From Candidatus Magasanikiibacteriota bacterium (GTDB lineage Bacteria; Patescibacteriota; Patescibacteriia; Magasanikbacterales; GWA2-37-8), in contig DAIOHD010000001.1 in NCBI GenBank assembly GCA_036744835.1, positions 399,860-463,859 of the forward strand: a DNA stretch of 64,000 nt, read 5' to 3'. Below the pieces are notes generated by a model that had not been told where the DNA came from, ran no database searches, and saw nothing but the letters and a program-made list of their open reading frames with translations. Of the stretch, positions 1 through 64,000 are shown piece by piece. The first letter of the stretch is position 1. Every line of letters begins with the position of its first letter. A program made the position numbers and the translations under genes.

Positions 1-335
1 TAGATTTTAAAAATATTGATGAAAAATATAAAAAATTAGTTCGTAAAAATTCATTAGGTTTTGAAGTTTTTTCAAATGGAAAAAAAATAGAAAGCCCTGA
101 AGGTGCAGAATTAGCTGCTGTAAGGCAAATAGCTCATGAAATTTTAAAAACTTTTAAAAAAAATTATCCGCATAAAACAATGATAACAAAAAACACTGAT
201 TTTATATTAAGTGGAACAAATCTTTTAATTTCTAAAGTGGAATCTAAAAAAAATATATATAAAAATAAAATTGGCAGAAATGAAAAATGTATATGTGGTA
301 GTGGTAAAAAATATAAAAAATGTTGTGGAATATAA
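1..335 (+). CDS. secA: SecA preprotein translocase ATPase, C-terminal fragment (5' end cut by window edge)
   Basis: Frame 3 is open from the window start to TAA at 333-335. The C-terminus ...IGRNEKCICGSGKKYKKCCGI matches the SecA C-terminal zinc-binding motif (CxCxSGKKYKxCCG). Confidence 0.7.
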   Translation, partial: DFKNIDEKYKKLVRKNSLGFEVFSNGKKIESPEGAELAAVRQIAHEILKTFKKNYPHKTMITKNTDFILSGTNLLISKVESKKNIYKNKIGRNEKCICGSGKKYKKCCGI

Positions 336-364
336 TTTTTTAAAAAAAATTTTAAAATTAAAAT

Positions 365-649
365 ATGAAAAAATTTACAATTATTTTAAGTATTTTAGTT
401 GGTTTTTTTATTTTATTTGCATTTTTTATTTATTTTTTTGAATCTTATCAAAATATTAAAATCAGAAATGCCAATGCTTGTTATAATGAATTAACAAAAG
501 AAATTATCAAAGTTTGTGATAAAAAATGGGGTGAGCCAGGAAATGAATGTAGAAATGATTTTTTTTATAAAACCCCTTGTGGAAAAGCTATCAGAGAAGT
601 TTATTTTCCAAATAAAATTTGGGGAAATAATATTAAAAATATTAAATAA
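365..649 (+). CDS. hypothetical small secreted/membrane protein (N-terminal TM or signal segment, 6 Cys)
   Basis: 94-aa ORF from the track with a hydrophobic N-terminus and a Cys-rich tail. No recognisable family. Confidence 0.4.
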   Translation: MKKFTIILSILVGFFILFAFFIYFFESYQNIKIRNANACYNELTKEIIKVCDKKWGEPGNECRNDFFYKTPCGKAIREVYFPNKIWGNNIKNIK

Positions 650-655
650 ATTTAT

Positions 656-1009
656 ATGTCTCAAACCCTCAACATCCTATTCTTTACCATCATAATCATC
701 GCCGGATTTAGAATCTACGCGCTCAAACGCGAAATCGTCGCTTTATCCAAAGAATTGGAAAATGATAAAAAAGAATTTTCCACGCTTTCAAATTTTAACG
801 AAAAACAAATTGAGATAAAAAATAGAAATAAAGATAAGGTGATAAAAATGTTTGACAAACTAAGCAAAATTTCCAACAAAGACGTCGCCAAAGAATTGGA
901 TATCTCCAGCACCACATCTTTTCGTTATTTGGAGGAATTGGAAAAAGAGGGAAAGGTAAAACAGGTGAAGAAATGGGGAAGAGATGTAAAATATGTTTTG
1001 AATGGTTAA
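656..1009 (+). CDS. hypothetical membrane-anchored protein with C-terminal winged-helix (HTH)-like segment
   Basis: 117-aa ORF with an N-terminal TM helix, a coiled-coil middle, and a C-terminal segment DVAKELDISSTTSFRYLEELEKEGKV that resembles MarR/DeoR-type wHTH domains. Confidence 0.4.
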   Translation: MSQTLNILFFTIIIIAGFRIYALKREIVALSKELENDKKEFSTLSNFNEKQIEIKNRNKDKVIKMFDKLSKISNKDVAKELDISSTTSFRYLEELEKEGKVKQVKKWGRDVKYVLNG

Positions 1010-1040
1010 AAGTTGTTTTAGTAATTCAAATATTTTTAAT

Positions 1041-1096
1041 GACCAAACCCCAATGACCAATGACCAATCAAATCCCAATAACCAAATGCCCAAAAG
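1041..1096. repeat. (CCAAT-N)n repeat array, arm A (CCCAATGACCAATGACCAATCAAATCCCAATAACCAAATGCCC)
   Basis: Direct read of the sequence. It is inverted relative to the array at 1436-1490, and the two bracket the four-helix-bundle gene. Confidence 0.8.
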
Positions 1097-1448
1097 TAAG
1101 TATGATTTGGAAGAAAGAACAGCTTTGTTTTCAGAGAATTTAATAGACTTTTGTAAGAACATTAAACATAATACAATAACCACTCCTTTGATATCTCAAA
1201 TTGTCAGATCAGGTACTAGTATTGATGCTAATTATTGTGAAGCTGATGAAGCTAGTTCTAAAAAGGATTTTATCAATAAAATTTGTATTGCTATAAAGGA
1301 AACAAAAGAAACTAAATATTGGCTCCGAATCATAGCCCATACCGTGCCGGAACAAAAAGATATAGCTAGAATGCTTTGGAGAGAAGCCCAAGAATTAAAC
1401 CTAATCTTTGCCAGTATCATCAGAAGCTCTCGCGGTATTGGGAATTAG
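1086..1448 (+). CDS. four-helix-bundle protein (23S rRNA intervening-sequence protein / Avd-like family, TIGR02436/PF05635)
   Basis: MPKSKYDLEERTALFSENLIDFCKNIK...SQIVRSGTSIDANYCEADEASSKKDF...ETKYWLRIIAH follows the conserved pattern of this family. Start chosen at ATG 1086 because the upstream extension in the ORF track is encoded by the CCAAT repeat array. Confidence 0.75.
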   Translation: MPKSKYDLEERTALFSENLIDFCKNIKHNTITTPLISQIVRSGTSIDANYCEADEASSKKDFINKICIAIKETKETKYWLRIIAHTVPEQKDIARMLWREAQELNLIFASIIRSSRGIGN

Positions 1449-1490
1449 GAATTGGGTATTGATTGGGTATTGGGAATTGGACATTGGGAT
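1436..1490. repeat. (ATTGG-N)n repeat array, arm B (ATTGGGAATTAGGAATTGGGTATTGATTGGGTATTGGGAATTGGACATTGGGATT)
   Basis: Reverse-complement orientation of arm A. It overlaps the stop codon of the four-helix-bundle ORF. Confidence 0.8.
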
Positions 1491-1515
1491 TTTTCATCAG
1501 TTTTTAGCCAAAAAA

Positions 1516-1541
1516 AACACTCCAACCTAGGGTGAAGTGTT
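1516..1541. repeat. palindromic AACACTCCAACC-TAGG-GTGAAGTGTT element (terminator-like hairpin followed by TTTAAAA); family copy 1
   Basis: Imperfect 11-bp palindrome. Related copies lie at 58789-58814 (reverse orientation) and 63703-63730. Confidence 0.7.
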
Positions 1542-1566
1542 TAAAAAATAAATAATTTTAAATAAT

Positions 1567-2259
1567 ATGCCCAAACCTCGTCGCGTTGCCATTTTTGACA
1601 TTGACGGAACGATATTTCGCTCCAGTCTTTTGATTGAGATAACCGAAGCCTTGATAGATGAAGGTATATTTTCGCCCAAGACCAGAAATATTTACATGAA
1701 ACCTTACAAAAACTGGTCCAATCGCAAAGATACTTACGAGAAATATATTGATTCGGTAGTAACGGCTTTCTTGAAAAACATCAAAGGTGTTGATTATAAT
1801 ATTTTTACCAAAATTGTCAGAAGGGTGATAAATGCGAAAAAAGACCGGGTTTATCGTTACACTCGCGATTTGGTTCATGATCTCAAGAAGAAAGGTTTTT
1901 TTCTCCTGGCTATTTCTCAATCACCCAAAGAGCTTGTTCAAAATTTCGGTTATAAGATGGGCTTTGATAAAGTTTATGGTCAATATTATGAAGTTGGTAA
2001 AAACAAGAAATTTACCGGTAAAGTTTTATCATTAGAGATGACCGGTAACAAAGCCAATTTACTTAACCGCGCGTTGGAGAGAAACAATATTACTCTGAAA
2101 GGATCTGTTGGAGTTGGGGATAGTGAAAGCGACATTGCTTTTTTGAAAATGGTGGATAATCCGATTTGTTTCAATCCCAATAATAAACTTTATCAACACG
2201 CCAAAAAACATGGATGGAGTGTTATAATAGAAAGAAAAGATGTTGTGTATAAAATATAA
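1567..2259 (+). CDS. HAD-superfamily hydrolase, subfamily IB (phosphoserine-phosphatase-like)
   Basis: N-terminal FDIDGT (HAD motif I) and C-terminal GDSESDIAFL (motif IV). 230 aa. Confidence 0.8.
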   Translation: MPKPRRVAIFDIDGTIFRSSLLIEITEALIDEGIFSPKTRNIYMKPYKNWSNRKDTYEKYIDSVVTAFLKNIKGVDYNIFTKIVRRVINAKKDRVYRYTRDLVHDLKKKGFFLLAISQSPKELVQNFGYKMGFDKVYGQYYEVGKNKKFTGKVLSLEMTGNKANLLNRALERNNITLKGSVGVGDSESDIAFLKMVDNPICFNPNNKLYQHAKKHGWSVIIERKDVVYKI

Positions 2260-2280
2260 TCCGAATTTATAAATTTTATC

Positions 2281-2323
2281 CCGCCCGTCAACAACATGAG
2301 CTGTAGGCGATAGCAGGCGGGCG
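2281..2323. repeat. GC-rich inverted repeat (CCGCCCG ... CGGGCGG) downstream of the HAD gene
   Basis: 7-bp GC stem with a loop of about 27 nt and no U-tract. It may be a terminator or a REP-like element. Confidence 0.4.
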
Positions 2324-2379
2324 AAATTACAAAAAAATAATAAAAATTTAATTTAAAAATTTTTGAATAATATAAAATT

Positions 2380-3582
2380 ATGAAAAATCAATTTATTATT
2401 GAAAATAATATTAATGAATACGTAAAATATTATTCGAAAAGAATTTTGAAAGATCCGGAATTTTATAAAAAAGATGAAGCATATAAATATTTAGCAGTTT
2501 CCGTTTTTCAAAAAGAATTTGATTTAAATAAAAAAGATCTAGCATTAATGCTGAAAAAATCATTTTCAAAAGCTAGAAATTTAGTAGGATCTAGTCAATA
2601 TTTACCAGATTCAGTATTGATTGAATTTGCTAAAAAAGACCCAAGAAAAGTTTGTAAATTATTAAAAAATTTATTAACCGAAGGTTTCCCTGCAAAAGAA
2701 AGAATAGATGATTTTATTGAACAAATAAAAAATAATTTTCCTCTTCAAAAAAAACAATACTATATTGATGCGAGATTTTTGAGTTTTTTATTAGCTGCAT
2801 ATAATCCAAATAAATATTTTTATATAAAATCGAAAGAATATAAAAAATTTGCTCAAATGATTGGTTATGAATTAGATTTAAAAGGTTTATCGCAAGGAGA
2901 AAAATATCAAGCCATGGCTGAATTAGCCGAATTAACTAAAAGTATCTTAAAAAATAATAAAGAATTTAATCAAGTACATGAGTTGATTGTAGAAAGTTTT
3001 GACTATAAAGACCATTCAATAAGTTGGGGGACTTTCGATTTTATTTTTGATGTAGCCAGGAGAGAAGGAAATCAATTTGTTAAAGTTAAAGAGAAAATAA
3101 AAGAACAATCAAAGGTTGTTAATGCAAAGAAGGAATCAAGCGAAGAGTTTTTATTAGAAGAAGAAGTTGTTGACGAGATAAAAGAAAAATCAAAAGATGA
3201 AATTTTACAAGAAGCCAGAGAATTTAAACCTAAAGATAATATTGGGTATAAACAAAAAACAGGTGAATTTAAAGTTAGGATTGATAATGCAAGGCAGAAA
3301 ACTAGAGTAAAAATTTTAGAAAATTATATTTGCCAAGTTTGCGGCTTTACTTTTGAATTTCAAAATTCAGAAGGTAAAAAAAGAAAATATGCTGAAGCCG
3401 ATCACATTATAGAGAAATCTAATGGAGGTACAGAAGAAATAACCAATCTTTGGGTTCTTTGCCCAAATTGTCATATGAAAAAAACATTAAATGTTATCAA
3501 AATTGATCCAATAAAAAAAATAGTGACAGAAAATGGTAAAATAATTAAAATTAACGATAATCATTTGGGTTGGAATAAATAA
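2380..3582 (+). CDS. HNH endonuclease domain protein (unknown N-terminal domain, C-terminal HNH)
   Basis: C-terminus CQVCGF..x18..ADHIIEKSNGGTEEITNLWVLCPNCHMKK is a canonical HNH (CxxC...DH...N...CxxCH) motif. The N-terminal 300 aa has no family I recognise. Confidence 0.75.
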   Translation: MKNQFIIENNINEYVKYYSKRILKDPEFYKKDEAYKYLAVSVFQKEFDLNKKDLALMLKKSFSKARNLVGSSQYLPDSVLIEFAKKDPRKVCKLLKNLLTEGFPAKERIDDFIEQIKNNFPLQKKQYYIDARFLSFLLAAYNPNKYFYIKSKEYKKFAQMIGYELDLKGLSQGEKYQAMAELAELTKSILKNNKEFNQVHELIVESFDYKDHSISWGTFDFIFDVARREGNQFVKVKEKIKEQSKVVNAKKESSEEFLLEEEVVDEIKEKSKDEILQEAREFKPKDNIGYKQKTGEFKVRIDNARQKTRVKILENYICQVCGFTFEFQNSEGKKRKYAEADHIIEKSNGGTEEITNLWVLCPNCHMKKTLNVIKIDPIKKIVTENGKIIKINDNHLGWNK

Positions 3583-3588
3583 ATTTTT

Positions 3589-4815
3589 ATGAAACAATTC
3601 TCTCATTCCAAATTACAAGTTTATGAAAGATGTCCTTTGCAATATAAACTCAAATATCTTTCTGATATCAAAGTTAAGCGTGAGAATACAGTCGAAGCTT
3701 TTATGGGTTCGTGTGTTCATAGTGCATTGGAACTTCTTTATGATGATTTGTTAAAAACCAAACTAAATACATTGAAAGATTTGTTAGCTTTTTATCATAA
3801 AACATGGAAAGAAAATTGGGATGATGAAATCAAGATAAATAATAAAAAGTTTGATAAAAAACATTATTATAATTTGGGTAAGAAATGTATCCAAAATTAT
3901 TATGAAAAATATCACCCCTTTGACCAAGATCAGACTATAGGGATTGAAAATAAAATAAGTTTAAAATGGGGCGCCTATGAAGTAATGGGTTATATAGATA
4001 GGTTGTCTAGAGAAAAAAAGGGTGTTTACGCGGTACATGATTATAAAACCGGTAAAATGATGGAGCAAGAATACGCCGATAAAGATCGTCAATTGGCGCT
4101 TTATGCCATGGCGGTAAAAGAAAAGTTTAAAGAAGCAAAAACAGTGAAGTTGATTTGGCATTATGTCGCTTTTGGCGAAGATATTATTTCGCAACGTTCA
4201 AATGAAGAATTGAAGAAATTGAAAAAAGATATTTTGGAATTGATAAAAGAAATAAATCAAGCGGAAAAAGACGATAATTTTCCGGCTAAAGAAACGATGT
4301 GTGATTGGTGTAGTTTTTGGGAATATTGTCCCAAAAAGAAGCATCTATTCAAAATAAAAAAACTTCCCAAAAACGAGTATTTGAAAGAAAGCGGGGTAAA
4401 ATTGGCTGATAAGTATATTGAATTATCCGAAAAAAAATCAAAAATTAACAAGAAGGCAAAAACAGAAGTTGAAGATATCCAAAATGAAATAAAGAAAGTT
4501 GAAGAAGCCCTCTTGAAATACGCGGAAAAAAATAATATAGAAACTGTCCAGGGAGATAAAGCCAGAGTATTGATAAACAAAAAAAGCGTTTATATTTTTC
4601 CTAATAAAACTTCCGGTTTAGAAAATTATATTAAATTGGAAAAATTATTAAAAGAAACAAAGTATTGGAAAATGATCTCTGTAGTAAATAGTGGAAAATT
4701 GGAAGAGTTATTAGAAAAAGATATTTTTGACAAGGGTTTAAAAAAGAAAATAATAGCTTTGGCTCCAAAAGAAGAAACTATTAAAATTTCCATTAAGAAA
4801 AACAATGAAAAATAG
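3589..4815 (+). CDS. PD-(D/E)XK nuclease, RecB/Cas4-like (PDDEXK_1) with Fe-S-type Cys cluster and C-terminal extension
   Basis: N-terminal Cys (ERCPLQY), GYIDRL...AVHDYKTGK (D...D-x-K), QLALYA (QhxxY) and C-terminal CDWCSFWEYC. This is the Cas4/AddB-nuclease signature. A K/E-rich tail of about 150 aa follows. Confidence 0.75.
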   Translation: MKQFSHSKLQVYERCPLQYKLKYLSDIKVKRENTVEAFMGSCVHSALELLYDDLLKTKLNTLKDLLAFYHKTWKENWDDEIKINNKKFDKKHYYNLGKKCIQNYYEKYHPFDQDQTIGIENKISLKWGAYEVMGYIDRLSREKKGVYAVHDYKTGKMMEQEYADKDRQLALYAMAVKEKFKEAKTVKLIWHYVAFGEDIISQRSNEELKKLKKDILELIKEINQAEKDDNFPAKETMCDWCSFWEYCPKKKHLFKIKKLPKNEYLKESGVKLADKYIELSEKKSKINKKAKTEVEDIQNEIKKVEEALLKYAEKNNIETVQGDKARVLINKKSVYIFPNKTSGLENYIKLEKLLKETKYWKMISVVNSGKLEELLEKDIFDKGLKKKIIALAPKEETIKISIKKNNEK

Positions 4816-5374
4816 TATGGACTTACTTGTTAAGACAACAAAAAATAAGGAAAAGAAAAAAGAAGATAATTCTGATAAAAAAGAATTACTTTCTGTTGAT
4901 AAACATCCAAAAAGTGCGGAAAAATATCGCGAAGAGTGGTTTTTTGTTGATTATAAGCCAGCAAGAGAAAACATTTCTTATCAATTACAATATCTAGAGT
5001 TTTTGATAAATTTATACAATGATTATAAAATGTATTTGACCATAGAGTCTTTACATTGTAAAAATATCCTAATAACCCTAGCTTCCATTTTTGAAAGTGC
5101 TTTATTTGATTTGTTGTATCAAATAAACGAACAAAAAGGATTGGGGTTGGATATTAGAGAAGATTTTGTTAGTTTGATAGAATTGAGTTTTCGACATGGG
5201 TTAATAGATGGAAATATGAAATATTCACTTCATGAACTTCGAAAAGTACGTAATTTTGTACATATTTCTAGTTTGGAACATCAAGAATATCAAGCTTATA
5301 CAATTGAGCAAGTAAACTTATATCTTATATTATTAAATAATTTCCAAAAAAGAATGGAGGAAAAATTTAAATAA
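4805..5374 (+). CDS. hypothetical protein with C-terminal HEPN-like (Rx4-6H) motif; overlaps upstream gene by 11 nt
   Basis: 189 aa. ...YSLHELRKVRNFVHISS carries an R-x6-H / RN..H motif in a predicted helical C-terminal region, reminiscent of Abi/DUF4145-type HEPN domains. This assignment is tentative. Confidence 0.4.
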   Translation: MKNSMDLLVKTTKNKEKKKEDNSDKKELLSVDKHPKSAEKYREEWFFVDYKPARENISYQLQYLEFLINLYNDYKMYLTIESLHCKNILITLASIFESALFDLLYQINEQKGLGLDIREDFVSLIELSFRHGLIDGNMKYSLHELRKVRNFVHISSLEHQEYQAYTIEQVNLYLILLNNFQKRMEEKFK

Positions 5375-5504
5375 TATGATACTTATAATAGGAGTTGTAT
5401 TAATTTTGGTGATAGTTGGGGTAGCGAGTTGGTATTTTGTAGATTGAAAAAATTGCAAAGATTACAAAAATTGCAAAAATAAATAAAGTTATGAAGTAAA
5501 AAAT

Positions 5505-6044
5505 ATGAAAAAATATCTAATTTTCTTTTTAGTCATTTCTGTAGTAATTTTATCCGGTTGTAATAAAGCTACGGAAAACAAAGGTGGAGAATCGCAAAAT
5601 CAAGAACAAAAGCAAGAGCAAACAAAAAAAGGTGACATTAGCGACGATGTTTGTGCAGAGTTTAGTGCTGAGCTTGTCGGCAATGCGATGGGAAAAGAGG
5701 TGGTGAAAACAGAAGGTCCGAGTATGGCAAGTTTTTATAACTGCCGATATTATTTCAATTATGACGAAAAGACAAAGAAAGGTGATAATATTCTTTTGAA
5801 TTTAGAAAATTTGGATGTAGCGCGACAAAAAAGAGGTCATGAAATAATGGATAGAACAATAACTACCAATGATAAGATTAAAATGGAGCATTTTATGGCT
5901 ATGCAAGAAGATGGACAGATAAATTCTCTTTATCTAGTTTTAGGTCCAAATAGATTTATCTCTATCAACCGCAGTTCATTCAAAGCTGGAACAAATGAAG
6001 ATATTATCAATTTAGCGGAGAAATTGGCGGAAGAAATTAAATAG
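5505..6044 (+). CDS. lipoprotein, hypothetical
   Basis: Signal peptide plus lipobox (VVILSGC), followed by a low-complexity Q/E-rich linker. Confidence 0.5.
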   Translation: MKKYLIFFLVISVVILSGCNKATENKGGESQNQEQKQEQTKKGDISDDVCAEFSAELVGNAMGKEVVKTEGPSMASFYNCRYYFNYDEKTKKGDNILLNLENLDVARQKRGHEIMDRTITTNDKIKMEHFMAMQEDGQINSLYLVLGPNRFISINRSSFKAGTNEDIINLAEKLAEEIK

Positions 6045-6144
6045 GATACGAAATACGAAAAATTATGAAATTACGAACCGAATTTGAAAATTGATAATTA
6101 AAAATTAATTAAAAATTGTAAAATTAAAAATTAATTAAAAATTC

Positions 6145-6199
6145 ACCCCTGTGAAATTTCGCCGTAGGCGAACCCAACAAAGTTGGGATTTCACGGGGT
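6145..6199. repeat. GC-rich nested inverted repeat (outer stem CACCCCTGTGAAAT/ATTTCACGGGGT enclosing two small hairpins)
   Basis: Read directly from the sequence. Forms a three-way-junction-like fold with no U-tract. Intergenic between the lipoprotein and HIT genes. Confidence 0.5.
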
Positions 6200-6227
6200 A
6201 AAAAATTAAAAATTAAAAATTTTAATT

Positions 6228-6629
6228 ATGTCCAACTGTATTTTTTGCAAAATCATTGCCGGAGAAATTCCGAGTTTCAAAATCTATGAAGACGATTATG
6301 TTTTGGCTTTTTTAGATATTTTCCCGCACGCCAAAGGTCACACAGTCGTTATCCCGAAAAAACATTTGGAAAATATCGATGAATTTAGTGCCGAGGAATG
6401 GAATTTTTTGATGTCCGCGGTTCACAAAGTTGCCAAACGTGTGGAAGAAGTCCTCAAGCCCGACGGACTCAACATCGCGATGAATGATAAGCCTGTTGCC
6501 GGACAAGTAGTACCACACACTCATTGGCATATCTTGCCGAGATACGTTGGAGATGGGGGAGGATCAGTACATTCTATAATTAAAAATCCTGGTGATATAA
6601 AACCGGAGGAATTGATAAAATTATTTTAA
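6228..6629 (+). CDS. HIT-family (histidine triad) nucleotide hydrolase
   Basis: HTHWHILPR histidine-triad motif and an N-terminal CIFCKI. Confidence 0.85.
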   Translation: MSNCIFCKIIAGEIPSFKIYEDDYVLAFLDIFPHAKGHTVVIPKKHLENIDEFSAEEWNFLMSAVHKVAKRVEEVLKPDGLNIAMNDKPVAGQVVPHTHWHILPRYVGDGGGSVHSIIKNPGDIKPEELIKLF

Positions 6630-6632
6630 ATT

Positions 6633-7184
6633 ATGCGTAAAGCAAAAAAAACAGATGAGGAGATTATCCATCAAAATCCCTGGTGGACTTACAAACACGA
6701 TAAGTTTGAAAAAGAAGACGGCAGTGTCGGTGATTATTTTTATGTGCAAACAAACAATAGCGCGATGGTCGTACCTGTGCTTGATGACGGTCGGGTAGTA
6801 TTGATCAATCAATATCGTTATTTACAAGATAGGGAAAGTATAGAATTTCCTTGCGGGCAATTATTGGAAAACGAAGCACCATCAGAAGGTGCTAAGCGTG
6901 AATTATTCGAAGAAACCGGCTATAAAGGCGGGGATTTGATTAAAATAGGTAATTTTTGCGGTTTCAAAGGAGTGGGTAAAGATGAAACCCATCTATTCCT
7001 CGGGACCGATCTCAAACAAATAGATGAACCGCAAAAGGAAGACGATAGCGGAGAAATGGAAGTAATTTATCGTCGGGTGGATGAATTGGAGCAAATGGTT
7101 ATTGAAGGAAAAATTTGGGATGGCCAAACCCTGGCGGCCTTTGCTTTGGTTCGTGATCATCTTTATAAATTGATTACCTCGTAA
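6633..7184 (+). CDS. Nudix hydrolase
   Basis: Nudix box GQLLENEAPSEGAKRELFEETGY. Confidence 0.85.
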   Translation: MRKAKKTDEEIIHQNPWWTYKHDKFEKEDGSVGDYFYVQTNNSAMVVPVLDDGRVVLINQYRYLQDRESIEFPCGQLLENEAPSEGAKRELFEETGYKGGDLIKIGNFCGFKGVGKDETHLFLGTDLKQIDEPQKEDDSGEMEVIYRRVDELEQMVIEGKIWDGQTLAAFALVRDHLYKLITS

Positions 7185-7259
7185 AATTACAAAAGGGGAT
7201 GACTTCTTAGCAAATTTTTTGAGTTTGTGGTATAATACCCACCAGATTAAAGTTTTAAG

Positions 7260-9188
7260 ATGAGTGATAATTATTGGGACAATTTAGATGAAGAGCAAAA
7301 AAAAGAACCGGAGGAGTTTTACGCCTCTCCGGATGTTAATTATTTTGCCATGACCAATTTCCGCAATCAGATGCGTAAGTTTGGAATTAAGACTGATGAC
7401 CGTCGTCGTCATATGTATGTTATCGGTAAAACCGGTATGGGCAAGACGACCGTGATGGAAAATATGGTTTTAAATGATATTTATGCCGGGCACGGAGTCG
7501 GTTTGGTTGATCCTCATGGAGATTTTGCGGAAAAAATCATCAATTATATTCCGCCACGTCGTATCAATGATGTGGTATATTTTAATCCCGCAGACATTGA
7601 TTTTCCGGTTGGTTTTAATATATTTGAAACAGTTCGTCCGGAGCATAAACATTTGGTGGCCAGTGGTTTGATGGGAGTTTTCAAAAAGATTTGGGTGGAT
7701 ATGTGGAGTTCTCGTATGGAATACATTCTCAACAATACTATTTTGGCTCTTTTGGAATATCCAGGCACGACTCTACTTGGTATTAATCGTATGTTGGCTG
7801 ATGACGAATATCGCAATCGTATCGTGGCGAATTTGAAAGATCCGGTGGTCAAAGCTTTTTGGCAAAGTGAGTTTGCCGGTTACAATGATAGATACAAACA
7901 AGAAGCGGTCGCGCCTATCCAAAATAAAATCGGTCAATTTTTGTCCGCTTCTATTATTCGTAATATCGTGGCGCAAGTAAAAAGTAAAATTGATATTCGG
8001 GATATCATGGATAGTAAAAAGATTTTTATCATGAATCTTTCCAAAGGTAGAATCGGAGAGGATAATTCTCGGTTGCTAGGCGGTATGCTCATCACCAAAA
8101 TTCAACTTTCCGCCATGGAGCGTGTAGATCTGAAAGAAAGTGATCGTAAAGATTTCTTTTTGTATGTGGATGAATTTCAAAATTTTGCTACGGAAAGTTT
8201 TTCCAATATTTTATCTGAAGCTCGTAAATATCGTTTGGATTTGACGATGGCTCACCAATACATGGATCAGCTTGATGAGCATGTGCGCGCGGCGGTAATC
8301 GGTAACGTCGGCAGTATCGTCACTTACCGTGTCGGTTCTACCGATGCTGAAATTTTGGGTAAAGAATTTGCGCCGATTTTTACCGAAGAGGATTTGATAA
8401 ACTTACCCAAATACAATGTTTATTTGAAATTAATGATTGACGGGGTGGCTTCGCGTCCTTTTAGCGCGGTAACTTTACCACCGATTGGCAGACCAACCGA
8501 AAGTTTAGAAAAAGTGGTGCGGGTTTCTCGCGAGAGATATGCTGCTCCGCGTGATCAAATCGAAGATAAAATTATGCGTTGGAGTGGTATGGAAGATTCT
8601 ACCGGAGAAGATCGAGAGCTGGATGAAGATGAAATAGAATTTAACAAAGCGGCTCCATTGGTAAAAGCACCAGCACCGATAAATAAAGAAAAAAAGAGAG
8701 ATTTTCGTGGTGGTGATCGAGGTGGAGACAGGGGCAATGATAGAGGCGGGGATAGAAAGAAAAATAAAATGGACTTTGCTTCTCTACGTCCGGACCCTGT
8801 TTTTGTTCCACCCCCAACGGTGAGAATTCCTCGTAAAGAAAATATTCCGCCAAAACCGATAATAAGAACCGAACCAAAAATTATAGAACAAAAAAATCAA
8901 ACACTTTCTTTATCTTCGCTGCAAAATAGAACTGAAATAAAACCGCCGGAAAAATTAGCGCAAAAACTTCCACCAGAACCGATAGAAAAAGAGATAGAGG
9001 AAGTTGTACCACAAAGCATAAATTTCAGCGATTTGAAAAGATCTGCCAAACAACCTGTCAAACCGACTTTTAAACCACAAGAAAACAAAATAAATCCTCC
9101 AAAAAATAATAAACCTAGTAATGTTGTCAGTAATACGGGAGGATCAAAGCCATTAAAGCCAAATGATGTAGTGACTTTTGATGAATAG
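7260..9188 (+). CDS. TraG/VirD4/HerA-like (FtsK-HerA superfamily, DUF87-type) P-loop ATPase with long disordered P/K/RGG-rich C-terminal tail
   Basis: Walker A GKTGMGKTT, Walker B FLYVDEFQNF, and a TraG-like RKYRLDLTMAHQ. The C-terminal 200 aa are low complexity, including RDFRGGDRGGDRGNDRGGDR. Confidence 0.6.
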   Translation: MSDNYWDNLDEEQKKEPEEFYASPDVNYFAMTNFRNQMRKFGIKTDDRRRHMYVIGKTGMGKTTVMENMVLNDIYAGHGVGLVDPHGDFAEKIINYIPPRRINDVVYFNPADIDFPVGFNIFETVRPEHKHLVASGLMGVFKKIWVDMWSSRMEYILNNTILALLEYPGTTLLGINRMLADDEYRNRIVANLKDPVVKAFWQSEFAGYNDRYKQEAVAPIQNKIGQFLSASIIRNIVAQVKSKIDIRDIMDSKKIFIMNLSKGRIGEDNSRLLGGMLITKIQLSAMERVDLKESDRKDFFLYVDEFQNFATESFSNILSEARKYRLDLTMAHQYMDQLDEHVRAAVIGNVGSIVTYRVGSTDAEILGKEFAPIFTEEDLINLPKYNVYLKLMIDGVASRPFSAVTLPPIGRPTESLEKVVRVSRERYAAPRDQIEDKIMRWSGMEDSTGEDRELDEDEIEFNKAAPLVKAPAPINKEKKRDFRGGDRGGDRGNDRGGDRKKNKMDFASLRPDPVFVPPPTVRIPRKENIPPKPIIRTEPKIIEQKNQTLSLSSLQNRTEIKPPEKLAQKLPPEPIEKEIEEVVPQSINFSDLKRSAKQPVKPTFKPQENKINPPKNNKPSNVVSNTGGSKPLKPNDVVTFDE

Positions 9189-9194
9189 ATAGAC

Positions 9195-9223
9195 TTGACA
9201 AACTGGGTTTTTTGTGCTATAAT
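9195..9223 (+). promoter_or_regulatory. sigma-70 promoter TTGACA-17-TATAAT (perfect consensus) with about 115-nt 5' UTR
   Basis: TTGACA at 9195-9200, a 17-nt spacer, and TATAAT at 9218-9223, upstream of the zinc-ribbon gene. Confidence 0.75.
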
Positions 9224-9340
9224 AATGCCAAATAAGTTTGGGTTACGTACGTTTTTGTGACAAACAAGTAGTCGTTCCCAAAACAGGTCGTTTAATTAAA
9301 AATCCAAATAACATTTTGGGAAATAGTCACAAAAATTAAT

Positions 9341-9655
9341 ATGATGGACAGACAAATGTACTCGGTAGATGCTACTTGTGCGAAATGTGGCGCTCATATT
9401 TCTGAGCTTCCTTTCCAACCAAGCGGTGATCGCCCAGTGTATTGTTCTGACTGCAATCGTGAATTCCGCAACCGCAACCGTGATGACAGAGGCGGACGTG
9501 GATTCAACAATCGTGATCGCGGTCCAAAACAAATGTTTGATGTAGATGTTGTATGTGCAGGTTGTGGTGCCAAAATCACCAAATTGCCTTTCATGCCAAG
9601 AGATGGTGGAAAACCTATCTTGTGCATCGATTGTTTGAAAAAACAAAGAGCATAA
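9341..9655 (+). CDS. tandem zinc-ribbon protein with RG/RGG-rich linker (hypothetical nucleic-acid-binding)
   Basis: Two copies of C-x2-CG..I..LPF.P....P(V/I)(Y/L)C.DC are separated by RNRNRDDRGGRGFNNRDRG. Confidence 0.6.
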   Translation: MMDRQMYSVDATCAKCGAHISELPFQPSGDRPVYCSDCNREFRNRNRDDRGGRGFNNRDRGPKQMFDVDVVCAGCGAKITKLPFMPRDGGKPILCIDCLKKQRA

Positions 9656-9663
9656 AACAAAAA

Positions 9664-9690
9664 ATCACTCCTTCGGGAGTGATTTTTTAT
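9664..9690 (+). terminator. intrinsic terminator (ATCACTCC-TTCG-GGAGTGAT + T6)
   Basis: Perfect 8-bp stem with a UUCG loop and a U-tract. Confidence 0.85.
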
Positions 9691-9691
9691 A

Positions 9692-9772
9692 TCCCTCCCT
9701 CTGCCTGAGAGGGAGGTTAGGAGGGAGTGGGAGAGACTCCTCCCTAACCCTCCTCTTGAAGAAGAGGAGGGA
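9692..9772. repeat. three consecutive CCCTCC/GGAGGG hairpins (GC-rich repeat element, intergenic copy)
   Basis: H1 CCTCCCTC..GAGGGAGG, H2 TTAGGAGGGAG..CTCCTCCCTAA, H3 CCCTCCTCTT-GAAG-AAGAGGAGGG. A paralogous segment lies at 9966-10002 inside mnmA. Confidence 0.8.
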
Positions 9773-9820
9773 ATTTTGTAATCTAGAGACCATTGAAAAG
9801 AACGAAATTCTTTGTTATAA

Positions 9821-10942
9821 TTGCTCTATATGAAATCAAAGAAAAAGCCTGTAAAGGTGTTAGTTTGTATGTCCGGTGGTGTAGATTCGTCTGTCGCCGC
9901 CGCTCTTTTGGTTAAGGCCGGATATGATGTTACCGGCGCGTTTATGGTGAATTATGATGAGGTTTCCTCCTCTGCCCGAGAGGGGGCTAGGGGGAGTGGG
10001 AGCTGTTGGCGAGGGGATTATCAAGATGCTCTGCGAGTCGCTGCTAAACTTCATATTCCACTTCTACGTTTGAATTTTGTTCGGGAATACAAAAAAGCGG
10101 TTTTGGATTATATGTACGCTGAATATAAAAAAGGTAGAACTCCAAATCCGGATGTTTTGTGTAATAAATTTGTGAAGTTTGGGTTTTGGTTGAAAAAAAC
10201 AAAAGAACTCGGTTTTGGCTATATGGCGACGGGTCATTACGCGAAGTTAAGTAGAAAGTTGAAAGTAGAAAGTAGAAAGTTAAAAGATTTCGAAATTAAA
10301 TTATTACAAGCGAAAGATGACAACAAGGATCAAACTTATTTCTTGCATCAATTAAATCAAAATCAATTAAAACACGTCATGTTTCCTGTTGGCGGATATA
10401 TCAAAGATGAAGTTCGTAAATTGGCGGATAAATTTGATTTACCAACTGCCAAAAAAGAAGAAAGCATGGGTATTTGTTTTATCGGAGAAGTGCCAATGAA
10501 AGAATTTTTGCAGAAAAAAATAAAAACTAAAAAAGGAAAAATAATTTTAAATAATAGTAAAGAAGTTTTGGGCGAACACGAAGGCATCCCTTTTTATACT
10601 ATCGGACAAAGATTGGGTTTGAATAATAAACCTTATTTTGTGGTAAAAAAAGACGCAAAGAAAAATATTTTGTTTGTTGGATATGAAAATGACGAGGAAC
10701 TTTTGAAAAAAGAAATTGAAATAGAAAATGTGAATTGGATAAGTGGACAAAAGCCGAAATTGCCGTTAAAATGTGAAGTAAGGCTACGACACAGGCAACC
10801 CTTACAGCAGTGTCATTGCGAGACCGCAGGTCGCGGTAATCTTATTGTAAAGTTTAGTAACCCTCAAAAAGCAGTAACACCCGGTCAGTTTGCGGTTTTA
10901 TATAGCAAAGGTGTTTGTCTTGGTGGGGGAGTTGTAAAATAA
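9821..10942 (+). CDS. mnmA: tRNA-specific 2-thiouridylase MnmA
   Basis: PP-loop SGGVDSS, the motifs GRTPNPDVLCNK and NKDQTYFL, and the C-terminal AVTPGQFAVLY...GGG. The true start is probably ATG 9830. Contains two repeat-derived in-frame insertions (see findings). Confidence 0.9.
   Translation: MLYMKSKKKPVKVLVCMSGGVDSSVAAALLVKAGYDVTGAFMVNYDEVSSSAREGARGSGSCWRGDYQDALRVAAKLHIPLLRLNFVREYKKAVLDYMYAEYKKGRTPNPDVLCNKFVKFGFWLKKTKELGFGYMATGHYAKLSRKLKVESRKLKDFEIKLLQAKDDNKDQTYFLHQLNQNQLKHVMFPVGGYIKDEVRKLADKFDLPTAKKEESMGICFIGEVPMKEFLQKKIKTKKGKIILNNSKEVLGEHEGIPFYTIGQRLGLNNKPYFVVKKDAKKNILFVGYENDEELLKKEIEIENVNWISGQKPKLPLKCEVRLRHRQPLQQCHCETAGRGNLIVKFSNPQKAVTPGQFAVLYSKGVCLGGGVVK
10247..10280 (+). repeat. tandem AGTAGAAAGT x3 repeat inside mnmA coding sequence
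   Basis: AAGTTAAGTAGAAAGTTGAAAGTAGAAAGTAGAAAGTT encodes KLSRKLKVESRKLK, an insertion relative to the E. coli MnmA alignment. Confidence 0.7.
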
Positions 10943-10945
10943 AAT

Positions 10946-11179
10946 ATGACAACAACTATCGGTATAATCGGTGCGGGATTGGTTCTATTGGCTTTTATTA
11001 TGAATCAAACTAAAAAATGGAAAAATACGGATTTGATTTATGATTTCGTCAATTTCTTGGGCGCTTTAATATTGGTAATTTACGGTTTGATGATCAAAGG
11101 TTATCCTTTTGTTGTTTTGAATACCATTTGGGCGTTGGTATCGCTCAAAGATATTTTTATTGACTTAAAAAAGAAATAA
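10946..11179 (+). CDS. hypothetical small membrane protein (2 TM)
   Basis: 77-aa ORF with two hydrophobic helices. Confidence 0.4.
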   Translation: MTTTIGIIGAGLVLLAFIMNQTKKWKNTDLIYDFVNFLGALILVIYGLMIKGYPFVVLNTIWALVSLKDIFIDLKKK

Positions 11180-11182
11180 AAT

Positions 11183-11255
11183 GTCATCCCCGCGAAGGCG
11201 GGGATCCAGGAAAACATAAAATAACCCACTGGATTCCCGCCTTCGCGGGAATGAC
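11183..11255. repeat. long GC-rich inverted repeat (27-nt arms, each arm itself a CCCCGC-GAAG-GCGGGG-type hairpin) upstream of alaS
   Basis: GTCATCCCCGCGAAGGCGGGGATCCAG ... CTGGATTCCCGCCTTCGCGGGAATGAC. Cruciform-capable, with no U-tract on the + strand. Confidence 0.6.
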
Positions 11256-11278
11256 AAAATAAAAAAACAAAACAAAAT

Positions 11279-13102
11279 ATGTTAACATCTTTCGAACTTC
11301 GTCAAAAATATTTAGATTTTTTCAAAAGCAAGAACCATGCGATTATTGGTTCGGCTTCGGTAATCCCGGAAAATGATCCAACTGTTTTGTTTACCACAGC
11401 TGGGATGCATCCACTCGTGCCTTATTTGCTTGGAGCTAAACATCCAGCAGGTACTCGTTTGGCTGATGTGCAAAAATGTATTCGTACCGGAGACATTGAT
11501 GAAGTCGGTGACACCAGTCATTTTACTTTTTTTGAAATGCTTGGAAATTGGTCGCTGGGTGATTATTTTAAAGAAGATTCTATAAAATGGAGTTTTGAAT
11601 TTCTCACGGATAAAAAATGGCTGGGTTTGGATATCAAAAAATTGGCAGTGACGGTTTTTGAAGGTGACGCCGATGCACCGCGTGATGAATTTTCTGCTGA
11701 TATTTGGAAAAAAGCCGGGATGCCAGAAAATAGAATCGCTTATTTACCGAAAAAAAATAATTGGTGGGGACCAGCCGGTCAAACAGGTCCTTGTGGTCCG
11801 GATACAGAAATTTTTTATTGGCGGGGTATTGCTGAATTTCCGCCAGAGGATAGTAATCCAAAAACCGATGAAGAAAATTGGCTGGAAATTTGGAATAATG
11901 TTTTTATGGAATATTTTAAAAATGAAAAAGGTGAGTTTGAACCACTCGAACAAAAAAATGTTGATACTGGTATGGGGTTAGAACGCACGATTGCCGTGCT
12001 CAATGGTTTTGTGGATACTTATCAAATAGATACGATGTGGACATTGATTCAAAAGATTCAGGAAATTTCTGGACGTGAATATATAGAAAATAAAGATGTT
12101 ACCAAGGCTATGCGCGTGATTGCCGATCATTTGCGTACTTCTACAATGATCATGGGGGATGACAAAGGTATTGCTCCAAGCAATGTGGATCAAGGTTATA
12201 TCATTCGTCGTCTTATTCGTCGGGCGGTGCGTTACGGAAAAATGATTGGGTTAAAAGAAAATTTTTGTTCAACAATTTCAGAAAAAGTCATTGAAATTTT
12301 GGGTGATATTTATCCGGAGTTGATAAAAAATAAAGATTTTATTTTGACAGAAATGGCACGCGAAGAAAGTAAATTTCGAAATACTATAGAACAGGGGATA
12401 AAAGAATTCGAAAAATTGGTTGATGGTTTCCGTTTGGCATTTGAGAAGACCGGTAAATTGGTCAATCAAATTTCTGGTAAACAAGCTTTCAAACTTTATG
12501 ATACTTATGGTTTTCCCCTGGAGATGACAATGGAGCTGGCAAATGAAAATGGTTTGACGGTCGATGTAAATGATTTCGATATTGCTTTCAAGAGACATCA
12601 AGATTTATCTCGTGCTGGAGCAGAACAAAAGTTCAAAGGTGGTTTGGCAGATAATTCTGAAATTTCCACTAAATATCATACAGCTACACATTTACTTCAT
12701 GCATCTTTGCGAAAAGTATTAGGAGATCACGTAGCTCAACGTGGTAGTAATATTACCGCCGATCGTTTGCGTTTTGATTTTTCTCATCCGGAAAAAATGA
12801 CTGAGGAAGAAAAAAAACAAGTGGAAGAATTGGTTAATTCCACGATTGCCAAAAATTATCCTGTGAGTTTTGAAGAAATGACAGTAGAAGAAGCTAAAAA
12901 ACAAGGCGCAATGGGATTATTCGAAGATAAATATGGCACGTCGGTAAAAGTTTATACAGTTGGAAATGATACAGAAATATTTAGTAAAGAAATTTGCGGT
13001 GGTCCGCATGTGGAAAATACCGGTACACTTGGAAAATTTAAAATTATCAAAGAAGAAGCGGTTAGTTCTGGAGTACGTCGTATTAAAGCCATATTAGAAT
13101 AG
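11279..13102 (+). CDS. alaS: alanyl-tRNA synthetase (catalytic + tRNA-binding + editing domains; no C-Ala domain)
   Basis: N-terminal FTTAGMHPLVPYLLG and CIRTGDIDEVGDTSHFTFFEMLGNWS. Editing domain HTATHLLHASLRKVLG...CGGPHV. At 607 aa it ends right after the editing domain. Confidence 0.9.
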   Translation: MLTSFELRQKYLDFFKSKNHAIIGSASVIPENDPTVLFTTAGMHPLVPYLLGAKHPAGTRLADVQKCIRTGDIDEVGDTSHFTFFEMLGNWSLGDYFKEDSIKWSFEFLTDKKWLGLDIKKLAVTVFEGDADAPRDEFSADIWKKAGMPENRIAYLPKKNNWWGPAGQTGPCGPDTEIFYWRGIAEFPPEDSNPKTDEENWLEIWNNVFMEYFKNEKGEFEPLEQKNVDTGMGLERTIAVLNGFVDTYQIDTMWTLIQKIQEISGREYIENKDVTKAMRVIADHLRTSTMIMGDDKGIAPSNVDQGYIIRRLIRRAVRYGKMIGLKENFCSTISEKVIEILGDIYPELIKNKDFILTEMAREESKFRNTIEQGIKEFEKLVDGFRLAFEKTGKLVNQISGKQAFKLYDTYGFPLEMTMELANENGLTVDVNDFDIAFKRHQDLSRAGAEQKFKGGLADNSEISTKYHTATHLLHASLRKVLGDHVAQRGSNITADRLRFDFSHPEKMTEEEKKQVEELVNSTIAKNYPVSFEEMTVEEAKKQGAMGLFEDKYGTSVKVYTVGNDTEIFSKEICGGPHVENTGTLGKFKIIKEEAVSSGVRRIKAILE

Positions 13103-13103
13103 T

Positions 13104-13550
13104 ATGATATTGAATAAATATCTAAATTATCCTTGGTCGCACCGTGAACAATTTGTAAAATATTTTTTTATCGGTGTTTCGGGGACAATTTTAGATATTC
13201 TAACACTTTGGATTTTGAAAGAATTTTTTGGTTTACTACCAGTGATAGCTGTTGTTGTCAATCAGATCTTTATGTTGCTTTACATATTTTTTCTAAATAA
13301 AAAATTTAGTTTTCAAACCAAGGGAGATACACGCAAACAAATGGTCAGATTTTTTATCTTAGCCGGAGCCAATTATTTGTTTGCAATAAGTTGGATGTGG
13401 TTGTGGAGTCAATATTTCGGGTACAATTATGTATTGGTTAGAATCTGTAATATTGCCTTGGCCGTAGCTTGGAATTTTTTGTTATATAGAGAGTGGGTAT
13501 ATAAAGTGAGAAATGACCAAGTCCCAATGACCAATGACCAAAATCTCTAA
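13104..13550 (+). CDS. GtrA-family membrane protein
   Basis: 4-TM protein of about 130 aa with KYFFIGVSGTILDILTLWIL. The C-terminal codons (NDQVPMTNDQNL) are supplied by a CCAATGACCAA repeat. Confidence 0.65.
   Translation: MILNKYLNYPWSHREQFVKYFFIGVSGTILDILTLWILKEFFGLLPVIAVVVNQIFMLLYIFFLNKKFSFQTKGDTRKQMVRFFILAGANYLFAISWMWLWSQYFGYNYVLVRICNIALAVAWNFLLYREWVYKVRNDQVPMTNDQNL
13511..13548. repeat. (CCAAT-N)n repeat, single arm (AAATGACCAAGTCCCAATGACCAATGACCAAAATC)
   Basis: Same family as 1041-1096. It overlaps the GtrA ORF 3' end. Confidence 0.7.
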
Positions 13551-13594
13551 TATTAGCCAAATTTATCCAGTAAAAGACGGTTTTTGGCTAAGAC

Positions 13595-13623
13595 TTGACT
13601 AAAATTAAAAAATAGTTTAATAT
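13595..13623 (+). promoter_or_regulatory. sigma-70 promoter TTGACT-17-TAATAT for infA
   Basis: TTGACT at 13595-13600, a 17-nt spacer, and TAATAT at 13618-13623, upstream of infA with an SD. Confidence 0.7.
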
Positions 13624-13647
13624 ATTTACATAAATAATCCTTTCAAA

Positions 13648-13863
13648 ATGGCAAACAAAGACGCTATAGAAATCAAAGGGACAATCCAAGAGTTGTTACC
13701 AGCTGGAACTTTCAGAGTAAAACTTGAAAGTGGTCAGGTGGTTTTGGCTCATTTGTCCGGTAAAATGCGCCTGAATAAAATTCGTTTGGGACTTGGCGAT
13801 CAAGTAAAGATCGAAATGACCCCATATGATTTGACTAAAGGTAGAATTATTTATCGGTTTTAA
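13648..13863 (+). CDS. infA: translation initiation factor IF-1
   Basis: 71 aa, [41 protein letters not shown]... Confidence 0.95.
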
Positions 13864-13886
13864 AAAATAATTATTAAAAAAGAAAT

Positions 13887-13957
13887 ATCAACCACTGCGG
13901 TGTAGCTTGACATATTAGTTGAGCGTCGATATCGCGGCAGTGGTTGATGTTTTTGTG
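13887..13957 (+). terminator. large-loop hairpin (ATCAACCACTGCGG ... CGCGGCAGTGGTTGAT) followed by GTTTTTGTG; possible infA terminator or attenuator
   Basis: 12-bp stem enclosing a loop of about 32 nt, then a U-tract. Lies between infA and rpmJ. Confidence 0.45.
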
Positions 13958-13975
13958 TAATTAAAAAATAGTTTT

Positions 13976-14089
13976 ATGAAAGTACGTCCATCGGCAAAGA
14001 AAATTTGCCAAAAATGTAAAGTAGTCAGACGCAAAGGTAGAGTTTGTGTGATTTGTTCAAATCCCAAACATAAACAGCGTCAGGGTTAA
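13976..14089 (+). CDS. rpmJ: 50S ribosomal protein L36
   Basis: 37-aa [40 protein letters not shown]. Not in the ORF track (under 60 aa). Confidence 0.9.
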
Positions 14090-14116
14090 TTTAATTTATT
14101 AAAGTAAGTTTAATTT

Positions 14117-14503
14117 ATGCGTATAGCAGGTACCAATATACCCAAAGAAAAGAAAATACTTTTTTCTTTGCAGTATGTTTACGGAGTTGGTCCGACTTTG
14201 GCGGTTAAAATTTTAAAACAAGCTAAAGTTGATGGTGATTTACGCACCAAAGACTTAACCCCAGAACAAGAAGATAAAATTCGAGCGATTGTCGAAAAAA
14301 GTTACGTTACCGAAGGTGATTTACGTCGCGAGGTCGGAGCGAATATTAAACGCCTCAAAGATATCAAATGCTACAAAGGGACACGTCACATGAAGCACTT
14401 GCCCTCTCGTGGTCAACGCACCAAAACAAATTCTCGTACCGTTCGTGGTAATACCAGAAAAACCATGGGTAGCGGTCGCAAACCATCAGGTATTAAAACT
14501 TAA
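14117..14503 (+). CDS. rpsM: 30S ribosomal protein S13
   Basis: MRIAGTNIPKEKKILFSLQYVYGVGPTLAVKIL... Confidence 0.95.
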   Translation: MRIAGTNIPKEKKILFSLQYVYGVGPTLAVKILKQAKVDGDLRTKDLTPEQEDKIRAIVEKSYVTEGDLRREVGANIKRLKDIKCYKGTRHMKHLPSRGQRTKTNSRTVRGNTRKTMGSGRKPSGIKT

Positions 14504-14526
14504 TTTATTAGGTAAGTTTTTGTAAT

Positions 14527-14931
14527 ATGGCAACAGAACAAGTAAAAAAGATAGCAAAAGCCAAAAAGAAAAAAGTGGTAAAACAAGTTCCACGCGCTGT
14601 AGCGCATATTTTGGCTTCTTATAATAATACGATTATTACCGTTACCGATCCCAATGGCAATGCTTTGGGTTGGGCATCCGCCGGTATGGCCGGTTTTAAA
14701 GGTCCGAAAAAAGCTACTCCATATGCCGCTTCCATAGTGGTAAAAAATTTAGCTGACAAAATTGTTGATTATGGTGTTAAAGAAGTGAGTATTTTTGTAA
14801 AAGGCATCGGACAAGGACGTGAAGGCGCTATTCGCGCTTTTCACACCAACGGCATTAACGTGGTTTCTATTAACGATGTGACTCCTATTCCTCACAACGG
14901 TTGTCGCCCTCCGAAACCTCGTCGCGTTTAA
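14527..14931 (+). CDS. rpsK: 30S ribosomal protein S11
   Basis: Conserved S11 core ...AHILASYNNTIITVTDPNGNALGWASAGMAGFKG... Confidence 0.95.
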   Translation: MATEQVKKIAKAKKKKVVKQVPRAVAHILASYNNTIITVTDPNGNALGWASAGMAGFKGPKKATPYAASIVVKNLADKIVDYGVKEVSIFVKGIGQGREGAIRAFHTNGINVVSINDVTPIPHNGCRPPKPRRV

Positions 14932-14958
14932 TGTTAGAAAATATTTAAAATTATTGAT

Positions 14959-15585
14959 ATGTCTAAAAAAATTAATACTAATTGCGCCAAATGTCGTCGC
15001 GCTGGAGTAAAATTGATGCTCAAAGGGGAAAAATGTTTGGGACCAAAATGTCCGTTTGCTAAACGTTCTTATGCCCCTGGACAACATGGTCCTGATTCTC
15101 GTCGTAGTAAACTTTCAGGTTATGGTGCTCAACTTAAAGAAAAACAAAAAGCTAAAAGAATTTACGGTTTGATTGAAAGACAATTTGCCAATTATGTGGA
15201 AAAAGCTTCCAAAAAAACTGGAGACACTTCTAAAATTCTTTTATCTATGCTTGAATCACGTTTAGACAATGTGGTTTATCGTATGGGTCTGGGCAAATCA
15301 CGTTTAGGAGCTCGTCAAATTGTTTCACATGGTTTGGTAAGAGTAAACGATAAAAAAGTTGATGTTCCTTCTTATAACGTTAAAATTAGTGATGTTGTTT
15401 CTTTGGGAACCAAAGGAAAAGGTAAAAAAGGTTTTGAAAATATTGGTGAAAAACTAAGCAAAACCGAAGCTCCAGCTTGGTTATCTATAAACAGCAAAGA
15501 TGTTTCCGCCAAGGTTTTAAATGCGCCTCAAGTTGATGATGCCGGTTTTAATGCCAAATCTATCATTGAGTTTTATTCACGTTAA
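14959..15585 (+). CDS. rpsD: 30S ribosomal protein S4
   Basis: N-terminal zinc-ribbon-like CAKCRR...C..KC and the S4 domain ...RLDNVVYRMGLGKSRLGARQIVSHGLVRVN. Confidence 0.95.
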   Translation: MSKKINTNCAKCRRAGVKLMLKGEKCLGPKCPFAKRSYAPGQHGPDSRRSKLSGYGAQLKEKQKAKRIYGLIERQFANYVEKASKKTGDTSKILLSMLESRLDNVVYRMGLGKSRLGARQIVSHGLVRVNDKKVDVPSYNVKISDVVSLGTKGKGKKGFENIGEKLSKTEAPAWLSINSKDVSAKVLNAPQVDDAGFNAKSIIEFYSR

Positions 15586-15609
15586 AAAATATTTAATATT
15601 TAAAACCAT

Positions 15610-16452
15610 ATGGAGAATTTATTATTACCGTCAAAAGTGGAGTTTAGCGAAAGTGAACAAGGTAATATCGGGGTGGTTACCGTTTCGCCTTGTTATTTCG
15701 GTTATGGCACCACTTTAGGAAATGCTCTTCGTCGCGTACTTTTATCTTCGCTTCCCGGAGCGGCTGTAGAATCCTTTAAAATTAAAGGGGTTCAGCATGA
15801 ATTTTCTACCATCGAAGGTGTAAAAGAAGATATAGTGGAAATTATGCTTAATCTTAAACAATTGGTAATCAAAGTTTATTCCGAAGAACCGGTGACTTTG
15901 TCTTTGACCAAAAAAGGTCCAGGTGCGGTAACAGCAGCTGATTTTGATAAAAATTCCGCAGTGGAAATAATCAATCCTGAATTGGTTATCGCCAATTTAA
16001 CTTCTAACAAAAACTTTGAAATGGAAATTACGGTTGGGGTAGGTAGAGGTTTTAGAACTGTCGAAGAAAAAGATAAACAGATGGTAGATTTAGGAACTAT
16101 TTTGATAGATTCTATCTATACTCCGATAAAAGATATCGGTTACAGTGTAGAATATACTCGTGTGGGCGATATCACCAATTATGAGAAATTGGCACTGATT
16201 ATCGAAACCAATGGTTCTATTTCACCAAAATATGCTTTGGAACAAGCTGTTGATATCTTGATGGAACACTTTAAAATTGTTGCTTCCGGTATTAAAACAG
16301 AAAAAGATTCTACAAAAGAAGAATTTATTTCTGCGGAAAAAGAAATTGAAGGTATTGACGAAGAATCAGTAATTAAAAATGAAAAAACTACTAAAGAAAA
16401 AGGAGAAAAGGTCGCGAAAAAAATCAAAAAAACGACTAAAAAAAGCAAATAA
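15610..16452 (+). CDS. rpoA: DNA-directed RNA polymerase alpha subunit (N-terminal domain only; K/E-rich tail instead of canonical alpha-CTD)
   Basis: LGNALRRVLLSSLPGAAV...EGVKEDIVEIMLNLKQL is the alpha-NTD signature. At 280 aa the C-terminal 60 aa are low-complexity lysine-rich. Confidence 0.9.
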   Translation: MENLLLPSKVEFSESEQGNIGVVTVSPCYFGYGTTLGNALRRVLLSSLPGAAVESFKIKGVQHEFSTIEGVKEDIVEIMLNLKQLVIKVYSEEPVTLSLTKKGPGAVTAADFDKNSAVEIINPELVIANLTSNKNFEMEITVGVGRGFRTVEEKDKQMVDLGTILIDSIYTPIKDIGYSVEYTRVGDITNYEKLALIIETNGSISPKYALEQAVDILMEHFKIVASGIKTEKDSTKEEFISAEKEIEGIDEESVIKNEKTTKEKGEKVAKKIKKTTKKSK

Positions 16453-16455
16453 TAT

Positions 16456-16806
16456 ATGAGACATAAAAGTAAAAAAATAACTTTGGATAGAAAAGCCGCT
16501 CCACGTAAAGCGTTATTGGCTAATTTAGCCGAAAGTCTGATTCTTTACGGAAAAATTCGTACCACCAAAGCCAAAGCCAGAGCTGCTCGCTCTACAGTAG
16601 AAAAATTGGTGACTACTGCCAAAAGAAATGATTTGAACGCTCGTCGTCAAATTGCTAAAATTCTTTATACTGAAAATGCGGTAAAAAAATTAATGGAAGT
16701 TTACGGCCCTAAATATAAAGAGGTTAAAGGTGGATATACCAGGGTGATTATTCTAAAAAACCGTATCGGTGACGGAGCCGAAGAAGCGGTTGTTGAATTT
16801 ATTTAA
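16456..16806 (+). CDS. rplQ: 50S ribosomal protein L17
   Basis: MRHKSKKITLDRKAAPRKALLANLAESLILYGKIRTTKAKA... Confidence 0.95.
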   Translation: MRHKSKKITLDRKAAPRKALLANLAESLILYGKIRTTKAKARAARSTVEKLVTTAKRNDLNARRQIAKILYTENAVKKLMEVYGPKYKEVKGGYTRVIILKNRIGDGAEEAVVEFI

Positions 16807-16817
16807 TTTATTGCGTT

Positions 16818-17165
16818 ATGAATAGAAAGAAATTTGAATTTGATGCTACCGGCATGGCTCCGGGACGCTTGGCCACGCAAATTGCCAAAATCTTGATGGG
16901 TAAACACAAAGTCGGTTATGAACCTCGTTTGGATAAAGGTGATAAAGTGGTAATAACCAATGTTGATAAAATTAAATTTACCGGTAAAAAATTGGATCAA
17001 AAAGTTTATCGTCATCACAGTATGCACCCGGGTGGTTTAAAAGAAATTCCGGCTAAAAAGATTATGAAAGATGATCCTAAAAAAATAGTTTTACTTGCAG
17101 TCGCTAAAATGTTGCCAAAAAACAAACTACGCGATGGTAGATTGCTAAGAATATCTTTTAAATAA
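16818..17165 (+). CDS. rplM: 50S ribosomal protein L13
   Basis: DATGMAPGRLATQIAKILMGKHK...VYRHHSMHPGGLKE aligns to the L13 core. Confidence 0.9.
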   Translation: MNRKKFEFDATGMAPGRLATQIAKILMGKHKVGYEPRLDKGDKVVITNVDKIKFTGKKLDQKVYRHHSMHPGGLKEIPAKKIMKDDPKKIVLLAVAKMLPKNKLRDGRLLRISFK

Positions 17166-17170
17166 TTTTT

Positions 17171-17596
17171 ATGGTAAAAACAGTAAAAGCTACATTGAAA
17201 AATGTAAAAAATAAAGATGAAAATCGCGCCGTTGGTCGCCGTAAATCGGCTTCTGCTCGTGTTCGTATAGGCAAGGGTGAAGGTAAAATTACGGTTAACG
17301 GCAAAGATTACAAAGAATATTTTTCTTTTTTTGAACAAGGTGTTGTTGTAACTCCTCTAAAAACCTTGGCTAAAGAAAAAGATTTGGATATTTCTGTAAA
17401 AGTGAACGGTGGTGGTAAAAAAGGACAAGCCGTAGCCGTGCAACACGGCATTGCTCGTGCTTTATTAAAATGGAACGAGGACTTTAGAAAAACCTTGAAA
17501 GCCGCCAATTTATTAACTCGAGATCCTCGAGTTAAAGAAAGAAAGAAGCCGGGTTTGAAAAAAGCTCGCCGTGCCCCACAGTGGTCGAAGCGTTAA
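17171..17596 (+). CDS. rpsI: 30S ribosomal protein S9
   Basis: ...GRRKSASARVRIGKGEGKITVNG...GLKKARRAPQWSKR, the characteristic S9 C-terminus. Confidence 0.95.
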   Translation: MVKTVKATLKNVKNKDENRAVGRRKSASARVRIGKGEGKITVNGKDYKEYFSFFEQGVVVTPLKTLAKEKDLDISVKVNGGGKKGQAVAVQHGIARALLKWNEDFRKTLKAANLLTRDPRVKERKKPGLKKARRAPQWSKR

Positions 17597-17718
17597 GCGA
17601 GACCAGTGTGGCAGAGGGGGGTCGGGGGAACTGGGTGTTCCACCGCGGAGGAGAGCAGCGAAGCGCTGAGAACCGTGGGTTCTTAGAGCGCGCAGCGCCC
17701 GCAAATGGTCCAAACGTT
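17597..17718 (+). pseudogene. GC-rich degenerate second copy of the rpsI 3' end (frame-disrupted remnant ending ...LRARSARKWSKR*)
   Basis: AGA GCG CGC AGC GCC CGC AAA TGG TCC AAA CGT TAA aligns codon-for-codon with the native rpsI end AAA GCT CGC CGT GCC CCA CAG TGG TCG AAG CGT TAA. About 65% GC versus about 30% for the window, and an in-frame TGA lies upstream. Confidence 0.55.
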
Positions 17719-17738
17719 AAACTATTACTTCAAAAAAG

Positions 17739-17765
17739 CACTCCCAATTTGGGGGTGTTTTTTTA
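17739..17765 (+). terminator. intrinsic terminator (CACTCCC-AATTT-GGGGGTG + T8)
   Basis: 7-bp stem followed by a U-tract, directly after the rpsI remnant. Confidence 0.7.
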
Positions 17766-17774
17766 TTTGTAATA

Positions 17775-17803
17775 TTGACTTTTCCTTGAATATATGCTAA
17801 TAT
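17775..17803 (+). promoter_or_regulatory. sigma-70 promoter TTGACT-17-TAATAT for the DUF218 gene
   Basis: TTGACT at 17775-17780, a 17-nt spacer, TAATAT at 17798-17803, then SD AGAGGGG. Confidence 0.7.
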
Positions 17804-17846
17804 ATTCTGTTAACGTTCATTAACATTATTAGAGGGGAATAAAGTC

Positions 17847-18434
17847 ATGGAAGACAAGCAGGTTCTCGGTTTTATTTTTGTGCCTGCCGAACAAGTGGAA
17901 ACACAGGACAAACTGTCCGCTCGGACCATTGCGCGCTTGGAGAAAGCGTTGCAGATTCACCGGAAAGGAGAACATGTCTTTTTCGTAGTTTCCGGCGGGA
18001 TATTCAATCCGCCCGAGATTCAGACGCAACCGGCCGGCAAACTGATGAAGGAATGGTTGATAGCCCAAGGAATCAACCAAGACCTCGTTCTTGTTGAGGA
18101 TCGATCGCTTGATACCTACGAAAACATCGAGAGGTCAATGGCTTTGATAGGTACCAAGATCTGGATGAAACATTTTCCTTTCCAATACCAAGGGGTAACC
18201 TATGTCACGCCGTGCGAAGGAAAAGTGGTGATCGTGAGCGATCACTGGCACCTTAAACGGTTTAAGCGATTGATGGTGTGCAGCAAGATTCCGATTACTT
18301 TTGAAGAATCGAGATATAAACTTGGTTTCTTGGGAATCGTTAAAGAGATCGTTTTTCTTGTTATCACGTATTTTGATCCCGAAGGAGAGGGGTATTTAAA
18401 TTGTTTCAACCGAGAGAGACGTCGTCAGAGTTGA
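17847..18434 (+). CDS. DUF218 (YdcF/SanA/ElyC-like) domain protein, GC-rich (about 48% GC) gene
   Basis: ...VVSGGIFNP...EAGKLMKEWLIAQGINQDLVLVEDRSLDTYENIERS matches the DUF218 core (SGG...E..S.DT.EN). Composition differs sharply from the flanking genes. Confidence 0.8.
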   Translation: MEDKQVLGFIFVPAEQVETQDKLSARTIARLEKALQIHRKGEHVFFVVSGGIFNPPEIQTQPAGKLMKEWLIAQGINQDLVLVEDRSLDTYENIERSMALIGTKIWMKHFPFQYQGVTYVTPCEGKVVIVSDHWHLKRFKRLMVCSKIPITFEESRYKLGFLGIVKEIVFLVITYFDPEGEGYLNCFNRERRRQS

Positions 18435-18444
18435 TAAAATTTTT

Positions 18445-18473
18445 GCCGGACCTATAAAGGTCCGGCTTTTTTG
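18445..18473 (+). terminator. intrinsic terminator (GCCGGACC-TATAAA-GGTCCGGC + T6)
   Basis: Perfect 8-bp GC stem and a U-tract. Confidence 0.85.
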
Positions 18474-18549
18474 TATTTAAAAATGTTTTTTCAAGAGGTG
18501 TTTTTTTATTTGTAAAAAGCAAAAAAGCCTGATATACTACCAAAAGATT

Positions 18550-19977
18550 ATGAGTAATAGTATTGCAAAAAATACCACTTTTATGACTATGGCTTCTGTA
18601 CTCCAACGGGTCGTTTCTTTTGTTTACTTCATTATCATTGCTAGAATTATTGGGGCGGAGAATACCGGCGATTACTTTTTTGCTTTATCTTTTTCTACAA
18701 TATTTTTAGTAATAGCGGATTTCGGTTTAAATAATGTTTTGACCCGTGAATTAGCGCGAAGTCAGGAAAAAAGTGGTGTTTTTTTAAACAATTTATTAAG
18801 TATCAAACTATTACTTGGTTTTGTTTCTTATGGTTTGATCATTTTAGCCGCAAATTTATTGAATTACAGCGAATCAACCAAACAATTGATTTATGTTGCC
18901 GGTATTACGGTAATTTTTGATAGTTTACAAAATCTTTTCTACGCATCTTTGCGCGCGGCACAAAATTTGCGCTATGAAGCCATTGGAATATTTTTATCAC
19001 AAGTACTGACGATGATTATTGGCACCACAGCTTTGATTTTGGGGTGGCCTTTATATTTTTTGATTTTAGCTTATACTATTCCGAGTTTTTTGAGTGTTTT
19101 TTATTCCGGTTTTTTTGCAACCAAGATTTTATCTTTACGTTTTCGACTTTTGTGGCAAAAGGATGTTGTTAAACCTTTTTTATTGATGGCCATTCCTTTT
19201 TTTGCTGCCGCGATTATTGGAAAATTATATGCTTATAGTGATTCTCTTTTGATGAGTAAAATGTTGACCAAAACCGAGCTTGGCTATTGGAGTGTACCTT
19301 ACAAGATAGTTTTTGCTTTTCAGTTTATCCCGATAGCTTTGACGGCTAGTATGTATCCGGCTATTTCAGCTTTGTTTGTTCAAGAAAATAAAGAAAAAAT
19401 AGCTTACCTATTATTGAAAGGGTGGCGTTATCTTTTACTTGTCGCTATGCCGTTAACTTTTGGTATTTATACTATTGCTGATAAATTTATAATTTCTTTT
19501 TATTCTGCCGCTTACGCTCCGTCGGTAACGGTTCTCAAAGTTCTTATCTTTAGTTTGGTATTTTCTTATCTCAACTATACTATGGCCGCACTGCTTAATG
19601 CAGTTAACAAACAAGGAGAGCAAACATTATTAGTTTTGTCGGCTTTGATAATAAGTGTGTTATTAAATTTATATTTATTACCAAGATATGGCGTGATTGG
19701 AGCGGCTTATGCTGCGTTGTTTAGTAATGTTTTATTATCAATTTTTTCTTTTTGGCGGGTGAGAAAAATTATTTTATTGCCGATTAAAAATATAATAGTT
19801 TTGTTTGATCAGTTTCTATGGCCGTCCATTATCATGGCTGTCAGTGTAATAATTTTACAAAAATATTGGCACTTTTCTTTTTGTATTGTTGCCGGAATTC
19901 TTATTTATCTTTCCACGGCTTTTGTTTTTGGTGGATTAAATCGCGAAGATTTTAATATCAAAAAATTAATTATATAG
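18550..19977 (+). CDS. polysaccharide biosynthesis protein / oligosaccharide flippase (Wzx-like, MOP superfamily)
   Basis: 475 aa with about 12 predicted TM helices and the typical N-terminal ...RVVSFVYFIIIARIIGAENTGDYFFALS pattern. Confidence 0.75.
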   Translation: MSNSIAKNTTFMTMASVLQRVVSFVYFIIIARIIGAENTGDYFFALSFSTIFLVIADFGLNNVLTRELARSQEKSGVFLNNLLSIKLLLGFVSYGLIILAANLLNYSESTKQLIYVAGITVIFDSLQNLFYASLRAAQNLRYEAIGIFLSQVLTMIIGTTALILGWPLYFLILAYTIPSFLSVFYSGFFATKILSLRFRLLWQKDVVKPFLLMAIPFFAAAIIGKLYAYSDSLLMSKMLTKTELGYWSVPYKIVFAFQFIPIALTASMYPAISALFVQENKEKIAYLLLKGWRYLLLVAMPLTFGIYTIADKFIISFYSAAYAPSVTVLKVLIFSLVFSYLNYTMAALLNAVNKQGEQTLLVLSALIISVLLNLYLLPRYGVIGAAYAALFSNVLLSIFSFWRVRKIILLPIKNIIVLFDQFLWPSIIMAVSVIILQKYWHFSFCIVAGILIYLSTAFVFGGLNREDFNIKKLII

Positions 19978-19978
19978 T

Positions 19979-21091
19979 ATGAAAACTCTACTTATTACTT
20001 TGGAATATCCGCCAAAAATCGGAGGTATAGCGTCTTATGTCTATAATTTTGTATCGCATTTACAAACAGACCAGCTGATAGTTTATGCTCCAAAAATAAA
20101 AGAAGACAAAGAGTATGATGCTAAAAACGATTGGAAAACTTATCGTTTTAATCCCTACTTTTCTTTTTTTTGGCCAAGATGGTTGCGTTTATTTTTACAA
20201 ATTCGTAAAATTATTAAAAAAGAAAAAATAGAAAAAATTTACGTTCATCACGTATTACCCTCCGGTTACGTAGCTTTTTTATGTAAAAAGATTTATAAAA
20301 TACCATACTATATTTTTTTTCATGGTACGGATTTGGAGGTTGGGTTGAAAAAAAAGGCAAGAAAAATAAAAATGGTTTGTAAAAATGCGGATAAAATCGT
20401 AGTTAGTGGAGAGTTTTTAAAAAATAAATTAATTTCTCGCTTGGAAGATCTAGAAAATAAAATTATTATTTTACACCCTTGTCCGGGAGATTTATTTTTA
20501 ACACCGCAAGATCCGGAAGAATTGGAAAATCTAAAAGCAAAATTAGCGCTCAAAGGCAAAAAAGTTTTAATTTCGGTTGGACGTTTGGCTGATGGCAAGG
20601 GTTTTCCTCATATGGTCAGATTATTACCAAAAATTTTAGAAAAAATTCCCAACTTAGTTTGGTTGGTCATAGGTGATGGTCCGAAAAAGGAAGAGTTGAT
20701 TAAAAATATTCAAAAAAATTATTTACAAAATGTCACTAGATTTATGGGGCTTGTTCCTTTGGCGGATTTACCAAAATATTATCAAATGGCGGATGCTTTT
20801 GTTTTGCTTACACATAAAGATGAAGGATTAGAAGAAGGATGGGGAACGGTATTTTTAGAAGCCAGCGCCTCTGGTTTGCCGGTTATTGCCGGGAGGGTCG
20901 GTGGAGTGGAAGAAACGGTTGAAAATTTAGTTACGGGTATATTAGTTGATATTTATCAAGATCAAGGCGTGGTTTCTGCAATTACTGAAATTTTGAGAAA
21001 TTCTGAGTATGCTAAACAGATGGGAGAAGCGGGGAGAGAACGTATACTCCGAGAGTTTACGTGGGAGAAGCAAATTGCGAAATTAAAATAA
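19979..21091 (+). CDS. glycosyltransferase family 4 (GT4/GT-B)
   Basis: EGWGTVFLEASASGLPVIAGRVGGVEETVENLVTG is the GT4 E-x7-E region. Confidence 0.85.
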   Translation: MKTLLITLEYPPKIGGIASYVYNFVSHLQTDQLIVYAPKIKEDKEYDAKNDWKTYRFNPYFSFFWPRWLRLFLQIRKIIKKEKIEKIYVHHVLPSGYVAFLCKKIYKIPYYIFFHGTDLEVGLKKKARKIKMVCKNADKIVVSGEFLKNKLISRLEDLENKIIILHPCPGDLFLTPQDPEELENLKAKLALKGKKVLISVGRLADGKGFPHMVRLLPKILEKIPNLVWLVIGDGPKKEELIKNIQKNYLQNVTRFMGLVPLADLPKYYQMADAFVLLTHKDEGLEEGWGTVFLEASASGLPVIAGRVGGVEETVENLVTGILVDIYQDQGVVSAITEILRNSEYAKQMGEAGRERILREFTWEKQIAKLK

Positions 21092-21193
21092 TTTTTAATT
21101 TTACAATTTTGCAATTTTTATTTAATTTAAAATATTCAATTTACAATTTAAAATTAAAGCATTAAAAATTAACTAAAAATTTTAAATTAAAAA

Positions 21194-21913
21194 TTGAAAA
21201 TTTATTGTATGGTCTCCATCATCATTCCTATCTATAACCACAAACACACTATTATTAAATCCCTTGAATCAATCATGGGGCAGACTTTCCGTCCCCTAGA
21301 AGTGATAATAGTCAACGATGGTAGCACAGACAAATTTGAGGAAATAGTGCCAAAATTGACCGAAATAGGCCGTATTAATAGAGTAGAGGTAAAAGTGCTC
21401 AATCAGGCCAATATGGGGGCTCCTAAGGCTAGAAATGAGGGTTTTTTGGCCTCTCATGGAGAGTACTTGATCTTCTGGGATGCAGACACTATTGGAGATC
21501 CCCAAATGCTCCAAAAAATGGTTAAAATATTAGATCAAAAGCCGGAAATTAGTTTTGTATATAGTGGGTTTAAATTTGGTTGGAAGAAGTTTAAGAATTG
21601 TGCTTTTGATTCGGAAAAATTGAAAGAATTTAATTTTATAGATATTACCAGTTTAATAAGAAGAAAAGATTTTGTTCCGTTTGATGAAAGTTTGAAAAAA
21701 TTCCAGGATTGGGATTTTTGGTTGGGACTTTCTTTGTCCGGTAAAAAAGGGGAATGGATTAATGAAGTGTTGTATAAGAAAATTGTTCGTGGAAGAAAAG
21801 GAATTAGTTCCTGGTTACCAAGCTTTTTTTATAAGTTGCCGTGGAAAACGAAGGAAGTGAAAAAATATGAAGAAGCGAAAGAAATTATTTACAAAAAACA
21901 CCATTTGAATTAG
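21194..21913 (+). CDS. glycosyltransferase family 2
   Basis: SIIIPIYNHKHTI...LEVIIVNDGSTD (GT2 DxD-type N-terminal region). The true start may be the Met at 21209. Confidence 0.8.
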   Translation: MKIYCMVSIIIPIYNHKHTIIKSLESIMGQTFRPLEVIIVNDGSTDKFEEIVPKLTEIGRINRVEVKVLNQANMGAPKARNEGFLASHGEYLIFWDADTIGDPQMLQKMVKILDQKPEISFVYSGFKFGWKKFKNCAFDSEKLKEFNFIDITSLIRRKDFVPFDESLKKFQDWDFWLGLSLSGKKGEWINEVLYKKIVRGRKGISSWLPSFFYKLPWKTKEVKKYEEAKEIIYKKHHLN

Positions 21914-22495
21914 TATTAAGTAGATAGATTAAATATTTAAAAAACCACAGACATCTCGCCTGCGGTTTTTTGTCTCCCCTGAATATCCAACATCCTTCTC
22001 TCGTATCAGTATTATTTTTTTCTTTAATCCACTTTTTGTAACCAAAAACTGGAGGAAAAAGTTTCCTCGCGGTTGAACCAAATACTGCCAGTTGTCTTCT
22101 TCGCTGTCTCTTTTGTTCAAAACTCGACCTTCCGTCTACAACGGAAGGTCTCAAACAATTGAACAAATTTTGCTATAAGGCAAAACCATTCCAGTTCATC
22201 GCAACTGCTAATTATTTGGTTCAAATGCTCGGACTGGCGAATTGGCGGTGAAGGCGAACATTTAAAAATACGAACAAATTTTGTTAAGGAGTGGAGCGTT
22301 AAGAAATTCTACTGTTTGAGGAATGCAATGACGAGTTTAGAATTTTAGCGTAGCGACCTTTACAAAATTGTGAGGATTTTTAACAGTGAGCGATTTTCTT
22401 TCAGTCCATTTTCTTTTCTAAAAAGAAAGTGGACGAAAACCGCGAAGCAGGATAAAAATATTTAGTAAGAAGGATGTAGGAATAATAAGGAATAT

Positions 22496-23914
22496 TTAAT
22501 ACTCCAATTTTTTATGTAGAAGAAAAATGACGAAAACTATTCCCATCACATGGAATAATACCGGAGAAGTGATATTGATAATCAAAAGAGAAATTAGAAG
22601 TGATAATGAAAGTTGATTGTTTTTTGTTTGTTTAAATAATATCCAAATCAAAGTGAGCCAAATGATAAATCCGATAATTCCCAGTTCACCAATAATTTCT
22701 AGGTAACCCCAATCGTAATGTGGAGTAGTAATTTCTTTTTTAAAAACAGGGGAGTAAACAACCAAACTGTCGCCTAAACCGTTGCCAACAATCGGATGAA
22801 CTTTTATTTTTTCCCAAATTTTTGGCAATAACATCATGCGGGAAAGAGAACTATTTTCGGAATTGGGATCAACGATACTTTGAGCGCGACCAAGAAGTAA
22901 ATTTAATCCTGTGTCTTTACCGTGAGTTATTATTAAATTTGTTGAACAAAAAATAGTTAGATAAATGATGGCGGATAGAATATAAATAGAAAAAGCTTTT
23001 TTCCAATTAGTTTTGTTGATAAGAAATAAAGCCCCAAAAATTATCGCCAAGTGATAAATGCGGGTAAAGTTAATTCCCAAAACAAAAAGTAAAGCGGATA
23101 GTACGGCGATATTTTGCCAAGTAATTTTTTCTTTGATTGTTTTGTAAAGCCAATAAAGTAAAATTGGGGCAAGTAGTAGTTGTTCATTGAGAACTAGTCG
23201 ATAAAAATTTCCTCCCATTTCCGTGATTTTCCCCAAACCGATATCGCGATACCAATGGTAATAAGGACTAAACATCGCCAGCCACCCAGAAGAATATCCG
23301 ATAAAAGTCAATAAAATAAATAAAGCATTGCCGATAATCGCGGCCAGAATCATTTTTTTGGCAAAAGCAATAAATTCAGTGTTGTCCAAAAGTTCTTTGA
23401 GTGGAAAGTAATAAAAAAGAAAAAAATAGGGGATAGCGTCGGAAAAAACTAAATTTACGGCATGTCCGTTGAAAAAACCGACAATAGTGGAAATTCCAGT
23501 GGATAACACCAGTAAACCAAAAATTATACTTATGATTTTGTTTTCTTTAATCAAAGGAATCAATTGTTTGTGTTTTAATTTTTGGAAGATAAAAATCAAA
23601 GCCGAAGATATCAAAAGCAAAGTACGAAGTGACAGTCCAAAAGCGGAAAGAAATCCTCCAGCCCCGCCCAAAATCAATTCAAACGCGATAAAATACCAAC
23701 CTTCTCTGCGACGGGCAATTAGCAAAGCGGCGGTAATGCTCAAAAAGAATAATGTCAAAACAGTATTCATCCAATCACCCGGTTGGAAATAAAAAGAGAA
23801 GACGCGGAGTAGCGCGTAGTCAAGTAAGAGTAGATATGCGGGGTAAGTGGAGAACATAATTATAAAGAATATCAAATTTCCAATATCCAATGTCAAATCA
23901 ACGACAAATATCAA
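22496..23914 (-). CDS. O-antigen ligase/polymerase family membrane protein (Wzy_C-like)
   Basis: Multi-TM protein with the motif HYDWGYLEIIGELGIIGFIIW (H..YLE..GE.G..G). The N-terminal 20 codons are encoded by the CCAAT repeat, so the start is probably the internal Met. Confidence 0.65.
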   Translation of the reverse strand: MIFVVDLTLDIGNLIFFIIMFSTYPAYLLLLDYALLRVFSFYFQPGDWMNTVLTLFFLSITAALLIARRREGWYFIAFELILGGAGGFLSAFGLSLRTLLLISSALIFIFQKLKHKQLIPLIKENKIISIIFGLLVLSTGISTIVGFFNGHAVNLVFSDAIPYFFLFYYFPLKELLDNTEFIAFAKKMILAAIIGNALFILLTFIGYSSGWLAMFSPYYHWYRDIGLGKITEMGGNFYRLVLNEQLLLAPILLYWLYKTIKEKITWQNIAVLSALLFVLGINFTRIYHLAIIFGALFLINKTNWKKAFSIYILSAIIYLTIFCSTNLIITHGKDTGLNLLLGRAQSIVDPNSENSSLSRMMLLPKIWEKIKVHPIVGNGLGDSLVVYSPVFKKEITTPHYDWGYLEIIGELGIIGFIIWLTLIWILFKQTKNNQLSLSLLISLLIINITSPVLFHVMGIVFVIFLLHKKLEY

Positions 23915-23975
23915 ATTTGTAATTGGACATTTGGACTTTGAAATTGATTGGAAATTGGTAATTTGACATTTGAAA
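23869..23975. repeat. (CCAAT-N)n / (ATTGG-N)n inverted repeat pair (TCCAATATCCAATGTCAAATCAA ... AATTGGACATTTGGACTTTGAAATTGATTGGAAATTGG)
   Basis: Same family as 1041-1096/1436-1490. Spans the 5' end of the O-antigen-ligase ORF and the 3' end of fmt. Confidence 0.75.
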
Positions 23976-23976
23976 T

Positions 23977-24870
23977 TTATTTTAGGTATCCATTCACAAA
24001 CGCCTTTGTATCCATCGGTTTCTTTCCCTCAATCTGTAATTCAAGTACTTCGATTGAATTTTGTCCGCATCCAATAAACAACTTTCCGTTTTCGGCAATA
24101 AATTTTCCTTGTTCAATATTTTTTTCAATAGGTTTGATATCCAAAAGTTTTACTCGCTTATCTCCCCAAAAAGTAAATATTCCTGGCCAAACATAAAGTC
24201 CGCGGAATTGATTGTAAATATCTTGTGCAGACTTTGTAAAATCTATTTTGCCGTCTTCACGATCAAACATTTTGCATAAAGTTTTTTCTTCGTGATTTTG
24301 TTCTTGCGGTTTTGTTTTTCCATCCAAATATTCTTTTATGGTTTTATTCAGAAGTTTACAAGCCGGTAGTAACATTTTTTCACTTAGAGTCAAATAATTA
24401 TCGTCATATGCAATGGTGATTTTTTCTTGCGCTAAAATAGGTCCATGATCCATTTTACTATCCATAAGCATAATAGTTGTGCCAGTTTCTTTTTCGCCGT
24501 TTAAAATTGCGGATTGAATAGGGGAGGCACCGCGGTATTTGGGAAGTAGGGAAGTATGAATATTGATACTTCTATGTTTAGCTGAATCTAACACTATTTG
24601 CGGGATGATAAGTCCGTATTGGCAAACAATATTTAAATCCGCATCCAAATTTGGCATTTCATAGTTTTTTAAACTCTCTGGTTGGAAAATAGGAATATTT
24701 TTTTCTTTTGCCAATATTTTCACCGGAGACATTTGTATTTCTTGTTTCCTACCTGTGGGTTTATCTGGCTGGGTAAATACGGCGATAACTTCAAAATCGG
24801 AATCATTTATTAGTGATTCCAAAACTCCTCTGCCAAATTTTTCCGTTCCAAAAAATACAATTTTTATCAT
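23977..24870 (-). CDS. fmt: methionyl-tRNA formyltransferase
   Basis: MIKIVFFGTEKFG...HTSLLPKYRGASPIQSAILNGEKETGTTIM. Confidence 0.9.
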   Translation of the reverse strand: MIKIVFFGTEKFGRGVLESLINDSDFEVIAVFTQPDKPTGRKQEIQMSPVKILAKEKNIPIFQPESLKNYEMPNLDADLNIVCQYGLIIPQIVLDSAKHRSINIHTSLLPKYRGASPIQSAILNGEKETGTTIMLMDSKMDHGPILAQEKITIAYDDNYLTLSEKMLLPACKLLNKTIKEYLDGKTKPQEQNHEEKTLCKMFDREDGKIDFTKSAQDIYNQFRGLYVWPGIFTFWGDKRVKLLDIKPIEKNIEQGKFIAENGKLFIGCGQNSIEVLELQIEGKKPMDTKAFVNGYLK

Positions 24871-25400
24871 AAGGTTTTTTCCGCATGTCTTATTTTTTTT
24901 GTTTTGTCTATAAAGAGAATTCCGTTAAGATGATCTACCTCGTGTTGAATAACGCGAGCAGGGAAGTCTTCTGCTTCAAAACAAATCGTACTACCATGTT
25001 CATCCAGTGCTTTAACTTTAATTTTTTTATAACGTTTTACCCAACCATAAACTCCGGGCACGGACAAACAACCCTCTTCATCAAGGGTTTTGATTATGCT
25101 TTTTTTCTCCCAGACCGGATTTATTAAAACTAAATCTTTTTCTTTTGTTGGAGTAAAGTCTTTGGCGATAAGACAAACCATGAGAGATTCTCCGACTTGT
25201 GGAGCGGCGATACCGACACCATCACGGATGTACATGGTTTCTGTTAAGTCTTTGATAAATTTTTTGAATTTTTTTGAATCAATATCTTCTTTGGTAAGTT
25301 GTTTGGCAACTTTACGCAAAATAGGATTTGGTTCAGAAAATATTTCTAATAACATATTATTTAAAATATTTTTTAGCACATTCCAGCAATCCGGAAACAA
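24867..25400 (-). CDS. def: peptide deformylase
   Basis: GVGIAAPQVG, EGCLSVPG and HEVDHLNG motifs. The start is probably an internal Met (MLLEIFSEP...). Confidence 0.9.
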   Translation of the reverse strand: MFPDCWNVLKNILNNMLLEIFSEPNPILRKVAKQLTKEDIDSKKFKKFIKDLTETMYIRDGVGIAAPQVGESLMVCLIAKDFTPTKEKDLVLINPVWEKKSIIKTLDEEGCLSVPGVYGWVKRYKKIKVKALDEHGSTICFEAEDFPARVIQHEVDHLNGILFIDKTKKIRHAEKTL

Positions 25401-25815
25401 AGAATTTTTCTAAATTACTTTTTATTTCATCATAAGGCATCCAAACGTAATCCACATGTTCATTGCTGATTTTTATATCACCACTGATAATACTAGCTTC
25501 GAATAATAAATAAAAGTAACGGACATCTTTATTTAATCTATGTGAAAAATCTTCATGTCTGCCGTAACCAACCGGATTGTCGTTTAATAATTGATATTTT
25601 AGTTCATTACCAACTTCTTCTTCAACTTCACGTTGAAGAATTTTTGGTAAATCTGTTTTAAACTCTTCTTCATCAATACGTCCACCGGGAAAATCGTAAT
25701 AACCATTATAAGCGCTAGTATTATTGCCCCCTACTTTTAATAATAAAATTTCATTGTTTTTATTTTTAATAAGTAGTTTTAATGATATTTGGTAATAATC
25801 ATGAGTTTTTGGCAT
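25357..25815 (-). CDS. Nudix hydrolase
   Basis: GGRIDEEE...REVEEEVG is a Nudix box with an extended loop. Confidence 0.75.
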   Translation of the reverse strand: MPKTHDYYQISLKLLIKNKNNEILLLKVGGNNTSAYNGYYDFPGGRIDEEEFKTDLPKILQREVEEEVGNELKYQLLNDNPVGYGRHEDFSHRLNKDVRYFYLLFEASIISGDIKISNEHVDYVWMPYDEIKSNLEKFFVSGLLECAKKYFK

Positions 25816-25819
25816 ATTT

Positions 25820-27691
25820 TTAAAGTGATAACAATGTATTCGGGTTTGGATCCACCTTCCAATTTTTGGGAATAAGTTTGTTTATTTCTTTAACTACCTG
25901 GCGATAGTTATTATATTCCAAACGAACTAGCAGAATATAGCGATATTGTCCTTTTTGTAAAAAGGGGATTGCTTGATGCGGACCGCTTATATTAGCGCTT
26001 TTTTGACTATTTGTCAAGTTCTCCAGTTTACTTTTGAGTTCCAAAGCTTCTTTTATTGCTAAATTAGCATTAGTTTTTAAAATCGATAATTTCAGCCAAA
26101 AATTAAAAGGAGGATATTTAAAAATACGTCTTTCTTGAAGTTGTTTTTTATAAAATTCAATAGGATTGTTTAAAGAAGAAAAAAGATAATGATCTAAATA
26201 AGATCCTTGTAAGATTATCTTTGTTTTTAAATCACTTCTATAAAAAGAGTCGCGTATTTTTTGCCAAAGATGTTCGATATTTTTGTATTCTGCTGAAACA
26301 AGAGCTGAATCAGTATTGAGAAAACTCATTAATTTTATTTGTGACCAAGGAATAAGGTTCCAAGCCATTTCTGTACCTACATAAATTGTGCCTGGTTTAT
26401 GTTCAAAAGAGGCATCTTTTTCGTTTTCTGAATCGAAGCGTATGATTTGAAAGTGTTTTAATTCCGGTTCTTTGCGAAGTTCTTTTTCCACGCTTTCCGT
26501 TCCGGGATTACGCATTTTCAAATTGAAACTTTGACAGTTCGGGCAAGATCCAAAAAGAGGTTGAACGATTTCGCAAAAATTACAACGCATCTCTTTTTTT
26601 GTACCAAAATAAGATAAAGGTCGACCGCATTTTTGACAAAGAAGGGGTTTTTTACAATCACCGCAAAAAAGATATCCGGCGCTCCCTTTTTTGTTTAGAA
26701 AAAGAAAAGCGGATTCATTTCTCGCTAAATTTTTTAAATCTTGTAAAAGTTCAAAGCTTATCGGTGAAAAATTTTTGGCTCTTTTTTCTAAATTCAAGTC
26801 TATTAGTTTTATTGAATTTTTTAAAATTGATAGTTCTCCGAAAGAATCGTATTTTTTTTCTTGAGCAAAATAAAAAGAAGAAACTGATGGAGTATGGGAT
26901 GTCAAAAAAACTTTACAACCTGTAAATTTTGAAAGTAATAAAGCGGCGTCGCGAGTATGGTATCGAGGAGCCATATCCCATGATTTATAATTTTCATTAC
27001 CTTCATCAAAAATAAAAATATTTTTTAAATTTGTCCAAGGTAAAAAAAGAGCTCGGCGTGTACCGACTACTACCACATCGTCATTTTTGCGTATTTTTTG
27101 CCAAAGAACTCCGCTATTTTTATCGGTTGTGTCGCTGCTGAGAATTTCTAAAGGAAAATCTTTTTTTAAAAATAATGAAATATTTTCAATATCCGATTTT
27201 TCCGGAACCAAAATAAATTGCTGGCCGGAATAAGATAAATTTTTAATTAAAAAATTCGTTATATCTTGTTTATTTTGAAAAATAATTGTTTCCGGTTTTT
27301 TTATTTCTTTAAAATTTTTTATTTCTGAAAAATTTCTAGCGGTTAGACTGGTAAAAAATTTTTTGGTAAATTTAGGAAAACTGAATTTATAAATAAACCC
27401 CAAATCAGTGGCATAAAATTCGGAAATTTCTTTAAAAAAATTTAAAATATCTGATGGCAAAAAAGATGCTGAGAAACAAATTTTATTTAAAACGCGCAGT
27501 TTTGTTTGCGCGTTCAAACGATTTCTGTTTTGGTCTAGAGAATAAACCAGACCATACTCATTTCCGTTACGAAATGGTACTTCTACCAATTGTCCGATTT
27601 GAATTTGTTTTTTTAAATTTTCCGGTACCAGATAATCAAAGTAGGCGATATTAGGAGGCATTCTTTTGAAAAGGATAATTTGAGCCAACAT
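25820..27691 (-). CDS. priA: primosomal protein N' (PriA)-like, with degenerate Walker A and DEAH motifs
   Basis: N-terminal 3'-DNA-binding region (YFDYLVPENL...VEVPFRNG..YGLV), VVVVGTRRALFLPWTNLKNIFIFDEGNENYKSWDMAPRYHTRDAAL (PriA motif II region with DEGN in place of DEEH), and a Cys4 zinc ribbon CGDCKKPLLCQKCGRPL...CNFC...CPNC. No GSGKT P-loop. Confidence 0.7.
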   Translation of the reverse strand: MLAQIILFKRMPPNIAYFDYLVPENLKKQIQIGQLVEVPFRNGNEYGLVYSLDQNRNRLNAQTKLRVLNKICFSASFLPSDILNFFKEISEFYATDLGFIYKFSFPKFTKKFFTSLTARNFSEIKNFKEIKKPETIIFQNKQDITNFLIKNLSYSGQQFILVPEKSDIENISLFLKKDFPLEILSSDTTDKNSGVLWQKIRKNDDVVVVGTRRALFLPWTNLKNIFIFDEGNENYKSWDMAPRYHTRDAALLLSKFTGCKVFLTSHTPSVSSFYFAQEKKYDSFGELSILKNSIKLIDLNLEKRAKNFSPISFELLQDLKNLARNESAFLFLNKKGSAGYLFCGDCKKPLLCQKCGRPLSYFGTKKEMRCNFCEIVQPLFGSCPNCQSFNLKMRNPGTESVEKELRKEPELKHFQIIRFDSENEKDASFEHKPGTIYVGTEMAWNLIPWSQIKLMSFLNTDSALVSAEYKNIEHLWQKIRDSFYRSDLKTKIILQGSYLDHYLFSSLNNPIEFYKKQLQERRIFKYPPFNFWLKLSILKTNANLAIKEALELKSKLENLTNSQKSANISGPHQAIPFLQKGQYRYILLVRLEYNNYRQVVKEINKLIPKNWKVDPNPNTLLSL

Positions 27692-27694
27692 ATT

Positions 27695-28486
27695 TTAAAA
27701 TTCGTAATAGGAGGTTAAATAACCGACACCGAAAGGATTTTCGTAATTTAATTGTTTATAAGAACAGTTGATACCTTGTAAAATACCCAGTAGTATCAAG
27801 AGAGATCGAAAACCGCATTCAGCGGCGGAATTTATAAAATCAGGAGTAAATTGCAACATCCCGGAAACATTTTGCCGAGAAAGCATATCTTGAATTTTAA
27901 TATCAAAAATTTTTCCATTTGGCGAAAAACCGGCTGGGGATTCGGAAGTTAGAGCGTGAGAAAGGTCTCCCGAGGCTATAACGGCAATACGTTTATTACT
28001 ATTTAAAATAACCTCTTGTAAAACGTTTCCGAATTCTACATGTTGTTTAGGGCTTAAATCACAAAAACCAATTTGAAGAACAGAAATATTTTTCAAATGT
28101 GAAGCGAGAAAAAACAAAGGCACACCACTGCCATGATCCAAATTTTTTTCTCCAATAGTGGCAAGTGGTAAATTTTGCTCAAAAACAGCTCTGCGAATTT
28201 TGTAAGCTAACATACCATCTCCTTTGAATTTTAATTTGGTGGAAATATCTCCAAATTCAGTAAAATCAGTTTCGTACTCAGGACAAACGTTCACGGTAAA
28301 AGCATCGGAAAAATAACTCCCATGAGGAGAGATAACAATGATAACATCTGGATGAGAGGTATATAAAACTTTTTCCATTTGCAAAAAAGCTTTTTTTGTT
28401 TTTTCAATTTTTTTAATTTCTTCTTTACCAATCGTAGGAATCAGTAAAGGAGGGTGCGGTGTAATACCGGCAAAAACTAAAGACAT
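27695..28486 (-). CDS. class III extradiol dioxygenase family protein (LigB/Memo-like fold)
   Basis: GITPHPPLLIP, SPHGSYF, NLDHGSGVPL and ASGDLSHAL correspond to the LigB-subunit motifs. Confidence 0.7.
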   Translation of the reverse strand: MSLVFAGITPHPPLLIPTIGKEEIKKIEKTKKAFLQMEKVLYTSHPDVIIVISPHGSYFSDAFTVNVCPEYETDFTEFGDISTKLKFKGDGMLAYKIRRAVFEQNLPLATIGEKNLDHGSGVPLFFLASHLKNISVLQIGFCDLSPKQHVEFGNVLQEVILNSNKRIAVIASGDLSHALTSESPAGFSPNGKIFDIKIQDMLSRQNVSGMLQFTPDFINSAAECGFRSLLILLGILQGINCSYKQLNYENPFGVGYLTSYYEF

Positions 28487-28491
28487 ATTTT

Positions 28492-30873
28492 TTAAGGTTT
28501 TTGATTGGCTAAAGTGGCAAATTTTTCAGTTACGGTCCATTGAGTAAGTTTGTCCGGTTCAACAAAGCGATTTTTTGAATCGGTGTTTCCTAAAGTAACT
28601 ACGATGTATTGTTTTTTTTCTATTGTTTTGAGGTAAGCTTCCAGAGCTTGTTTGGTAACAGTGCCATAATAATTAGTATTGGCGGGGTGTTTAAAAAATC
28701 CTTTCTTTCGAAGCATTATTTGTAGCTCTTTTACCTTGGAGTTAGTTGAGCCGTATTTAAGAGTTTCGGCTAAAGATAATATAGGATCATTACTTTTACC
28801 CTCTACCAACATAACTAAAGTTGCACCGGCTTCATTGGTAAATCCGGTTTTGCTGGCCAAAATCGTGTAATATTTATTGGCAGAAGTTAGAAGTTTGTTG
28901 GTATTAATTATATTCAAACTTTGTGAAGTTTTTCCATTAATTTTGGTAAACTTATAAGTTTTTAAATTTAGAGCGTTTTTAATTTCAGATTTAGTTAAAA
29001 TTTTGGTAAATATTTTTAACAAATCGCGTGGTGTTGAAACATTTTTTTCGCTTAGACCAGAAGTGTCAGTAATTAGCGTATTGTCAGCGCCCCAATTTTG
29101 TAAACGAAGATTAATATTATTGATAAATTCATTTTCATTTACACCGCTATTTTGAGCGATAAGTCTGGAAGCGTTATTGGCCGAACCAATTAACATTCCG
29201 TATAATAAATCTTTATTTTTAATTTTATCGCCATCTTTTAAATTTAGCGGATTTCCTTCGGCATTTTGATTTTTACTATTAAATACGGAAATTTTATTTA
29301 AATCAAAATCCGTAGAAATCGCTTCAAAGGCGGTAAGGAGCTTGGTTAAAGAAGCTATAGGACGTGAAGTGTCAATATCTTTGCCAGAAATAATTCTTCC
29401 ACTTGGATATTCAGCGACGATATAAGCCGGGATACTTGTTTTAAAGAGATCCTCAACTGGGGCTTCGCTATCTCCCAAATAAATATCTTTGGTTGAAACC
29501 AAGCTGTTGTTTACATAAAGCGAAGTTCCTTCGGCCATTGCCAAAAGAGTCGATAATTCTACTGGAATAACATTTTTAAAATTATAACCCATGGCGGCAA
29601 AAGTTTCTTCATCGCTAATACGTCTTTTTTTACCTTTATCTATTACATAAAAAATATTTCGGTCTTTAATTCGCAATAAAGTACCATCGGCAAAAGTGAT
29701 TAATTTATCGGAAATCGGATAAGAAGCAATATCTTTTTTCTTCAAATTTTCAATTTCAAGTCCGGGAAAATTGGCTTTAGCCACTTCGCTTGAAAGCAAA
29801 GGATAGAGAACTTCGTCCTTTAACAAATAGTGTGCATTTTTTGCATCAATAATTTTATAGATAACACCTTGTGGTTTAGTAGTAGAAACGGTAATAAGCG
29901 GTCCTATTTCATACGAACCCAAATCTATTTCTTTGGCCTCGACTATTTCTTGCGGGTTATATCCTAATTTTCGCACAACGGCTTCATTTTCAAAAGGTCT
30001 TTTTATATCATAATCTAAAAGATAATAACGATTTTCAGTTTTGATAATGGAATAATTCGGAAAGTTTATTGAAGTACCGTTAGAATAATTTAATAAATCA
30101 GCATCAGATACTGTTACCGCTAAGTTTGGATCAGCACGAGATAGTAATACATTTTTACTTTCAAATAAACGTTTTTTACCATCAACTATCAGATAATATT
30201 GCAAAGTGGAAGCATTTTGCAGAATAGTTCCGTTTGGATAATAACCAACAAACCAATTATTCCAGATTCGCCAAAAATTTTTATTACCTTGCAGGTGAGG
30301 AGTATAAGTATAAAGAAAAGCCGTGGCCCAACTTTGAGGAACAATTTGTTGATTATTAATAAATACCGGAGAGTTTATTTTTTTAACCACCCCGTGACTG
30401 GTATTGTTGTAATACCAACGAATAATCCCAGCCGCATTGTCTACTTGTTTAGCAAAACCTTTGTACTTTTGAATTTTCGGATCGTTCATACTGCAAGAAT
30501 CACAAACCGCATAACCCATCGCCCAGTCCAATTTTTTTTGAGTTGGATTATTATCGGTTATCAAGCTTTGTTCTTTTTGTAAATTAACTAAAAGAAATTT
30601 CGGATTTATCGTATAACGTTGAGCGGCGTCATAAATAATTTGAGCAGCGGATTTATATTTACTATCAACATCAGTTTCAAAGTAACGAGCCAAATAACTA
30701 TTTTTACTTTCTAAAAATTTTTGTATTTCACTTATACCCATCGCTGAACACATTTGCATTTCTTCATCGGTAATAATGAGATTGGGGTTAAATTCTGCTT
30801 GGGTAAGCAAAACATTCGGATTAAAAAAACCAAATAAATAGATAAAAATAAGGATAATTTTAAAATATCTCAT
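28492..30873 (-). CDS. secreted D-alanyl-D-alanine carboxypeptidase-domain protein (S11/PBP5-like) with C-terminal peptidoglycan-binding domain and large N-terminal unknown region
   Basis: Signal peptide. SxxK (ASLTKL), SxN (SANN) and KTG (KTGFT), then a PG_binding_1-like VKELQIMLRKKGFF...YGTVTKQALEAYL. Confidence 0.7.
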   Translation of the reverse strand: MRYFKIILIFIYLFGFFNPNVLLTQAEFNPNLIITDEEMQMCSAMGISEIQKFLESKNSYLARYFETDVDSKYKSAAQIIYDAAQRYTINPKFLLVNLQKEQSLITDNNPTQKKLDWAMGYAVCDSCSMNDPKIQKYKGFAKQVDNAAGIIRWYYNNTSHGVVKKINSPVFINNQQIVPQSWATAFLYTYTPHLQGNKNFWRIWNNWFVGYYPNGTILQNASTLQYYLIVDGKKRLFESKNVLLSRADPNLAVTVSDADLLNYSNGTSINFPNYSIIKTENRYYLLDYDIKRPFENEAVVRKLGYNPQEIVEAKEIDLGSYEIGPLITVSTTKPQGVIYKIIDAKNAHYLLKDEVLYPLLSSEVAKANFPGLEIENLKKKDIASYPISDKLITFADGTLLRIKDRNIFYVIDKGKKRRISDEETFAAMGYNFKNVIPVELSTLLAMAEGTSLYVNNSLVSTKDIYLGDSEAPVEDLFKTSIPAYIVAEYPSGRIISGKDIDTSRPIASLTKLLTAFEAISTDFDLNKISVFNSKNQNAEGNPLNLKDGDKIKNKDLLYGMLIGSANNASRLIAQNSGVNENEFINNINLRLQNWGADNTLITDTSGLSEKNVSTPRDLLKIFTKILTKSEIKNALNLKTYKFTKINGKTSQSLNIINTNKLLTSANKYYTILASKTGFTNEAGATLVMLVEGKSNDPILSLAETLKYGSTNSKVKELQIMLRKKGFFKHPANTNYYGTVTKQALEAYLKTIEKKQYIVVTLGNTDSKNRFVEPDKLTQWTVTEKFATLANQKP

Positions 30874-30960
30874 AAAGAAAAAATCTGAGTTTATTACTTT
30901 TATATTTTAACATTTTTTAGAATATAAAACAACCCTCTTTTTTGAGGGTTGTTTGTTTAA

Positions 30961-33594
30961 TTATTTAATTACAATTTCGTTTTTGTTAAGCGATATTTTA
31001 ACTTTTTGATTCTCTTTTATTTTTCCTTCAATTATCAAGAAGGATATTTTATCCAATAATTCGTTTTGAATAACTCTTTTTAACGGTCTGGCACCATAGG
31101 AAATATCGTAACCTAAACGAGCCAAATGTTTTTTAACTTTTATATCAACATTTAATTGAATTTTCTTTTCTAACAACCTTTTTTCTATAGACTCCAGTTG
31201 TAAATCGACTATTTTTTCTATTGCTTGTTCACCCAAAGAATGAAAAATAATGGTCTCATCTATACGATTAAGGAATTCTGGTTTAAAATGATCACGCAAA
31301 GATTCGATAATTTTTTCTTTGATTTTTTCTTCATTTTTATTTTTTTCTTTTTTACCATCAGCAAAACCAAATTCACCACTGTTACGTAAGTTTAATATTG
31401 CCTCACTACCTAGATTGCTGGTCATAATAATTACGGTATTTTTAAAATTAACCGTTCTGCCTTTAGCATCGGTAACACGACCATCGTCCAAAATTTGTAA
31501 CATAATATTAAAAACATCAGGATGAGCCTTTTCGATTTCGTCAAATAAAATAACGCTGTATGGTCGACGACGAACGATTTCTGTTAATTGCCCTCCTTCG
31601 TCATAGCCTATATAACCGGGAGGAGAACCAATAATTTTACTAACACTGTGTTTTTCCATATATTCACTCATATCTATTCTAACTAAAGATTCAGAAGTAT
31701 CAAACATAAATTCTGCCAAAGTTTTGGCTAACTCGGTTTTCCCCACACCTGTTGGTCCTAAAAATATAAAAGATCCAATAGGACGATTTGGTTCAGAAAT
31801 ACCCGCACGTGAACGTCTTATAGCTCGCGCCACTGCGGATACCGCCTCTTTTTGACCGATAATATGTTTATTTAATTCTTCTTCCATATGAGCGAGTTTT
31901 TCAGTATCGTTTTGCAACATTTTAGTAACTGGTATTCCTGTCCAGCGCGCCACTACTGTAGCAATATCATTTTCAGTAATTTCTTCTTTTAAAATTCCAC
32001 GATTTTTTTGCAATTCGCGCATTTTATTTTCTACTATTTTTATTTCTTTTTCCAATTCCGGAATTTTTCCGTAACGCAATTCAGCAACTTTTTGTAAATC
32101 GCCTTGTCTTTCCTGAATTTCCGCCTGTTGTTTAGTTTTGTCTATTTCTTTTTTCAAGTTATGAATTTTTTCTATTATTTCTTTTTCGTTTTTCCATTTA
32201 GCTTCCAGTTCAGTGGCTTTTTCTTTATTTTCCGCCAAATCTTTTTCCAATTCAGATATTTTTTGTTTAACATCTTCCGATTTTTCATTATTTAAAGCTC
32301 TTTTTTCAATTTCTAATTTCATAATATATCTTTTCAATTTATCAAGTTCTTCAGGCATAGATTCTACTTCCAAACGCAATGCGGAAGCGGCTTCGTCTAT
32401 CAAATCTATGGCTTTATCCGGTAAAAATCTGTCAGTTATATATCTTTCTGATAGTTTAACTGCAGAAACAATGGCTGAATCAGTAATTCTAACCCCGTGA
32501 TGAACTTCGTATTTTTCTTTAATTCCGCGTAAAATGGAAATAGCATCGTCTTCGTTTGGTTCTGCGACTAAAACCGGTTGAAAACGTCGTTCCAAAGCCG
32601 CATCTTTTTCAATATATTTCTGATATTCTTTGAGGGTAGTAGCACCGATTGCTCGCAATTCACCACGAGCAAGCATAGGTTTGAGCATGTTAGCCGCATC
32701 AATTGATCCTTCAGATGCTCCAGCTCCAACGATAGTATGTAATTCGTCGATAAATAAAATAATTTTTCCAGCCGCAGCATCAACTTCTTTGAGCACTGCT
32801 TTGAGACGATCTTCAAATTCACCTCTAAACTTTGAACCAGCAACAAGAGAGGAAATATCTAGCGTTATCAATTCTTTGTTTTTGAGAGATTCGGGAACAT
32901 CGTTGTTTACAATACGTTGCGCCAAACCTTCAGCAATGGCGGTTTTACCCGTTCCGGGTTCACCGATAAGCACCGGATTGTTTTTGGTTTTACGAGTGAG
33001 TATTTGCATCACGCGACGAATTTCTTCGTCTCGTCCGATGACCGGATCTATTTTTTCTTTACGTGCCAATTCCGTTAAATTTTTTCCGTATTTTTTTAAA
33101 GCATCGTATTTACTTTCCGGTTCCGGAGAATCTACTTTTTGGTGTCCGCGAATAGAAGCTAGTACTTTCAGTACTTCGTCATAGTTTATTTTGAAAACAT
33201 TTAAAATTTCACTGATTGGATTTTTTCCGGAAAGCAGAGAAAGAAAAAGATGCTCTACACTGATATAATCATCACCCATTTTTTTGGCAATTTCTCCAGA
33301 ATTTTGCATAACAAAAACAGTGGCTGGAGAAAGCATGAGTTGCCCATTTTGAAGCAGGGGAGAAGCACCTGGATTTTTCGGTAATCCATTTACCATTTTT
33401 TCTATTTCAGTATGAATTTGGTTTAAAGAAACATTTAATTTGCGTAAAACTGAACTTACCACACCCTCTTCATCTTGCAACATGGCAAGCATTAAATGAG
33501 GCGGGTCTACCTGTCTTTGACCGTTTTGAGTGGCAAGTTGTGCAGAAAGTTGAATAATCTCCTGTGATTTATTAGTAAAATTATTTGGAAACAT
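30961..33594 (-). CDS. clpB: ATP-dependent chaperone ClpB
   Basis: Clp-N repeats, NBD1 [15 protein letters not shown], a long coiled-coil M-domain, NBD2 [12 protein letters not shown]. 877 aa. Confidence 0.95.
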
Positions 33595-33674
33595 ATAATA
33601 TTAAAAGATTATAAAATTACAAGATTATAAGATTTTTGGTTTACTACATGAAACACTGGGCATTCTTTATGTGA

Positions 33675-33701
33675 TTATCACTCCATGACGGAGAGTGATA
33701 A
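33675..33701. promoter_or_regulatory. CIRCE-like HrcA operator TTATCACTC-N9-GAGTGATAA immediately downstream of a clpB -10 element
   Basis: Consensus CIRCE is TTAGCACTC-N9-GAGTGCTAA, so this differs by one symmetric G/T and C/A substitution with exact 9-nt spacing. On the minus strand TTGACA (33725-33730) with a 16-nt spacer and TACAAT (33703-33708) precede it. Confidence 0.7.
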
Positions 33702-33743
33702 TATTGTAACACGAGATAAAAATTTGTCAAATAGGTGTGGTTA

Positions 33744-33772
33744 TTGACAAAATTATATATAACCAGTATATT
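33744..33772 (+). promoter_or_regulatory. sigma-70 promoter TTGACA-17-TATATT for the 33809 gene (divergent from clpB promoter)
   Basis: TTGACA at 33744-33749, a 17-nt spacer, and TATATT at 33767-33772. Confidence 0.6.
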
Positions 33773-33808
33773 AATTAGTCGTTCATTAATTGTTTTGGGG
33801 AGTAAATC

Positions 33809-34087
33809 ATGAAAGACAAGATTTTTACCGCTGAACAGGCGCTTTTGGAGTATAAAAAAGATATCGCCAAGAGAGCGATAAAAAGAGCTTTGACTTTCTA
33901 TCTTTGCTCCATGCTATTATCAGTCACTATTGGCTATGTTTATGGCCAGGAAGCCAAAAATTGCTCCGATGGTTGGTTGGTTGGCGGAATCTTTGTCTTT
34001 ATATTCTCTGTTTTTACTTTGCTTGCTTATTATAAAGACAGGGAAAATCTGGAGCGTGAATACGGATTACATAAAGATGGGGCTTAA
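33809..34087 (+). CDS. hypothetical small membrane protein
   Basis: 92 aa with two hydrophobic helices. SD GGGGAG upstream. Confidence 0.4.
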   Translation: MKDKIFTAEQALLEYKKDIAKRAIKRALTFYLCSMLLSVTIGYVYGQEAKNCSDGWLVGGIFVFIFSVFTLLAYYKDRENLEREYGLHKDGA

Positions 34088-34101
34088 CAAGCCCCTTTTT
34101 T
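34079..34101 (+). terminator. intrinsic terminator (GGGGC-TTAACAA-GCCCC + T6) overlapping the stop codon
   Basis: 5-bp GC stem and a U-tract. Confidence 0.8.
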
Positions 34102-34149
34102 GTTTGAATTTTTTCGATAAATAAGGTAAAATATACCGGTTAACGTATT

Positions 34150-35928
34150 TTGAATATGGAAGAACAAGAAAAACAAGAAAAGTTAGATTTGGGTTTAGTA
34201 AAACAAACCCTAAAGCTTTTTGCTGGCTTTTATAAAAAAAGGTGGAATTTTTTGGTATTAATGCTTATTTTTACCGTTATTAATCAAATTTTGGATATTA
34301 TTGTTCCGATTTATTATAAAAAAATAGTTGATTTTTTATTCACCGGAGCTTTTGAAATAGCTATAAAAGTTTTATTGATTGTTTTTGCTTTAAAGCTAAC
34401 ATCCTTTGTCTTTCAACGTGCATATTTTTTTGTTGTTAGTTATTTTGAAACATATGGAGATAAGGATATTCAACAGTTTTGTGTTATTCGGATGCTTGAA
34501 CATTCTTTTTCTTTTTTTAATGATCAATTTATCGGTTCATTAGTTCGAAAAATAAATAAGTTTTCCGGAGCATTTCTTACCCTTAATGATATTTTATTTT
34601 TTGAATTGAGTAATTTATTTATAGGCACAGGTGGTATATGTTTTGTATTGTATGGACGTAATCCTGGCCTAGCTTACGGAGTTTTGATCTGGTTATTATT
34701 TTTTATTTTACTTAATTTGTTGGTTTTGAAAGGTAAAATGAAAATAGATATAGAAAGTAATAAAGAGGGTAACAAAGCCACCGGATATGCGGCTGATGTT
34801 TTTGCCAATTATGCCAATGTTAAGCTTTTTAATAAGACCGAGGAAGAGATTAAAAATTTAGAAAATAAAAACGAAACTATTCGTTTGCTCAATTTAAAAA
34901 GTTGGCGTTACGGTATTTTATTTTTTGCCATCCAAGGTTTTTTGTTTATTATTTTGGAAATAGGTATCAATTATTTAGCTATTAGACTTTATCAAAAAGG
35001 TGTTTTGACCATCGGTGATTTTGTGATGATTCAAGCCTACGTAGTAATGATTATGATGAATGTTTGGGGTTTAGGCAGATCTATCCAACGACTCTATGAA
35101 TCTATGGCGGATGCCACAGAGATGACCGCGATTATTATCAAAGAAACGGAAGTTGTTGATGTAAAAAATGCCAAAAATATCGAAGTGAAGAAAGGGGAAA
35201 TAATTTTTGATAAAATAAATTTTGGCTATAAAGAAAACGCTGAAATTTTTCAAAATTTTTCCTTAAAAGTAAAAGATAATGAAAAATTGGCATTAGTAGG
35301 GCCTTCCGGTTCGGGCAAGTCAACGGTTATAAAATTATTGTTACGTATGTATAACTTGGCTTCCGGTGAAATAAAAATAGATAAACAAAACATTGCCGAA
35401 GTTGCCAAAGAAAGTTTATGGGAAAATATATCTTTTGTACCACAGGATCCGGCATTGTTTCATCGGTCTCTTTTTGAAAACATTGCTTACGGCAAAAAGA
35501 ACGCTACCAAAGAAGAAGTGATTGAAGCTGCTAAAAAAGCTTATGCTCATGATTTTATCTCACAGTTGAAAGATGGTTATAATACGGAAGTCGGAGAAAG
35601 AGGTATCAAACTTAGTGGTGGAGAAAGACAGCGTGTGGCTATTGCTCGGGCTATACTAAAGAACGCTCCTATTTTAATAATGGACGAAGCCACATCTTCA
35701 CTTGATTCCGAATCTGAACAGTTAATTCAAAAAGCTTTGGAAAATTTAATGAAAGAAAAAACCGTTATTATCATTGCTCACCGTCTATCTACAGTTGCAA
35801 AAATGGATAGGGTGGTGGTGATGGAAAAAGGAAAAATAGTTGAAGAGGGGACTCATAATGAACTAATTAAAACGAAAGGTCTTTATGCAAAATTGTGGCA
35901 TATTCAAGCCGGTGGTTTTATAGTTTAA
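34150..35928 (+). CDS. ABC transporter permease/ATP-binding protein (MsbA-like exporter)
   Basis: 6-TM N-domain, Walker A GPSGSGKST, signature LSGGERQRVAIARAIL, Walker B ILIMDEATS. Confidence 0.9.
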   Translation: MNMEEQEKQEKLDLGLVKQTLKLFAGFYKKRWNFLVLMLIFTVINQILDIIVPIYYKKIVDFLFTGAFEIAIKVLLIVFALKLTSFVFQRAYFFVVSYFETYGDKDIQQFCVIRMLEHSFSFFNDQFIGSLVRKINKFSGAFLTLNDILFFELSNLFIGTGGICFVLYGRNPGLAYGVLIWLLFFILLNLLVLKGKMKIDIESNKEGNKATGYAADVFANYANVKLFNKTEEEIKNLENKNETIRLLNLKSWRYGILFFAIQGFLFIILEIGINYLAIRLYQKGVLTIGDFVMIQAYVVMIMMNVWGLGRSIQRLYESMADATEMTAIIIKETEVVDVKNAKNIEVKKGEIIFDKINFGYKENAEIFQNFSLKVKDNEKLALVGPSGSGKSTVIKLLLRMYNLASGEIKIDKQNIAEVAKESLWENISFVPQDPALFHRSLFENIAYGKKNATKEEVIEAAKKAYAHDFISQLKDGYNTEVGERGIKLSGGERQRVAIARAILKNAPILIMDEATSSLDSESEQLIQKALENLMKEKTVIIIAHRLSTVAKMDRVVVMEKGKIVEEGTHNELIKTKGLYAKLWHIQAGGFIV

Positions 35929-35957
35929 TTTTGAGATATAGTTTTATAAAATAACTT

Positions 35958-36530
35958 ATGAAAAAACTGGAAATATTAGAACCACAGTATACATTTTCGG
36001 AAAAAACCCAGCTTTTGGAATGGGCGAGAATTGGTATTGAAAATTATTTAAAAGACAGATGGATAATCCAGACCATGACCAATAATCAAATGTTGAAACG
36101 CAAAGTCGGTGTTTTTGTGACCCTGTGGAAACAAAACCAATTGAGGGGGTGCATGGGGATAATACAAACTGATAAACCTTTAAATGAATCTGTGGTGGAG
36201 ATAGCCATAGAAGCTGCAACCAAAGACCTGCGTTTTCCTCCAGTTAATTTAAGTGAATTAACAGAAATCAAATTGGAGCTTTCTATACTTTCATCTCTTA
36301 AAAAAATTAAAAATATAAAAGACATTGAATTGGGTAAACACGGTGTGATGATAGTTCAAAATAAAAAAAGCGGAGTTTTCCTTCCGGAGGTGCCCTTGAA
36401 AGAAGGATGGAATCCAGGGACTTTTTTGGAAGCTCTGTGTGTAGAAAAAGCCGGACTACAGGCAAATGCTTGGATGGATAAAAATACTGATTTATATGTT
36501 TTTACCACAGTTAAAATCAAAGAAGAATAA
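35958..36530 (+). CDS. AMMECR1 domain protein
   Basis: GVFVTLWKQNQLRGCMGI and the AMMECR1 fold motifs. Confidence 0.85.
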   Translation: MKKLEILEPQYTFSEKTQLLEWARIGIENYLKDRWIIQTMTNNQMLKRKVGVFVTLWKQNQLRGCMGIIQTDKPLNESVVEIAIEAATKDLRFPPVNLSELTEIKLELSILSSLKKIKNIKDIELGKHGVMIVQNKKSGVFLPEVPLKEGWNPGTFLEALCVEKAGLQANAWMDKNTDLYVFTTVKIKEE

Positions 36531-36610
36531 AAAAAATAGACCCCGGTATTAAACCAGGGTCCAGAGAGTGATCAGGGAATAGGAGTAATTACTCCCCCTA
36601 AATTAGGGAA

Positions 36611-36754
36611 TTAATCGTCGTCGGGAAACGACGGGAATAATTCTTCCAACTCCCCGAAAGAATGAACAAACGACTTTTCCATAGTCGGAACCAAGACTTC
36701 ATTTTCTTCCAAAATGATGTCTTCGGAAATAAAATCTTCAAAATGGCTGGACAT
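36611..36754 (-). CDS. hypothetical 47-aa highly acidic protein (not in ORF track)
   Basis: MSSHFEDFISEDIILEENEVLVPTMEKSFVHSFGELEELFPSFPDDD. SD GGAGGTG sits 6 nt upstream. Promoter TTGACA (36844-36849) with a 17-nt spacer and TATAAT (36811-36816) on the minus strand. Terminator hairpin GACCCTGG..CCGGGGTC plus T8 at about 36541-36570. Confidence 0.45.
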   Translation of the reverse strand: MSSHFEDFISEDIILEENEVLVPTMEKSFVHSFGELEELFPSFPDDD

Positions 36755-36810
36755 GGACGCACCTCCGAAAAAAAGTTTAGATTAAAGAAAAACTTTTCTT
36801 TAACCGGAAG

Positions 36811-36849
36811 AATTATAACACATTTTTATCAAAATGTCAAGAGTCTATA
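36811..36849 (-). promoter_or_regulatory. sigma-70 promoter TTGACA-17-TATAAT (perfect consensus) driving the small acidic ORF
   Basis: Read on the minus strand. It overlaps the annotated 5' end of the + strand TagA-like gene. Confidence 0.65.
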
Positions 36850-37643
36850 TGAAATTTTGCCAGATAAATATCGATAATTTAAGCCTTAAAGAATCTAGAA
36901 ATAAGGTTTTGGATTTTTTAAATTTTACCAGTTCCCATAAAGTATTTACCCCGAATCCTGAATTTATCGTTGCAGCACAAAAAGACGAAAAATTCAAAGA
37001 AGTTTTAAACAAAGGGGATTTAAATATTTGTGACGGTTTTGGTCTAGGCTTATTTTCCGGTTGTCCACGAATACCAGGGGTGGATTTTATGATAGAAATT
37101 TGCAAAATCGCGGCTGAAAAAAACATTGGCGTATATTTACTTGGATCAGATAGTGATGAAATCGTGAAAAAAACGGCAGAGAATTTACAAAAACAAATCC
37201 AAAATTTAAAGATTAGTGGGTACGATAAAGGTTTGATGATGGAAATAATATCCAACCCGCCTTCGTCCCAAAGGGACTACGGACAGGCAGGTATTCAATA
37301 TCCAATATCTAATTATAATAAAGAAGAAAATAGTTCAATAATTAAGAAAATTAATGACTCGGGAGCAAAAATCCTCTTCGTCGCTTTTGGTATGAACAAA
37401 CAAGAGCGTTGGATAGATGAAAATTTAGCTCAAATGCCCAATATTAAAATAGCCATGGGGGTTGGGGGATCATTTGATTATATATCCGGAATTGTGCGTC
37501 GAGCCCCTTGTTTTTTGCGAAAAATTGGTTTAGAATGGTTGTATCGTTTATTTAAACAACCAAAACGTTTAGGAAGAATTTCAAACGCTATAATAGTATT
37601 TACTTATATTGTTTTAAAAAACAAAATTTTCAAAAAAATATGA
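36834..37643 (+). CDS. WecB/TagA/CpsF-family glycosyltransferase (GT26)
   Basis: ...ILFVAFGMNKQERWIDENLAQMPNIKIAMGVGGSFDYISG...EWLYRLFKQPKRLGR. The start may be the second ATG (36849, MKFCQINIDN). Confidence 0.8.
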   Translation: MSRVYMKFCQINIDNLSLKESRNKVLDFLNFTSSHKVFTPNPEFIVAAQKDEKFKEVLNKGDLNICDGFGLGLFSGCPRIPGVDFMIEICKIAAEKNIGVYLLGSDSDEIVKKTAENLQKQIQNLKISGYDKGLMMEIISNPPSSQRDYGQAGIQYPISNYNKEENSSIIKKINDSGAKILFVAFGMNKQERWIDENLAQMPNIKIAMGVGGSFDYISGIVRRAPCFLRKIGLEWLYRLFKQPKRLGRISNAIIVFTYIVLKNKIFKKI

Positions 37644-39124
37644 TAAAAACCAGATTTGCTCCAAGTCCGACCGGATATTTGCATGTGGGAGGTTTACGAA
37701 CTGCTCTTTATTCTTATTTATTTGCCAAAAAAAATAGTGGTAAGTTTATTTTACGCATAGAAGATACAGATAGAGAAAGATATGTCTCAGACGGAATTGC
37801 AAATATTTTAAAATCTCTTTATTGGGCAGGGGTTATTCCGGATGAAGGTGTGCAAATGAAAGAAAATGGAGATGTTTATCAGACTGGCGACTGCGGTGGG
37901 TCCTATATCCAATCCGAGCGCCTACCAATTTATAGAAAATATGTAGATGAGCTTTTGGAAAAAGGAGATGCTTATTATTGTTTTTGTACCAGTGAGCGTT
38001 TGGAAGAATTACGACAACTCCAACAATTAAATAAATTACCAACAGGTTATGATCGACATTGTCGAGAAATTCCGCTCGAAGAAGCAAAAAAACGTGTGGC
38101 TCAGGGAGAAAAATATATTATACGCATGAAAATGCCACTTAGCGGCGAGACCTCTTTTGTTGATAAAGTCAAAGGAGAAGTTACAATAAAAAATGAGTTA
38201 GTAGACGATCAGGTGATTCTCAAAAGTGATGGTTATCCAACCTATCACTTGGCGGTAGTGGTGGATGATCATAGTATGGGAGTAACTCATATTATTCGCG
38301 GTGATGAATGGATAAGTAGTGTTCCTAAACATATTAATCTTTATAAAATGTTTGGTTGGGAAATACCGACGATGGCACATTTACCGCTTTTACTTAATTC
38401 TGACAAAAGCAAGCTCAGTAAACGACAAGGGGATGTTTCGGTAGAAGATTATCAAAAAAAAGGGTATTTACCTCAAGCCTTAACTAATTTTGTAGCTTTT
38501 TTGGGATGGAATCCCGGAGATGAAAGAGAAATATTTAGTTTGGAAGAATTGGTAAAAGAATTTTCTTTAGAAAAAATCGGTAAATCCGGAGCTGTTTTTA
38601 ACTTGGAAAAATTGGATTGGTATAACTCCCATTATATTCGTGCTTTGCAAGGAGAAGACTTACTAGTACAAGCTACACCTTTTATTTTAGAGGCTAAATT
38701 AATGACTGAAGCTGAAATGCAAAATAAGAAAGATTGGTTATTAAAAGCTTTAACTTTGGGGAAAGAAAGAGCCAACACCTTGGTTCAGTTAGCTGAAAAT
38801 ATAGCATTTTTATTGAAAAATCTAGATTATCAAAAAGAGCTTTTGGTTTGGAAAAAAGGAAGTTTAGAAGAAGTAAAAACAATTTTGCCAGAGTTAAAAG
38901 AATTATTGAACAATTTTAGTGTTCAAAATTTTGAATCTAAAAATTTGCAAGAAAAGATAGGGGAGTGGACAACTCAAAAAGGATATAGCAATGGTAGTGT
39001 CTTGTGGCCATGGCGAGTGGCATTATCTGGAATGGAAAAATCCCCACCACCTTTTGATATTGCTGAAGTCTTGGGTAAAGAAGAGGTTATAAAAAGAATA
39101 GAAGAAGCTTTAAATAAATTATAA
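37640..39124 (+). CDS. gltX: glutamyl-tRNA synthetase
   Basis: HIGH-type TRFAPSPTGYLHVGGLRTAL and KLSKRQG (KMSKS). Confidence 0.95.
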   Translation: MIKTRFAPSPTGYLHVGGLRTALYSYLFAKKNSGKFILRIEDTDRERYVSDGIANILKSLYWAGVIPDEGVQMKENGDVYQTGDCGGSYIQSERLPIYRKYVDELLEKGDAYYCFCTSERLEELRQLQQLNKLPTGYDRHCREIPLEEAKKRVAQGEKYIIRMKMPLSGETSFVDKVKGEVTIKNELVDDQVILKSDGYPTYHLAVVVDDHSMGVTHIIRGDEWISSVPKHINLYKMFGWEIPTMAHLPLLLNSDKSKLSKRQGDVSVEDYQKKGYLPQALTNFVAFLGWNPGDEREIFSLEELVKEFSLEKIGKSGAVFNLEKLDWYNSHYIRALQGEDLLVQATPFILEAKLMTEAEMQNKKDWLLKALTLGKERANTLVQLAENIAFLLKNLDYQKELLVWKKGSLEEVKTILPELKELLNNFSVQNFESKNLQEKIGEWTTQKGYSNGSVLWPWRVALSGMEKSPPPFDIAEVLGKEEVIKRIEEALNKL

Positions 39125-39166
39125 AAATAAAAATACTCAACTTAATGCAAGTTGGGTATTTTTTTC

Positions 39167-39195
39167 TTGGCAATAAATTTAAAAAATGTTATAAT
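39167..39195 (+). promoter_or_regulatory. sigma-70 promoter TTGGCA-17-TATAAT for the M23 peptidase gene
   Basis: TTGGCA at 39167-39172, a 17-nt spacer, and TATAAT at 39190-39195. The gltX terminator hairpin (ACTCAACTT..AAGTTGGGT plus T7) lies just upstream. Confidence 0.65.
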
Positions 39196-39201
39196 ATTAT
39201 C

Positions 39202-40437
39202 ATGAATAAAAACTTAAAAATATTTTTTATTGCTTTTTTGGCAACATTCATTTTGGTGCCGGTTTTTGTTTTTTCCCAAACGGTTAGTATTGCCAGTAAT
39301 GCCGATGAAATTACGGTTTTAAATAAAGAAATTACCGCTCGCAAAGATAAAATTAAACAATTAGAAGATACTATAGCTGTTTATCGCAAAAATATAGCTC
39401 AAAAACAAACCGAGGCTGTTTCTTTAAATAATCAATTGAGCATCTTGGAAAATAAAATAAAACAAACCGAAGCGGAAATTTCCATGGCTCAATATAAAAT
39501 TGATGAAACTAAACTGGAAATAGAAGCTCTACAGCTTGGTATTGAAGATAAACAAAAAGTAATCACTAAACAAAAAACGTTGGTGGCTGAAATAATTCGC
39601 AATATTCACGCCAATGATCAAAAGAATTATCTAGAAATTCTTTTAACCAACGATACTTTTGCTGATTTTTATAGTCAGGCCCAGTATTTAAAAAGCGTTT
39701 ATGTAGATTTAGGTAGATCGGTCAAAAATTTACGTGTTGCCATGGAAGATTTGGCCAACAAAAAAGATCAAGTTGAAGCTAAAAAGAAGATCTATGAAGA
39801 ACAAAAATTTACTTTAGAAAACAAAAAACTGGATCTAAAAGAACAATCTGGTACTAAAAAAGATCTTTTAGCCGAAACTAGAGCCTCGGAACTTAAATAT
39901 AGTACTTTGCTTGAAAGTTTAAAAAGGCAATATCAGGTAATCGAAGGAGAAGTTCGCTCTTATGAAGCGGAAGTACGTAAAAAATTGGAAGAACAAAATC
40001 GTTTCAAAAATATGAGTAGTTCCGGTGATTTAAGCTGGCCGGTACCTTCTCGTTATATCACCGCCACATTTAATGACCCTACCTATCTTTATCGTCAAGT
40101 ATTTGAACACAATGCCATAGATATCAGAGCAGCTCAAGGAACAGCTGTTAAGGCTGCTACCGCCGGTTATGTCGGAAGAGCCAAAACTTGTACCACGGCC
40201 TCTTGTTATAGCTATGTTTTATTAATGCACACTGGAAACCTTTCTACAGTTTATGGTCATATGAGCAGTATTTCAGTGAAAGAAGATGCTTTTGTTAATC
40301 GAGGTGATATTATTGGATATTCTGGTGGAAAACCAGGTACTGTCGGTGCCGGACCTTTTACTACGGGGCCTCATTTGCACTTTGAAGTTCGTAAAAACGG
40401 CATCCCTGTCAACCCGGTAAACTATTTGCAAGACTAA
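39202..40437 (+). CDS. M23 family metallopeptidase with N-terminal coiled coil (EnvC/LytM-like)
   Basis: Signal peptide, about 250 aa of coiled coil, then M23 motifs HNAIDI and GHMSSI...GPHLHFE. Start moved to ATG 39202 (MNKNLKIFF...) downstream of the promoter. Confidence 0.85.
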   Translation: MNKNLKIFFIAFLATFILVPVFVFSQTVSIASNADEITVLNKEITARKDKIKQLEDTIAVYRKNIAQKQTEAVSLNNQLSILENKIKQTEAEISMAQYKIDETKLEIEALQLGIEDKQKVITKQKTLVAEIIRNIHANDQKNYLEILLTNDTFADFYSQAQYLKSVYVDLGRSVKNLRVAMEDLANKKDQVEAKKKIYEEQKFTLENKKLDLKEQSGTKKDLLAETRASELKYSTLLESLKRQYQVIEGEVRSYEAEVRKKLEEQNRFKNMSSSGDLSWPVPSRYITATFNDPTYLYRQVFEHNAIDIRAAQGTAVKAATAGYVGRAKTCTTASCYSYVLLMHTGNLSTVYGHMSSISVKEDAFVNRGDIIGYSGGKPGTVGAGPFTTGPHLHFEVRKNGIPVNPVNYLQD

Positions 40438-40466
40438 TTGACAAATCTTTTATTAATTGTTAATAT
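40438..40466 (+). promoter_or_regulatory. sigma-70 promoter TTGACA-17-TAATAT
   Basis: TTGACA at 40438-40443, a 17-nt spacer, TAATAT at 40461-40466, then SD GGAGGAG before ATG 40514. Confidence 0.65.
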
Positions 40467-40513
40467 TTAAAGTCTGTTCTTTTATAAGGTTTTTATAATC
40501 GGAGGAGCTAAAC

Positions 40514-40705
40514 ATGTCTAACAAAAAACGTCGTGACGAGCTTCTTAACAAAGAATTTTTATCCAAAGAGGAGGAAAAAGAGTTAAAAGAGCTGGTCAAA
40601 AAGTATCCTTTTGGTAATAAATCCAACCGTCGTAAAGCTTTGAGAATTTATCACGAAGGCATAATAAGACTTTTGGGTAAAATCCAAAAAAATAAGGTAA
40701 TTTAA
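40514..40705 (+). CDS. hypothetical small basic protein
   Basis: 63 aa, K/R/E-rich, with a strong SD and a dedicated promoter and terminator. Confidence 0.45.
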   Translation: MSNKKRRDELLNKEFLSKEEEKELKELVKKYPFGNKSNRRKALRIYHEGIIRLLGKIQKNKVI

Positions 40706-40713
40706 AAAAAACA

Positions 40714-40746
40714 AATCGGTTAAGGTTGTGCCTTAACCGATTTTTT
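40714..40746. terminator. bidirectional intrinsic terminator (AATCGGTTAAGG-TTGTG-CCTTAACCGATT flanked by A8 and T6)
   Basis: Perfect 12-bp stem. It serves the convergent 40514 (+) and xer (-) genes. Confidence 0.85.
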
Positions 40747-41716
40747 ATTTCTTTGCTCCGCTGTGAAAATTTTTATACACATTTTTGAGACCAGCATTAG
40801 TAATGTGCGTATAAATCTGGGTAGTAGCGACATTACTATGACCTAGTAATTCCTGGACCGAGCGCAGATCAGCACCATGTGACAGTAAATCTGTCGCAAA
40901 ACTATGTCGTAAGGTATGCGGAGTAGCTTCTACTGGCAATCCAGCCATCATTGTATACTTGCGTACTAAACTTTCTATAGAACGAGGAGATAGTCGACGT
41001 TCACTGTCTTTTTCACCACCATGGAAATAGTTAATAAACAGGGGAGGGAGCATGTCTTTTCGAACCTTGAGATATTTAGTCAACCATTCAAGAGTGCGTT
41101 TAGAGAAATAAACGGTCCGCATCTTACCGCCTTTGCCGATAATGTTTAACTCAACATAGTCCGGAATTTTTCCAGCTATTAAATCATTTATATTAAACTG
41201 CTTTAGGTTAAGCGAAGTAAGCTCGGAAACCCGCATTCCAGTAGAGAAGAGGACCTCAAGTATGGCTTTATCCCGCAAACCGCTTGAATTAGAGGTATCG
41301 GGCATGGATAGGAGCTTTTCTATTTGGTCAAAATTTAAAAATTTAATTTGCTTGTCTTTGTCGGTCAATTTTGGTAATTTAATTTTTTCTGATGGTAATG
41401 TAACAATATCCTTATCTGTAAGATATTTAAGTAAGTTACGTAAAGCACGTAGATAGTAGCTCTGGGAAGTCTTTTTAAGATAAGCGCCCTTATAGTCCTG
41501 TTTACGAGATAAATAGAGACGAAACTCCCAAACATGCTCGGGAGTTAGCTCATGTGGTAAAAGATCGCTTAACTTAGACTTATCAAGCCAATCAACAAAA
41601 ACTTTGAGAAAATTATGATAGTTCTTAGAAGATACTGGAGAAAGACCCTTCTCAACCTCACAGTATTCCAAAAACACGGGGATATGTTTAATAAGTGGTT
41701 TATTTGATTTTTGCAT
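40745..41716 (-). CDS. tyrosine site-specific recombinase XerC/XerD family
   Basis: C-terminal ...HTLRHSFATDLLSHGADLRSVQELLGHSNVATTQIYTHI (RHR-Y catalytic residues) and an N-terminal SAM-like core-binding domain. Confidence 0.85.
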   Translation of the reverse strand: MQKSNKPLIKHIPVFLEYCEVEKGLSPVSSKNYHNFLKVFVDWLDKSKLSDLLPHELTPEHVWEFRLYLSRKQDYKGAYLKKTSQSYYLRALRNLLKYLTDKDIVTLPSEKIKLPKLTDKDKQIKFLNFDQIEKLLSMPDTSNSSGLRDKAILEVLFSTGMRVSELTSLNLKQFNINDLIAGKIPDYVELNIIGKGGKMRTVYFSKRTLEWLTKYLKVRKDMLPPLFINYFHGGEKDSERRLSPRSIESLVRKYTMMAGLPVEATPHTLRHSFATDLLSHGADLRSVQELLGHSNVATTQIYTHITNAGLKNVYKNFHSGAKK

Positions 41717-41765
41717 ATATTATACTTCGGTTATCCTCTGTTATACGAAGTTAGATATATTATCT
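41717..41765. promoter_or_regulatory. inverted repeat ATATAT-TA-TACTTCG ...16 nt... CGAAGT-TAG-ATATAT directly upstream of xer (candidate recombinase site or operator)
   Basis: Direct reading. The right arm TATACGAAGTTA matches 12 of 13 positions of a loxP arm. Confidence 0.3.
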
Positions 41766-41793
41766 CACAACCTTTTAAATAAAGCAATATTTC

Positions 41794-42855
41794 TTATTTC
41801 CAATATACCCTATCTTCAAATCGTAGGTCGATATACTCTTTTGGCAGATTAATGCCACCTTCCTGTTCTAAAATTGTTTTAAGTTTAATAATTTGTTTAT
41901 CTATATCTTCAAAAGTTATTTTTAAATACCATTTTTTATCTTGAAGATATAGTTCAGCTCCGCTTAGGTGGTTCTCTTGTCCCAAAAAATATCCTGTCTT
42001 GGCTATCCCCTGTTTTTTTAACTCTGATTGCCAATAATTAATCGCTTCCAAGTGTTTATCAGTCAAAATATTTCTTTGATCTTTTTCTATTTTTTTATCT
42101 TCTGAAATACAAAAAAGAGGTAAATCTTGATATTGTATATCAACTTTAGTATAACTGGGTTTAAATTTTTCTTTTATACTGGAAGTCGAAGATAATAAAC
42201 TCATACTGGTGGTAACGGTTGTATCTATTATTTCTTGATTTTCCAATATTGGTATTTCTTTTTCCCAAAATATTTTAATCACACTCCCCTTTTCATCCAA
42301 CAGATAATAACCCTCCGATGTACAAAATACGATACTCTGATTTTTTTCAATTATATCTATCTTTAAAATATCCGGAAAAATTTTTATTACCTGCACATCA
42401 CTTATGTCAAAATTTTCCTTGATGGCGGAGGCTATTTTTTTCGGTTTAATCACAAAATAATTATTTTTGTGCCAGTATTTTCCGGATTTAAGATAATTTT
42501 CAAAAACAAAATTTTTAATTTCTTCAGCGTTTAAAACTTTGATACCATAATAAGATATATTATCTATATAAAAATATGGTAAATAAAACATGAGCCAAAA
42601 CCAGGCAATAAAAAAAGAAGAAATGAATATAGGATAAAATATTTGACGAAAATTTATTTTTTTCTTTGATTCTTTACGAAAAGGATTGTTTCCAACTTGA
42701 AAATTCAAAGCATCTTGCGGAGTTTGAGTTTCAAAAATTTTTAACTTTTTATTCGGTGTTCTTTTTTTTTCAAAAAAAGAAAAAAGTGAACGCTTTTTTT
42801 CATCGTATTTATATTTTTGAAAATCAAGATAGGGTTTTTTACCTCCCGAAGACAT
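41794..42855 (-). CDS. cell division protein FtsQ/DivIB-like (single TM + POTRA-like domain)
   Basis: Basic cytoplasmic N-terminus, one TM (IFYPIFISSFFIAWFWLMFYL), then ISYYGIKVLNAEEIKNF in a POTRA-like region. Position next to serS. The assignment is tentative. Confidence 0.5.
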   Translation of the reverse strand: MSSGGKKPYLDFQKYKYDEKKRSLFSFFEKKRTPNKKLKIFETQTPQDALNFQVGNNPFRKESKKKINFRQIFYPIFISSFFIAWFWLMFYLPYFYIDNISYYGIKVLNAEEIKNFVFENYLKSGKYWHKNNYFVIKPKKIASAIKENFDISDVQVIKIFPDILKIDIIEKNQSIVFCTSEGYYLLDEKGSVIKIFWEKEIPILENQEIIDTTVTTSMSLLSSTSSIKEKFKPSYTKVDIQYQDLPLFCISEDKKIEKDQRNILTDKHLEAINYWQSELKKQGIAKTGYFLGQENHLSGAELYLQDKKWYLKITFEDIDKQIIKLKTILEQEGGINLPKEYIDLRFEDRVYWK

Positions 42856-42860
42856 AATTT

Positions 42861-44117
42861 TTAAAGTTTTTTCAAACCGCAGTATTTTTGTAAAACTTTT
42901 GGTACAGCAATACTACCGTCTTTTTGTTGATGATTTTCTGTTAAAATTATTGGAAAACGACTTAAAACCACAGCAGTTCCATTTAAGGTATGCACATAAT
43001 TATTTGTACCGTCTTCTTTTTTGTATTTGATATTCAATCGTCTGGCTTGATAGTCCGTACAATTGCTACAGGATGTTATTTCTCCGTAATCACCTTGGTT
43101 TTTATCATCCCCTTTCATAATCATATAGCCCTCTATATCAAACTTACGATAAGCCGGGCCACCAAGATCGGCACTGGCGATGTCTATCACACGATAAGGA
43201 ACTTCTAAACCGTCCAAAATTTCTTTTTCTATTTTCAAAATTTCCGCATGGTATTTTTCACTATCTTCGGGTTTACAAAATACAAACATTTCCAATTTGG
43301 TAAATTGATGAACACGATAAAGTCCTTTACTGGTTTTACCATAAGCCCCGGCCTCAGTGCGAAAACAGTGCGAAAGAGCAATATATTTTTTAGGTTCAGT
43401 GCTTAAATCCAATATTTCTCCGGCATGATATCCCCCAATAGTTATTTCTGCCGTACCCACCAAGCTCAAGTCAGTATTTTTCAGAGAATATATTTGTGTT
43501 TCTTCGTCGCTTCTAGGGTTAAAACCAATACCACTTATTACTTCATTTTTGGCGATATCTGGAGTTTCCAACAAGACATAACCGTATTTAGCGGCTATAT
43601 CCATACTATAATTTAAAAGCGCTTGATTTAGACGGACTAAATTATTTTTATAAAAATAAAATTTAGTACCGGTGGTTTTAGTAGCACGTTCAAAATCAAT
43701 AAGGTCATTTTTTAACATCAATTCTTCATGGTCAAGAGGTTTAAAATCAAATTCTTTTGGTTCAAAATTTTTATAAATTATTTTGAAATCAGATTCTTCA
43801 CCAATTGGGGATTCTGGATGGGTTAAGTTCGGAATTTTCATCATTTCTTCAAGGTATTTTACTTCTACCTCTCCTAATTCTTTTTCAATTTTAGCGATAT
43901 TATCCCCTACTTCACGCATTTTTTTGATTTCTTCTTCGCTTGGCTTACCTTTGGACTTTGCATTACGCAAACCTCTCAGTTCTTCGGTTTGTTTCAAAAG
44001 GTCTTTTCTTTGGTCGTCTAATTTCAAAACTAAATCAACATCGACTTTGGCTCGACGGTCAAGACAATTTTGTTTTATCAATTCTTTATTTTCACGAATG
44101 AATTTAATATCTAACAT
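42861..44117 (-). CDS. serS: seryl-tRNA synthetase
   Basis: N-terminal coiled coil MLDIKFIRENKELI... and the class II core ...CFRTEAGAYGKTSKGLYRVHQF. Confidence 0.95.
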   Translation of the reverse strand: MLDIKFIRENKELIKQNCLDRRAKVDVDLVLKLDDQRKDLLKQTEELRGLRNAKSKGKPSEEEIKKMREVGDNIAKIEKELGEVEVKYLEEMMKIPNLTHPESPIGEESDFKIIYKNFEPKEFDFKPLDHEELMLKNDLIDFERATKTTGTKFYFYKNNLVRLNQALLNYSMDIAAKYGYVLLETPDIAKNEVISGIGFNPRSDEETQIYSLKNTDLSLVGTAEITIGGYHAGEILDLSTEPKKYIALSHCFRTEAGAYGKTSKGLYRVHQFTKLEMFVFCKPEDSEKYHAEILKIEKEILDGLEVPYRVIDIASADLGGPAYRKFDIEGYMIMKGDDKNQGDYGEITSCSNCTDYQARRLNIKYKKEDGTNNYVHTLNGTAVVLSRFPIILTENHQQKDGSIAVPKVLQKYCGLKKL

Positions 44118-44127
44118 AAATTTAAAA

Positions 44128-45594
44128 TTATTTTTCTTCCGGTTTTAAAGTAGGAAATAAAATTACTTCTTTGAGATTATCGGTATTCATCAAGAGTTTT
44201 ACCAATCGGTCTATCCCCATACCAAGTCCGGCGGTCGGAGGCATACCTTGTTTTAAAGCAGTAATAAAATCAGCATCATATTGCATACCTTCATCATCCC
44301 CTGCTTTACGGAGACTCTCCTGTTCTTTGAAACGTGTTTCTTGATCAAGCGGATCGTTAAGCTCGGAAAAAGCATTGCAGAGTTCATTTCCACCCACACA
44401 CACCAGTTGCATTCTTTCGGTATAAGCAGGATTATCTATTTTTCTTTTAGCCAAAGGAGATAATTCTACTGGATGGTCAATCATAAAGATAGGATTGATA
44501 ATTTTTGGTCTGGCATACGTTTTGTAAATTTCATCAATCAATTTACCTCTACCGGTATTTTTATCTATGCCTTCAATTTTTAATTCTTTGGCTTTTTCAA
44601 AAAGTGACTTTTGGTCAGGATAATCTTCTATATCAATATTGGTATATTGTTTGATGATTTCACGCATAGTAATACGAGGATAAGGCGGAGTAAAATCAAC
44701 TTCTTGTTCATCAATAATCATTTTAAGAGGTAGGTTCATAGCCTTGATAAGTCGAGGTAGTAAATCTTCCATTAAATTCATTAAATCTTGATAATTGGCG
44801 TAAGCCCAATAAAATTCTATCTGGGTAAATTCTGGATTATGGTTATTGTCTATACCTTCATTACGAAAACACTTAGCTACTTCATAAACCTTTTCAAAAC
44901 CACCGACAACAAGACGTTTGAGGTATAGTTCTGGAGCAATGCGTAAAAATAAATCTGCTCCTAGTGCATTATGATGGGTAACAAAAGGTTTGGCATTTGC
45001 TCCGCCATAAAGAGATTGTAAAATAGGAGTTTCTACTTCATAAAAACCCAAGGAATCAAAGTAATTGCGTAATTCTTTGACCAACAAACTTCGAGCCACA
45101 GCAATTTTCATGGATTCTTCATTGGCAAGTAAATCTAAATAACGTTGACGATAGCGAGTTTCGATATCACTTAAGCCGTGAAATTTTTCAGGCATTGGTA
45201 AAAGAGACTTAGCAATAATTTTAAATTCTTCCACTAAAACAGAAATTTCTCCTTTGTGGGTAATAAAAATTTTTCCTTTTATTTCCAAAAAATCTCCAAT
45301 ATCAAAATTTTTGGTGAAAAATTTAAATTTATCTTTGCCTAAATCTTTTTCTGAAACAGCTAGTTGTATTTTACCGCTAAAATCTTTGAGATGAGCGAAA
45401 CAAAGTCTGCCCATTTCTCGAGAAGATACTAGGCGACCAACCAAAACAACCTCGGAATCAACCGGCAGCTCTCGAGCTTCTACGATGGTGTGGGTTTTTT
45501 GGCAAGAGCTAGGATATGAATCTATACCTTGTTGCTGTAAAGACTCTAAACGGCCTATTCGGACCGATTCCTCACTTAAATTTTTGTCTGTCAT
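44128..45594 (-). CDS. lysS: lysyl-tRNA synthetase (class II)
   Basis: OB anticodon-binding domain plus ...GGFEKVYEVAKCFRNEGIDNNHNPEFTQIEFYWAY. Confidence 0.95.
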   Translation of the reverse strand: MTDKNLSEESVRIGRLESLQQQGIDSYPSSCQKTHTIVEARELPVDSEVVLVGRLVSSREMGRLCFAHLKDFSGKIQLAVSEKDLGKDKFKFFTKNFDIGDFLEIKGKIFITHKGEISVLVEEFKIIAKSLLPMPEKFHGLSDIETRYRQRYLDLLANEESMKIAVARSLLVKELRNYFDSLGFYEVETPILQSLYGGANAKPFVTHHNALGADLFLRIAPELYLKRLVVGGFEKVYEVAKCFRNEGIDNNHNPEFTQIEFYWAYANYQDLMNLMEDLLPRLIKAMNLPLKMIIDEQEVDFTPPYPRITMREIIKQYTNIDIEDYPDQKSLFEKAKELKIEGIDKNTGRGKLIDEIYKTYARPKIINPIFMIDHPVELSPLAKRKIDNPAYTERMQLVCVGGNELCNAFSELNDPLDQETRFKEQESLRKAGDDEGMQYDADFITALKQGMPPTAGLGMGIDRLVKLLMNTDNLKEVILFPTLKPEEK

Positions 45595-45705
45595 AATGAA
45601 ATTTTAATTATATTTTGATATTGAAATTATAGCTAAAATTGCCATAAAAGTAAAGAATCCCGCTTGTCACAAAGGCAAACGGGATTCTATTCTATTTTTC
45701 AGGTA

Positions 45706-46167
45706 TTAAAATACTTTTTTTATTTCGTAATTTTGTAAACCAGCCGGAGTTTGAACTTCCACTTTGTCCCCCGCTTTATGCCCTAAAAATGCGTTTCCAA
45801 GAGGTGATTCATTGGATATTTTACCGTTTATCGGATCGACTTCTTGCGCCCCGACAATTTGGTAAGTTTTTTCTATTTTATTAATTTCAACCACTACGGT
45901 GTTACCTAAACCAATCTTGTCACTTTTATTTTTTTCGATAATTTGCGCATTACCAATAATATTTTCCAATTCTAAAAGACGTCCTTGCGCCCAAGCCATT
46001 TCTTCTTTGGCCTGGTGATACTCAGCGTTTTCAGACAAATCACCTTGCTGTTTAGCTTCGTTAATTTTATTAGCAACATTTGGAATACGATTATATTTCA
46101 CATCTTCATACTCCTTTTTTAAAGCCTCTAAACTTTCTTGACTTAAATAATGGACTTTTTCTGCCAT
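45706..46167 (-). CDS. greA: transcription elongation factor GreA
   Basis: ...KQQGDLSENAEYHQAKEEMAWAQGRLLELE... and the C-terminal FKBP-like domain. Confidence 0.95.
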   Translation of the reverse strand: MAEKVHYLSQESLEALKKEYEDVKYNRIPNVANKINEAKQQGDLSENAEYHQAKEEMAWAQGRLLELENIIGNAQIIEKNKSDKIGLGNTVVVEINKIEKTYQIVGAQEVDPINGKISNESPLGNAFLGHKAGDKVEVQTPAGLQNYEIKKVF

Positions 46168-46271
46168 ACTGTTTTTTGGTAATTTTAGTAAAAATAATAT
46201 TCCGAAAGAGTTTCGGAATGTTTGTTAATTAATAATAGCATTTTTGGGTTTTTACTGTCAAGGACAATTTT

Positions 46272-46676
46272 TTAACCCAATTTAATTAATTTGGAAACCA
46301 TTATAAATATCGCCCCTTTAGCCGATAAACCCTTGTTTTCAGGCATTTTTTCAACGTATTTCTTCCATTTACCGCTTGTAAAATACTTAGCCTTCCCCAC
46401 CAATTTATATCCTTTCCAATTTTTATCCCAAACCGCTAAACAAACGTTGTTATTTTTGACTAAGTTTGCCTTTGTTTGTTTCATAAAGTTATCCGTAATC
46501 AATACTTGGTTTTTTGCCACCACTTTAACATAAGCCACACCAACGACATTTGGTTTGCTGGTTTTATCAACCGTCGCCAAAGACGCAGCATTGTTTTCAA
46601 TAATTTTTTTCGCAATTGGAGTTATGTTAACCATATTAGTGTTTAATTTTTTTAAGTAATCGCTGTAATAAGACAT
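46272..46676 (-). CDS. pyridoxamine 5'-phosphate oxidase-like FMN-binding split-barrel protein
   Basis: 134-aa protein with the PNPOx-like split-barrel pattern. Terminator hairpin TTCCGAAA-CTC-TTTCGGAA plus a U-tract downstream on the minus strand. Confidence 0.7.
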   Translation of the reverse strand: MSYYSDYLKKLNTNMVNITPIAKKIIENNAASLATVDKTSKPNVVGVAYVKVVAKNQVLITDNFMKQTKANLVKNNNVCLAVWDKNWKGYKLVGKAKYFTSGKWKKYVEKMPENKGLSAKGAIFIMVSKLIKLG

Positions 46677-46719
46677 GTTTATATTATATCATAACTTGTA
46701 ACTTTCTACTTTCAACTTT

Positions 46720-48690
46720 TTACTTCAAATATTTCGTTCCCCACCAGCGCAAAAATTCGTTGGCTACCGGCATAGCAGCAGTAGAACCCTCTTTCCCCTC
46801 TTCTATAAGCACTGTAATGACGATTTTAGGGTTATTGTAAGGCGCAAAACCGGTAAACCAAGCATGTGGATCCGATTTCTTACTCCATTGAGCAGTACCT
46901 GTTTTACCAGTAGCTAAAAATGGCAAAGAATTTAACAGTTGGCAACTACCTGTTTTAACACACTCCCTCATCCCTTCTTTAACTATGTTTATATTATTTT
47001 CAGAAATAAAGTTACTATTAGTTATAGTAACGGGAATTTCATAAGTATTTTTTTGCACCGTGTCAACTATATATTTGCCTAAATGCGGTTGTACAATTTT
47101 TCCTCCATTGGCTATAGCTGCAGTCCAAACCGCCACCTGAAGCGGAGTAACCAGTAGGTCTCCTTGACCGATTGATAGATTATAAGTATCACCGACATAC
47201 CAACGTTCTTTTTTTGTTTCCAATTTCCAATCTTTGCTAGGTAAAAAACCGGGTTGTTCTCCGGGCAAATCTATTCCTGTATTTTTACCCAAATTAAATT
47301 TTTCCATATATTCTATGATTGTATCTACACCCAAACCGGAAAAATTTTTATAACCTCCGCCGATATAATAAAAATAAGTATTGACCGACCAAGCCAAAGC
47401 ACGAACGATATTGGTATTACCATGTCCGCCGGCTCGCCAATCTTTAAAAAACCAATCTCCAACCTCTATCCCTCCAGAACTTAAAAAAGCTGTAGTTTTA
47501 GAAACGATTTTTTCTTGTAAAGCTGCTGCCGCCACTACCAATTTAGCTGTAGAACCAGAAGGGTATGTTCCGGCAATCACCCGGTTGTACAATGGTAATG
47601 TTTTGTCATATAAATATTTACGATATTGAGAAACAGAAATTCCGCCGGAAAAATGATTATTATCAAACGCCGGAAGGGAAACCATAGCAATTATTTCTCC
47701 GTTTTGCGGATTCATAGCAACTGCTACCCCCTTTTTTAAATTCATGGTTTTTAGTTTAGTGCTTAATATTTTCTCTAATTTTACTTGTGCTTCTACATCA
47801 AGCGAAAGAATCAAGTTCTTTCCCGGAGTTGGAGGTTCTTCAGCTAAAATACTTTGCTCTCTTCCAAAAGCATCCACCTCAACCTTCTTTTTTCCATAAA
47901 CTCCGCGTAAAATTTCTTCATAAGTTTTTTCAAGACCGGTTTTACCGATATTATCAGTTGATAAATAACCTTTGGTTTTCAAAGTCGCCAGATCAAATTC
48001 GTTTAGTTTTGCAAGATAGCCCAATAAATGTGATAAGCTCAATGTCTGTTCTTTTTCATCTTTGCTTTGATTAAGATAAAGACGTTTTGTTCCTTTTTCA
48101 ATTAAAATCCCCGGTAAATTGGCGTTTTGAATATAAAGCTTCAAAGCTGTTTCGTGATCTAAATTTTCTTTAACAACCAGAGATTCATAACTATAATTTC
48201 CGTATTTATCAAGAATTTTTTGAATTTCTTCTTTTTGAACTCCGGTAATTTCAGAAAGTTGAGAAATTATTTTTTCTGCCTCTTCCGCTTTTTTAGGAAA
48301 ATCTTGTGGCACTATGGATAAGGAAAAACTGGGAATATTTTGTACCAATTGTGTTTGAAATCTATCATATACAATACCTCTTTCCGCGACTATCGGTCGT
48401 AAACGAATACGATTATTTTCAGCCAAATTACGATAGTCTTCCGCTTTATAAATTTGTAAAAAAGCAACTCTGGCGATCAAGACACAGACCGCCAAAACGA
48501 TAAAAATAAAAAATAATAATAATTTTTTTGAAGATAATGATGCCCCCAAAAAATCCCCGGTTTCATTTTGTGGTCTTTGTTTACCGATATTTTTTTCGAA
48601 ATTAAAAGATTCTTCAGTCCAAGTTTTACTGAATTTTCCTTGTAAGTCCCCGTAGCTTTTGGTAAAAAATTCGAAAAAATTCTTATTCAT
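46720..48690 (-). CDS. mrdA: penicillin-binding protein 2 (peptidoglycan D,D-transpeptidase)
   Basis: N-terminal TM and dimerisation domain, transpeptidase SxxK (STAK), SxN, KTG (GKTGTA). Sits downstream of mreBCD. Confidence 0.9.
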   Translation of the reverse strand: MNKNFFEFFTKSYGDLQGKFSKTWTEESFNFEKNIGKQRPQNETGDFLGASLSSKKLLLFFIFIVLAVCVLIARVAFLQIYKAEDYRNLAENNRIRLRPIVAERGIVYDRFQTQLVQNIPSFSLSIVPQDFPKKAEEAEKIISQLSEITGVQKEEIQKILDKYGNYSYESLVVKENLDHETALKLYIQNANLPGILIEKGTKRLYLNQSKDEKEQTLSLSHLLGYLAKLNEFDLATLKTKGYLSTDNIGKTGLEKTYEEILRGVYGKKKVEVDAFGREQSILAEEPPTPGKNLILSLDVEAQVKLEKILSTKLKTMNLKKGVAVAMNPQNGEIIAMVSLPAFDNNHFSGGISVSQYRKYLYDKTLPLYNRVIAGTYPSGSTAKLVVAAAALQEKIVSKTTAFLSSGGIEVGDWFFKDWRAGGHGNTNIVRALAWSVNTYFYYIGGGYKNFSGLGVDTIIEYMEKFNLGKNTGIDLPGEQPGFLPSKDWKLETKKERWYVGDTYNLSIGQGDLLVTPLQVAVWTAAIANGGKIVQPHLGKYIVDTVQKNTYEIPVTITNSNFISENNINIVKEGMRECVKTGSCQLLNSLPFLATGKTGTAQWSKKSDPHAWFTGFAPYNNPKIVITVLIEEGKEGSTAAMPVANEFLRWWGTKYLK

Positions 48691-49220
48691 ATCCGCTTTA
48701 TATATTTGGGATTAAGCTTGGTCAAAAAACGACTCAAGAAAAGATAGATCAAGGTTATTACAATGGCGGTCAAAGCCATTTCATAAGCATAATCTGCGGC
48801 CGTACGCGAAGTATATAAAAAATCTTTTTTGAAGAAAAAATTAACCACCGAAATAAGGCCTAAAAAATAAACCCTATATATAAAAAGACTGAGCGTAGAT
48901 GCAAAAATTATAATATAAAAGCTACGATTGGTTAAAAAATAAGTTATTAACCATTTAGTAGAAAGCATACAAAAAAATAAAGCCATCAAAGTGATTCCAA
49001 AAGAAGAAGAAATAAAAAGTTCCATCAAAAAACCTAAGATTAAAGCATACCACAAAACTACTCCTTCTTCATCCGTCAATAAATAGATAAAAAGAAAAAC
49101 AAAAATAAGATTTATATACTCAAATGGATATGGCAAAACATTTTTTAACCAAATATGACCGATAAAAATCGACATAACCAAAAATATTTTACCTAAAACG
49201 GTTAAAATTGTTTTTAGCAT
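48687..49220 (-). CDS. mreD: rod shape-determining protein MreD
   Basis: Polytopic membrane protein of about 170 aa, located between mreC and mrdA. Confidence 0.6.
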   Translation of the reverse strand: MLKTILTVLGKIFLVMSIFIGHIWLKNVLPYPFEYINLIFVFLFIYLLTDEEGVVLWYALILGFLMELFISSSFGITLMALFFCMLSTKWLITYFLTNRSFYIIIFASTLSLFIYRVYFLGLISVVNFFFKKDFLYTSRTAADYAYEMALTAIVITLIYLFLSRFLTKLNPKYIKRI

Positions 49221-49223
49221 ATT

Positions 49224-50105
49224 TTAAGGTAACAACAGGACATTTAAAAAGACGAAACGATTATAATCAACGCTGGGAGTTAAAATAGCTTGTTGAAACG
49301 GTTGATAAGCTTCATTTTCCACTGCCGCCACCTTCCCGATTAGCAATCCTCGGGGAATGTTTTCTTCTAAACCGGAGGTTACTATCAAATCCCCCATTTG
49401 TACCGTTTCGTTACGAGGGATAAAATTCATTTTGATAGATAGACCATAACCGCCCTCTACTACACCTAAACTTTTTTCACGATTTAAAATAGTAGCTGCC
49501 ACCTTACTTTGATTGTCGGATAATAATCGAATAATAGAAATATCTTTTTCTGTTTTTATAATTTTTCCGATCAAAACACCTTCCCCAACCACCACCGAAG
49601 CACCTGTTTTTATACCATCACTTTCACCTTTATCAATAATCAAAGTTTTTTCCGTACCCTCCAAATTATTTCCAATCACTTTGGTTAAAATAAAATCATA
49701 ATGATATTTTTCTTTGAAATTCAACTGCTTTTTTAATTCGGCGTTTTCTTCCAAGAGGAGCTTTATTTGCGCCTCATTTTCATCGTGCTTTTGTAAAGAA
49801 AGCTGGCAGGTTCTATAACTATCAAAGAATTTTTCCCGATCTTTGAAAAATTCGTATTCATCTTTTATTTGAATACTAAAATCACTACTCTGTCGAATAA
49901 ATGGAATAAAAATTTGTCTAATAATTTTTTTTCCAAAATCAAGCCAGCCAAGATAATTAAAAAAAACGAGGAATACGATTATTCCTCCAACCAAAAAAGT
50001 TGTTTTTTGTAAATTATTTTGCCGCATATTTTTAATCAAAATTTTCATTAGAAGGAGAAATAACCACCTCTTCCAAAAGATCTTCATCGTCAAGCAATAT
50101 TCCAC
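49224..50105 (-). CDS. mreC: rod shape-determining protein MreC
   Basis: N-terminal TM and coiled coil, then C-terminal beta-domain ...GDLIVTSGLEENIPRGLLIGKV. The true start is likely an internal Met (about 50040), because the ORF-track 5' end overlaps mreB. Confidence 0.8.
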   Translation of the reverse strand: MEYCLTMKIFWKRWLFLLLMKILIKNMRQNNLQKTTFLVGGIIVFLVFFNYLGWLDFGKKIIRQIFIPFIRQSSDFSIQIKDEYEFFKDREKFFDSYRTCQLSLQKHDENEAQIKLLLEENAELKKQLNFKEKYHYDFILTKVIGNNLEGTEKTLIIDKGESDGIKTGASVVVGEGVLIGKIIKTEKDISIIRLLSDNQSKVAATILNREKSLGVVEGGYGLSIKMNFIPRNETVQMGDLIVTSGLEENIPRGLLIGKVAAVENEAYQPFQQAILTPSVDYNRFVFLNVLLLP

Positions 50106-51081
50106 ATCCTCGTACTACGGATGTAAGAGGATCGTCAGCAATACGAACCGGTAATTCGGTAGCTCTGGAAACCAATTGATCAATTCCCCTCAAAAGAGAT
50201 CCCCCACCGGTCAATAAAATACCTCTTTCATGAATATCAGCGATTAATTCCGGAGGTGTAATCTCTACCGTAGCCTTGATATTATCAACAATTTCTTTTA
50301 GCGATCTAGCCAAAGCTTCACGTACCTGAGTGTCGTTTACAATAACTTCTTTTGGAAGTCCGGTAATCATATCTCGACCACGCATAGGAAATTCCATTTT
50401 TTCAGAAAGTTCTACCGCAGAACCTATTTTTATTTTTACTTCTTCGGCCTGACGTTCACCCACCAGTAAATTAAAATTATCTCTGGCATATTGCATAATG
50501 TTTTGATTGAATTCATCTCCAGCAACTTTTATAGATTTACTTTTAACAATACCTGAAAGAGAAATAACAGCTATCTCAGTAGTACCACCTCCGATGTCAA
50601 TGATAAAATTACCAACCGGATCTTTTACCGGCATACGCGAACCAATAGCCGAAAGCATCGGTTCTTCAACTATATAAACCTTGGTTGCGCCGGCATTTAA
50701 TACCGCATCACTAACGGCTTTTCTTTCTACTTCGGTTAAATTCAACGGAGCGCCAATAACCACTTTTGGCCTGGAAATAAAACCCAAACTGCCGGTATTT
50801 ATTTTTTCAATATAATAAGTGAGCATTTTTTCCGCAACTTCAAAATCAGAAACAATCCCGTTGGTGAGAGGCCTTGTAGTTAAGAGATGAGGAGGTGTTT
50901 TACCAATCATGTCTTTGGCTTCACTACCAACAGCCAAAATTTGTTCAGTTTTTGTGTTTATTGCCACTACTGATGGTTCATTTACCACTATCCCCCGTCC
51001 TTTTAGATAAATCAAAGTATTGGCCGTACCCAAATCAATCCCCAGATCTTTACGAAATTTATTAAAAATTTTATCAAACAT
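50032..51081 (-). CDS. mreB: rod shape-determining protein MreB
   Basis: Actin-like ATPase motifs GIDLGTANTLIY...DIGGGTTEIAVIS... Confidence 0.95.
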   Translation of the reverse strand: MFDKIFNKFRKDLGIDLGTANTLIYLKGRGIVVNEPSVVAINTKTEQILAVGSEAKDMIGKTPPHLLTTRPLTNGIVSDFEVAEKMLTYYIEKINTGSLGFISRPKVVIGAPLNLTEVERKAVSDAVLNAGATKVYIVEEPMLSAIGSRMPVKDPVGNFIIDIGGGTTEIAVISLSGIVKSKSIKVAGDEFNQNIMQYARDNFNLLVGERQAEEVKIKIGSAVELSEKMEFPMRGRDMITGLPKEVIVNDTQVREALARSLKEIVDNIKATVEITPPELIADIHERGILLTGGGSLLRGIDQLVSRATELPVRIADDPLTSVVRGCGILLDDEDLLEEVVISPSNENFD

Positions 51082-51553
51082 AAAAAGAATCTTTTGATTT
51101 TTTTTCTGAAAAAATTATTCCCTCGTAAATAAAATAAAAGAAAAGAATTAATAAAAAATTAAATGTATTTAACAACCCTTTATGTGCTAAAAATAACAGT
51201 AAAATAATTAAAAAGGAGAAAATTATCGCTTGTTTAAATATTTTTTTAATTTGTCGAAAAATAACTTCTTCGTTTTTGATAGTTATTTTTTTAAATAAAA
51301 CGGCTATAAAAGTAAAACCACCAGTCAACCCCAAAAATAAACTTAGATAAAAGAAAATAAGCGGTAAAATCGGTTTGCTAAGCGGGTCAAAATTCATTAT
51401 TACCAAAAAACAGATAATCAAACATAAAAAAGACCCCGCACCCAATGAAAATAGATATTCTTTCAAACTCATAGTAATTTTGATTTTAACAGAAGGAAAC
51501 GTCTTTGGCAAGCTAAAGAATTGTTTTAATTCCAGAAATAGTCGCTGAAGCAA
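51074..51553 (-). CDS. hypothetical membrane protein (4 TM)
   Basis: Hydrophobic 159-aa ORF with no recognisable family. Confidence 0.4.
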   Translation of the reverse strand: MLQRLFLELKQFFSLPKTFPSVKIKITMSLKEYLFSLGAGSFLCLIICFLVIMNFDPLSKPILPLIFFYLSLFLGLTGGFTFIAVLFKKITIKNEEVIFRQIKKIFKQAIIFSFLIILLLFLAHKGLLNTFNFLLILFFYFIYEGIIFSEKKSKDSFYV

Positions 51554-51803
51554 ATTCTTGCCTTATTCTAGCCAAAATTTCTACTTCGTTTAAACGAAGT
51601 TCATTGGCTACTATCGGACTCTTGCACCAGATGTAAATAAAACCATTTTTTACATATTTTGCTTGCATAAAATCCAAAGCTTGTTCACCAAAAAGTTCAG
51701 AAATTATTTTATTAGCTTGATCTATAGACAAAACCGCTTTAGCTGATTTCAAAACCGGTGTTTCTTCGATATGTTTTTTTAAAATAGAAAAAAGTGAATT
51801 CAT
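51513..51803 (-). CDS. DUF721 (DciA-like) domain protein
   Basis: ...AKAVLSIDQANKIISELFGEQALDFMQAKYVKNGFIYIWCKSPIVANELRLNEVEIL fits the DUF721 pattern. Confidence 0.5.
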   Translation of the reverse strand: MNSLFSILKKHIEETPVLKSAKAVLSIDQANKIISELFGEQALDFMQAKYVKNGFIYIWCKSPIVANELRLNEVEILARIRQEFASATISGIKTIL

Positions 51804-51806
51804 ATT

Positions 51807-54734
51807 TTAAGCTCTAAAATCACAAATATCCTTGAAATCACAGTGTTCGCAAGTATATTTTTCCGGTTTGGGAGAAAAATCCAAAGCTTTGATTTTCTCT
51901 ATGATTTCTATGATTTTTGTTTTTATTTTATCCAATTCCTTTTCTCCCCCGATAAAAGTCAACTTACTCTGATCGGTTAAATAAAGATAAATCAAAGAAC
52001 TAACTTTTCCGATATTTTTAAATTCCGGCAATTCTTCCATTGCCAATTGATAAATAAGTAACTGATCTTTATCATCTGAATCAAGTTTTTCCTTAGGGTT
52101 GCCGGTTTTATAATCAATAATACACAAAGTACCGTCCGGAAGTTGTTCGATGCGATCGATTTTTCCGGAAAGCAGGTGCCCGCCGATTTTATACTTAAAA
52201 CTTTGTTCCAAGGCTAAAGGCAATGTCCAATTGTTTTCATTACTACGATAATAATCGCGTAGTATTTCTTTACCGCGCAAATAATAATCCTCTTTTTGTT
52301 TGGCGCTTTTATACCAATCATCGATAAAAGATTGTTCGTAAATTTCCAACAATTCTTCGAGAGTTGGTGTTTGTATTTTTTCTTTTAAAATAGAATTTTT
52401 TTGTGGTAAAGCAAACAGGTTTTCTTGTTTGACAGAATTTAATTCTCGCATTCGTTCATAAAATTTTTGTAAAGTATTATGTATACTTGAACCAAACGAT
52501 AATTGCGGACCGCCTTTGGTTTGTAATTTTAAAATATTACGCAATTTATATTGATAAGGGCAACTTTCATAAGAATTTATTTGCGAATAAGAAAAACTTT
52601 TTGGTAGTTCATACACAAACTCCCCCTGATCTTCAATTTTAATTGTTTTTGACGGTAGATTATTCTTTTTTTCTTTTTTTATAAATTTTTCCACTTTAAA
52701 ATTTAGTTCTTCTAAAAAACGACTGATTTTTTTATCTCGTATCCCACCATAATCCGTAGCAGAAGTAAAAAACAATTTTTCTTTGGCTCGAGTAGCACCG
52801 ACATAAAATAACCTTCTTTCTTCTTGAATATGAGAATCCCCTTCCGGAGGTTGTTCTTTTATTAATTCTGTCGGGATTTCTATCCCCTCGCTTTTACGTC
52901 GAGAAGGAAAACGATCGTCAACCAAATTAACCATAAAAACATATTTGAATTCCAAACCCTTGGACATGTGAACAGTCATAATGTTTACCGAATCCGGGGT
53001 TTCTGTTGGTTGTTTGAAAATCCCAATATCTCCGGCATCTAGCACATCGGAAAAATAAACAATAAAATCAGCCACTTTTGCACCAGGAATCATTTTTTCA
53101 TAATTTTCCACATAAGCAAAGTATTGGGTCAATTGATTAATCTGACGAATAATTTCCCGATTTCCTTTGTTTTCACCGTCAACTAGATATTTTAGATAAC
53201 CACTGTTTTCCAAAAAATTATAAAGTATTCTAGTTGGTTTTTCACCGCGTTGTTGTTTCATTCCTTCATGCAAAAATTCTAAAACTTTAAAAAATATTTT
53301 TTCTCCCTGCTCACTAAGCGCATATTCCTTACCACGCTTAAGAGCTTCATAATAAGATATGCTTTTGCGAGAAGCAAAAAATAACATTTTTTGCATGTCA
53401 TTTTCACTGATATTTAAAAATGGCAACCGAAGCAATCGATAAACGGCGGTATTTTCATGATAACCATGAATAGCTTTGAAAAAATTATAACAGTCCAAAA
53501 CTATTTCTTGACGAAATAATCCTCCACTACTCAAAAATTCATAGGGCACACCATGGTTTTCAAAAGAATTCATAAAAGGTTCAGCGTGGCTATTGGCACG
53601 CACCAAAACAGCAAAATCATCCCAAGAAACATTTTCTTCTTTTTCTTTTATTTTTTTTATTTCTTCCGTAACAAATTTTATTTCTTCATCCAAAGTATGA
53701 AAATGGTTATGAATAACTTCGCCTTTCTTGATATCTCCTTTAGAAACTAATTTTTTATCGATTTGTAATTTTTTTTCCAAACGGTCGGGATTATTATTAA
53801 TAATACTTTTATAAGCAGTGTCCAATATGTTTTGTCCACTACGATAATTTTCAGTTAATATTACCTCCGCACAATCGGAAAAATCTTGTTTAAAACGTAA
53901 AATATTGGAAACATTGGCTCCGCGAAAAGCATAGATACTCTGATCATCATCTCCAACCACGGTTAATTGAGCACCGCCTTCAGTCAAAAGTTTAACCAAT
54001 TCGTATTGTGCATAATTTACATCTTGAAATTCATCAACCAAAATATATTTAAAACGTTCGTGAAACTTTCTTAAAATATTTTTTCTTTTTTTAAAGAGTT
54101 GCACACTATAATAAAGTAAGTCTCCAAAATCTAAAGCATTATTATCCACTAACAGCTGATTATAGACATGGTAGGCATCGGCGATTTCCGTTAAACGATT
54201 TTTTTCATCAAGATTTTCTTTGTCTAATTTTAGATTTTGCGCATAATCCAAATATTCTTGCGCGGAAATCAATTCATCCTTACATTTACTAAAGTGTTTG
54301 AGCATCTCATGAATATGGCGCACCGGATTACCCAAAGGTTTATAATAATCCAACTGAAATTTATCCAAATTTTTTTTCATGAGCAACCAAGCATCGGTTT
54401 GTGTTACAATTTTAAATTGATTTGATAAACCAATATCTAAACCGAAATTTTCCAAAATTCTTTGCGCAAACGCATGAAAAGTGGAAATTTGCATATCCGT
54501 ATAACCGATAGACAATATTTCATCCATTCTCTCTTGCATTTCAGCGGCCGCTTTTTCATTGAAAGTCAAAGCTAAAATTTCTTCTGGTTTGGCTAAATTA
54601 TTTTCCAACAAATAAGCAATTTTTTGCGTAATAACTGTAGTTTTACCGGTCCCTGCACCAGCTACGATCATCAACGGTCCGCCAGTGTATTCCACTGCGG
54701 TTTTTTGCGCTTTATTTAAAGTATTTTTCGACAT
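51807..54734 (-). CDS. UvrD/PcrA-type SF1 helicase fused to C-terminal PD-(D/E)XK (RecB/Cas4-like) nuclease domain
   Basis: N-terminal AGAGTGKTTVI (Walker A) with UvrD motifs. C-terminal ...ESCPYQYKL...IDRIEQLPDGTLCIIDYKTGN...QLLIYQLA...CEHCDFKDIC (nuclease plus Cys cluster). Confidence 0.85.
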   Translation of the reverse strand: MSKNTLNKAQKTAVEYTGGPLMIVAGAGTGKTTVITQKIAYLLENNLAKPEEILALTFNEKAAAEMQERMDEILSIGYTDMQISTFHAFAQRILENFGLDIGLSNQFKIVTQTDAWLLMKKNLDKFQLDYYKPLGNPVRHIHEMLKHFSKCKDELISAQEYLDYAQNLKLDKENLDEKNRLTEIADAYHVYNQLLVDNNALDFGDLLYYSVQLFKKRKNILRKFHERFKYILVDEFQDVNYAQYELVKLLTEGGAQLTVVGDDDQSIYAFRGANVSNILRFKQDFSDCAEVILTENYRSGQNILDTAYKSIINNNPDRLEKKLQIDKKLVSKGDIKKGEVIHNHFHTLDEEIKFVTEEIKKIKEKEENVSWDDFAVLVRANSHAEPFMNSFENHGVPYEFLSSGGLFRQEIVLDCYNFFKAIHGYHENTAVYRLLRLPFLNISENDMQKMLFFASRKSISYYEALKRGKEYALSEQGEKIFFKVLEFLHEGMKQQRGEKPTRILYNFLENSGYLKYLVDGENKGNREIIRQINQLTQYFAYVENYEKMIPGAKVADFIVYFSDVLDAGDIGIFKQPTETPDSVNIMTVHMSKGLEFKYVFMVNLVDDRFPSRRKSEGIEIPTELIKEQPPEGDSHIQEERRLFYVGATRAKEKLFFTSATDYGGIRDKKISRFLEELNFKVEKFIKKEKKNNLPSKTIKIEDQGEFVYELPKSFSYSQINSYESCPYQYKLRNILKLQTKGGPQLSFGSSIHNTLQKFYERMRELNSVKQENLFALPQKNSILKEKIQTPTLEELLEIYEQSFIDDWYKSAKQKEDYYLRGKEILRDYYRSNENNWTLPLALEQSFKYKIGGHLLSGKIDRIEQLPDGTLCIIDYKTGNPKEKLDSDDKDQLLIYQLAMEELPEFKNIGKVSSLIYLYLTDQSKLTFIGGEKELDKIKTKIIEIIEKIKALDFSPKPEKYTCEHCDFKDICDFRA

Positions 54735-54804
54735 AAATAGTTATTTTTAGTGTCTTTATCATAACTCAAAAAAACAAAAAAGACAACTCTTGGGTTTCGG
54801 GTTA

Positions 54805-54837
54805 AAAAACAAATAAAAAACCCCGGGAGTCCCGGGG
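54805..54837 (-). terminator. intrinsic terminator on minus strand (CCCCGGGACTCCCGGGG + T-run)
   Basis: GC hairpin at 54821-54837, preceded on the + strand by A15. Confidence 0.8.
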
Positions 54838-54843
54838 ATAAAG

Positions 54844-55005
54844 CTATTCCATTCCTATACTATCCAATGGTTCTTTGTGACCACATATATCACAGACATA
54901 TTCCTGATCTTTTATAGTCATCTTGATTAAGCAAGCTCGGCAAACAATGGTTTCTCTGGTTTCGTTCTTGGTATCCTCGATTTTTTTTTCAGTAATCCCA
55001 TCCAT
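54844..55005 (-). CDS. hypothetical 53-aa zinc-ribbon protein (CxxC...CxxC)
   Basis: MDGITEKKIEDTKNETRETIVCRACLIKMTIKDQEYVCDICGHKEPLDSIGME with SD AGGAGG. The ORF-track version starts at an upstream Met. Confidence 0.5.
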   Translation of the reverse strand: MDGITEKKIEDTKNETRETIVCRACLIKMTIKDQEYVCDICGHKEPLDSIGME

Positions 55006-55183
55006 ATTTTTCCTCCTTTCTTTTTCTTTTCGAGTTGATAAAAAGATACAAATGATAAAAGTACGGCGCAACTACCATGGTTATTTTAACCAAAATAAAA
55101 AAGATAATAATTGCCAGTACTCCAAAAATTTTTCCCAGCATTCTCCAAAAAAAACCGATTAACCTTTCAAACTTTTTACGCAT
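54989..55183 (-). CDS. hypothetical 64-aa membrane protein
   Basis: ORF from the track. SD GGAGAAGGGGGG. One TM helix. Its end overlaps the start of the zinc-ribbon gene. Confidence 0.4.
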   Translation of the reverse strand: MRKKFERLIGFFWRMLGKIFGVLAIIIFFILVKITMVVAPYFYHLYLFINSKRKRKEEKYGWDY

Positions 55184-55320
55184 TCCCCCCTTCTCCTTTT
55201 AAAATAATTGACAATCTTTTCAATTCCTTTTACCAAAAAAAATACGATAAACGCCGAAACAATGATACATATCGCCATAAAAATTCCCAAAAAAACCAAA
55301 ATCTCCAAAATAATTTTCAT
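55159..55320 (-). CDS. hypothetical 53-aa membrane protein (not in track)
   Basis: MKIILEILVFLGIFMAICIIVSAFIVFFLVKGIEKIVNYFKRRRGECVKSLKG with SD GGAGGG 5 nt upstream. Promoter TTGACA-17-TAATAT on the minus strand at about 55385-55415. Confidence 0.3.
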   Translation of the reverse strand: MKIILEILVFLGIFMAICIIVSAFIVFFLVKGIEKIVNYFKRRRGECVKSLKG

Positions 55321-55458
55321 GATACCCTCCGTTTGTTTTTAAAAGAACAAAATATTCTATATAACGCTTTATATTAATATATTTTTTCAATTTTGTCAAG
55401 CTAAGAGATAAAATTAAAAAGTCCCTCATTTTTATAAGGGACAAAGTTTTTTTGGAGA

Positions 55459-55614
55459 TTATCCTCTATCTCCTTTAAAGAACCAAAAAACTTCAGCGCT
55501 GCCACGGAAAATAAATGTGACAATCGTTAGTGCGATCAATACTAGTGTGAGTATCCCTACCAGAAATGCACTTAAAACATGCTCTTCAAAAAAATACTTT
55601 AGTCTACCTGACAT
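55459..55614 (-). CDS. hypothetical 51-aa membrane protein (not in track)
   Basis: MSGRLKYFFEEHVLSAFLVGILTLVLIALTIVTFIFRGSAEVFWFFKGDRG with SD GAGAGG. Minus-strand promoter TTGACA-17-TAAACT at about 55640-55670. Confidence 0.3.
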   Translation of the reverse strand: MSGRLKYFFEEHVLSAFLVGILTLVLIALTIVTFIFRGSAEVFWFFKGDRG

Positions 55615-55751
55615 TTTTTACCTCTCTTAAATAATTTGTTTTATTATCTTAAGTTTATTTTATTTTCAGATTTTGTCAAATAAAAAAGAAAGGCGGTCCT
55701 CCTTGACAGAACAATGTGAAAACATTATCCCAGGAAAAACCGCCTAAAAAG

Positions 55752-55985
55752 CTACCCCGCTGCATGTTGAAGATTCGCCTCCTTAAATTCAGAGATTTGT
55801 TTTACAGAAAACTGCATACTGCAATCTCTGCATTGGTAGCCACACCTGATAGAAAAGATCGGCTTGATCAGCATGACCAGTCCTTTGTGAGTTTGGTGTG
55901 AAAGTTCACTCAGGACGATGTTGGCACGGCATTGTTCCAAGGGCCCGCCGCACAAAGGGCACCTTTTTGTGTTTTCCGGTTTCAT
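55752..55985 (-). CDS. YgiT/MqsA-type zinc-finger small protein, GC-rich gene
   Basis: MKPENTKRCPLCGGPLEQ...SIRCGYQCRDCSMQF follows the CPxCGG...x30...C..C..C pattern of the YgiT-type zinc finger. SD GGAGGT 4 nt upstream. About 50% GC. Confidence 0.55.
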   Translation of the reverse strand: MKPENTKRCPLCGGPLEQCRANIVLSELSHQTHKGLVMLIKPIFSIRCGYQCRDCSMQFSVKQISEFKEANLQHAAG

Positions 55986-56077
55986 TTTTACCTCCCCCGG
56001 AAGTTGATAAAGGGCCTCTTTTTAGCATCTCTTTATCTTAATTCTATTATAACAGCTCTGTTTAAAAAAGCCAATAT

Positions 56078-56106
56078 TGACAATACCTTTAAACCCTGCT
56101 AATATT
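56078..56106 (+). promoter_or_regulatory. sigma-70 promoter TTGACA-17-TAATAT for the structured RNA
   Basis: TTGACA at 56078-56083, a 17-nt spacer, and TAATAT at 56101-56106. Divergent from a minus-strand TTGGCT-17-TATAAT that serves the zinc-finger gene. Confidence 0.7.
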
Positions 56107-56111
56107 TTTTA

Positions 56112-56447
56112 GTTGTTCTTTAGAAGCCCGCGCAGCCAGCGGGATTACCTGTCCGGAACGGTAATGGGAATGCCGAGATTTCCAAGATCCTAGGCTCCTT
56201 GGAAGACATTAGCCTCCCCTAGCAAAGACGGATTGGCAAATGTCATGGCTGTATCTTCAGCTGTCGTCCGTGGCCGCTATAAATGCCGGAGCAAAAACCT
56301 CCTGAAAAATCTCAGGGTTTGGCCTGGGTGAGCTCCGAATGGATTACCTGCAGGCAAAAGTCAGGGTAAGTGCAATCTGCGCTTATAAAAATCCAGGTCG
56401 AATTCCCCTGTCTCGGGGGTCTGGCTAGGCTAAAGAACAATTTCCAG
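56112..56447 (+). ncRNA. unclassified GC-rich structured RNA of about 335 nt (13-bp terminal helix 1-13/320-332, 3' tail UCCA)
   Basis: About 52% GC in a roughly 30% GC genome, with no ORF of 60 aa or more in any frame. 5' AGUUGUUCUUUAG pairs with 3' CUAAAGAACAAUU. Seven internal hairpins. Flanked by a consensus promoter and an intrinsic terminator. Confidence 0.55.
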
Positions 56448-56481
56448 GCGCGTCACGCCATCCAGTGCGCGCCTTTTTTAT
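56448..56481 (+). terminator. intrinsic terminator (GGCGCG-N15-CGCGCC + T6)
   Basis: 6-bp GC stem and a U-tract immediately after the RNA 3' end. Confidence 0.8.
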
Positions 56482-56553
56482 TTATTTTTTTATCTTGCAA
56501 TTAGCCGGTAAACTGTTGTATACTAAAGAAGTATTTTAAAAATAAAAATTTTT

Positions 56554-57951
56554 ATGCAAAAAAATAATGTTTTAGTCAAACAAATTTGGGCAGACCCGAA
56601 AAAATATTTAGATAAAGAAATTTCTTTGTCCGGTTGGGTACGCACTTCACGATCTTCCAAAACCTTTGCTTTTGTTGAATTCAACGACGGATCTTGCTAT
56701 AAAAACATTCAAGTGGTTTTTGATGATAAACTACCCAACTTTGCTGATTTAGAAAATATTTATACCGGTTCTTCTCTTGAAATTAAAGGTAAATTGGTCA
56801 AATCTCAAGGTGATAAACAACCTTTTGAAATTCAAGCTACTAAAATTGAAGTAGTCGGTGTTGCTGATTTGAGCAATCCTATTCAGACCAAACGTCATTC
56901 TTTTGAATTTTTACGTACCGTTCCTCATTTACGTCCGCGCACTAATACTTTTATGGCGACTTTCCGTGTGCGTTCCATTGTCGCTCAAGCTATTCATCGC
57001 TTTTTTGAAAATAAGGGTTTTGTTTATATCCATACTCCAATTTTGACTAGTAATGATGCCGAGGGTGCTGGTGAATTGTTTCAAGTCACTTCTCTTAATT
57101 TAGAAAAATTACCCCAAACTGCGGAGAAAAAAATTGATTATTCGGAAGAATTGCTTGGTAAAAAAGCATATCTCACGGTTTCTGGACAATTGGCGGTTGA
57201 ATCTATGTGTTTTGCTTACAGAAATGTCTATACTTTTGGTCCAACTTTTCGTGCAGAAAATAGCAACACTGCTCGTCATGCCAATGAATTTTGGATGATT
57301 GAACCGGAAATTGCTTTTGCAGATCTTTTTGCAGACATGGAATTGGCAGAAGAATTTATCAAATATCTTATCAACGACTTGTTTGAAAAAGCTCCTGATG
57401 AAATGAAATTTTTCAATGAATTTATTGAACCTGGTTTGATAGAAAAATTGCAAAACATCGTCAAAGAAGATTTTGCTCGTGTATCATACACTGAAGCGAT
57501 AGAAATTTTGAAAAAATCCAAAGTTAAATTTGAATATCCGGTTATTTGGGAGGATGGTTTACAAAGTGAACATGAGAAATATCTGGCTGAAACAGTTTAT
57601 AAAAAACCGGTGTTTGTTTATGACTACCCCAAGGAAATAAAAGCTTTTTACATGCGACTTAACGATGATAATAAAACCGTGGCCGCTACTGATCTGCTCG
57701 TGCCGGGAATTGGTGAAATTATTGGCGGATCACAACGTGAGGAACGCATGGATATTTTGATCCAAAAAATCAAAGATCATGGACTTAACCCGGATGATTA
57801 TTCTTGGTATTTAGATTCTCGTAAATATGGTACATTCCCTCACGCTGGATTTGGACTTGGGTTTGAACGCGCTATTATGTATTTTACAGGGATGAAAAAT
57901 ATCAGAGATGTGATTTCTTATCCAAGAACTCCAAATAACATAATATTCTAG
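56554..57951 (+). CDS. asnS: asparaginyl-tRNA synthetase
   Basis: OB domain plus class IIb core FRAENSNTARHANEFWMIEPEIAFADL and GGSQREER. Confidence 0.9.
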   Translation: MQKNNVLVKQIWADPKKYLDKEISLSGWVRTSRSSKTFAFVEFNDGSCYKNIQVVFDDKLPNFADLENIYTGSSLEIKGKLVKSQGDKQPFEIQATKIEVVGVADLSNPIQTKRHSFEFLRTVPHLRPRTNTFMATFRVRSIVAQAIHRFFENKGFVYIHTPILTSNDAEGAGELFQVTSLNLEKLPQTAEKKIDYSEELLGKKAYLTVSGQLAVESMCFAYRNVYTFGPTFRAENSNTARHANEFWMIEPEIAFADLFADMELAEEFIKYLINDLFEKAPDEMKFFNEFIEPGLIEKLQNIVKEDFARVSYTEAIEILKKSKVKFEYPVIWEDGLQSEHEKYLAETVYKKPVFVYDYPKEIKAFYMRLNDDNKTVAATDLLVPGIGEIIGGSQREERMDILIQKIKDHGLNPDDYSWYLDSRKYGTFPHAGFGLGFERAIMYFTGMKNIRDVISYPRTPNNIIF

Positions 57952-58061
57952 CAATAAAGAACAAAACCGCTTAAAAGGCGGTTTTGTTGTTGTAATTTTT
58001 TGCTAAATGTTTTATAATAATGTCGGTTATTTTAAGTTCTTTTTTTATAGGAGGATATAGG

Positions 58062-58409
58062 ATGTCTAAGAGAAAGCCTCGATTAAAACTGTTGAGAATT
58101 TGGTGGGCTTTAAAACGGAAAAGAGAAAGAAGGATGGTTTTTTGTGCTTGGTGCCAGGAAAGAATAAAACCCGGCTCCGAAATTACCGCTTACTCGCTTT
58201 TTTATAAAGCAGAAACGGAAAAAATGAAAAACCGTAAAGGGGTTAGATATTTTTCTCTGTCTCCAAAAGAACCTCTTGTTTTTATCGGCTGTTGCAGAAA
58301 CGATTGCCCTTCAAACAAAGACGGTGTTTTTGTCTCTGGCAAACTCACGGTAGAAGGTAAGATTGAAATCAATCAAGAAATAGAACGAAGATATCTTATT
58401 CGTTACTAG
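58062..58409 (+). CDS. hypothetical small basic Cys-containing protein
   Basis: Start moved to ATG 58062 (MSKRKPRLK...) behind SD AGGAGG. Terminator AACCCGCG-TATAAAA-CGCGGGTT plus T6 at 58418-58446. Confidence 0.45.
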   Translation: MSKRKPRLKLLRIWWALKRKRERRMVFCAWCQERIKPGSEITAYSLFYKAETEKMKNRKGVRYFSLSPKEPLVFIGCCRNDCPSNKDGVFVSGKLTVEGKIEINQEIERRYLIRY

Positions 58410-58516
58410 CACATTTTAACCCGCGTATAAAACGCGGGTTTTTTATTGACAATTTTGCTTAAACATGCTAGTTTAATAAATAATTAGTTCATTTCATTTT
58501 TTATAAGGAGAAAAAA

Positions 58517-58723
58517 ATGAGTAAAAAAAACAAAGTAGTGAAAGCCACTGTTGAAGTAATTTTGGTAGAAACCGACTTCAAACCTATCACTTTTGAAGGA
58601 GCACCTTTTGTAAAAGGCTGGGAATCAACACTTCCTCCTGAAAAGAAAATAAGAAAAACTCGTAAAAAAGAAAAAAGTATTTTCGAGTTAATTTACAAAA
58701 AAACCAGAGATATAGTTCTCTGA
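58517..58723 (+). CDS. hypothetical 68-aa protein
   Basis: SD AAGGAGA. Terminator CCCTGCA..TGCAGGG plus T6 at 58729-58756. Confidence 0.4.
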   Translation: MSKKNKVVKATVEVILVETDFKPITFEGAPFVKGWESTLPPEKKIRKTRKKEKSIFELIYKKTRDIVL

Positions 58724-58788
58724 TACTACCCCTGCAGAATAATGCAGGGTTTTTTATTAACAAAAGTTATAATAAATATATTATTTTA

Positions 58789-58814
58789 AACACTTCACCC
58801 TAGGTTGGGGTGTT
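58789..58814. repeat. palindromic AACACTTCACCC-TAGG-TTGGGGTGTT element, family copy 2 (reverse orientation of 1516-1541)
   Basis: 24 of 26 nt identical to the reverse complement of copy 1. Confidence 0.7.
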
Positions 58815-58888
58815 TAAAATAGCTACTATAAGCCAAAATTAAAAAAGGCCGTTTTTAACAGTCTTTTTTAATTGAACACTTTTTGTAT

Positions 58889-59146
58889 TCACCCTGTGAA
58901 ATAAGATTTGAGCCTATTTCTTATAAATAATTTACCTTTGTAAGATTTTAAGTATTTTTCCCTACAGGTTGCATCTTGCTGGTTTAAGCAAGCTTCATAA
59001 TAGATCAGTTTAAAAGGTTTTCTAAGCTTGGTGGATTCTACCAGTCCTTTATTATGTTGCTCAAATCTTGATTTTAAATTTTTTGTATAACCGGTATAAA
59101 ATTTATTGTCTTTTTCAGATAAAAGTACATAAGTATAGTAGAACAT
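58889..59146 (-). CDS. GIY-YIG nuclease family protein (UPF0213-like)
   Basis: MFYYTYVLLSEKDNKFYTGYTKNLKSRFEQHNKG... is the GIY-YIG core. Start at the second Met behind SD AGGAGG. Confidence 0.75.
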   Translation of the reverse strand: MFYYTYVLLSEKDNKFYTGYTKNLKSRFEQHNKGLVESTKLRKPFKLIYYEACLNQQDATCREKYLKSYKGKLFIRNRLKSYFTG

Positions 59147-59182
59147 ATTTCCTCCTTTAAAATTTAAAATCATTTCACAGGG

Positions 59183-59554
59183 TTAACTTTTCCATAACCC
59201 ATGCAAATTGCAATAAGCTCTGGTAAACCCTAGTTCAGTGATGTTAAATCTGACTTCTGGCTTATCTCCTGGTTTGAGATATTTTCTATCTACTTTGGTT
59301 TCTGTCACATATTCAATCCATTCAATATAATGTGATTCTTCCATCGGATGTTCTACAGCACCGATTTTTATCAACACTCCGGTCTCATCGCGCTCTATCA
59401 CTGGAACATGTTTTTCCAAACTGGCATCCACTGTGTTTTCCGTTTGTAATATCATCGGTTTACCACAACAGACTAGTTGTCCGACTCCGGTGTGTACCAT
59501 TTCTACTATATTTCCGCAAACCTCACATTTGTATATTTCATTGATTTTAGTCAT
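59183..59554 (-). CDS. dfx: desulfoferrodoxin (superoxide reductase)
   Basis: N-terminal desulforedoxin CEVCGN...CCG and C-terminal neelaredoxin HxxxxH...C..H domain. Confidence 0.9.
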   Translation of the reverse strand: MTKINEIYKCEVCGNIVEMVHTGVGQLVCCGKPMILQTENTVDASLEKHVPVIERDETGVLIKIGAVEHPMEESHYIEWIEYVTETKVDRKYLKPGDKPEVRFNITELGFTRAYCNLHGLWKS

Positions 59555-59587
59555 AAACTATTTTTTAAATAAATTTAAAAAATGAAA

Positions 59588-59696
59588 ATCCCAATGTCCA
59601 AATCCCAATTCCCAATCAATGCCCAATGCTCAAATACCTAAATAATTTTAAAGCTCAGGGTTTAATTGGACATTGGTCATTGGAGTTTGGTCATTT
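59588..59696. repeat. (CCAAT-N)n / (ATTGG-N)n inverted repeat pair between rbr and dfx
   Basis: CCCAATGTCCAAATCCCAATTCCCAATCAATGCCCAATG ... AATTGGACATTGGTCATTGGAGTTTGGTCATTT. Confidence 0.8.
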
Positions 59697-59745
59697 AAAA
59701 ACCTTGAATTATTTTTTTAGAATTTAACAATTTTGAATTTTGTAT

Positions 59746-60270
59746 TTAATAAGTCTCTATAAAGATTTCAAAGTACCCTTGTGGATGAGAACAAGCCGGG
59801 CATTTTTCCGGAGCTTCGTCCCCTTCGTGAATATAACCGCAATTATTACATTTCCAACTTTTAACTTCCGGTCTTTTGAATACTTCGCCTTTTTCCAAGT
59901 TTTCCAATAATTTTTTATAACGCATAGCGTGTTTTTCCTCTACTTCACCAACTTCAGTAAACATTTTGGCGATTTCTTCTTCTCCTTCTTCCATAGCTTC
60001 TTTGGCCATGCGTGGATACATGTCATTGGTTTCATAAAGTTCACCCGCAATAGCATCTTTGAGGTTTTGTGGTAAATCATTGATCATACCAAGAGCTTTT
60101 GCCCAAAGTTTGGCGTGCTCTTTTTCGTTTCCCGCAGTTTCTTCAAAGATATTGGCAATTTGTACAAACCCTGCTTTACGCGCTACAGATGAATAATAAG
60201 TATATTTATTGCGAGCAGCACTTTCCCCCGCAAAAGCTTCCTCTAAATTTTTCTTTGTTTTAGGACCCAT
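59746..60270 (-). CDS. rbr: rubrerythrin
   Basis: Ferritin-like diiron domain (E..H motifs) plus C-terminal rubredoxin-like CNNCGY...CPAC. Confidence 0.9.
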   Translation of the reverse strand: MGPKTKKNLEEAFAGESAARNKYTYYSSVARKAGFVQIANIFEETAGNEKEHAKLWAKALGMINDLPQNLKDAIAGELYETNDMYPRMAKEAMEEGEEEIAKMFTEVGEVEEKHAMRYKKLLENLEKGEVFKRPEVKSWKCNNCGYIHEGDEAPEKCPACSHPQGYFEIFIETY

Positions 60271-60351
60271 ACAAAAATAAATTAAACTATAAATTAATAA
60301 ATTTGTTTTAAAATAATTTTAACTTCTTATGTTTTTTTGATAGTCTGTTAA

Positions 60352-60450
60352 ATCCCAATTACCAATTCCCAATGACCAAAACCATATACATATTTTGAGT
60401 TTTAAATATTTTGACATTGGTCATTCATTGGGCATTGGACATTGGGGTTT
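60352..60450. repeat. (CCAAT-N)n / (ATTGG-N)n inverted repeat pair upstream of rbr
   Basis: CCCAATTACCAATTCCCAATGACCAAAACC ... GACATTGGTCATTCATTGGGCATTGGACATTGGGGTTTGGTCATTT. Confidence 0.8.
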
Positions 60451-60612
60451 GGTCATTTTATTCCAAGATTTAGACTCTTAAAAATATACCATATTTTCCT
60501 CTTTTTGCCAACTCTTTATTTTTTACAAAAAATACCCCTTTCCCTATTTCCTCTTTTCCAAAAATTTGATATAATTTAAGCGGAGAATGTATTTAAAAAT
60601 AATTTTAAATCT

Positions 60613-62316
60613 ATGGAGGACATTTTTATCCAAATAACCTTGCTTTTAGTCTTGACGGTAACTATCGCATTTACGATTCGACTTTTCAAACAACCGCTTA
60701 TCATCGCTTATATTATTACCGGCATGGTTTGTGGACCACTATTTTTGAATCTTCTACAAGGTCAGGAAAAAATGTATGAAGTTTTTGCACAATTTGGAGT
60801 TGTGCTTTTACTTTTTATTATAGGGCTTAATCTCAACTTCAATCATCTCAAAAATATCGGTAAAACATCTTTAATCACCGGATTAGGTCAGGTGCTATTT
60901 ACCGGAATTATTGGTACCATTATTTTATTGGGGTTAGGAATGAATCTTTTAACCGCGGTTTATCTAGCCGTGGCCATTACCTTCAGTAGCACTATCATTA
61001 TTATGAAACTACTGTCGGATAAAAAAGACACGGAAACGGTTTACGGTCGTTACACGATAGGCTTGATGCTAGTCCAGGATATTATCGCCGTACTCATTAT
61101 GATAGCTCTCGGGGTACTCAAAAATACTCATGGCAATATTTGGGAATCTTTTTTTCTATTGTTCATCAAAGGTTTAGTGGCAATAATTTTTATTGTTTTG
61201 ATCTCCAAATATATTTTACCTAAATTTTTAGACAAGATTTCCAATTCCGGGGAACTTCTTTTTATTTTTACCGTGGCTTGGTGTTTCGGGATAGCCAGTT
61301 TGTTGATGTATTTTGGTTTTTCCGCAGAAATCGGAGCTATCGCTGCCGGGCTAGCACTGAGTAACTCCCCTTATCAACCACAAATCGCTTCTCGAGTAAA
61401 ACCATTACGTGATTTTTTCCTGGTCCTATTTTTTATTGTTTTGGGCAGTGAAATGAACATGGCTTCATTTAGCGATATTTGGTTTCCAGGATCAATGCTT
61501 TCCCTTTTCATCCTTATTGGTAATCCTTTTATTTTATACACTTTATTTAGAATGATGAAATTTACTCGCCGTAACAGCTTTCTCTCCGGTTTAACCGCGG
61601 CACAAGTGAGTGAATTCGGTTTTGTTTTACTTTTTATCGGAGTACAAACAGGACATATTATCGGAAACGAAATCGCTATTTTTACCATGGTGGCGATAAT
61701 AACTATATTCATTTCTTCTTACTTGATTTTATATAACGAACAAATTTATCGCTTTTTTATTCCGCTGTTTAATCTTTTTGGCTTGGACAAATACCGTGAA
61801 CAGGAAAAAGAAATGGGCGGACTATATGATGTCTGGGTAGTCGGATATCATCGTATCGGTCAAAATGTCTGTGACACTCTAAAAGAAATGAAAAAAAGTT
61901 TTGCGGTAATAGATTTTGATCCGCTGGCGATGAAAAAATTACGTACAAAAAATATTCCATCTATTTTTGGCGATGTGGCTGATATAGAATTTTTAGCAGA
62001 TTTGAAATTTTGTAACACTAAATTGGTAATAATGACAATTCCAACCACCGACGATCAGCTCAATTTTATCAATCACCTCAAAAGTCTCAAATGCAAAGCC
62101 ATCATCATCGCTAATGCTTATCATAAAACCGATGCTAAAATACTTTATATGGCCGGCGCCGATTACGTGATGATGCCACATCTTTTGGGTGGGGCTTATG
62201 TCGCCAATATGCTCAAGAAAAACGCTTGGACCAAAAAGAAATTCAACGAACTTAAAAAAGAACAACAAAAAATGATTCCTGAGTCAGAAAGTTTTTTGAC
62301 TCATCTTCTAAACTAA
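60613..62316 (+). CDS. cation:proton antiporter (CPA2, Kef-type) with C-terminal RCK/TrkA-N domain
   Basis: About 12 TM helices, then VWVVGYHRIGQNVCDTLKE (Rossmann GxGxxG-like) RCK domain. Confidence 0.85.
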   Translation: MEDIFIQITLLLVLTVTIAFTIRLFKQPLIIAYIITGMVCGPLFLNLLQGQEKMYEVFAQFGVVLLLFIIGLNLNFNHLKNIGKTSLITGLGQVLFTGIIGTIILLGLGMNLLTAVYLAVAITFSSTIIIMKLLSDKKDTETVYGRYTIGLMLVQDIIAVLIMIALGVLKNTHGNIWESFFLLFIKGLVAIIFIVLISKYILPKFLDKISNSGELLFIFTVAWCFGIASLLMYFGFSAEIGAIAAGLALSNSPYQPQIASRVKPLRDFFLVLFFIVLGSEMNMASFSDIWFPGSMLSLFILIGNPFILYTLFRMMKFTRRNSFLSGLTAAQVSEFGFVLLFIGVQTGHIIGNEIAIFTMVAIITIFISSYLILYNEQIYRFFIPLFNLFGLDKYREQEKEMGGLYDVWVVGYHRIGQNVCDTLKEMKKSFAVIDFDPLAMKKLRTKNIPSIFGDVADIEFLADLKFCNTKLVIMTIPTTDDQLNFINHLKSLKCKAIIIANAYHKTDAKILYMAGADYVMMPHLLGGAYVANMLKKNAWTKKKFNELKKEQQKMIPESESFLTHLLN

Positions 62317-62322
62317 ACTTTT

Positions 62323-63684
62323 ATGAATGAATTAAAAAAGAAAATTAATGAGCTTCTTTTGGCCAAAGATCACAAAACAGCAATCAAAGAAATTAAAAAA
62401 CGTCATGCCACCGAAGTAGCGGAGATTCTCAAGGAACTCCCTCCCAAAGATCGTAATCTGATTTTTGCACTATTACCTTCCAAGTTAGCAGCCAATGCTT
62501 TTTCTTATTTACCGCTCAAAGAACAAAAATGGTTCTTGAATACGTTCAAAAACGCACAAATAAAAATTTTACTCTCCAATCTTACTCCTGATGATCGCAC
62601 GGAACTCTTTGAAAAATTACCTATAAAACAAGCGGAAAAACTCCTCGATTTACTTTCTATTAAAGATTTACAAGAAACTAAATTTCTTCTTCATTATCCC
62701 AAAGAAAGTGTGGGTCGTGTGATGACACCTGATTATATCTCTATAATCAAAGATTGGTCGGTACAAAAGGCTCTGAATTATATTCGTAAAAATAGTCGCG
62801 ATGTAGAAACCGCCGATGTTATCTATATTACCGATGACGAAGACCATTTACTCAACGAAATCAAACTTCATAAACTTATTTTAGCACAACCGAATTCTCA
62901 ATTACGAGATATTCTGGACGATACAAATAATATTATCGCCAAATTATCGCCGTTGGATGATCAGGAAAAAGCGGTACATATGATCAAAAAATATAACCGC
63001 ACTGCACTCCCGGTAGTAGATTCCGCCAATGAACTTCTTGGGATAGTTACGGTCGATGATTTGATGGATATTCAAGAAGAAGAAACTACCGAAGATTTTC
63101 ATAAAATTGGGGCTGTTTCACACGATATTGAAGACGGGATGACCGATGATCTAGCCAACGCACCAATTCGTTTTGTTTATAAAAGAAGGATTTGGTGGCT
63201 TTTGATTTTAGTCGGGGTAAACTTTTTTTCCGGCGCAGCTATGATGCGTTTTGAAAACATAATTTCTTCCACTGTAGTTTTAGTTGCCTTTTTACCTTTA
63301 CTTATTGGCAGTGCCGGTAATGCCGGAGCACAAGCTTCCACCATCATCATTCGTGCTTTGGGTACAGGTCATATCAAAAAAAATACCTGGTTAAAAAATT
63401 TCTTCAAGGAAATGGCTATTTCTTGGTTGCTCGGAGCTTCTATGGCTGGAGCTGTCAGCATAGTTGGCTATTTTGTAGGTGGACCAAAAATATCTATAAT
63501 CGTAGCCATATCAATGATGACGGTAGTGATGATCGGTAGTTTACTTGGTGTTACATTACCTTTTATTTTTTCTAAATTCAAAAAAGATCCGGCAACCGCT
63601 AGCGGACCGTTAGTCACTTCGATTGTTGATATTCTTGGTGTAGTTATCTATTTTTCTATCGCCACCCTTATTTTGAGCTTGTAA
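62323..63684 (+). CDS. mgtE: magnesium transporter MgtE
   Basis: MgtE-N, tandem CBS and 5-TM MgtE domain (...GNAGAQASTIIIRALG...). Confidence 0.9.
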   Translation: MNELKKKINELLLAKDHKTAIKEIKKRHATEVAEILKELPPKDRNLIFALLPSKLAANAFSYLPLKEQKWFLNTFKNAQIKILLSNLTPDDRTELFEKLPIKQAEKLLDLLSIKDLQETKFLLHYPKESVGRVMTPDYISIIKDWSVQKALNYIRKNSRDVETADVIYITDDEDHLLNEIKLHKLILAQPNSQLRDILDDTNNIIAKLSPLDDQEKAVHMIKKYNRTALPVVDSANELLGIVTVDDLMDIQEEETTEDFHKIGAVSHDIEDGMTDDLANAPIRFVYKRRIWWLLILVGVNFFSGAAMMRFENIISSTVVLVAFLPLLIGSAGNAGAQASTIIIRALGTGHIKKNTWLKNFFKEMAISWLLGASMAGAVSIVGYFVGGPKISIIVAISMMTVVMIGSLLGVTLPFIFSKFKKDPATASGPLVTSIVDILGVVIYFSIATLILSL

Positions 63685-63702
63685 AATATAGTATAAACAA
63701 AA

Positions 63703-63730
63703 AACACTTCAGCCTACAGGCTGAAGTGTT
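63703..63730 (+). terminator. perfect palindrome AACACTTCAGCC-TACA-GGCTGAAGTGTT + TTTAATTTTT (terminator-like; family copy 3)
   Basis: 12-bp perfect stem directly after mgtE. Same family as 1516-1541. Confidence 0.7.
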
Positions 63731-63777
63731 TTAATTTTTGCAATCTCTGTAATCTTTGTAATTTCTGTAATATAGTT

Positions 63778-63990
63778 TTAGTTTATCAGCACTATCGTCA
63801 AATTCAAGAAAGCTGCAAAACTCACCCACAAAATATATGGTATGAGTAAATAAGCGGCGGTTTTATTGATTTTATAAAAGAAATAAATATTTATCACTAT
63901 TGCTAACCATAAAAAGATGATATCAACAAAAGCCAATAACGGATTATGCAAACCAAAGAAAAATATTGACCAAAAAACATTAAGTATCAA
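63778..63990 (-). CDS. hypothetical membrane protein (possibly continues beyond window)
   Basis: Hydrophobic 70-aa ORF at the window edge. Confidence 0.3.
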   Translation of the reverse strand: MILNVFWSIFFFGLHNPLLAFVDIIFLWLAIVINIYFFYKINKTAAYLLIPYILWVSFAAFLNLTIVLIN

Positions 63991-64000
63991 TTGTACAGCA

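Follow-up and report, generated by a model that had tools for sequence, protein, structure and literature searches.

A GC-rich segment behind rpsI is probably a copy of a guide-directed insertion element widespread in Patescibacteria

In the 64-kb stretch of DNA analysed here (the window), rpsI, the gene of ribosomal protein S9, is followed by a GC-rich segment that ends much as rpsI itself ends, and the question raised by this locus is how a second gene end came to lie there. The rpsI coding sequence from the ORF list is intact (17171-17596; like the other parts of this locus listed below, on the plus strand) and matched Pfam Ribosomal_S9 at E = 6e-45. As the initial annotation had stated, its TAA stop codon (17594-17596) is directly followed by GC-rich DNA, which spans 124 nt (17597-17720) and has a GC content of 63.7 %, compared with 33.9 % for the window. 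The segment closes with AGA GCG CGC AGC GCC CGC AAA TGG TCC AAA CGT TAA, the stop codon lying at 17718-17720, and the in-frame TGA noted earlier is present at 17667-17669. Over 36 nt, 26 positions are identical to the native rpsI terminus and none of 1000 shuffles of the downstream 400 nt was as good, so the degenerate duplicate is real and non-random. Its last 21 nt (17700-17720 against 17576-17596) agree at 15 positions, a result reached in 0 of 200 shuffles, and TAA closes both.

Comparison across the family introduced below restricts the clearly target-derived part of the copy to the last 21-25 nt. The preceding 15 nt (17685-17699) are identical to rpsI at 11 positions, yet they form a hairpin, P4, and are equally close to the family consensus of that hairpin. 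Between the rpsI stop codon and the copy lie 88 nt that do not resemble rpsI; sister genomes are set apart there by a 1-nt indel, and no coding constraint is seen. In an nhmmer search with the whole segment, its 3' part aligned to genuine rpsI ends and terminators of other Patescibacteria (L042, E = 3.5e-4).

The initial annotation had further described a terminator, a promoter, a DUF218 gene and a second terminator, and all of them are present. The terminator-like hairpin at 17732-17764, conserved in L081 and L135, is the intrinsic terminator of the rpsI operon; since it lies 3' of the GC-rich segment, the segment is part of the rpsI transcription unit, as 3' UTR. The DUF218/YdcF-family gene (17847-18434; Pfam PF02698, 64.4 bits with the gathering score at 27.6, E = 1.3e-17) has a promoter-like site of its own, TTGACT-17-TAATAT (17775-17803), and is followed by the second terminator (18445-18466). 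Its ORF has a GC content of 45.7 % and a GC3 of 52 %, which makes it the top outlier in the GC3 test (0.52 vs 0.28 ± 0.06 for 43 ORFs). The cassette is flanked by a 19-nt direct repeat, GGTGTTTTTTTATTTGTAA, whose left copy (17754-17772) and right copy (18497-18515) match perfectly; these are its two copies in 64 kb, and 0 of 100 shuffles gave two. When one repeat and the intervening sequence (743 bp) were removed in silico, the rpsI terminator met the promoter of a polysaccharide-flippase gene, and in more distant relatives (L013, L046, L077 and L008) the flippase gene comes immediately after rpsI. No third rpsI-like repeat, as one large island would have, lies past DUF218. The protein P0002 is kin to the DUF218 product of the window (78 % identical), and a protein that shares at least 90 % identity with P0002 bears the name YdcF family protein, from Candidatus Magasanikbacteria; exact look-up of the window RpsI and DUF218 proteins in assemblies gave no match. 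The DUF218 gene is a separate, compositionally foreign cassette, probably inserted later, behind the terminator. The earlier suggestion of a foreign insertion is supported for DUF218, by the GC3 test, the 19-nt repeat and the flippase synteny, and is not supported for the GC-rich segment as donor DNA.

The segment is present in the window, in L081/L082 and in L135, where it is 95-100 % conserved, and 17620-17695 is identical in three genomes. Compared with L081, the segment is 95.2 % identical and the neighbouring genes 72-87 %; the first and second codon positions of ribosomal protein genes (88-94 %) also fall below it. The initial annotation had itself named retention of the segment in sister genomes as evidence against its reading, and retention at 95-100 %, with flanks at 72-87 %, is what we found. 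In L135, the segment and its terminator are followed by an isochorismatase-like gene in place of DUF218, so that segment and DUF218 are independent and do not form the single islet proposed earlier. The proposed origin, a high-GC donor acting through homology-assisted recombination, gives way as well, because the segment is one member of a family whose copies lie at dozens of other gene ends and carry duplicates of their own local targets. The GC-richness of the segment is attributable to base-paired structure and not to donor composition. Its high conservation at an old insertion could stem from a host function.

The core motif pattern of this family was found at 120 or more metagenome loci, with a chance expectation of about 2-6 by our own estimate from the information content of the pattern and an assumed collection size; groundwater of the Hainich and Rifle type yielded many of the copies. 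A CM built from 7 other loci with the clade of the window left out (R2) had its sole match in the 64-kb window at 17612-17690 (54.7 bits, E = 4.3e-14), and a CM from 36 loci (R1) had its sole match there at 17598-17729 (E = 0.018). The family layout consists of a gene end (the target), a 10-20 nt guide that reads as the reverse complement of the local target, a conserved multi-helix core and, directly behind it, a displaced copy of the target. The core of about 90 nt comprises the joiner GGGAAAGGGGU, hairpin P2, a GCGGA joiner, an optional P2a, hairpin P3 and a variable P4, and it can be closed by guide and displaced copy as helix P1, according to the predicted pairing. The intact target, in a functional gene, lies 22-93 nt upstream of the first joiner of the core.

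Covariation supports this structure: pairing holds in 98.2 % of cells and both partners have changed in 131 cases, a level that 0 of 500 shuffles reached, and sliding the helix partners lowers the pairing to 65 % or less. The non-canonical pairs in P2 and P3 (13 G.U vs 8 A.C) are too close in number to assign the active strand. Single-sequence folding gave z = -2.7 when the terminator was included and an unremarkable z = -0.5 when it was left out; such values carry no information for GC-rich RNA, and P2a and P4 are mispaired in the MFE fold of the window copy. Rfam 15 yielded no family match in the 64-kb window at the gathering score and none overlapping 17597-17720 at E ≤ 10; at E ≤ 1, eight typical loci gave nothing on the core and only tRNAs elsewhere, and ARAGORN found nothing in the window. 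SRP (4.5S) RNA, tmRNA, tRNA, riboswitches and known ribozymes, which have no Rfam or ARAGORN support here, were rejected; the initial annotation had already dismissed an SRP RNA, and the Rfam result upholds this. A full-text literature search that included the core sequence itself returned no description of such an element, so this family of Patescibacteria is apparently undescribed.

Every part of the family layout can be assigned in the window copy. As inserted, the element comprises spacer, guide, structured core and displaced target copy (17597-17720, from the CM matches and the conservation relative to L081). The functional target segment (T+R), CCACAGTGGTCGAAGCGTTAA, consists of the last 6 rpsI codons plus the stop codon (17576-17596) and is predicted to pair with the guide. 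From sequence and folds, the guide GACCAGTGTGGC (17601-17612) is, but for a single mismatch, the reverse complement of the target CCACAGTGGTC in rpsI; with GACCAGTGTGG set against CCACAGTGGTC, 10 of 11 positions are complementary. The guide is followed by J1, a purine-rich joiner (AGAGGGGGGT, 17613-17622) aligned by CM to the family consensus GGGAAAGGGGU, and by the P2 hairpin, CGGGGGAAC-TGGGT-GTTCCACCG (17623-17645), for which both the covariation with L039/L043 (GG/CC vs AA/TT) and the family pair counts speak. J2 carries the invariant GCGGA motif (17645-17655). P2a, CAGCG-AAG-CGCTG (17656-17668), is an optional additional hairpin that marks a subfamily and is homologous to those of L184, L200, L121, L122 and L205. 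In P3, AGAACC-GTG-GGTTCT (17669-17683), all 8 of 8 base pairs are changed on both sides across the family. The P4 region, AGAGC-GCGC GCA GCGC-C (17685-17699), corresponds to the family consensus of GGAGC, a variable hairpin and GCGAC; its support comes from per-sequence hairpins of differing sequence at the same position, the CMs having been built without P4 base pairs. The displaced copy of the rpsI terminus, CGCAAATGGTCCAAACGTTAA (17700-17720), reads ..KWSKR* and pairs with the guide as the 3' side of helix P1; comparable copies were seen in L039, L043, L163, L189 and L164. What had been taken for a degenerate rpsI duplicate is therefore a displaced target copy, the target being the last 6-8 codons of rpsI.

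The same core is found beside very different genes. Among the matches listed, tRNA genes precede 60 of 119 distinct copies and represent 17 amino-acid types, and in many of these tRNA-linked copies a terminator lies between the tRNA and the core. Protein genes are targeted at the C-terminal end (ClpP, GyrB, FtsZ and a Mur ligase) or, with the element on the opposite strand, at the N-terminal end (RNase H, an EF-Tu-type GTPase, a TrxB-like protein and L11, rplK); rpsI is targeted in at least 4 lineages. Direct repeats of 20-96 nt accompany the copies, their first base lying exactly at the 3' end of the core. The duplication covers everything between the insertion point and the gene terminus, which is the stop codon, the start codon or the tRNA 3' end, and since it reaches the terminus, the host gene stays whole. 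The repeat often ends 0-5 nt from the stop or start codon, which a purely random staggered cut without selection does not predict. Tandem arrays of the element occur in L137 and L182.

Across genomes, the distribution of the element is patchy. In L001-L005, the closest RpsI relatives (64-77 % identity), no match was obtained at E ≤ 0.01, a threshold that also misses the known L081 copy; no core is visible downstream of rpsI in these five, and the genomes are too divergent for an exact empty site. No empty/filled site pair was found in near-identical genomes, so we infer mobility from the architecture of the copies. All-against-all clustering of the ORFs within 4 kb on either side of 122 copies among the matches listed revealed no recurrent recombinase and no consistent transposase, integrase, reverse transcriptase, nuclease, TnpA or TnpB. 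What it did group were host genes and a LAGLIDADG-like HTH ORF in 8 loci; the latter was considered as a linked enzyme and judged incidental, given its variable distance and strand. On viral contigs, a loose DNA pattern had 7 matches, all noise in GC-rich phage genes, and the specific core pattern had 0; BLASTN against phage records returned nothing. A phage origin of the element is unsupported by these searches.

Cognate guide-copy duplexes have a median predicted energy of -17.4 kcal/mol vs -10.5 kcal/mol for non-cognate ones (p = 5e-25), and the difference persists in the non-tRNA subset (p = 1.5e-18). The guide sequence varies with the target and in many copies spans the insertion point. 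The guide pairs better with the intact target (-23.7 kcal/mol) than with the displaced copy (-18.7 kcal/mol), the intact target being the better partner in 34 cases and the displaced copy in 7 (Wilcoxon p = 1.3e-5). In the window, the corresponding values are -21.7 kcal/mol for the guide with the native rpsI end and -14.8 kcal/mol for the guide with the downstream copy, and the rpsI end and guide fold into a local hairpin of -20.7 kcal/mol with the stop codon in its loop. Copy-target differences that keep G.U pairing with the guide show no excess in a wobble test (34 vs 36). Many displaced tRNA copies carry GTGAGA instead of the essential T-loop GTTCGA. In several lineages the displaced rpsI ends retain (S/Q/R)KR and the stop codon after the Trp codon through synonymous changes, which include switches between Ser and Arg codon families.

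We consider it probable that 17597-17720 is a copy of a widespread, non-coding, non-autonomous, guide-directed insertion element of Patescibacteria. Base pairing between guide and target would bring the element to its sites, insertion would duplicate a variable length of the target, and either the RNA or a protein whose gene lies elsewhere may act as catalyst. We consider RNA with the sequence of the strand shown to be the most likely active form; at this locus, such RNA would be co-transcribed with rpsI, as its 3' UTR. More tentatively, and with somewhat less than even confidence, we propose that the family represents a novel type of programmable mobile element. A structured RNA of about 100 nt with no linked protein gene would use its 10-20 nt guide to choose conserved sites at the ends of tRNA genes and essential genes throughout Patescibacteria, and would insert there with duplication of the gene end; catalysis would fall to the RNA or to an enzyme acting in trans whose RNA guidance has yet to be recognised.

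Several other explanations have to be weighed against a guide-directed element. The segment might be, or might always have been, a host-serving cis-acting RNA, a 3'-UTR or leader structure whose spread is incidental. It could, for example, switch between the rpsI-end:guide hairpin and P1 in step with translation, stabilise rpsI and tRNA transcripts or mark them for processing. This would suit the most conserved sequence of the region (95 % vs 72-87 % in the flanks), lying before the terminator and within the rpsI transcription unit, with a guide that has two mutually exclusive pairings (-21.7 kcal/mol, stop codon in the loop, and -14.8 kcal/mol). However, the core occurs at unrelated genes and, at 5' ends, opposite to the gene strand, so no single cis role fits; duplicated targets, tandem arrays and a patchy distribution are hallmarks of insertion, and a terminator parts many tRNA-linked copies from their tRNA. 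We regard this explanation as unlikely. An intron-like reading, in which the stretch from the target to the end of the core is removed from the transcript, the downstream copy is the real gene end and the upstream copy serves unspliced RNA, could account for the preserved (S/Q/R)KR and stop codon in displaced rpsI ends, and the pairing of the guide with an upstream exon-like sequence recalls the internal guide sequence of group I introns. It is nevertheless very improbable: the core is far below the size of group I/II ribozymes and has no Rfam intron match, terminators separate many tRNAs from the core, many displaced tRNA copies have GTGAGA for the T-loop GTTCGA, and the synonymous pattern would arise equally from a foreign origin of one copy or from a guide-pairing constraint. 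The initial model of one high-GC donor fragment carrying an rpsI 3' end plus DUF218, with the GC-rich piece as a decaying pseudogene, rightly pointed to a real rpsI-like tail, which nhmmer aligns to genuine rpsI ends, and to the foreign composition of DUF218. It is hardly credible for a piece that is more conserved than every flanking gene, stands without DUF218 in L135, is a CM-verified member of a structured family at many genes and has 88 nt before the copy with neither rpsI similarity nor coding constraint.

Two further explanations invoke recombination of DNA. In one, single-stranded DNA or a small circle integrates, the guide-copy duplex mimicking the chromosomal target, through a host recombinase or a RecA crossover within the shared target, so that direct repeats arise automatically. 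The arrangement gene-T-R followed by spacer-guide-core-T'-R' is indeed the single-crossover product of a circle (T-R-spacer-guide-core) and its target; tandem arrays exist, L039 and L043 have their native and displaced ends "swapped" relative to each other (AAGCGC vs AAACGT), and the two rpsI ends differ almost only synonymously, as if one came from another lineage. On the other hand, the conserved purine-rich joiners and the multi-helix junction resemble RNA tertiary structure, 150-250 nt is too small for a double-stranded circle, no recombinase is linked to the listed copies, and how the restoring gene end would be acquired at a new kind of target is left unexplained; we hold such integration to be improbable. 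The other explanation takes the segment for CIME-like att remnants of an integrase island at an rpsI or tRNA 3' end, mostly deleted to attL-stub-attR, with DUF218 as leftover cargo. Gene 3' ends, including those of tRNAs, are classic integrase targets, integration duplicates the gene end, and rpsI is a target of streptococcal integrative elements; the cargo downstream of rpsI also differs among relatives (DUF218 vs the isochorismatase-like gene). Yet one core is found at more than 25 different targets (17 tRNA types and at least 9 protein genes), which is incompatible with protein-determined att specificity, and 5'-end targets occur. The boundaries of the stub are the same everywhere and under structural constraint, there is no third rpsI-like repeat past DUF218, whose own 19-nt repeat is unrelated, and no integrase lies near the 122 loci among the matches listed. 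This origin is therefore quite unlikely.

If the preferred reading, a guide-directed insertion element, is true, Patescibacteria harbour abundant tiny elements whose insertion site is set by a short exchangeable complementary sequence, with no attached transposase gene. They would join the natural nucleic-acid-guided insertion systems (group II introns, CRISPR-associated transposons, IS110 bridge RNAs and omega-RNA homing) and may lead to an unrecognised guided enzyme or ribozyme. For annotation, it would mean that GC-rich "islets" and duplicated ends after tRNA and ribosomal protein genes in such genomes are not pseudogenes or scars of horizontal transfer. The elements would also mark rebuilt gene ends, such as the newly encoded C-terminal tails of FtsZ and a Mur ligase, and their high conservation at old insertions raises the question of selfish persistence or domestication.

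Comparison with known systems brings out both likenesses and differences. The bridge (seek) RNA of IS110/IS1111 is likewise a structured non-coding RNA of about 100-180 nt whose programmable, target-complementary segments set specificity. However, it adjoins a DEDD/serine recombinase gene in an IS of 1.2-1.5 kb, and no recurrent recombinase lies near the copies of our element; it has two internal loops (target and donor), whereas the element consensus has P2, P3 and P4 plus one closing helix, and a single guide that pairs in cis with the target copy. IS110/IS1111 further use a 2-nt core, in contrast to the long, variable target duplications seen here, and share no Rfam or sequence similarity with the element. 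Omega-RNA of IS200/IS605, TnpB-IscB homing and PATEs resemble it in combining a small guide RNA with selfish recognition of an unoccupied site, and short non-autonomous derivatives exist in IS200/IS605 as well. The omega-RNA guide, however, is transcribed flank, while the guide of the element is an inverted copy of the target; IS200/IS605 make no target duplication, and the element does, with no TnpA/TnpB nearby and no Rfam match of the omega-RNA type. A diversity-generating retroelement (TR/VR) was rejected, the copy differences having no A bias and no recurrent RT lying near the listed copies.

Integrase islands and CIMEs share integration at gene 3' ends, restoration of the end, direct repeats on both sides and tandem accretion; the element differs from them in its size (about 100-250 nt), its lack of an integrase, its dozens of targets including 5' ends and its target-complementary guide. 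In the ssDNA attP hairpin of CTX-phi and IMEX, inverted target copies around a spacer also fold into a duplex that mimics the target, but CTX-phi is a whole phage that mimics one site (dif) for XerCD, whereas here the mimicked sequence is target-specific and the spacer is a structured core. MITE-like repeats (Correia, RPE and REP/BIME) are likewise short, structured non-coding sequences that occur at gene ends in many copies, although they have fixed terminal inverted repeats and short fixed duplications or none, with neither a target-specific guide nor restoration of a terminus. In group I introns, a 5' guide likewise pairs just upstream (P1) and just downstream (P10), and introns and inteins, too, have their insertion sites in the best-conserved motifs of tRNA genes and essential genes. 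A group I intron, however, has the P3-P9 catalytic core, compared with a core of about 90 nt without an Rfam Intron_gpI match in the element, and it restores its gene by splicing, whereas the element keeps the gene intact by terminus duplication, often with a terminator intervening. The motif GGGAAAGGGGUC is also present in P4-J4/5-P5 of the Tetrahymena group I intron, which we take to be a coincidence.

In the window, a ribosomal protein operon ends with rpsD, rpoA, rplQ, rplM and rpsI, and the 124 nt directly after the rpsI stop codon (TAA, 17594-17596) reach 63.7% GC (17597-17720) in a genome of only 33.9% GC. The 3' end of this segment, AGA GCG CGC AGC GCC CGC AAA TGG TCC AAA CGT TAA, is identical to the native rpsI terminus at 26 of 36 positions (0/1000 shuffles), with 15/21 identities in the final 21 nt (0/200 shuffles). 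It is followed by a terminator-like hairpin (17732-17764), a promoter-like site, a DUF218 ORF of 195 aa (17847-18434; Pfam E = 1.3e-17) and a second terminator 3' of this ORF. The features described in the initial annotation, a GC-rich segment with an rpsI-like tail, terminators and DUF218, are therefore confirmed.

Of 80 relatives, 22 were inspected for the sequence that follows rpsI. Two of them (L039 and L043) had a similar arrangement of about 105 nt with motifs in common, each segment terminating in a copy of its own rpsI end (TPRWQKR* or TPHWQKR* versus native APQWQKR*). The core pattern, derived from the common hairpin and a GCGGA motif, matched at least 120 stretches in metagenome contigs, against about 2-6 expected by chance on our own estimate, and had no match in viral contigs. 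The window's clade was left out of both covariance models, R1 built from 36 sequences and R2 from 7 sequences of a subfamily with an extra hairpin, P2a. Each found a sole match in the 64 kb, R1 at 17598-17729 (E = 0.018) and R2 at 17612-17690 (54.7 bits, E = 4.3e-14). The segment is one member of a large family under structural constraint, whose copies combine a guide complementary to the target with a duplication of that target; the family is patchily distributed and occurs in tandem arrays. Rfam 15 gave no match for the window copy or eight typical copies, and literature searches, including with the core sequence itself, returned no description of the family.

On the element's strand, a gene ending in the target T (10-20 nt) and the remainder R up to the gene terminus is followed by a spacer of 0-60 nt, often with a terminator hairpin, and then by the guide, the reverse complement of T. 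The core then runs through the joiner J1 (GGGAAAGGGGU), helix P2 (CGGGRAAAC-loop-GUUUYCCCG), J2 (UGGCGGAA), the optional P2a, P3 (e.g. UUAAAACC-GNNG-GGUUUUAA) and P4 (GGAGC-variable hairpin-GCGAC, with tandem G.A pairs possible). Directly after the core comes a second copy, T'R', and then the original downstream sequence. Helices P2 and P3 are strongly supported, with 98.2% of cells paired and 131 both-sided changes, equalled in 0/500 shuffles; sliding the partners lowered pairing to at most 65%, and P3 covaries in all 8 pairs. As a test of strand and of RNA or DNA, G.U and A.C pairs numbered 13 versus 8. The intact target lies 22-93 nt upstream of J1. The direct repeat always starts at the core 3' end and varies in length, from 20 nt (L134 and L173) and 24-25 nt (L206 and L101) to 85 nt (L094) and 96 nt (the L182 array); in L122, 62 nt are identical and the near-identical repeat reaches about 75 nt, to the stop codon. 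A variant arrangement outside what this general model explains is seen in L105 (265-378), L123 (4325-4438) and L142 (1621-1732), where a complete tRNA gene has its 5' end right at the core 3' end (...GACG) and the upstream sequence shows no complementary guide.

Every target is a highly conserved motif near a gene terminus. Sixty of 119 distinct copies follow a same-strand tRNA gene (17 amino-acid specificities), with the guide antisense to the T-arm and acceptor 3' strand. Others lie at the C-terminal ends of protein genes (ClpP, GyrB, FtsZ, a Mur ligase) or, on the opposite strand, at N-terminal ends (RNase H, EF-Tu-type GTPases, a TrxB-like oxidoreductase, L11), and rpsI is targeted in the window clade, in L039/L043/L163/L175, in L189 and in L164. 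The duplicated stretch usually reaches the stop codon, start codon or tRNA end, so the host gene stays intact. The FtsZ (L134) and Mur ligase (L173) copies duplicate T alone, and there spacer and guide newly encode the last codons. Tandem arrays occur in L182 and in L137, which has three units after tRNA-Gly (1047-1690), the third differing in its spacer and in a P2 loop enlarged by a 37-nt insertion. Where the tRNA has GTCCGACTCC, the displaced copies of all three L137 units have GTTTGATTCC; these three C-to-T changes would still allow G.U pairing with the guide. Two other Patescibacteria (L012 3369-3420, L003 3396-3440) carry a degenerate second rpsI terminus 10-25 nt past the stop with no recognisable core in between, reading PQLSKR* in L012 versus native PQFSKR*, possibly scars left by the loss of an element.

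Guides pair with their own downstream copy at -17.4 kcal/mol versus -10.5 with copies from other loci (p = 5e-25), a preference that also holds among non-tRNA targets (p = 1.5e-18). In the 51 copies with an identifiable intact target, pairing with that target was stronger (median -23.7 versus -18.7 kcal/mol with the displaced copy), the intact target being better in 34 cases and the displaced copy in 7 (Wilcoxon p = 1.3e-5). The window guide follows suit (-21.7 versus -14.8 kcal/mol). In many tRNA-linked copies the displaced copy starts GTGAGA where the tRNA has GTTCGA; the guide matches GTTCGA and spans the insertion point. This pattern is the reverse of that expected from a helix that serves folding alone, and fits a guide kept complementary to functional targets.

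Through the DUF218 protein we reached a sister contig with conserved synteny (L081) and a fragment (L082); the metagenome scan yielded a third relative (L135). The GC-rich segment is 95.2% identical between window and L081, compared with 72-87% for rpoA, rplQ, rplM, rpsI, DUF218, flippase and glycosyltransferase (51-72% at their third codon positions), which rules out a decaying pseudogene. The three-way alignment shows no change in 17620-17695, against eight differences, mostly synonymous, in the last 50 nt of rpsI. A 1-nt indel between the sisters indicates that the 5' part of the segment is non-coding. The initial annotation had traced the rpsI-like tail to the rpsI homolog of a higher-GC donor; it is better read as a structured element's displaced insertion target than as a donor pseudogene. 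The intergenic region between DUF218 and flippase (18435-18549; L081 5589-5732) is also far more alike than the surrounding genes, with 96% identity over 100 aligned positions, and is possibly a conserved promoter or leader.

We infer that the family consists of non-autonomous insertion elements whose site would be chosen by guide-target pairing, and that only insertions duplicating, or fortuitously rebuilding, the gene terminus would be viable. No recurrent neighbouring gene was found as a candidate catalyst. Where native and displaced rpsI ends differ, the changes are nearly always synonymous, and L039 and L043 have their two ends exchanged, which suggests that one end often derives from another lineage. 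Such an origin agrees no less well with recombination across a common target, by a circle or by homing, than with a staggered cut made de novo. The element may also have a host-level role at rpsI: it lies within the rpsI transcription unit, and its guide is predicted to have two alternative pairings, one masking the final rpsI codons together with the stop codon and the other closing the core.

Near 8 of 122 element copies (L096, L140/L148, L144, L169, L170, L195, L205) we observed a family of ORFs of 180-280 aa with an N-terminal HTH and a LAGLIDADG-like 'LYWGEG...NTD' motif, 0.1-4 kb away at variable distance and strand. They may be homing endonucleases that reside free-standing in tRNA regions, and any link to the element would be conjectural.

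The initial annotation had placed segment and DUF218 on a single high-GC islet integrated through rpsI homology. This finds no support, since L135 keeps the segment and terminator with an isochorismatase-like gene where the window has DUF218, and the two are therefore independent. Its view of DUF218 as foreign DNA is supported. With a GC3 of 0.52 against 0.28 +/- 0.06, DUF218 is the strongest compositional outlier among 43 ORFs. A perfect 19-nt direct repeat, GGTGTTTTTTTATTTGTAA, brackets it at 17754-17772 and 18497-18515, with 743 bp from one start to the next. On the left the repeat forms the tail of the rpsI terminator and on the right it adjoins the flippase gene promoter; it looks like a target duplication or recombination scar of the cassette. 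In more distant relatives the flippase gene directly follows rpsI. Together these sequence features mark DUF218 as a separate, horizontally acquired cassette. A close relative of its protein is labelled Candidatus Magasanikbacteria. At the position that DUF218 occupies in the window and in L081, the close relative L135 (1767-2760, minus strand of the locus) carries the isochorismatase-like gene and then a cytidylyltransferase-like gene; cargo seems to be exchanged preferentially just 3' of the rpsI terminator.

Across the whole 64 kb, ARAGORN found no tRNA gene and no Rfam family reached its gathering score. A 367-nt region at 56113-56479 (+) has 52% GC in this 34% GC genome, with no ORF inside, a promoter-like TTGACA...TAATAT (56077-56106) upstream and a strong terminator on the other side. 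Its MFE is -138.8 kcal/mol (z = -3.8 versus mononucleotide shuffles). Rfam had no match there at E <= 1, and ARAGORN predicted no tmRNA. The region is likely an unclassified or very divergent structured RNA gene. Several further short GC peaks occur in the window, e.g. 9671-10060, reaching up to 62% GC.

Follow-up and report, generated by a model that had tools for sequence, protein, structure and literature searches.

A separate gene in a Candidatus Magasanikbacteria genome for a putative trans-acting structured RNA of a CPR family absent from Rfam 15

Positions 56111-56442 on the plus strand of the window (that is, the whole stretch of 64,000 nucleotides analysed here, from Candidatus Magasanikbacteria, a bacterium of the candidate phyla radiation, CPR) are an independent RNA gene, equipped with a promoter and a terminator of its own. 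The explanation that we favour, and consider moderately probable, is that the gene stands alone and encodes a stable, trans-acting structured RNA, one of a family widespread in CPR bacteria and lacking from Rfam 15; the words "stable" and "trans-acting" are read from the anatomy of the gene. An unclassified structured RNA had been proposed at this place in a first-pass annotation of the same DNA, and comparative evidence from homologous sequences makes that reading much stronger.

The gene, scored from the 5' strand through the 3' strand of its closing helix P1, is 332 nt long and lies in a GC-rich islet. Indeed, 55690-56481 has a GC content of 46.6%, the mean of the window being 34% (z=3.4), and 17300-18300 is the only region of the window that is richer in GC. 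The RNA part by itself reaches 50.6%, which is consistent with the suggestion that the elevated GC reflects the bias in composition that RNA genes show when the genome is AT-rich. As had been stated, the RNA strand carries no ORF of at least 60 aa, the longest plus-strand ORF within the RNA being 44 aa. The two promoters proposed for the islet were both recovered by a promoter scan; each has an extended-10 TG, and they stand back to back with 2 nt between them, one facing the RNA and the other a small zinc-finger (ZnF) ORF on the minus strand (Table 1). The terminator at the end of the RNA was confirmed too, and at a related locus (L003) a compensatory change at the base of its stem keeps the pairing. 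The RNA has an MFE of -122.9 kcal/mol (z=-3.0 vs shuffles), and the 13-bp helix said to join its ends, AGUUGUUCUUUAG/CUAAAGAACAAUU, is real. Some of the internal hairpins proposed from the single sequence, however, are not conserved in relatives, for example 95-104/125-134, which overlaps a pseudoknot strand. The 3' UCCA is indeed present, but in the closest relatives only, and it is not family-wide.

Homologues were retrieved by DNA-motif scans with a motif from the 3' core and by nhmmer, with anchored extraction in place of a whole-RNA covariance model. The metagenome motif scan gave 42 loci, of which about 18 are RNA homologues, while the first genome scan with a strict motif yielded mostly chance or coding matches (such as a NuoM-like EFPIFMGVW) and three real ones, L012, L019 and L007. 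On full-length members nhmmer returned E values of 1e-20 to 3e-58, and the family HMM matches the window RNA over 56112-56441 (E=1.6e-55). The homologues, 190-390 nt in length, represent about 16 distinct lineages, from which the taxonomic breadth of the family is known; the host genomes of the lineages compared have 34 to 55% GC. Lengths run from 192 nt in the smallest member named (L027) to ~390 nt because peripheral hairpins are gained and lost. A TTGACA-17-TAnnnT promoter is found 3-9 nt upstream of P1 in most of the 20 members, where upstream sequence is available, and a terminator 5-12 nt past P1 in all 20.

In the window RNA the helices P1, H4, PK, P-z and P-x follow one another in the order that defines the family, together with the junction blocks AAG, RGGAAUA, GC/AAAG, GAA/UGG, GAAUUCC and GGGUCUG. 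Two clade variants were noted, namely GGGAAUG and the lack of AGAG before the P-x 3' strand. It should be noted that the conserved blocks of the 3' core are partly selected, because the 3' core motif was used for retrieval, and the invariance of CCAGGYNGAAUUCC...GGUCUGGC is to be read with this in mind. Invariant across lineages, too, are AAU of RGGAAUA, GCAAAG, and UGG of GAAUGG, which lie outside the search pattern. The sequences compared thus point to a highly conserved RNA family, apparently widespread in CPR/Patescibacteria and absent from Rfam 15, and no description of it was found in the literature searched, also by sequence motif.

Five covarying long-range helices (P1, H4, PK, P-z and P-x) are common to all homologues. 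Among the 540 cells of the core alignment 97.6% are paired, a figure somewhat inflated, the strands having been placed by anchors and by best-pairing choice. The first-pass proposal had hung on compensatory changes among homologues, and these are present: 22 of the 27 core pairs change on both sides, with 160 double-change cells. This level of pairing and covariation was matched by none of 500 shuffles, registers slid along the strands were 29-47% paired, and strands pair better within a sequence than when mixed between sequences. With the full window model, 98.2% pairing and 6 compensatory pairs were obtained in five close relatives.

As for the individual helices, H4 measures 5-9 bp in 20/20 sequences, with 13 distinct strand sequences in 16 lineages and 100% of cells paired. 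PK, which forms a pseudoknot relative to H4, has ten distinct strand pairs in 16 lineages and 99.2% of cells paired; four of its six pairs change on both sides, the fixed ones being G-C and C-G. The PK 3' strand directly abuts the P1 3' strand, and therefore PK could stack on P1. P-z is paired in 98.8% of cells, with double changes in L037 (AGCC/GGUU), L007 (GGUC/GACC) and the paralogue c2 (UACU/GGUA), and its strand identity is fixed by the G-U pairs in 10/20 sequences. P-x shows twelve distinct strand sequences in 16 lineages, 5 of its 8 pairs being changed on both sides. For the branch P-c, L003, L012 and L019 have a compensatory G-C to A-U change, and the closing pairs, read from the sequences, vary by lineage (GGAA/UUCC, GACC/GGUC). 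Hairpin hpA, likewise read from the sequences, covaries across the family; hpA and hpB are nevertheless dispensable, since both are missing in L037 and L042. The CCCC-N6-GGGG near the 3' end is a strand of a long-range helix and not a local hairpin. An earlier reading of it as such a hairpin and a T-loop reading of GGUCGAAUUCC were given up once H4 and P-z were recognised. Other pairings tried, namely GGCCGU/CUGGCU, GGAAU/AUUCC, the hpA loop with the 3' strand, and CUCUC with AGAG or GGGU, show no consistent covariation by inspection.

Table 1. Positions of the RNA gene, its structural elements and the neighbouring ZnF gene in the window
Feature	Positions	Strand	Description
ZnF gene terminator	55683-55744	-	Long hairpin GGCGGU...ACCGCC, then U run; compensatory pairs
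77-aa Zn-ribbon ORF	55752-55985	-	First of a string of small ORFs, UvrD/PD-(D/E)XK helicase and DciA; neighbour, not part, of the RNA
ZnF gene promoter	56046-56074	-	TTGGCT, 17 nt, TATAAT; promoter scan
RNA gene promoter	56077-56105	+	TTGACA, 17 nt, TAATAT, extended-10 TG; 4-5 nt upstream of the RNA; promoter scan
P1 5' strand	56111-56123	+	13 bp with 56430-56442; 8/8 scored pairs changed on both sides
P1-H4 junction	56124-56172	+	AAG, hpA (56127-56143), hpB (56144-56165), GGGAAUG (consensus RGGAAUA); alignment
H4 5' strand	56173-56179	+	CCGAGAU; pairs with 56410-56416 GUCUCGG
Hairpin hpC	56180-56204	+	Right after the H4 5' strand; size varies across the family
PK 5' strand	56218-56227	+	CCUAGC, then invariant AAAG; pairs with 56424-56429
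Branch P-b	56228-56271	+	Closing ACGGA/UCCGU; short hairpin in minimal members, longer in large ones
P-z 5' strand	56272-56275	+	GGCC; pairs with 56396-56399 GGUC
Branch P-c	56287-56337	+	Closing CGGAGC/GCUCCG
Branch P-x	56340-56395	+	Closing UGGAUU/AAUCCA
Single strand GAAUUCC(CCU)	56400-56409	+	Between P-z 3' and H4 3' strands; invariant, partly by search selection
Single strand GGGUCUG	56417-56423	+	Between H4 3' and PK 3' strands; conserved, partly by search selection
PK 3' strand (56424-56429), then P1 3' strand (56430-56442)	56424-56442	+	
RNA gene intrinsic terminator	56447-56479	+	GGCGCG...CGCGCC, then U6; terminator-like alignment

Then, could the RNA be a member of a family that is already known? 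The window RNA has no match in Rfam 15, either at the gathering score or at E<=10, the scoring being visible down to roughly 10-15 bits. At the gathering score the window and 35 loci of relatives give none, and at E<=10 there is none for the window RNA, L027, L032 (from an ACD aquifer genome) or the 63-nt 3' core. The identities that had been set aside from the sequence stay so: ARAGORN finds no tmRNA in the window, L066, L067, L068 or L070, and Rfam gives no match to one; no covariance model recognises an RNase P RNA, whose CR-I and CR-V are absent; and the T-box model RF00230 is without a match. 6S RNA is a rod-like helix of ~180-200 nt with a large central bubble, and it was rejected on account of the multi-branched, pseudoknotted fold found here and of the missing Rfam match.

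Several further candidates were tried and given up. Look-alikes of group I intron elements occur (CCGUCAAAU, GACUA and AGAUAU), but the topology is wrong, for the large domain of the window RNA lies between PK5' and H4' and not from H4 5' to PK5' as group I needs, and L044 covaries against such a fold. The Intron_gpI model has no match, no tRNA or rRNA exons flank the gene, and the gene's own promoter and terminator also count against an intron. Group I introns do occur in tRNAs of Patescibacteria (PMC13011429). A tRNA with an intron at 35/36 (PMC13011429) was rejected likewise, the 5' part having neither a D-arm nor an anticodon arm, and hpA and hpB being missing from some members as described above. 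The likeness to H69-H71 of 23S rRNA consists of short motifs in a different order.

RNase P RNA calls for a closer comparison. In both RNAs P1 encloses everything, and P2, P3 and P4 of RNase P are represented by H4, hpC and PK, respectively. The helix order of RNase P, P1-P2-P3-P4(5')...P15...P2(3')-P4(3')-P1(3') with P4 pseudoknotted, is matched by the family with covariation. The P4 5' strand is followed in RNase P by P5 with the S-domain and the PK 5' strand here by the P-b branch; P15 closes the last domain, and so does the GGCC/GGYC helix P-z. Conserved purine-rich joining strands surround the pseudoknot in both, and in both the peripheral helices come and go. Could the gene, therefore, be an extremely diverged rnpB, which keeps the P1/P2/P3/P4/P5/P15 architecture with its universal core sequences replaced? 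The helix-for-helix topology, including PK beside P1, H4 beside hpC and GGCC/GGYC at the P15 position, speaks for it, as do the rnpB-like size, high GC, and separate promoter and terminator. There are also short resemblances to the RNase P consensus, namely AGGAAUACCGGG vs AGGAAAGUCCGGG, GGCU.A just ahead of the P1 3' strand, and GAAU following the P15-like helix. Moreover, the 64-kb window and the loci of relatives (~245 kb) contain no canonical RNase P RNA, and RNase P RNA was missing at Rfam thresholds from 10 of 35 complete CPR genomes, where the candidates needed heavy manual refolding (Lui et al., 2021; PMC8172020).

However, type-A-like RNase P RNAs were still recovered in every CPR genome with RF00010 (PMC8172020), and three members of the family and the 3' core all fail to reach E<=10 with any RNase P model. 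Both CR-I, GGAAAGUCC with its bulged U, and CR-V, ACAGAA..CCGGCUUA, are absent in 20/20 members, and CR-IV is lacking as well. CR-I and CR-V are universal in all three domains. PK, the equivalent of P4, has no bulge, and instead of holding their sequences H4 and PK covary freely: 4 of 6 P4-like pairs and all scored P2-like pairs do so, with 2 of the 6 PK pairs fixed. Between P1 and the P2-like helix there is an insert of 10-100 nt that carries RGGAAUA and as many as two hairpins, and inside the P15-like helix there are three hairpins and not P16/P17. RNase P cleaves the 5' leader of pre-tRNA and has one gene per genome. Two tandem diverged copies of the present gene occur in L003 and L012, and the gene is absent from the asnS/ZnF site in a close relative. 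We thus regard a diverged rnpB as decidedly unlikely.

RNase MRP RNA offers a precedent for a P1-P4 pseudoknot core that serves other substrates, with two related RNAs in one genome. It differs in keeping CR-I and CR-V and in being eukaryotic, and it has no sequence similarity to the family, so the relation is one of analogy only. The family might be a second lineage of bacterial RNase P-like ribozymes, either a rebuilt RNase P or a paralogue that, like RNase MRP, processes another CPR RNA, an idea that we hold to be unlikely.

Next to be considered is the gene downstream. In the Magasanikbacteria clade, after which the asnS cluster is named, asnS follows the RNA on the same strand at a distance of 111 nt, and elsewhere the neighbours of the RNA include metG (adjacent, in L025 and L044) and, in L007, a paralogue of a class II synthetase close by, as would suit a cis-acting, riboswitch-like leader for asnS or for aminoacyl-tRNA synthetase genes generally. 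Yet the strong intrinsic terminator follows P1 without overlapping it, asnS has its own promoter-like site, and no T-box was matched. A second RNA gene intervenes in L003, L071 has asnS without the element, and the orientation of metG differs, being convergent in L044 and divergent in L025. What follows the RNA in most lineages is an unrelated gene or one read from the opposite strand. The neighbours of family members include dnaG, metG, tatD, mreB, polX, suhB, efp and tRNA genes on either strand, and because they vary between lineages the window RNA is not regarded as an asnS leader. The possibility, raised in advance, of an asnS leader that reads through was accordingly not borne out, the terminator being separate from P1 and the neighbours different, and a leader function is extremely improbable.

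On the other side, the 77-aa ORF with its CPLCGG...C..C motif is present as described, with GGAGG 7 nt ahead of the ATG. Its GC3 of 0.53, with weak third-position bias, is odd, while its 5' UTR is perfectly conserved. Could it be only an artefact of an RNA? This was ruled out by a profile search, in which divergent small proteins with the motif preserved were found; there are two close homologues and five remote ones of 72-84 aa, and the family is a handful of CPR proteins. The label of a YgiT/MqsA-type protein, however, does not hold, for Pfam and NCBIfam give sub-threshold generic Zn-ribbon matches only, with no MqsA match and no HTH domain. The models Lar, FmdB, Zn_ribbon and YgiT_finger all score below cut-off; YgiT_finger (TIGR03831) reaches 11.7 bits vs a cut-off of 20.2 with one homologue (P0002) and does not match the window protein, which in Pfam has only sub-threshold Lar, Rad50-hook and Zn_ribbon_8. 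Like YgiT/MqsA antitoxins, the protein has two CxxC knuckles and fewer than 90 aa; unlike them, it has its knuckles ~40 residues apart and two extra conserved Cys, with no HTH and no adjacent toxin gene. An HTH domain would not fit, because the protein is 77 aa long.

The first-pass annotation had also paired this gene with the RNA, and one may ask whether the two form a functional unit, either an RNP or a regulator with its target. Their promoters lie back to back, both genes are GC-rich, and the window, L003, L004, L012 and L019 share the arrangement. Nevertheless, synteny largely refutes the pair. In the close relatives L070-L072 the ZnF gene stands ~177 nt from asnS with no RNA gene in the gap, asnS being 82% and the helicase 79% identical in one such relative; in L068 and L069 an unrelated 275-nt RNA ("M") takes the place of the RNA gene, and L066 and L067 either leave no space for it or give no match. 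Beside RNA M, a spurious 137-aa ORF is called in L068. None of the 13 family members outside the clade has the ZnF region nearby, and with or without an RNA beside it the ZnF gene always heads, on its own strand, the small ORFs and the UvrD/PD-(D/E)XK helicase gene. A functional pair is thus very improbable, and the 77-aa ORF is a small, real gene of a Zn-ribbon family, unrelated to the RNA.

The same spacer bears on another alternative. Depending on the close relative, the asnS/ZnF spacer has no RNA, or it contains a single copy, a tandem pair of paralogues or an RNA of another kind, as might be expected of a regulatory sRNA family with fast turnover or of a mobile RNA cassette (for example of defence or of a transposon), not of a housekeeping RNA. 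The presence or absence of the gene and the tandem paralogues of L003 and L012 fit such an sRNA or cassette better than a single-copy ribozyme, which counts against the explanation that we favour. In addition, c1, c2 and RNA M are alike in promoter type, in a P1 5' strand starting GUUGUUCUUU and in their terminators, but they differ inside, and in L005 a Y1 transposase gene is ~3 kb away. Against this, no effector gene (reverse transcriptase, TnpB, IscB or recombinase) is adjacent in any locus, and no flanking repeats were seen. Blastn against 50,697 phage records and two motif scans of 2.9 million viral contigs gave one chance coding match and no true ones. Furthermore, the core blocks outside the search pattern are invariant across the compared lineages in spite of their range of GC content, which is unusual for base-pairing sRNAs. 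We therefore consider an sRNA or cassette quite unlikely.

For the favoured stand-alone RNA gene, a mechanism may be outlined. The RNA would be transcribed from its own near-consensus sigma-70-type promoter to its own intrinsic terminator. In its compact core, P1 abuts PK and H4 abuts hpC, the 4-bp P-z closes a domain of three hairpins, and near-invariant single strands (AAG, RGGAAUA, AAAG, GAA, GAAUUCC and GGGUCUG) lie at the helix junctions. The invariant junction would serve as binding pocket or active site, its partner being one that CPR bacteria have in common, and from this proposed pocket it would follow that the RNA works as a ribozyme or a small-RNP RNA acting on another cellular RNA. 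This mechanism is drawn solely from the analogy of architecture and from the amount of invariant junction sequence. Our best guess is that the window RNA may be a trans-acting ribozyme or RNP RNA, and neither a cis-regulator of asnS nor a partner of the ZnF protein.

The family resembles the orphan large ncRNAs (raiA, OLE, ROOL, GOLLD and HEARO) and the Hgc RNAs in its discovery as a GC-rich, ORF-free island of an AT-rich genome, and in its many covarying helices, invariant junction nucleotides, and own promoter and terminator. It differs from them in matching no Rfam model, in its CPR host range and in its RNase P-like double long-range pairing. To our knowledge, few structured RNAs are both large and highly conserved, and every one found so far has opened up new biochemistry. 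CPR genomes are tiny and retain little that is dispensable, and it is in such bacteria that an RNA with five covarying long-range helices, a pseudoknot and near-invariant junctions, absent from Rfam 15 and from the literature searched, is found. The family is also relevant to genome annotation: GC-rich "gaps" like 56111-56442 are left unannotated or called as spurious ORFs. At standard thresholds, an RNase P RNA is reported to go undetected in about 30% of complete CPR genomes (PMC8172020). Finally, the strands of its core are ordered as in the RNase P catalytic domain while RNase P sequences are lacking, and whether the RNA would be a new ribozyme, a form of RNase P that has been rebuilt, or a scaffold for an RNP is a testable question.

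The islet at 55690-56481 has a GC content of 46.6%, compared with 34% for the window (z = 3.4), which bears out the GC-rich islet claimed by the first-pass annotation, and the portion corresponding to the window RNA reaches 50.6% by itself. The gene elements described there were also all found, that is, the TTGACA-17-TAATAT promoter, the ORF-poor stretch of about 335 nt 3' of this plus-strand promoter (longest ORF 44 aa), the 13-bp helix joining the ends of the stretch and the terminator, as well as the 77-aa minus-strand ORF (ZnF ORF) with its strong SD and its own promoter. The single-sequence fold of the window RNA beats 100 of 100 shuffles (z = -3.0).

Table. Features of the RNA gene, its neighbour and the corresponding site in relatives (L numbers denote relatives' loci)
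Feature	Location	Strand	Remarks
Structured RNA gene (window RNA)	56111-56442	+	
RNA gene promoter, TTGACA-17-TAATAT, extended-10 TG	56077-56105	+	sequence scan
Intrinsic terminator of RNA gene	56447-56479	+	
77-aa ZnF ORF	55752-55985	-	GGAGG 7 nt before ATG; TTGGCT-17-TATAAT promoter; long terminator hairpin at end
Tandem paralogue copy 2, 389 nt	L003 3322-3710	-	between copy 1 and asnS
Tandem paralogue copy 2, 389 nt	L012 3810-4198	+	between copy 1 and asnS
Different GC-rich RNA (RNA 'M'), ~275 nt	L068 3600-3876, also L069	-	asnS/ZnF spacer

Then, does the RNA belong to a known family? The Rfam search envisaged in the first-pass annotation has been run, and it places the window RNA in none. 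At gathering score, Rfam 15 cmscan of the whole 64-kb window gave zero matches, tRNA included, and ARAGORN found none in the window. At E <= 10, only noise and terminator look-alikes were obtained for the 1-kb region around the RNA, and likewise for a 216-nt relative, a 366-nt relative and the 63-nt 3' core. At the RNA position in the loci from the genome and metagenome scans, there was no Rfam match. It should be noted that CPR RNase P RNAs often score under Rfam thresholds (Lui et al., 2021, PMC8172020). Consequently, a negative cmscan alone is insufficient to set RNase P aside, and the structure was examined.

Five loci (L001-L005) with the gene order of the window were retrieved by exact look-up, using asnS and two homologues of the small ORF protein as queries, and among them the RNA region is better conserved than the asnS DNA. 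The blocks common to the two RNA paralogues of L003 were used as motifs for collection scans, which yielded L012, L019 and L007 from genomes and 42 loci from metagenomes; about 18 of the latter are RNA genes with a terminator directly after, while the remainder are chance or coding matches. No true match was found in the viral contigs and phage records searched. The family HMM gives E = 1e-20 to 3e-58 on full-length members and detects a single copy in the window; the shortest member (L027) has 192 nt and the longest about 390 nt. That the hosts belong to the CPR follows from the asnS cluster of the window, which bears the name Candidatus Magasanikbacteria, and from L032, an ACD aquifer genome.

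In most members with available upstream sequence, a TTGACA-type -35 and a -10 are spaced by 17 nt, the end of the -10 being 3-9 nt upstream of P1, the helix that joins the RNA ends. Every member carries a GC-rich terminator 5-12 nt downstream of P1. The only recurrent neighbours are dnaG, in three lineages (L031, L049 and L054), and metG, in two (L025 and L044); others are tatD, suhB, mreB, polX and efp, and a tRNA gene lies 90 nt upstream in L042. The RNA is located about 80 nt upstream of dnaG on the same strand in L049 and L054, with the RNA terminator between them, and is divergent from it in L031. Such varied neighbours, on either strand, are typical of a trans-acting RNA gene rather than a leader.

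The helices were read using the conserved blocks as anchors. P1 has a different sequence in nearly every lineage. In H4, the 5-9 nt following RGGAAUA pair with those immediately before GGGUCUG (CCGAGAU/GUCUCGG in the window, UCGGAC/GUCCGA in L031 and CUAUGGAAG/UUUCCAUAG in L037). In PK, a pseudoknot relative to H4, the 6 nt preceding AAAG pair with the 6 nt following GGGUCUG (CCUAGC/GCUAGG, CUUGGC/GCCAAG, CCGAGC/GCUCGG), and the 3' strand continues directly into that of P1. P-z (GGCC/GGYC) encloses a mini-hairpin, P-c and P-x (UGGAUAUC/GAUAUCCA and variants). In the spliced core alignment (87 columns, 20 sequences), with strand positions picked via anchors and best pairing, 97.6% of the cells are paired and 22 of 27 pairs show changes on both sides; the observed values are attained by 0 of 500 shuffles, and slid registers give 29-47% pairing. 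P-z cells are 98.8% paired, with three double changes, and helix strands from the same sequence pair far better than strands mixed between sequences. Across the five closest relatives, the full structure model of the window RNA is 98.2% paired and includes six compensatory pairs. The 3' conserved blocks were part of the search pattern, which qualifies their invariance, while RGGAAUA, GCAAAG, GGCC and GAAUGG lie outside this selection and are conserved all the same. The compensatory base changes that the first-pass annotation had left to be sought in homologues are present, both in the comparison of L001-L005 and in the family alignment. The window RNA is real, with strong selection on its structure. 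Its family is unclassified, is widespread in CPR bacteria and has a pseudoknotted core like that of RNase P.

The strands of the family follow the order P1, H4, hpC, PK(5'), branch P-b, P-z(...), H4(3'), junction, PK(3'), P1(3'). In RNase P RNA, the order is P1, P2, P3, P4, P5, P15, P2', J2/4, P4', P1', and the CR-I and CR-V sequences are universal. The helix orders match; moreover, PK abuts P1, H4 abuts the hairpin hpC, and the GGCC helix occupies the position of P15. However, the family is without CR-I, CR-V and the bulged U, its PK and H4 covary freely, 10-100 nt of junction separate P1 from H4, no RNase P model scores on it in the Rfam searches, and tandem paralogues exist. Therefore, the family is treated as having an RNase P-like fold without being a member of the RNase P family, and true orthology to RNase P RNA seems quite unlikely. 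The window RNA would most likely act in trans, as a ribozyme or as the RNA of an RNP. Comparison with the features that define them led to the rejection of tmRNA, 6S RNA and T-box, which upholds the earlier exclusion of tmRNA and T-box; a group I intron and a tRNA with an intron at 35/36 (PMC13011429) were rejected in the same way.

The alternative that the family represents a regulatory sRNA or a cassette is kept alive by the existence of tandem paralogues and by the variable occupation of the asnS/ZnF site among relatives. The second copy in L003 is strongly diverged and has its own promoter and terminator, the copy 2 promoter in L003 and L012 being TTGACA-17-TATAAT. Its H4, PK and P-x differ from those of copy 1 in a compensated manner, and its P1 is identical (GUUCUUUAG/CUAAAGAAC). 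L070-L072 are close relatives, their asnS being 82% and their helicase 79% identical to those of the window; here asnS and the ZnF gene are again divergent, and the AT-rich spacer of about 177 nt (e.g., L071 940-1117) holds no RNA gene. Hence, this site has seen the gain, loss or relocation of the RNA gene within a narrow clade. L068 and L069, more distant relatives with the same asnS/ZnF/helicase synteny, carry RNA 'M' instead. That of L068 (MFE z-score -5.05, terminal helix of about 24 bp) resembles the window RNA in promoter type, P1 start (GUUGUUCUUUG) and terminator; it contains none of the family core blocks, has no nhmmer match and gives an alignment z-score of 1.5-2.1.

These contexts also bear on the ZnF ORF, which had been proposed to form a divergent functional pair with the RNA. 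In all cases, the ZnF gene heads a string of small ORFs and a UvrD/PD-(D/E)XK helicase, and no ZnF region was found near family members outside the Magasanikbacteria clade. Together with the absence of the RNA in L070-L072 and the different RNA in L068/L069, this largely settles the question against a pair. The 'YgiT/MqsA-type' label does not hold either: Pfam and NCBIfam gave only sub-threshold generic Zn-ribbon matches, and YgiT_finger gave no match to the window protein and 11.7 bits (cut-off 20.2) for one homologue. The ZnF ORF represents a real, very small protein family, since a profile search of 1.84 billion representatives found five more proteins, 72-84 aa in length, in which the motif KxCPxCGGxLKxC...GL...SFRxGYxCxxC is preserved. 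The same search matched six stretches of the 1720-aa P0039 (residues 956-993 and five others), so the fold may also occur as a repeat module. Three traits had looked unusual for a coding gene. Substitutions by codon position are [14,11,19], compared with [32,4,134] in asnS, a weak third-position bias; GC3 is 0.53 versus 0.26 in neighbouring genes; and ten compensatory pairs among four sequences were identified by RNAalifold in the transcript (55752-56040, minus strand), whose 5' UTR and first 25 codons show no change at all. These pairs suggest that the transcript is constrained by mRNA structure on top of its coding function. A GC content above that of the surrounding locus is also seen for ZnF homologues elsewhere. 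Between the ZnF gene and the helicase lies a Cys-rich small ORF (CxxC...CxxC; 54844-55071, minus strand) of 75 aa; its counterpart in L019 (1943-2326, plus strand) has 127 aa and two CxxC...CxxC units.

Other GC-rich elements occur in the window. A stretch of about 120 nt with up to 58% GC (17590-17710, plus strand) directly follows the stop of ORF 17171-17596, whose product ends in ...RRAPQWSKR and resembles ribosomal protein S9, and is followed by a terminator-like hairpin at about 17735-17765. In Rfam, this stretch matches nothing but terminator look-alikes at E <= 10, and it may represent a further small RNA that is missing from the annotation, or else a structured 3' UTR. The small ORF 9342-9655 (plus strand) is a further example of a GC-rich gene for a micro-protein against the AT-rich background; it encodes two CxxC...CxxC zinc-ribbon units with an R/D/G-rich linker between them. 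GC-rich inverted repeats (CCCTCCCTCTGCC..GAGGGAGG..GGAGGGAGTGGGAG) are located in the spacer before ORF 9821-10942, and a similar copy inside this ORF would add a short insert (..SSSAREGARGSGSCW..); the positions involved are 9690-9780 and 9965-10010. For a genome of about 1 Mb, a 64-kb window without tRNA, rRNA or any other Rfam family (gathering score; ARAGORN) is unusual, and it illustrates that only a small part of the lineage's RNA content is recognised.
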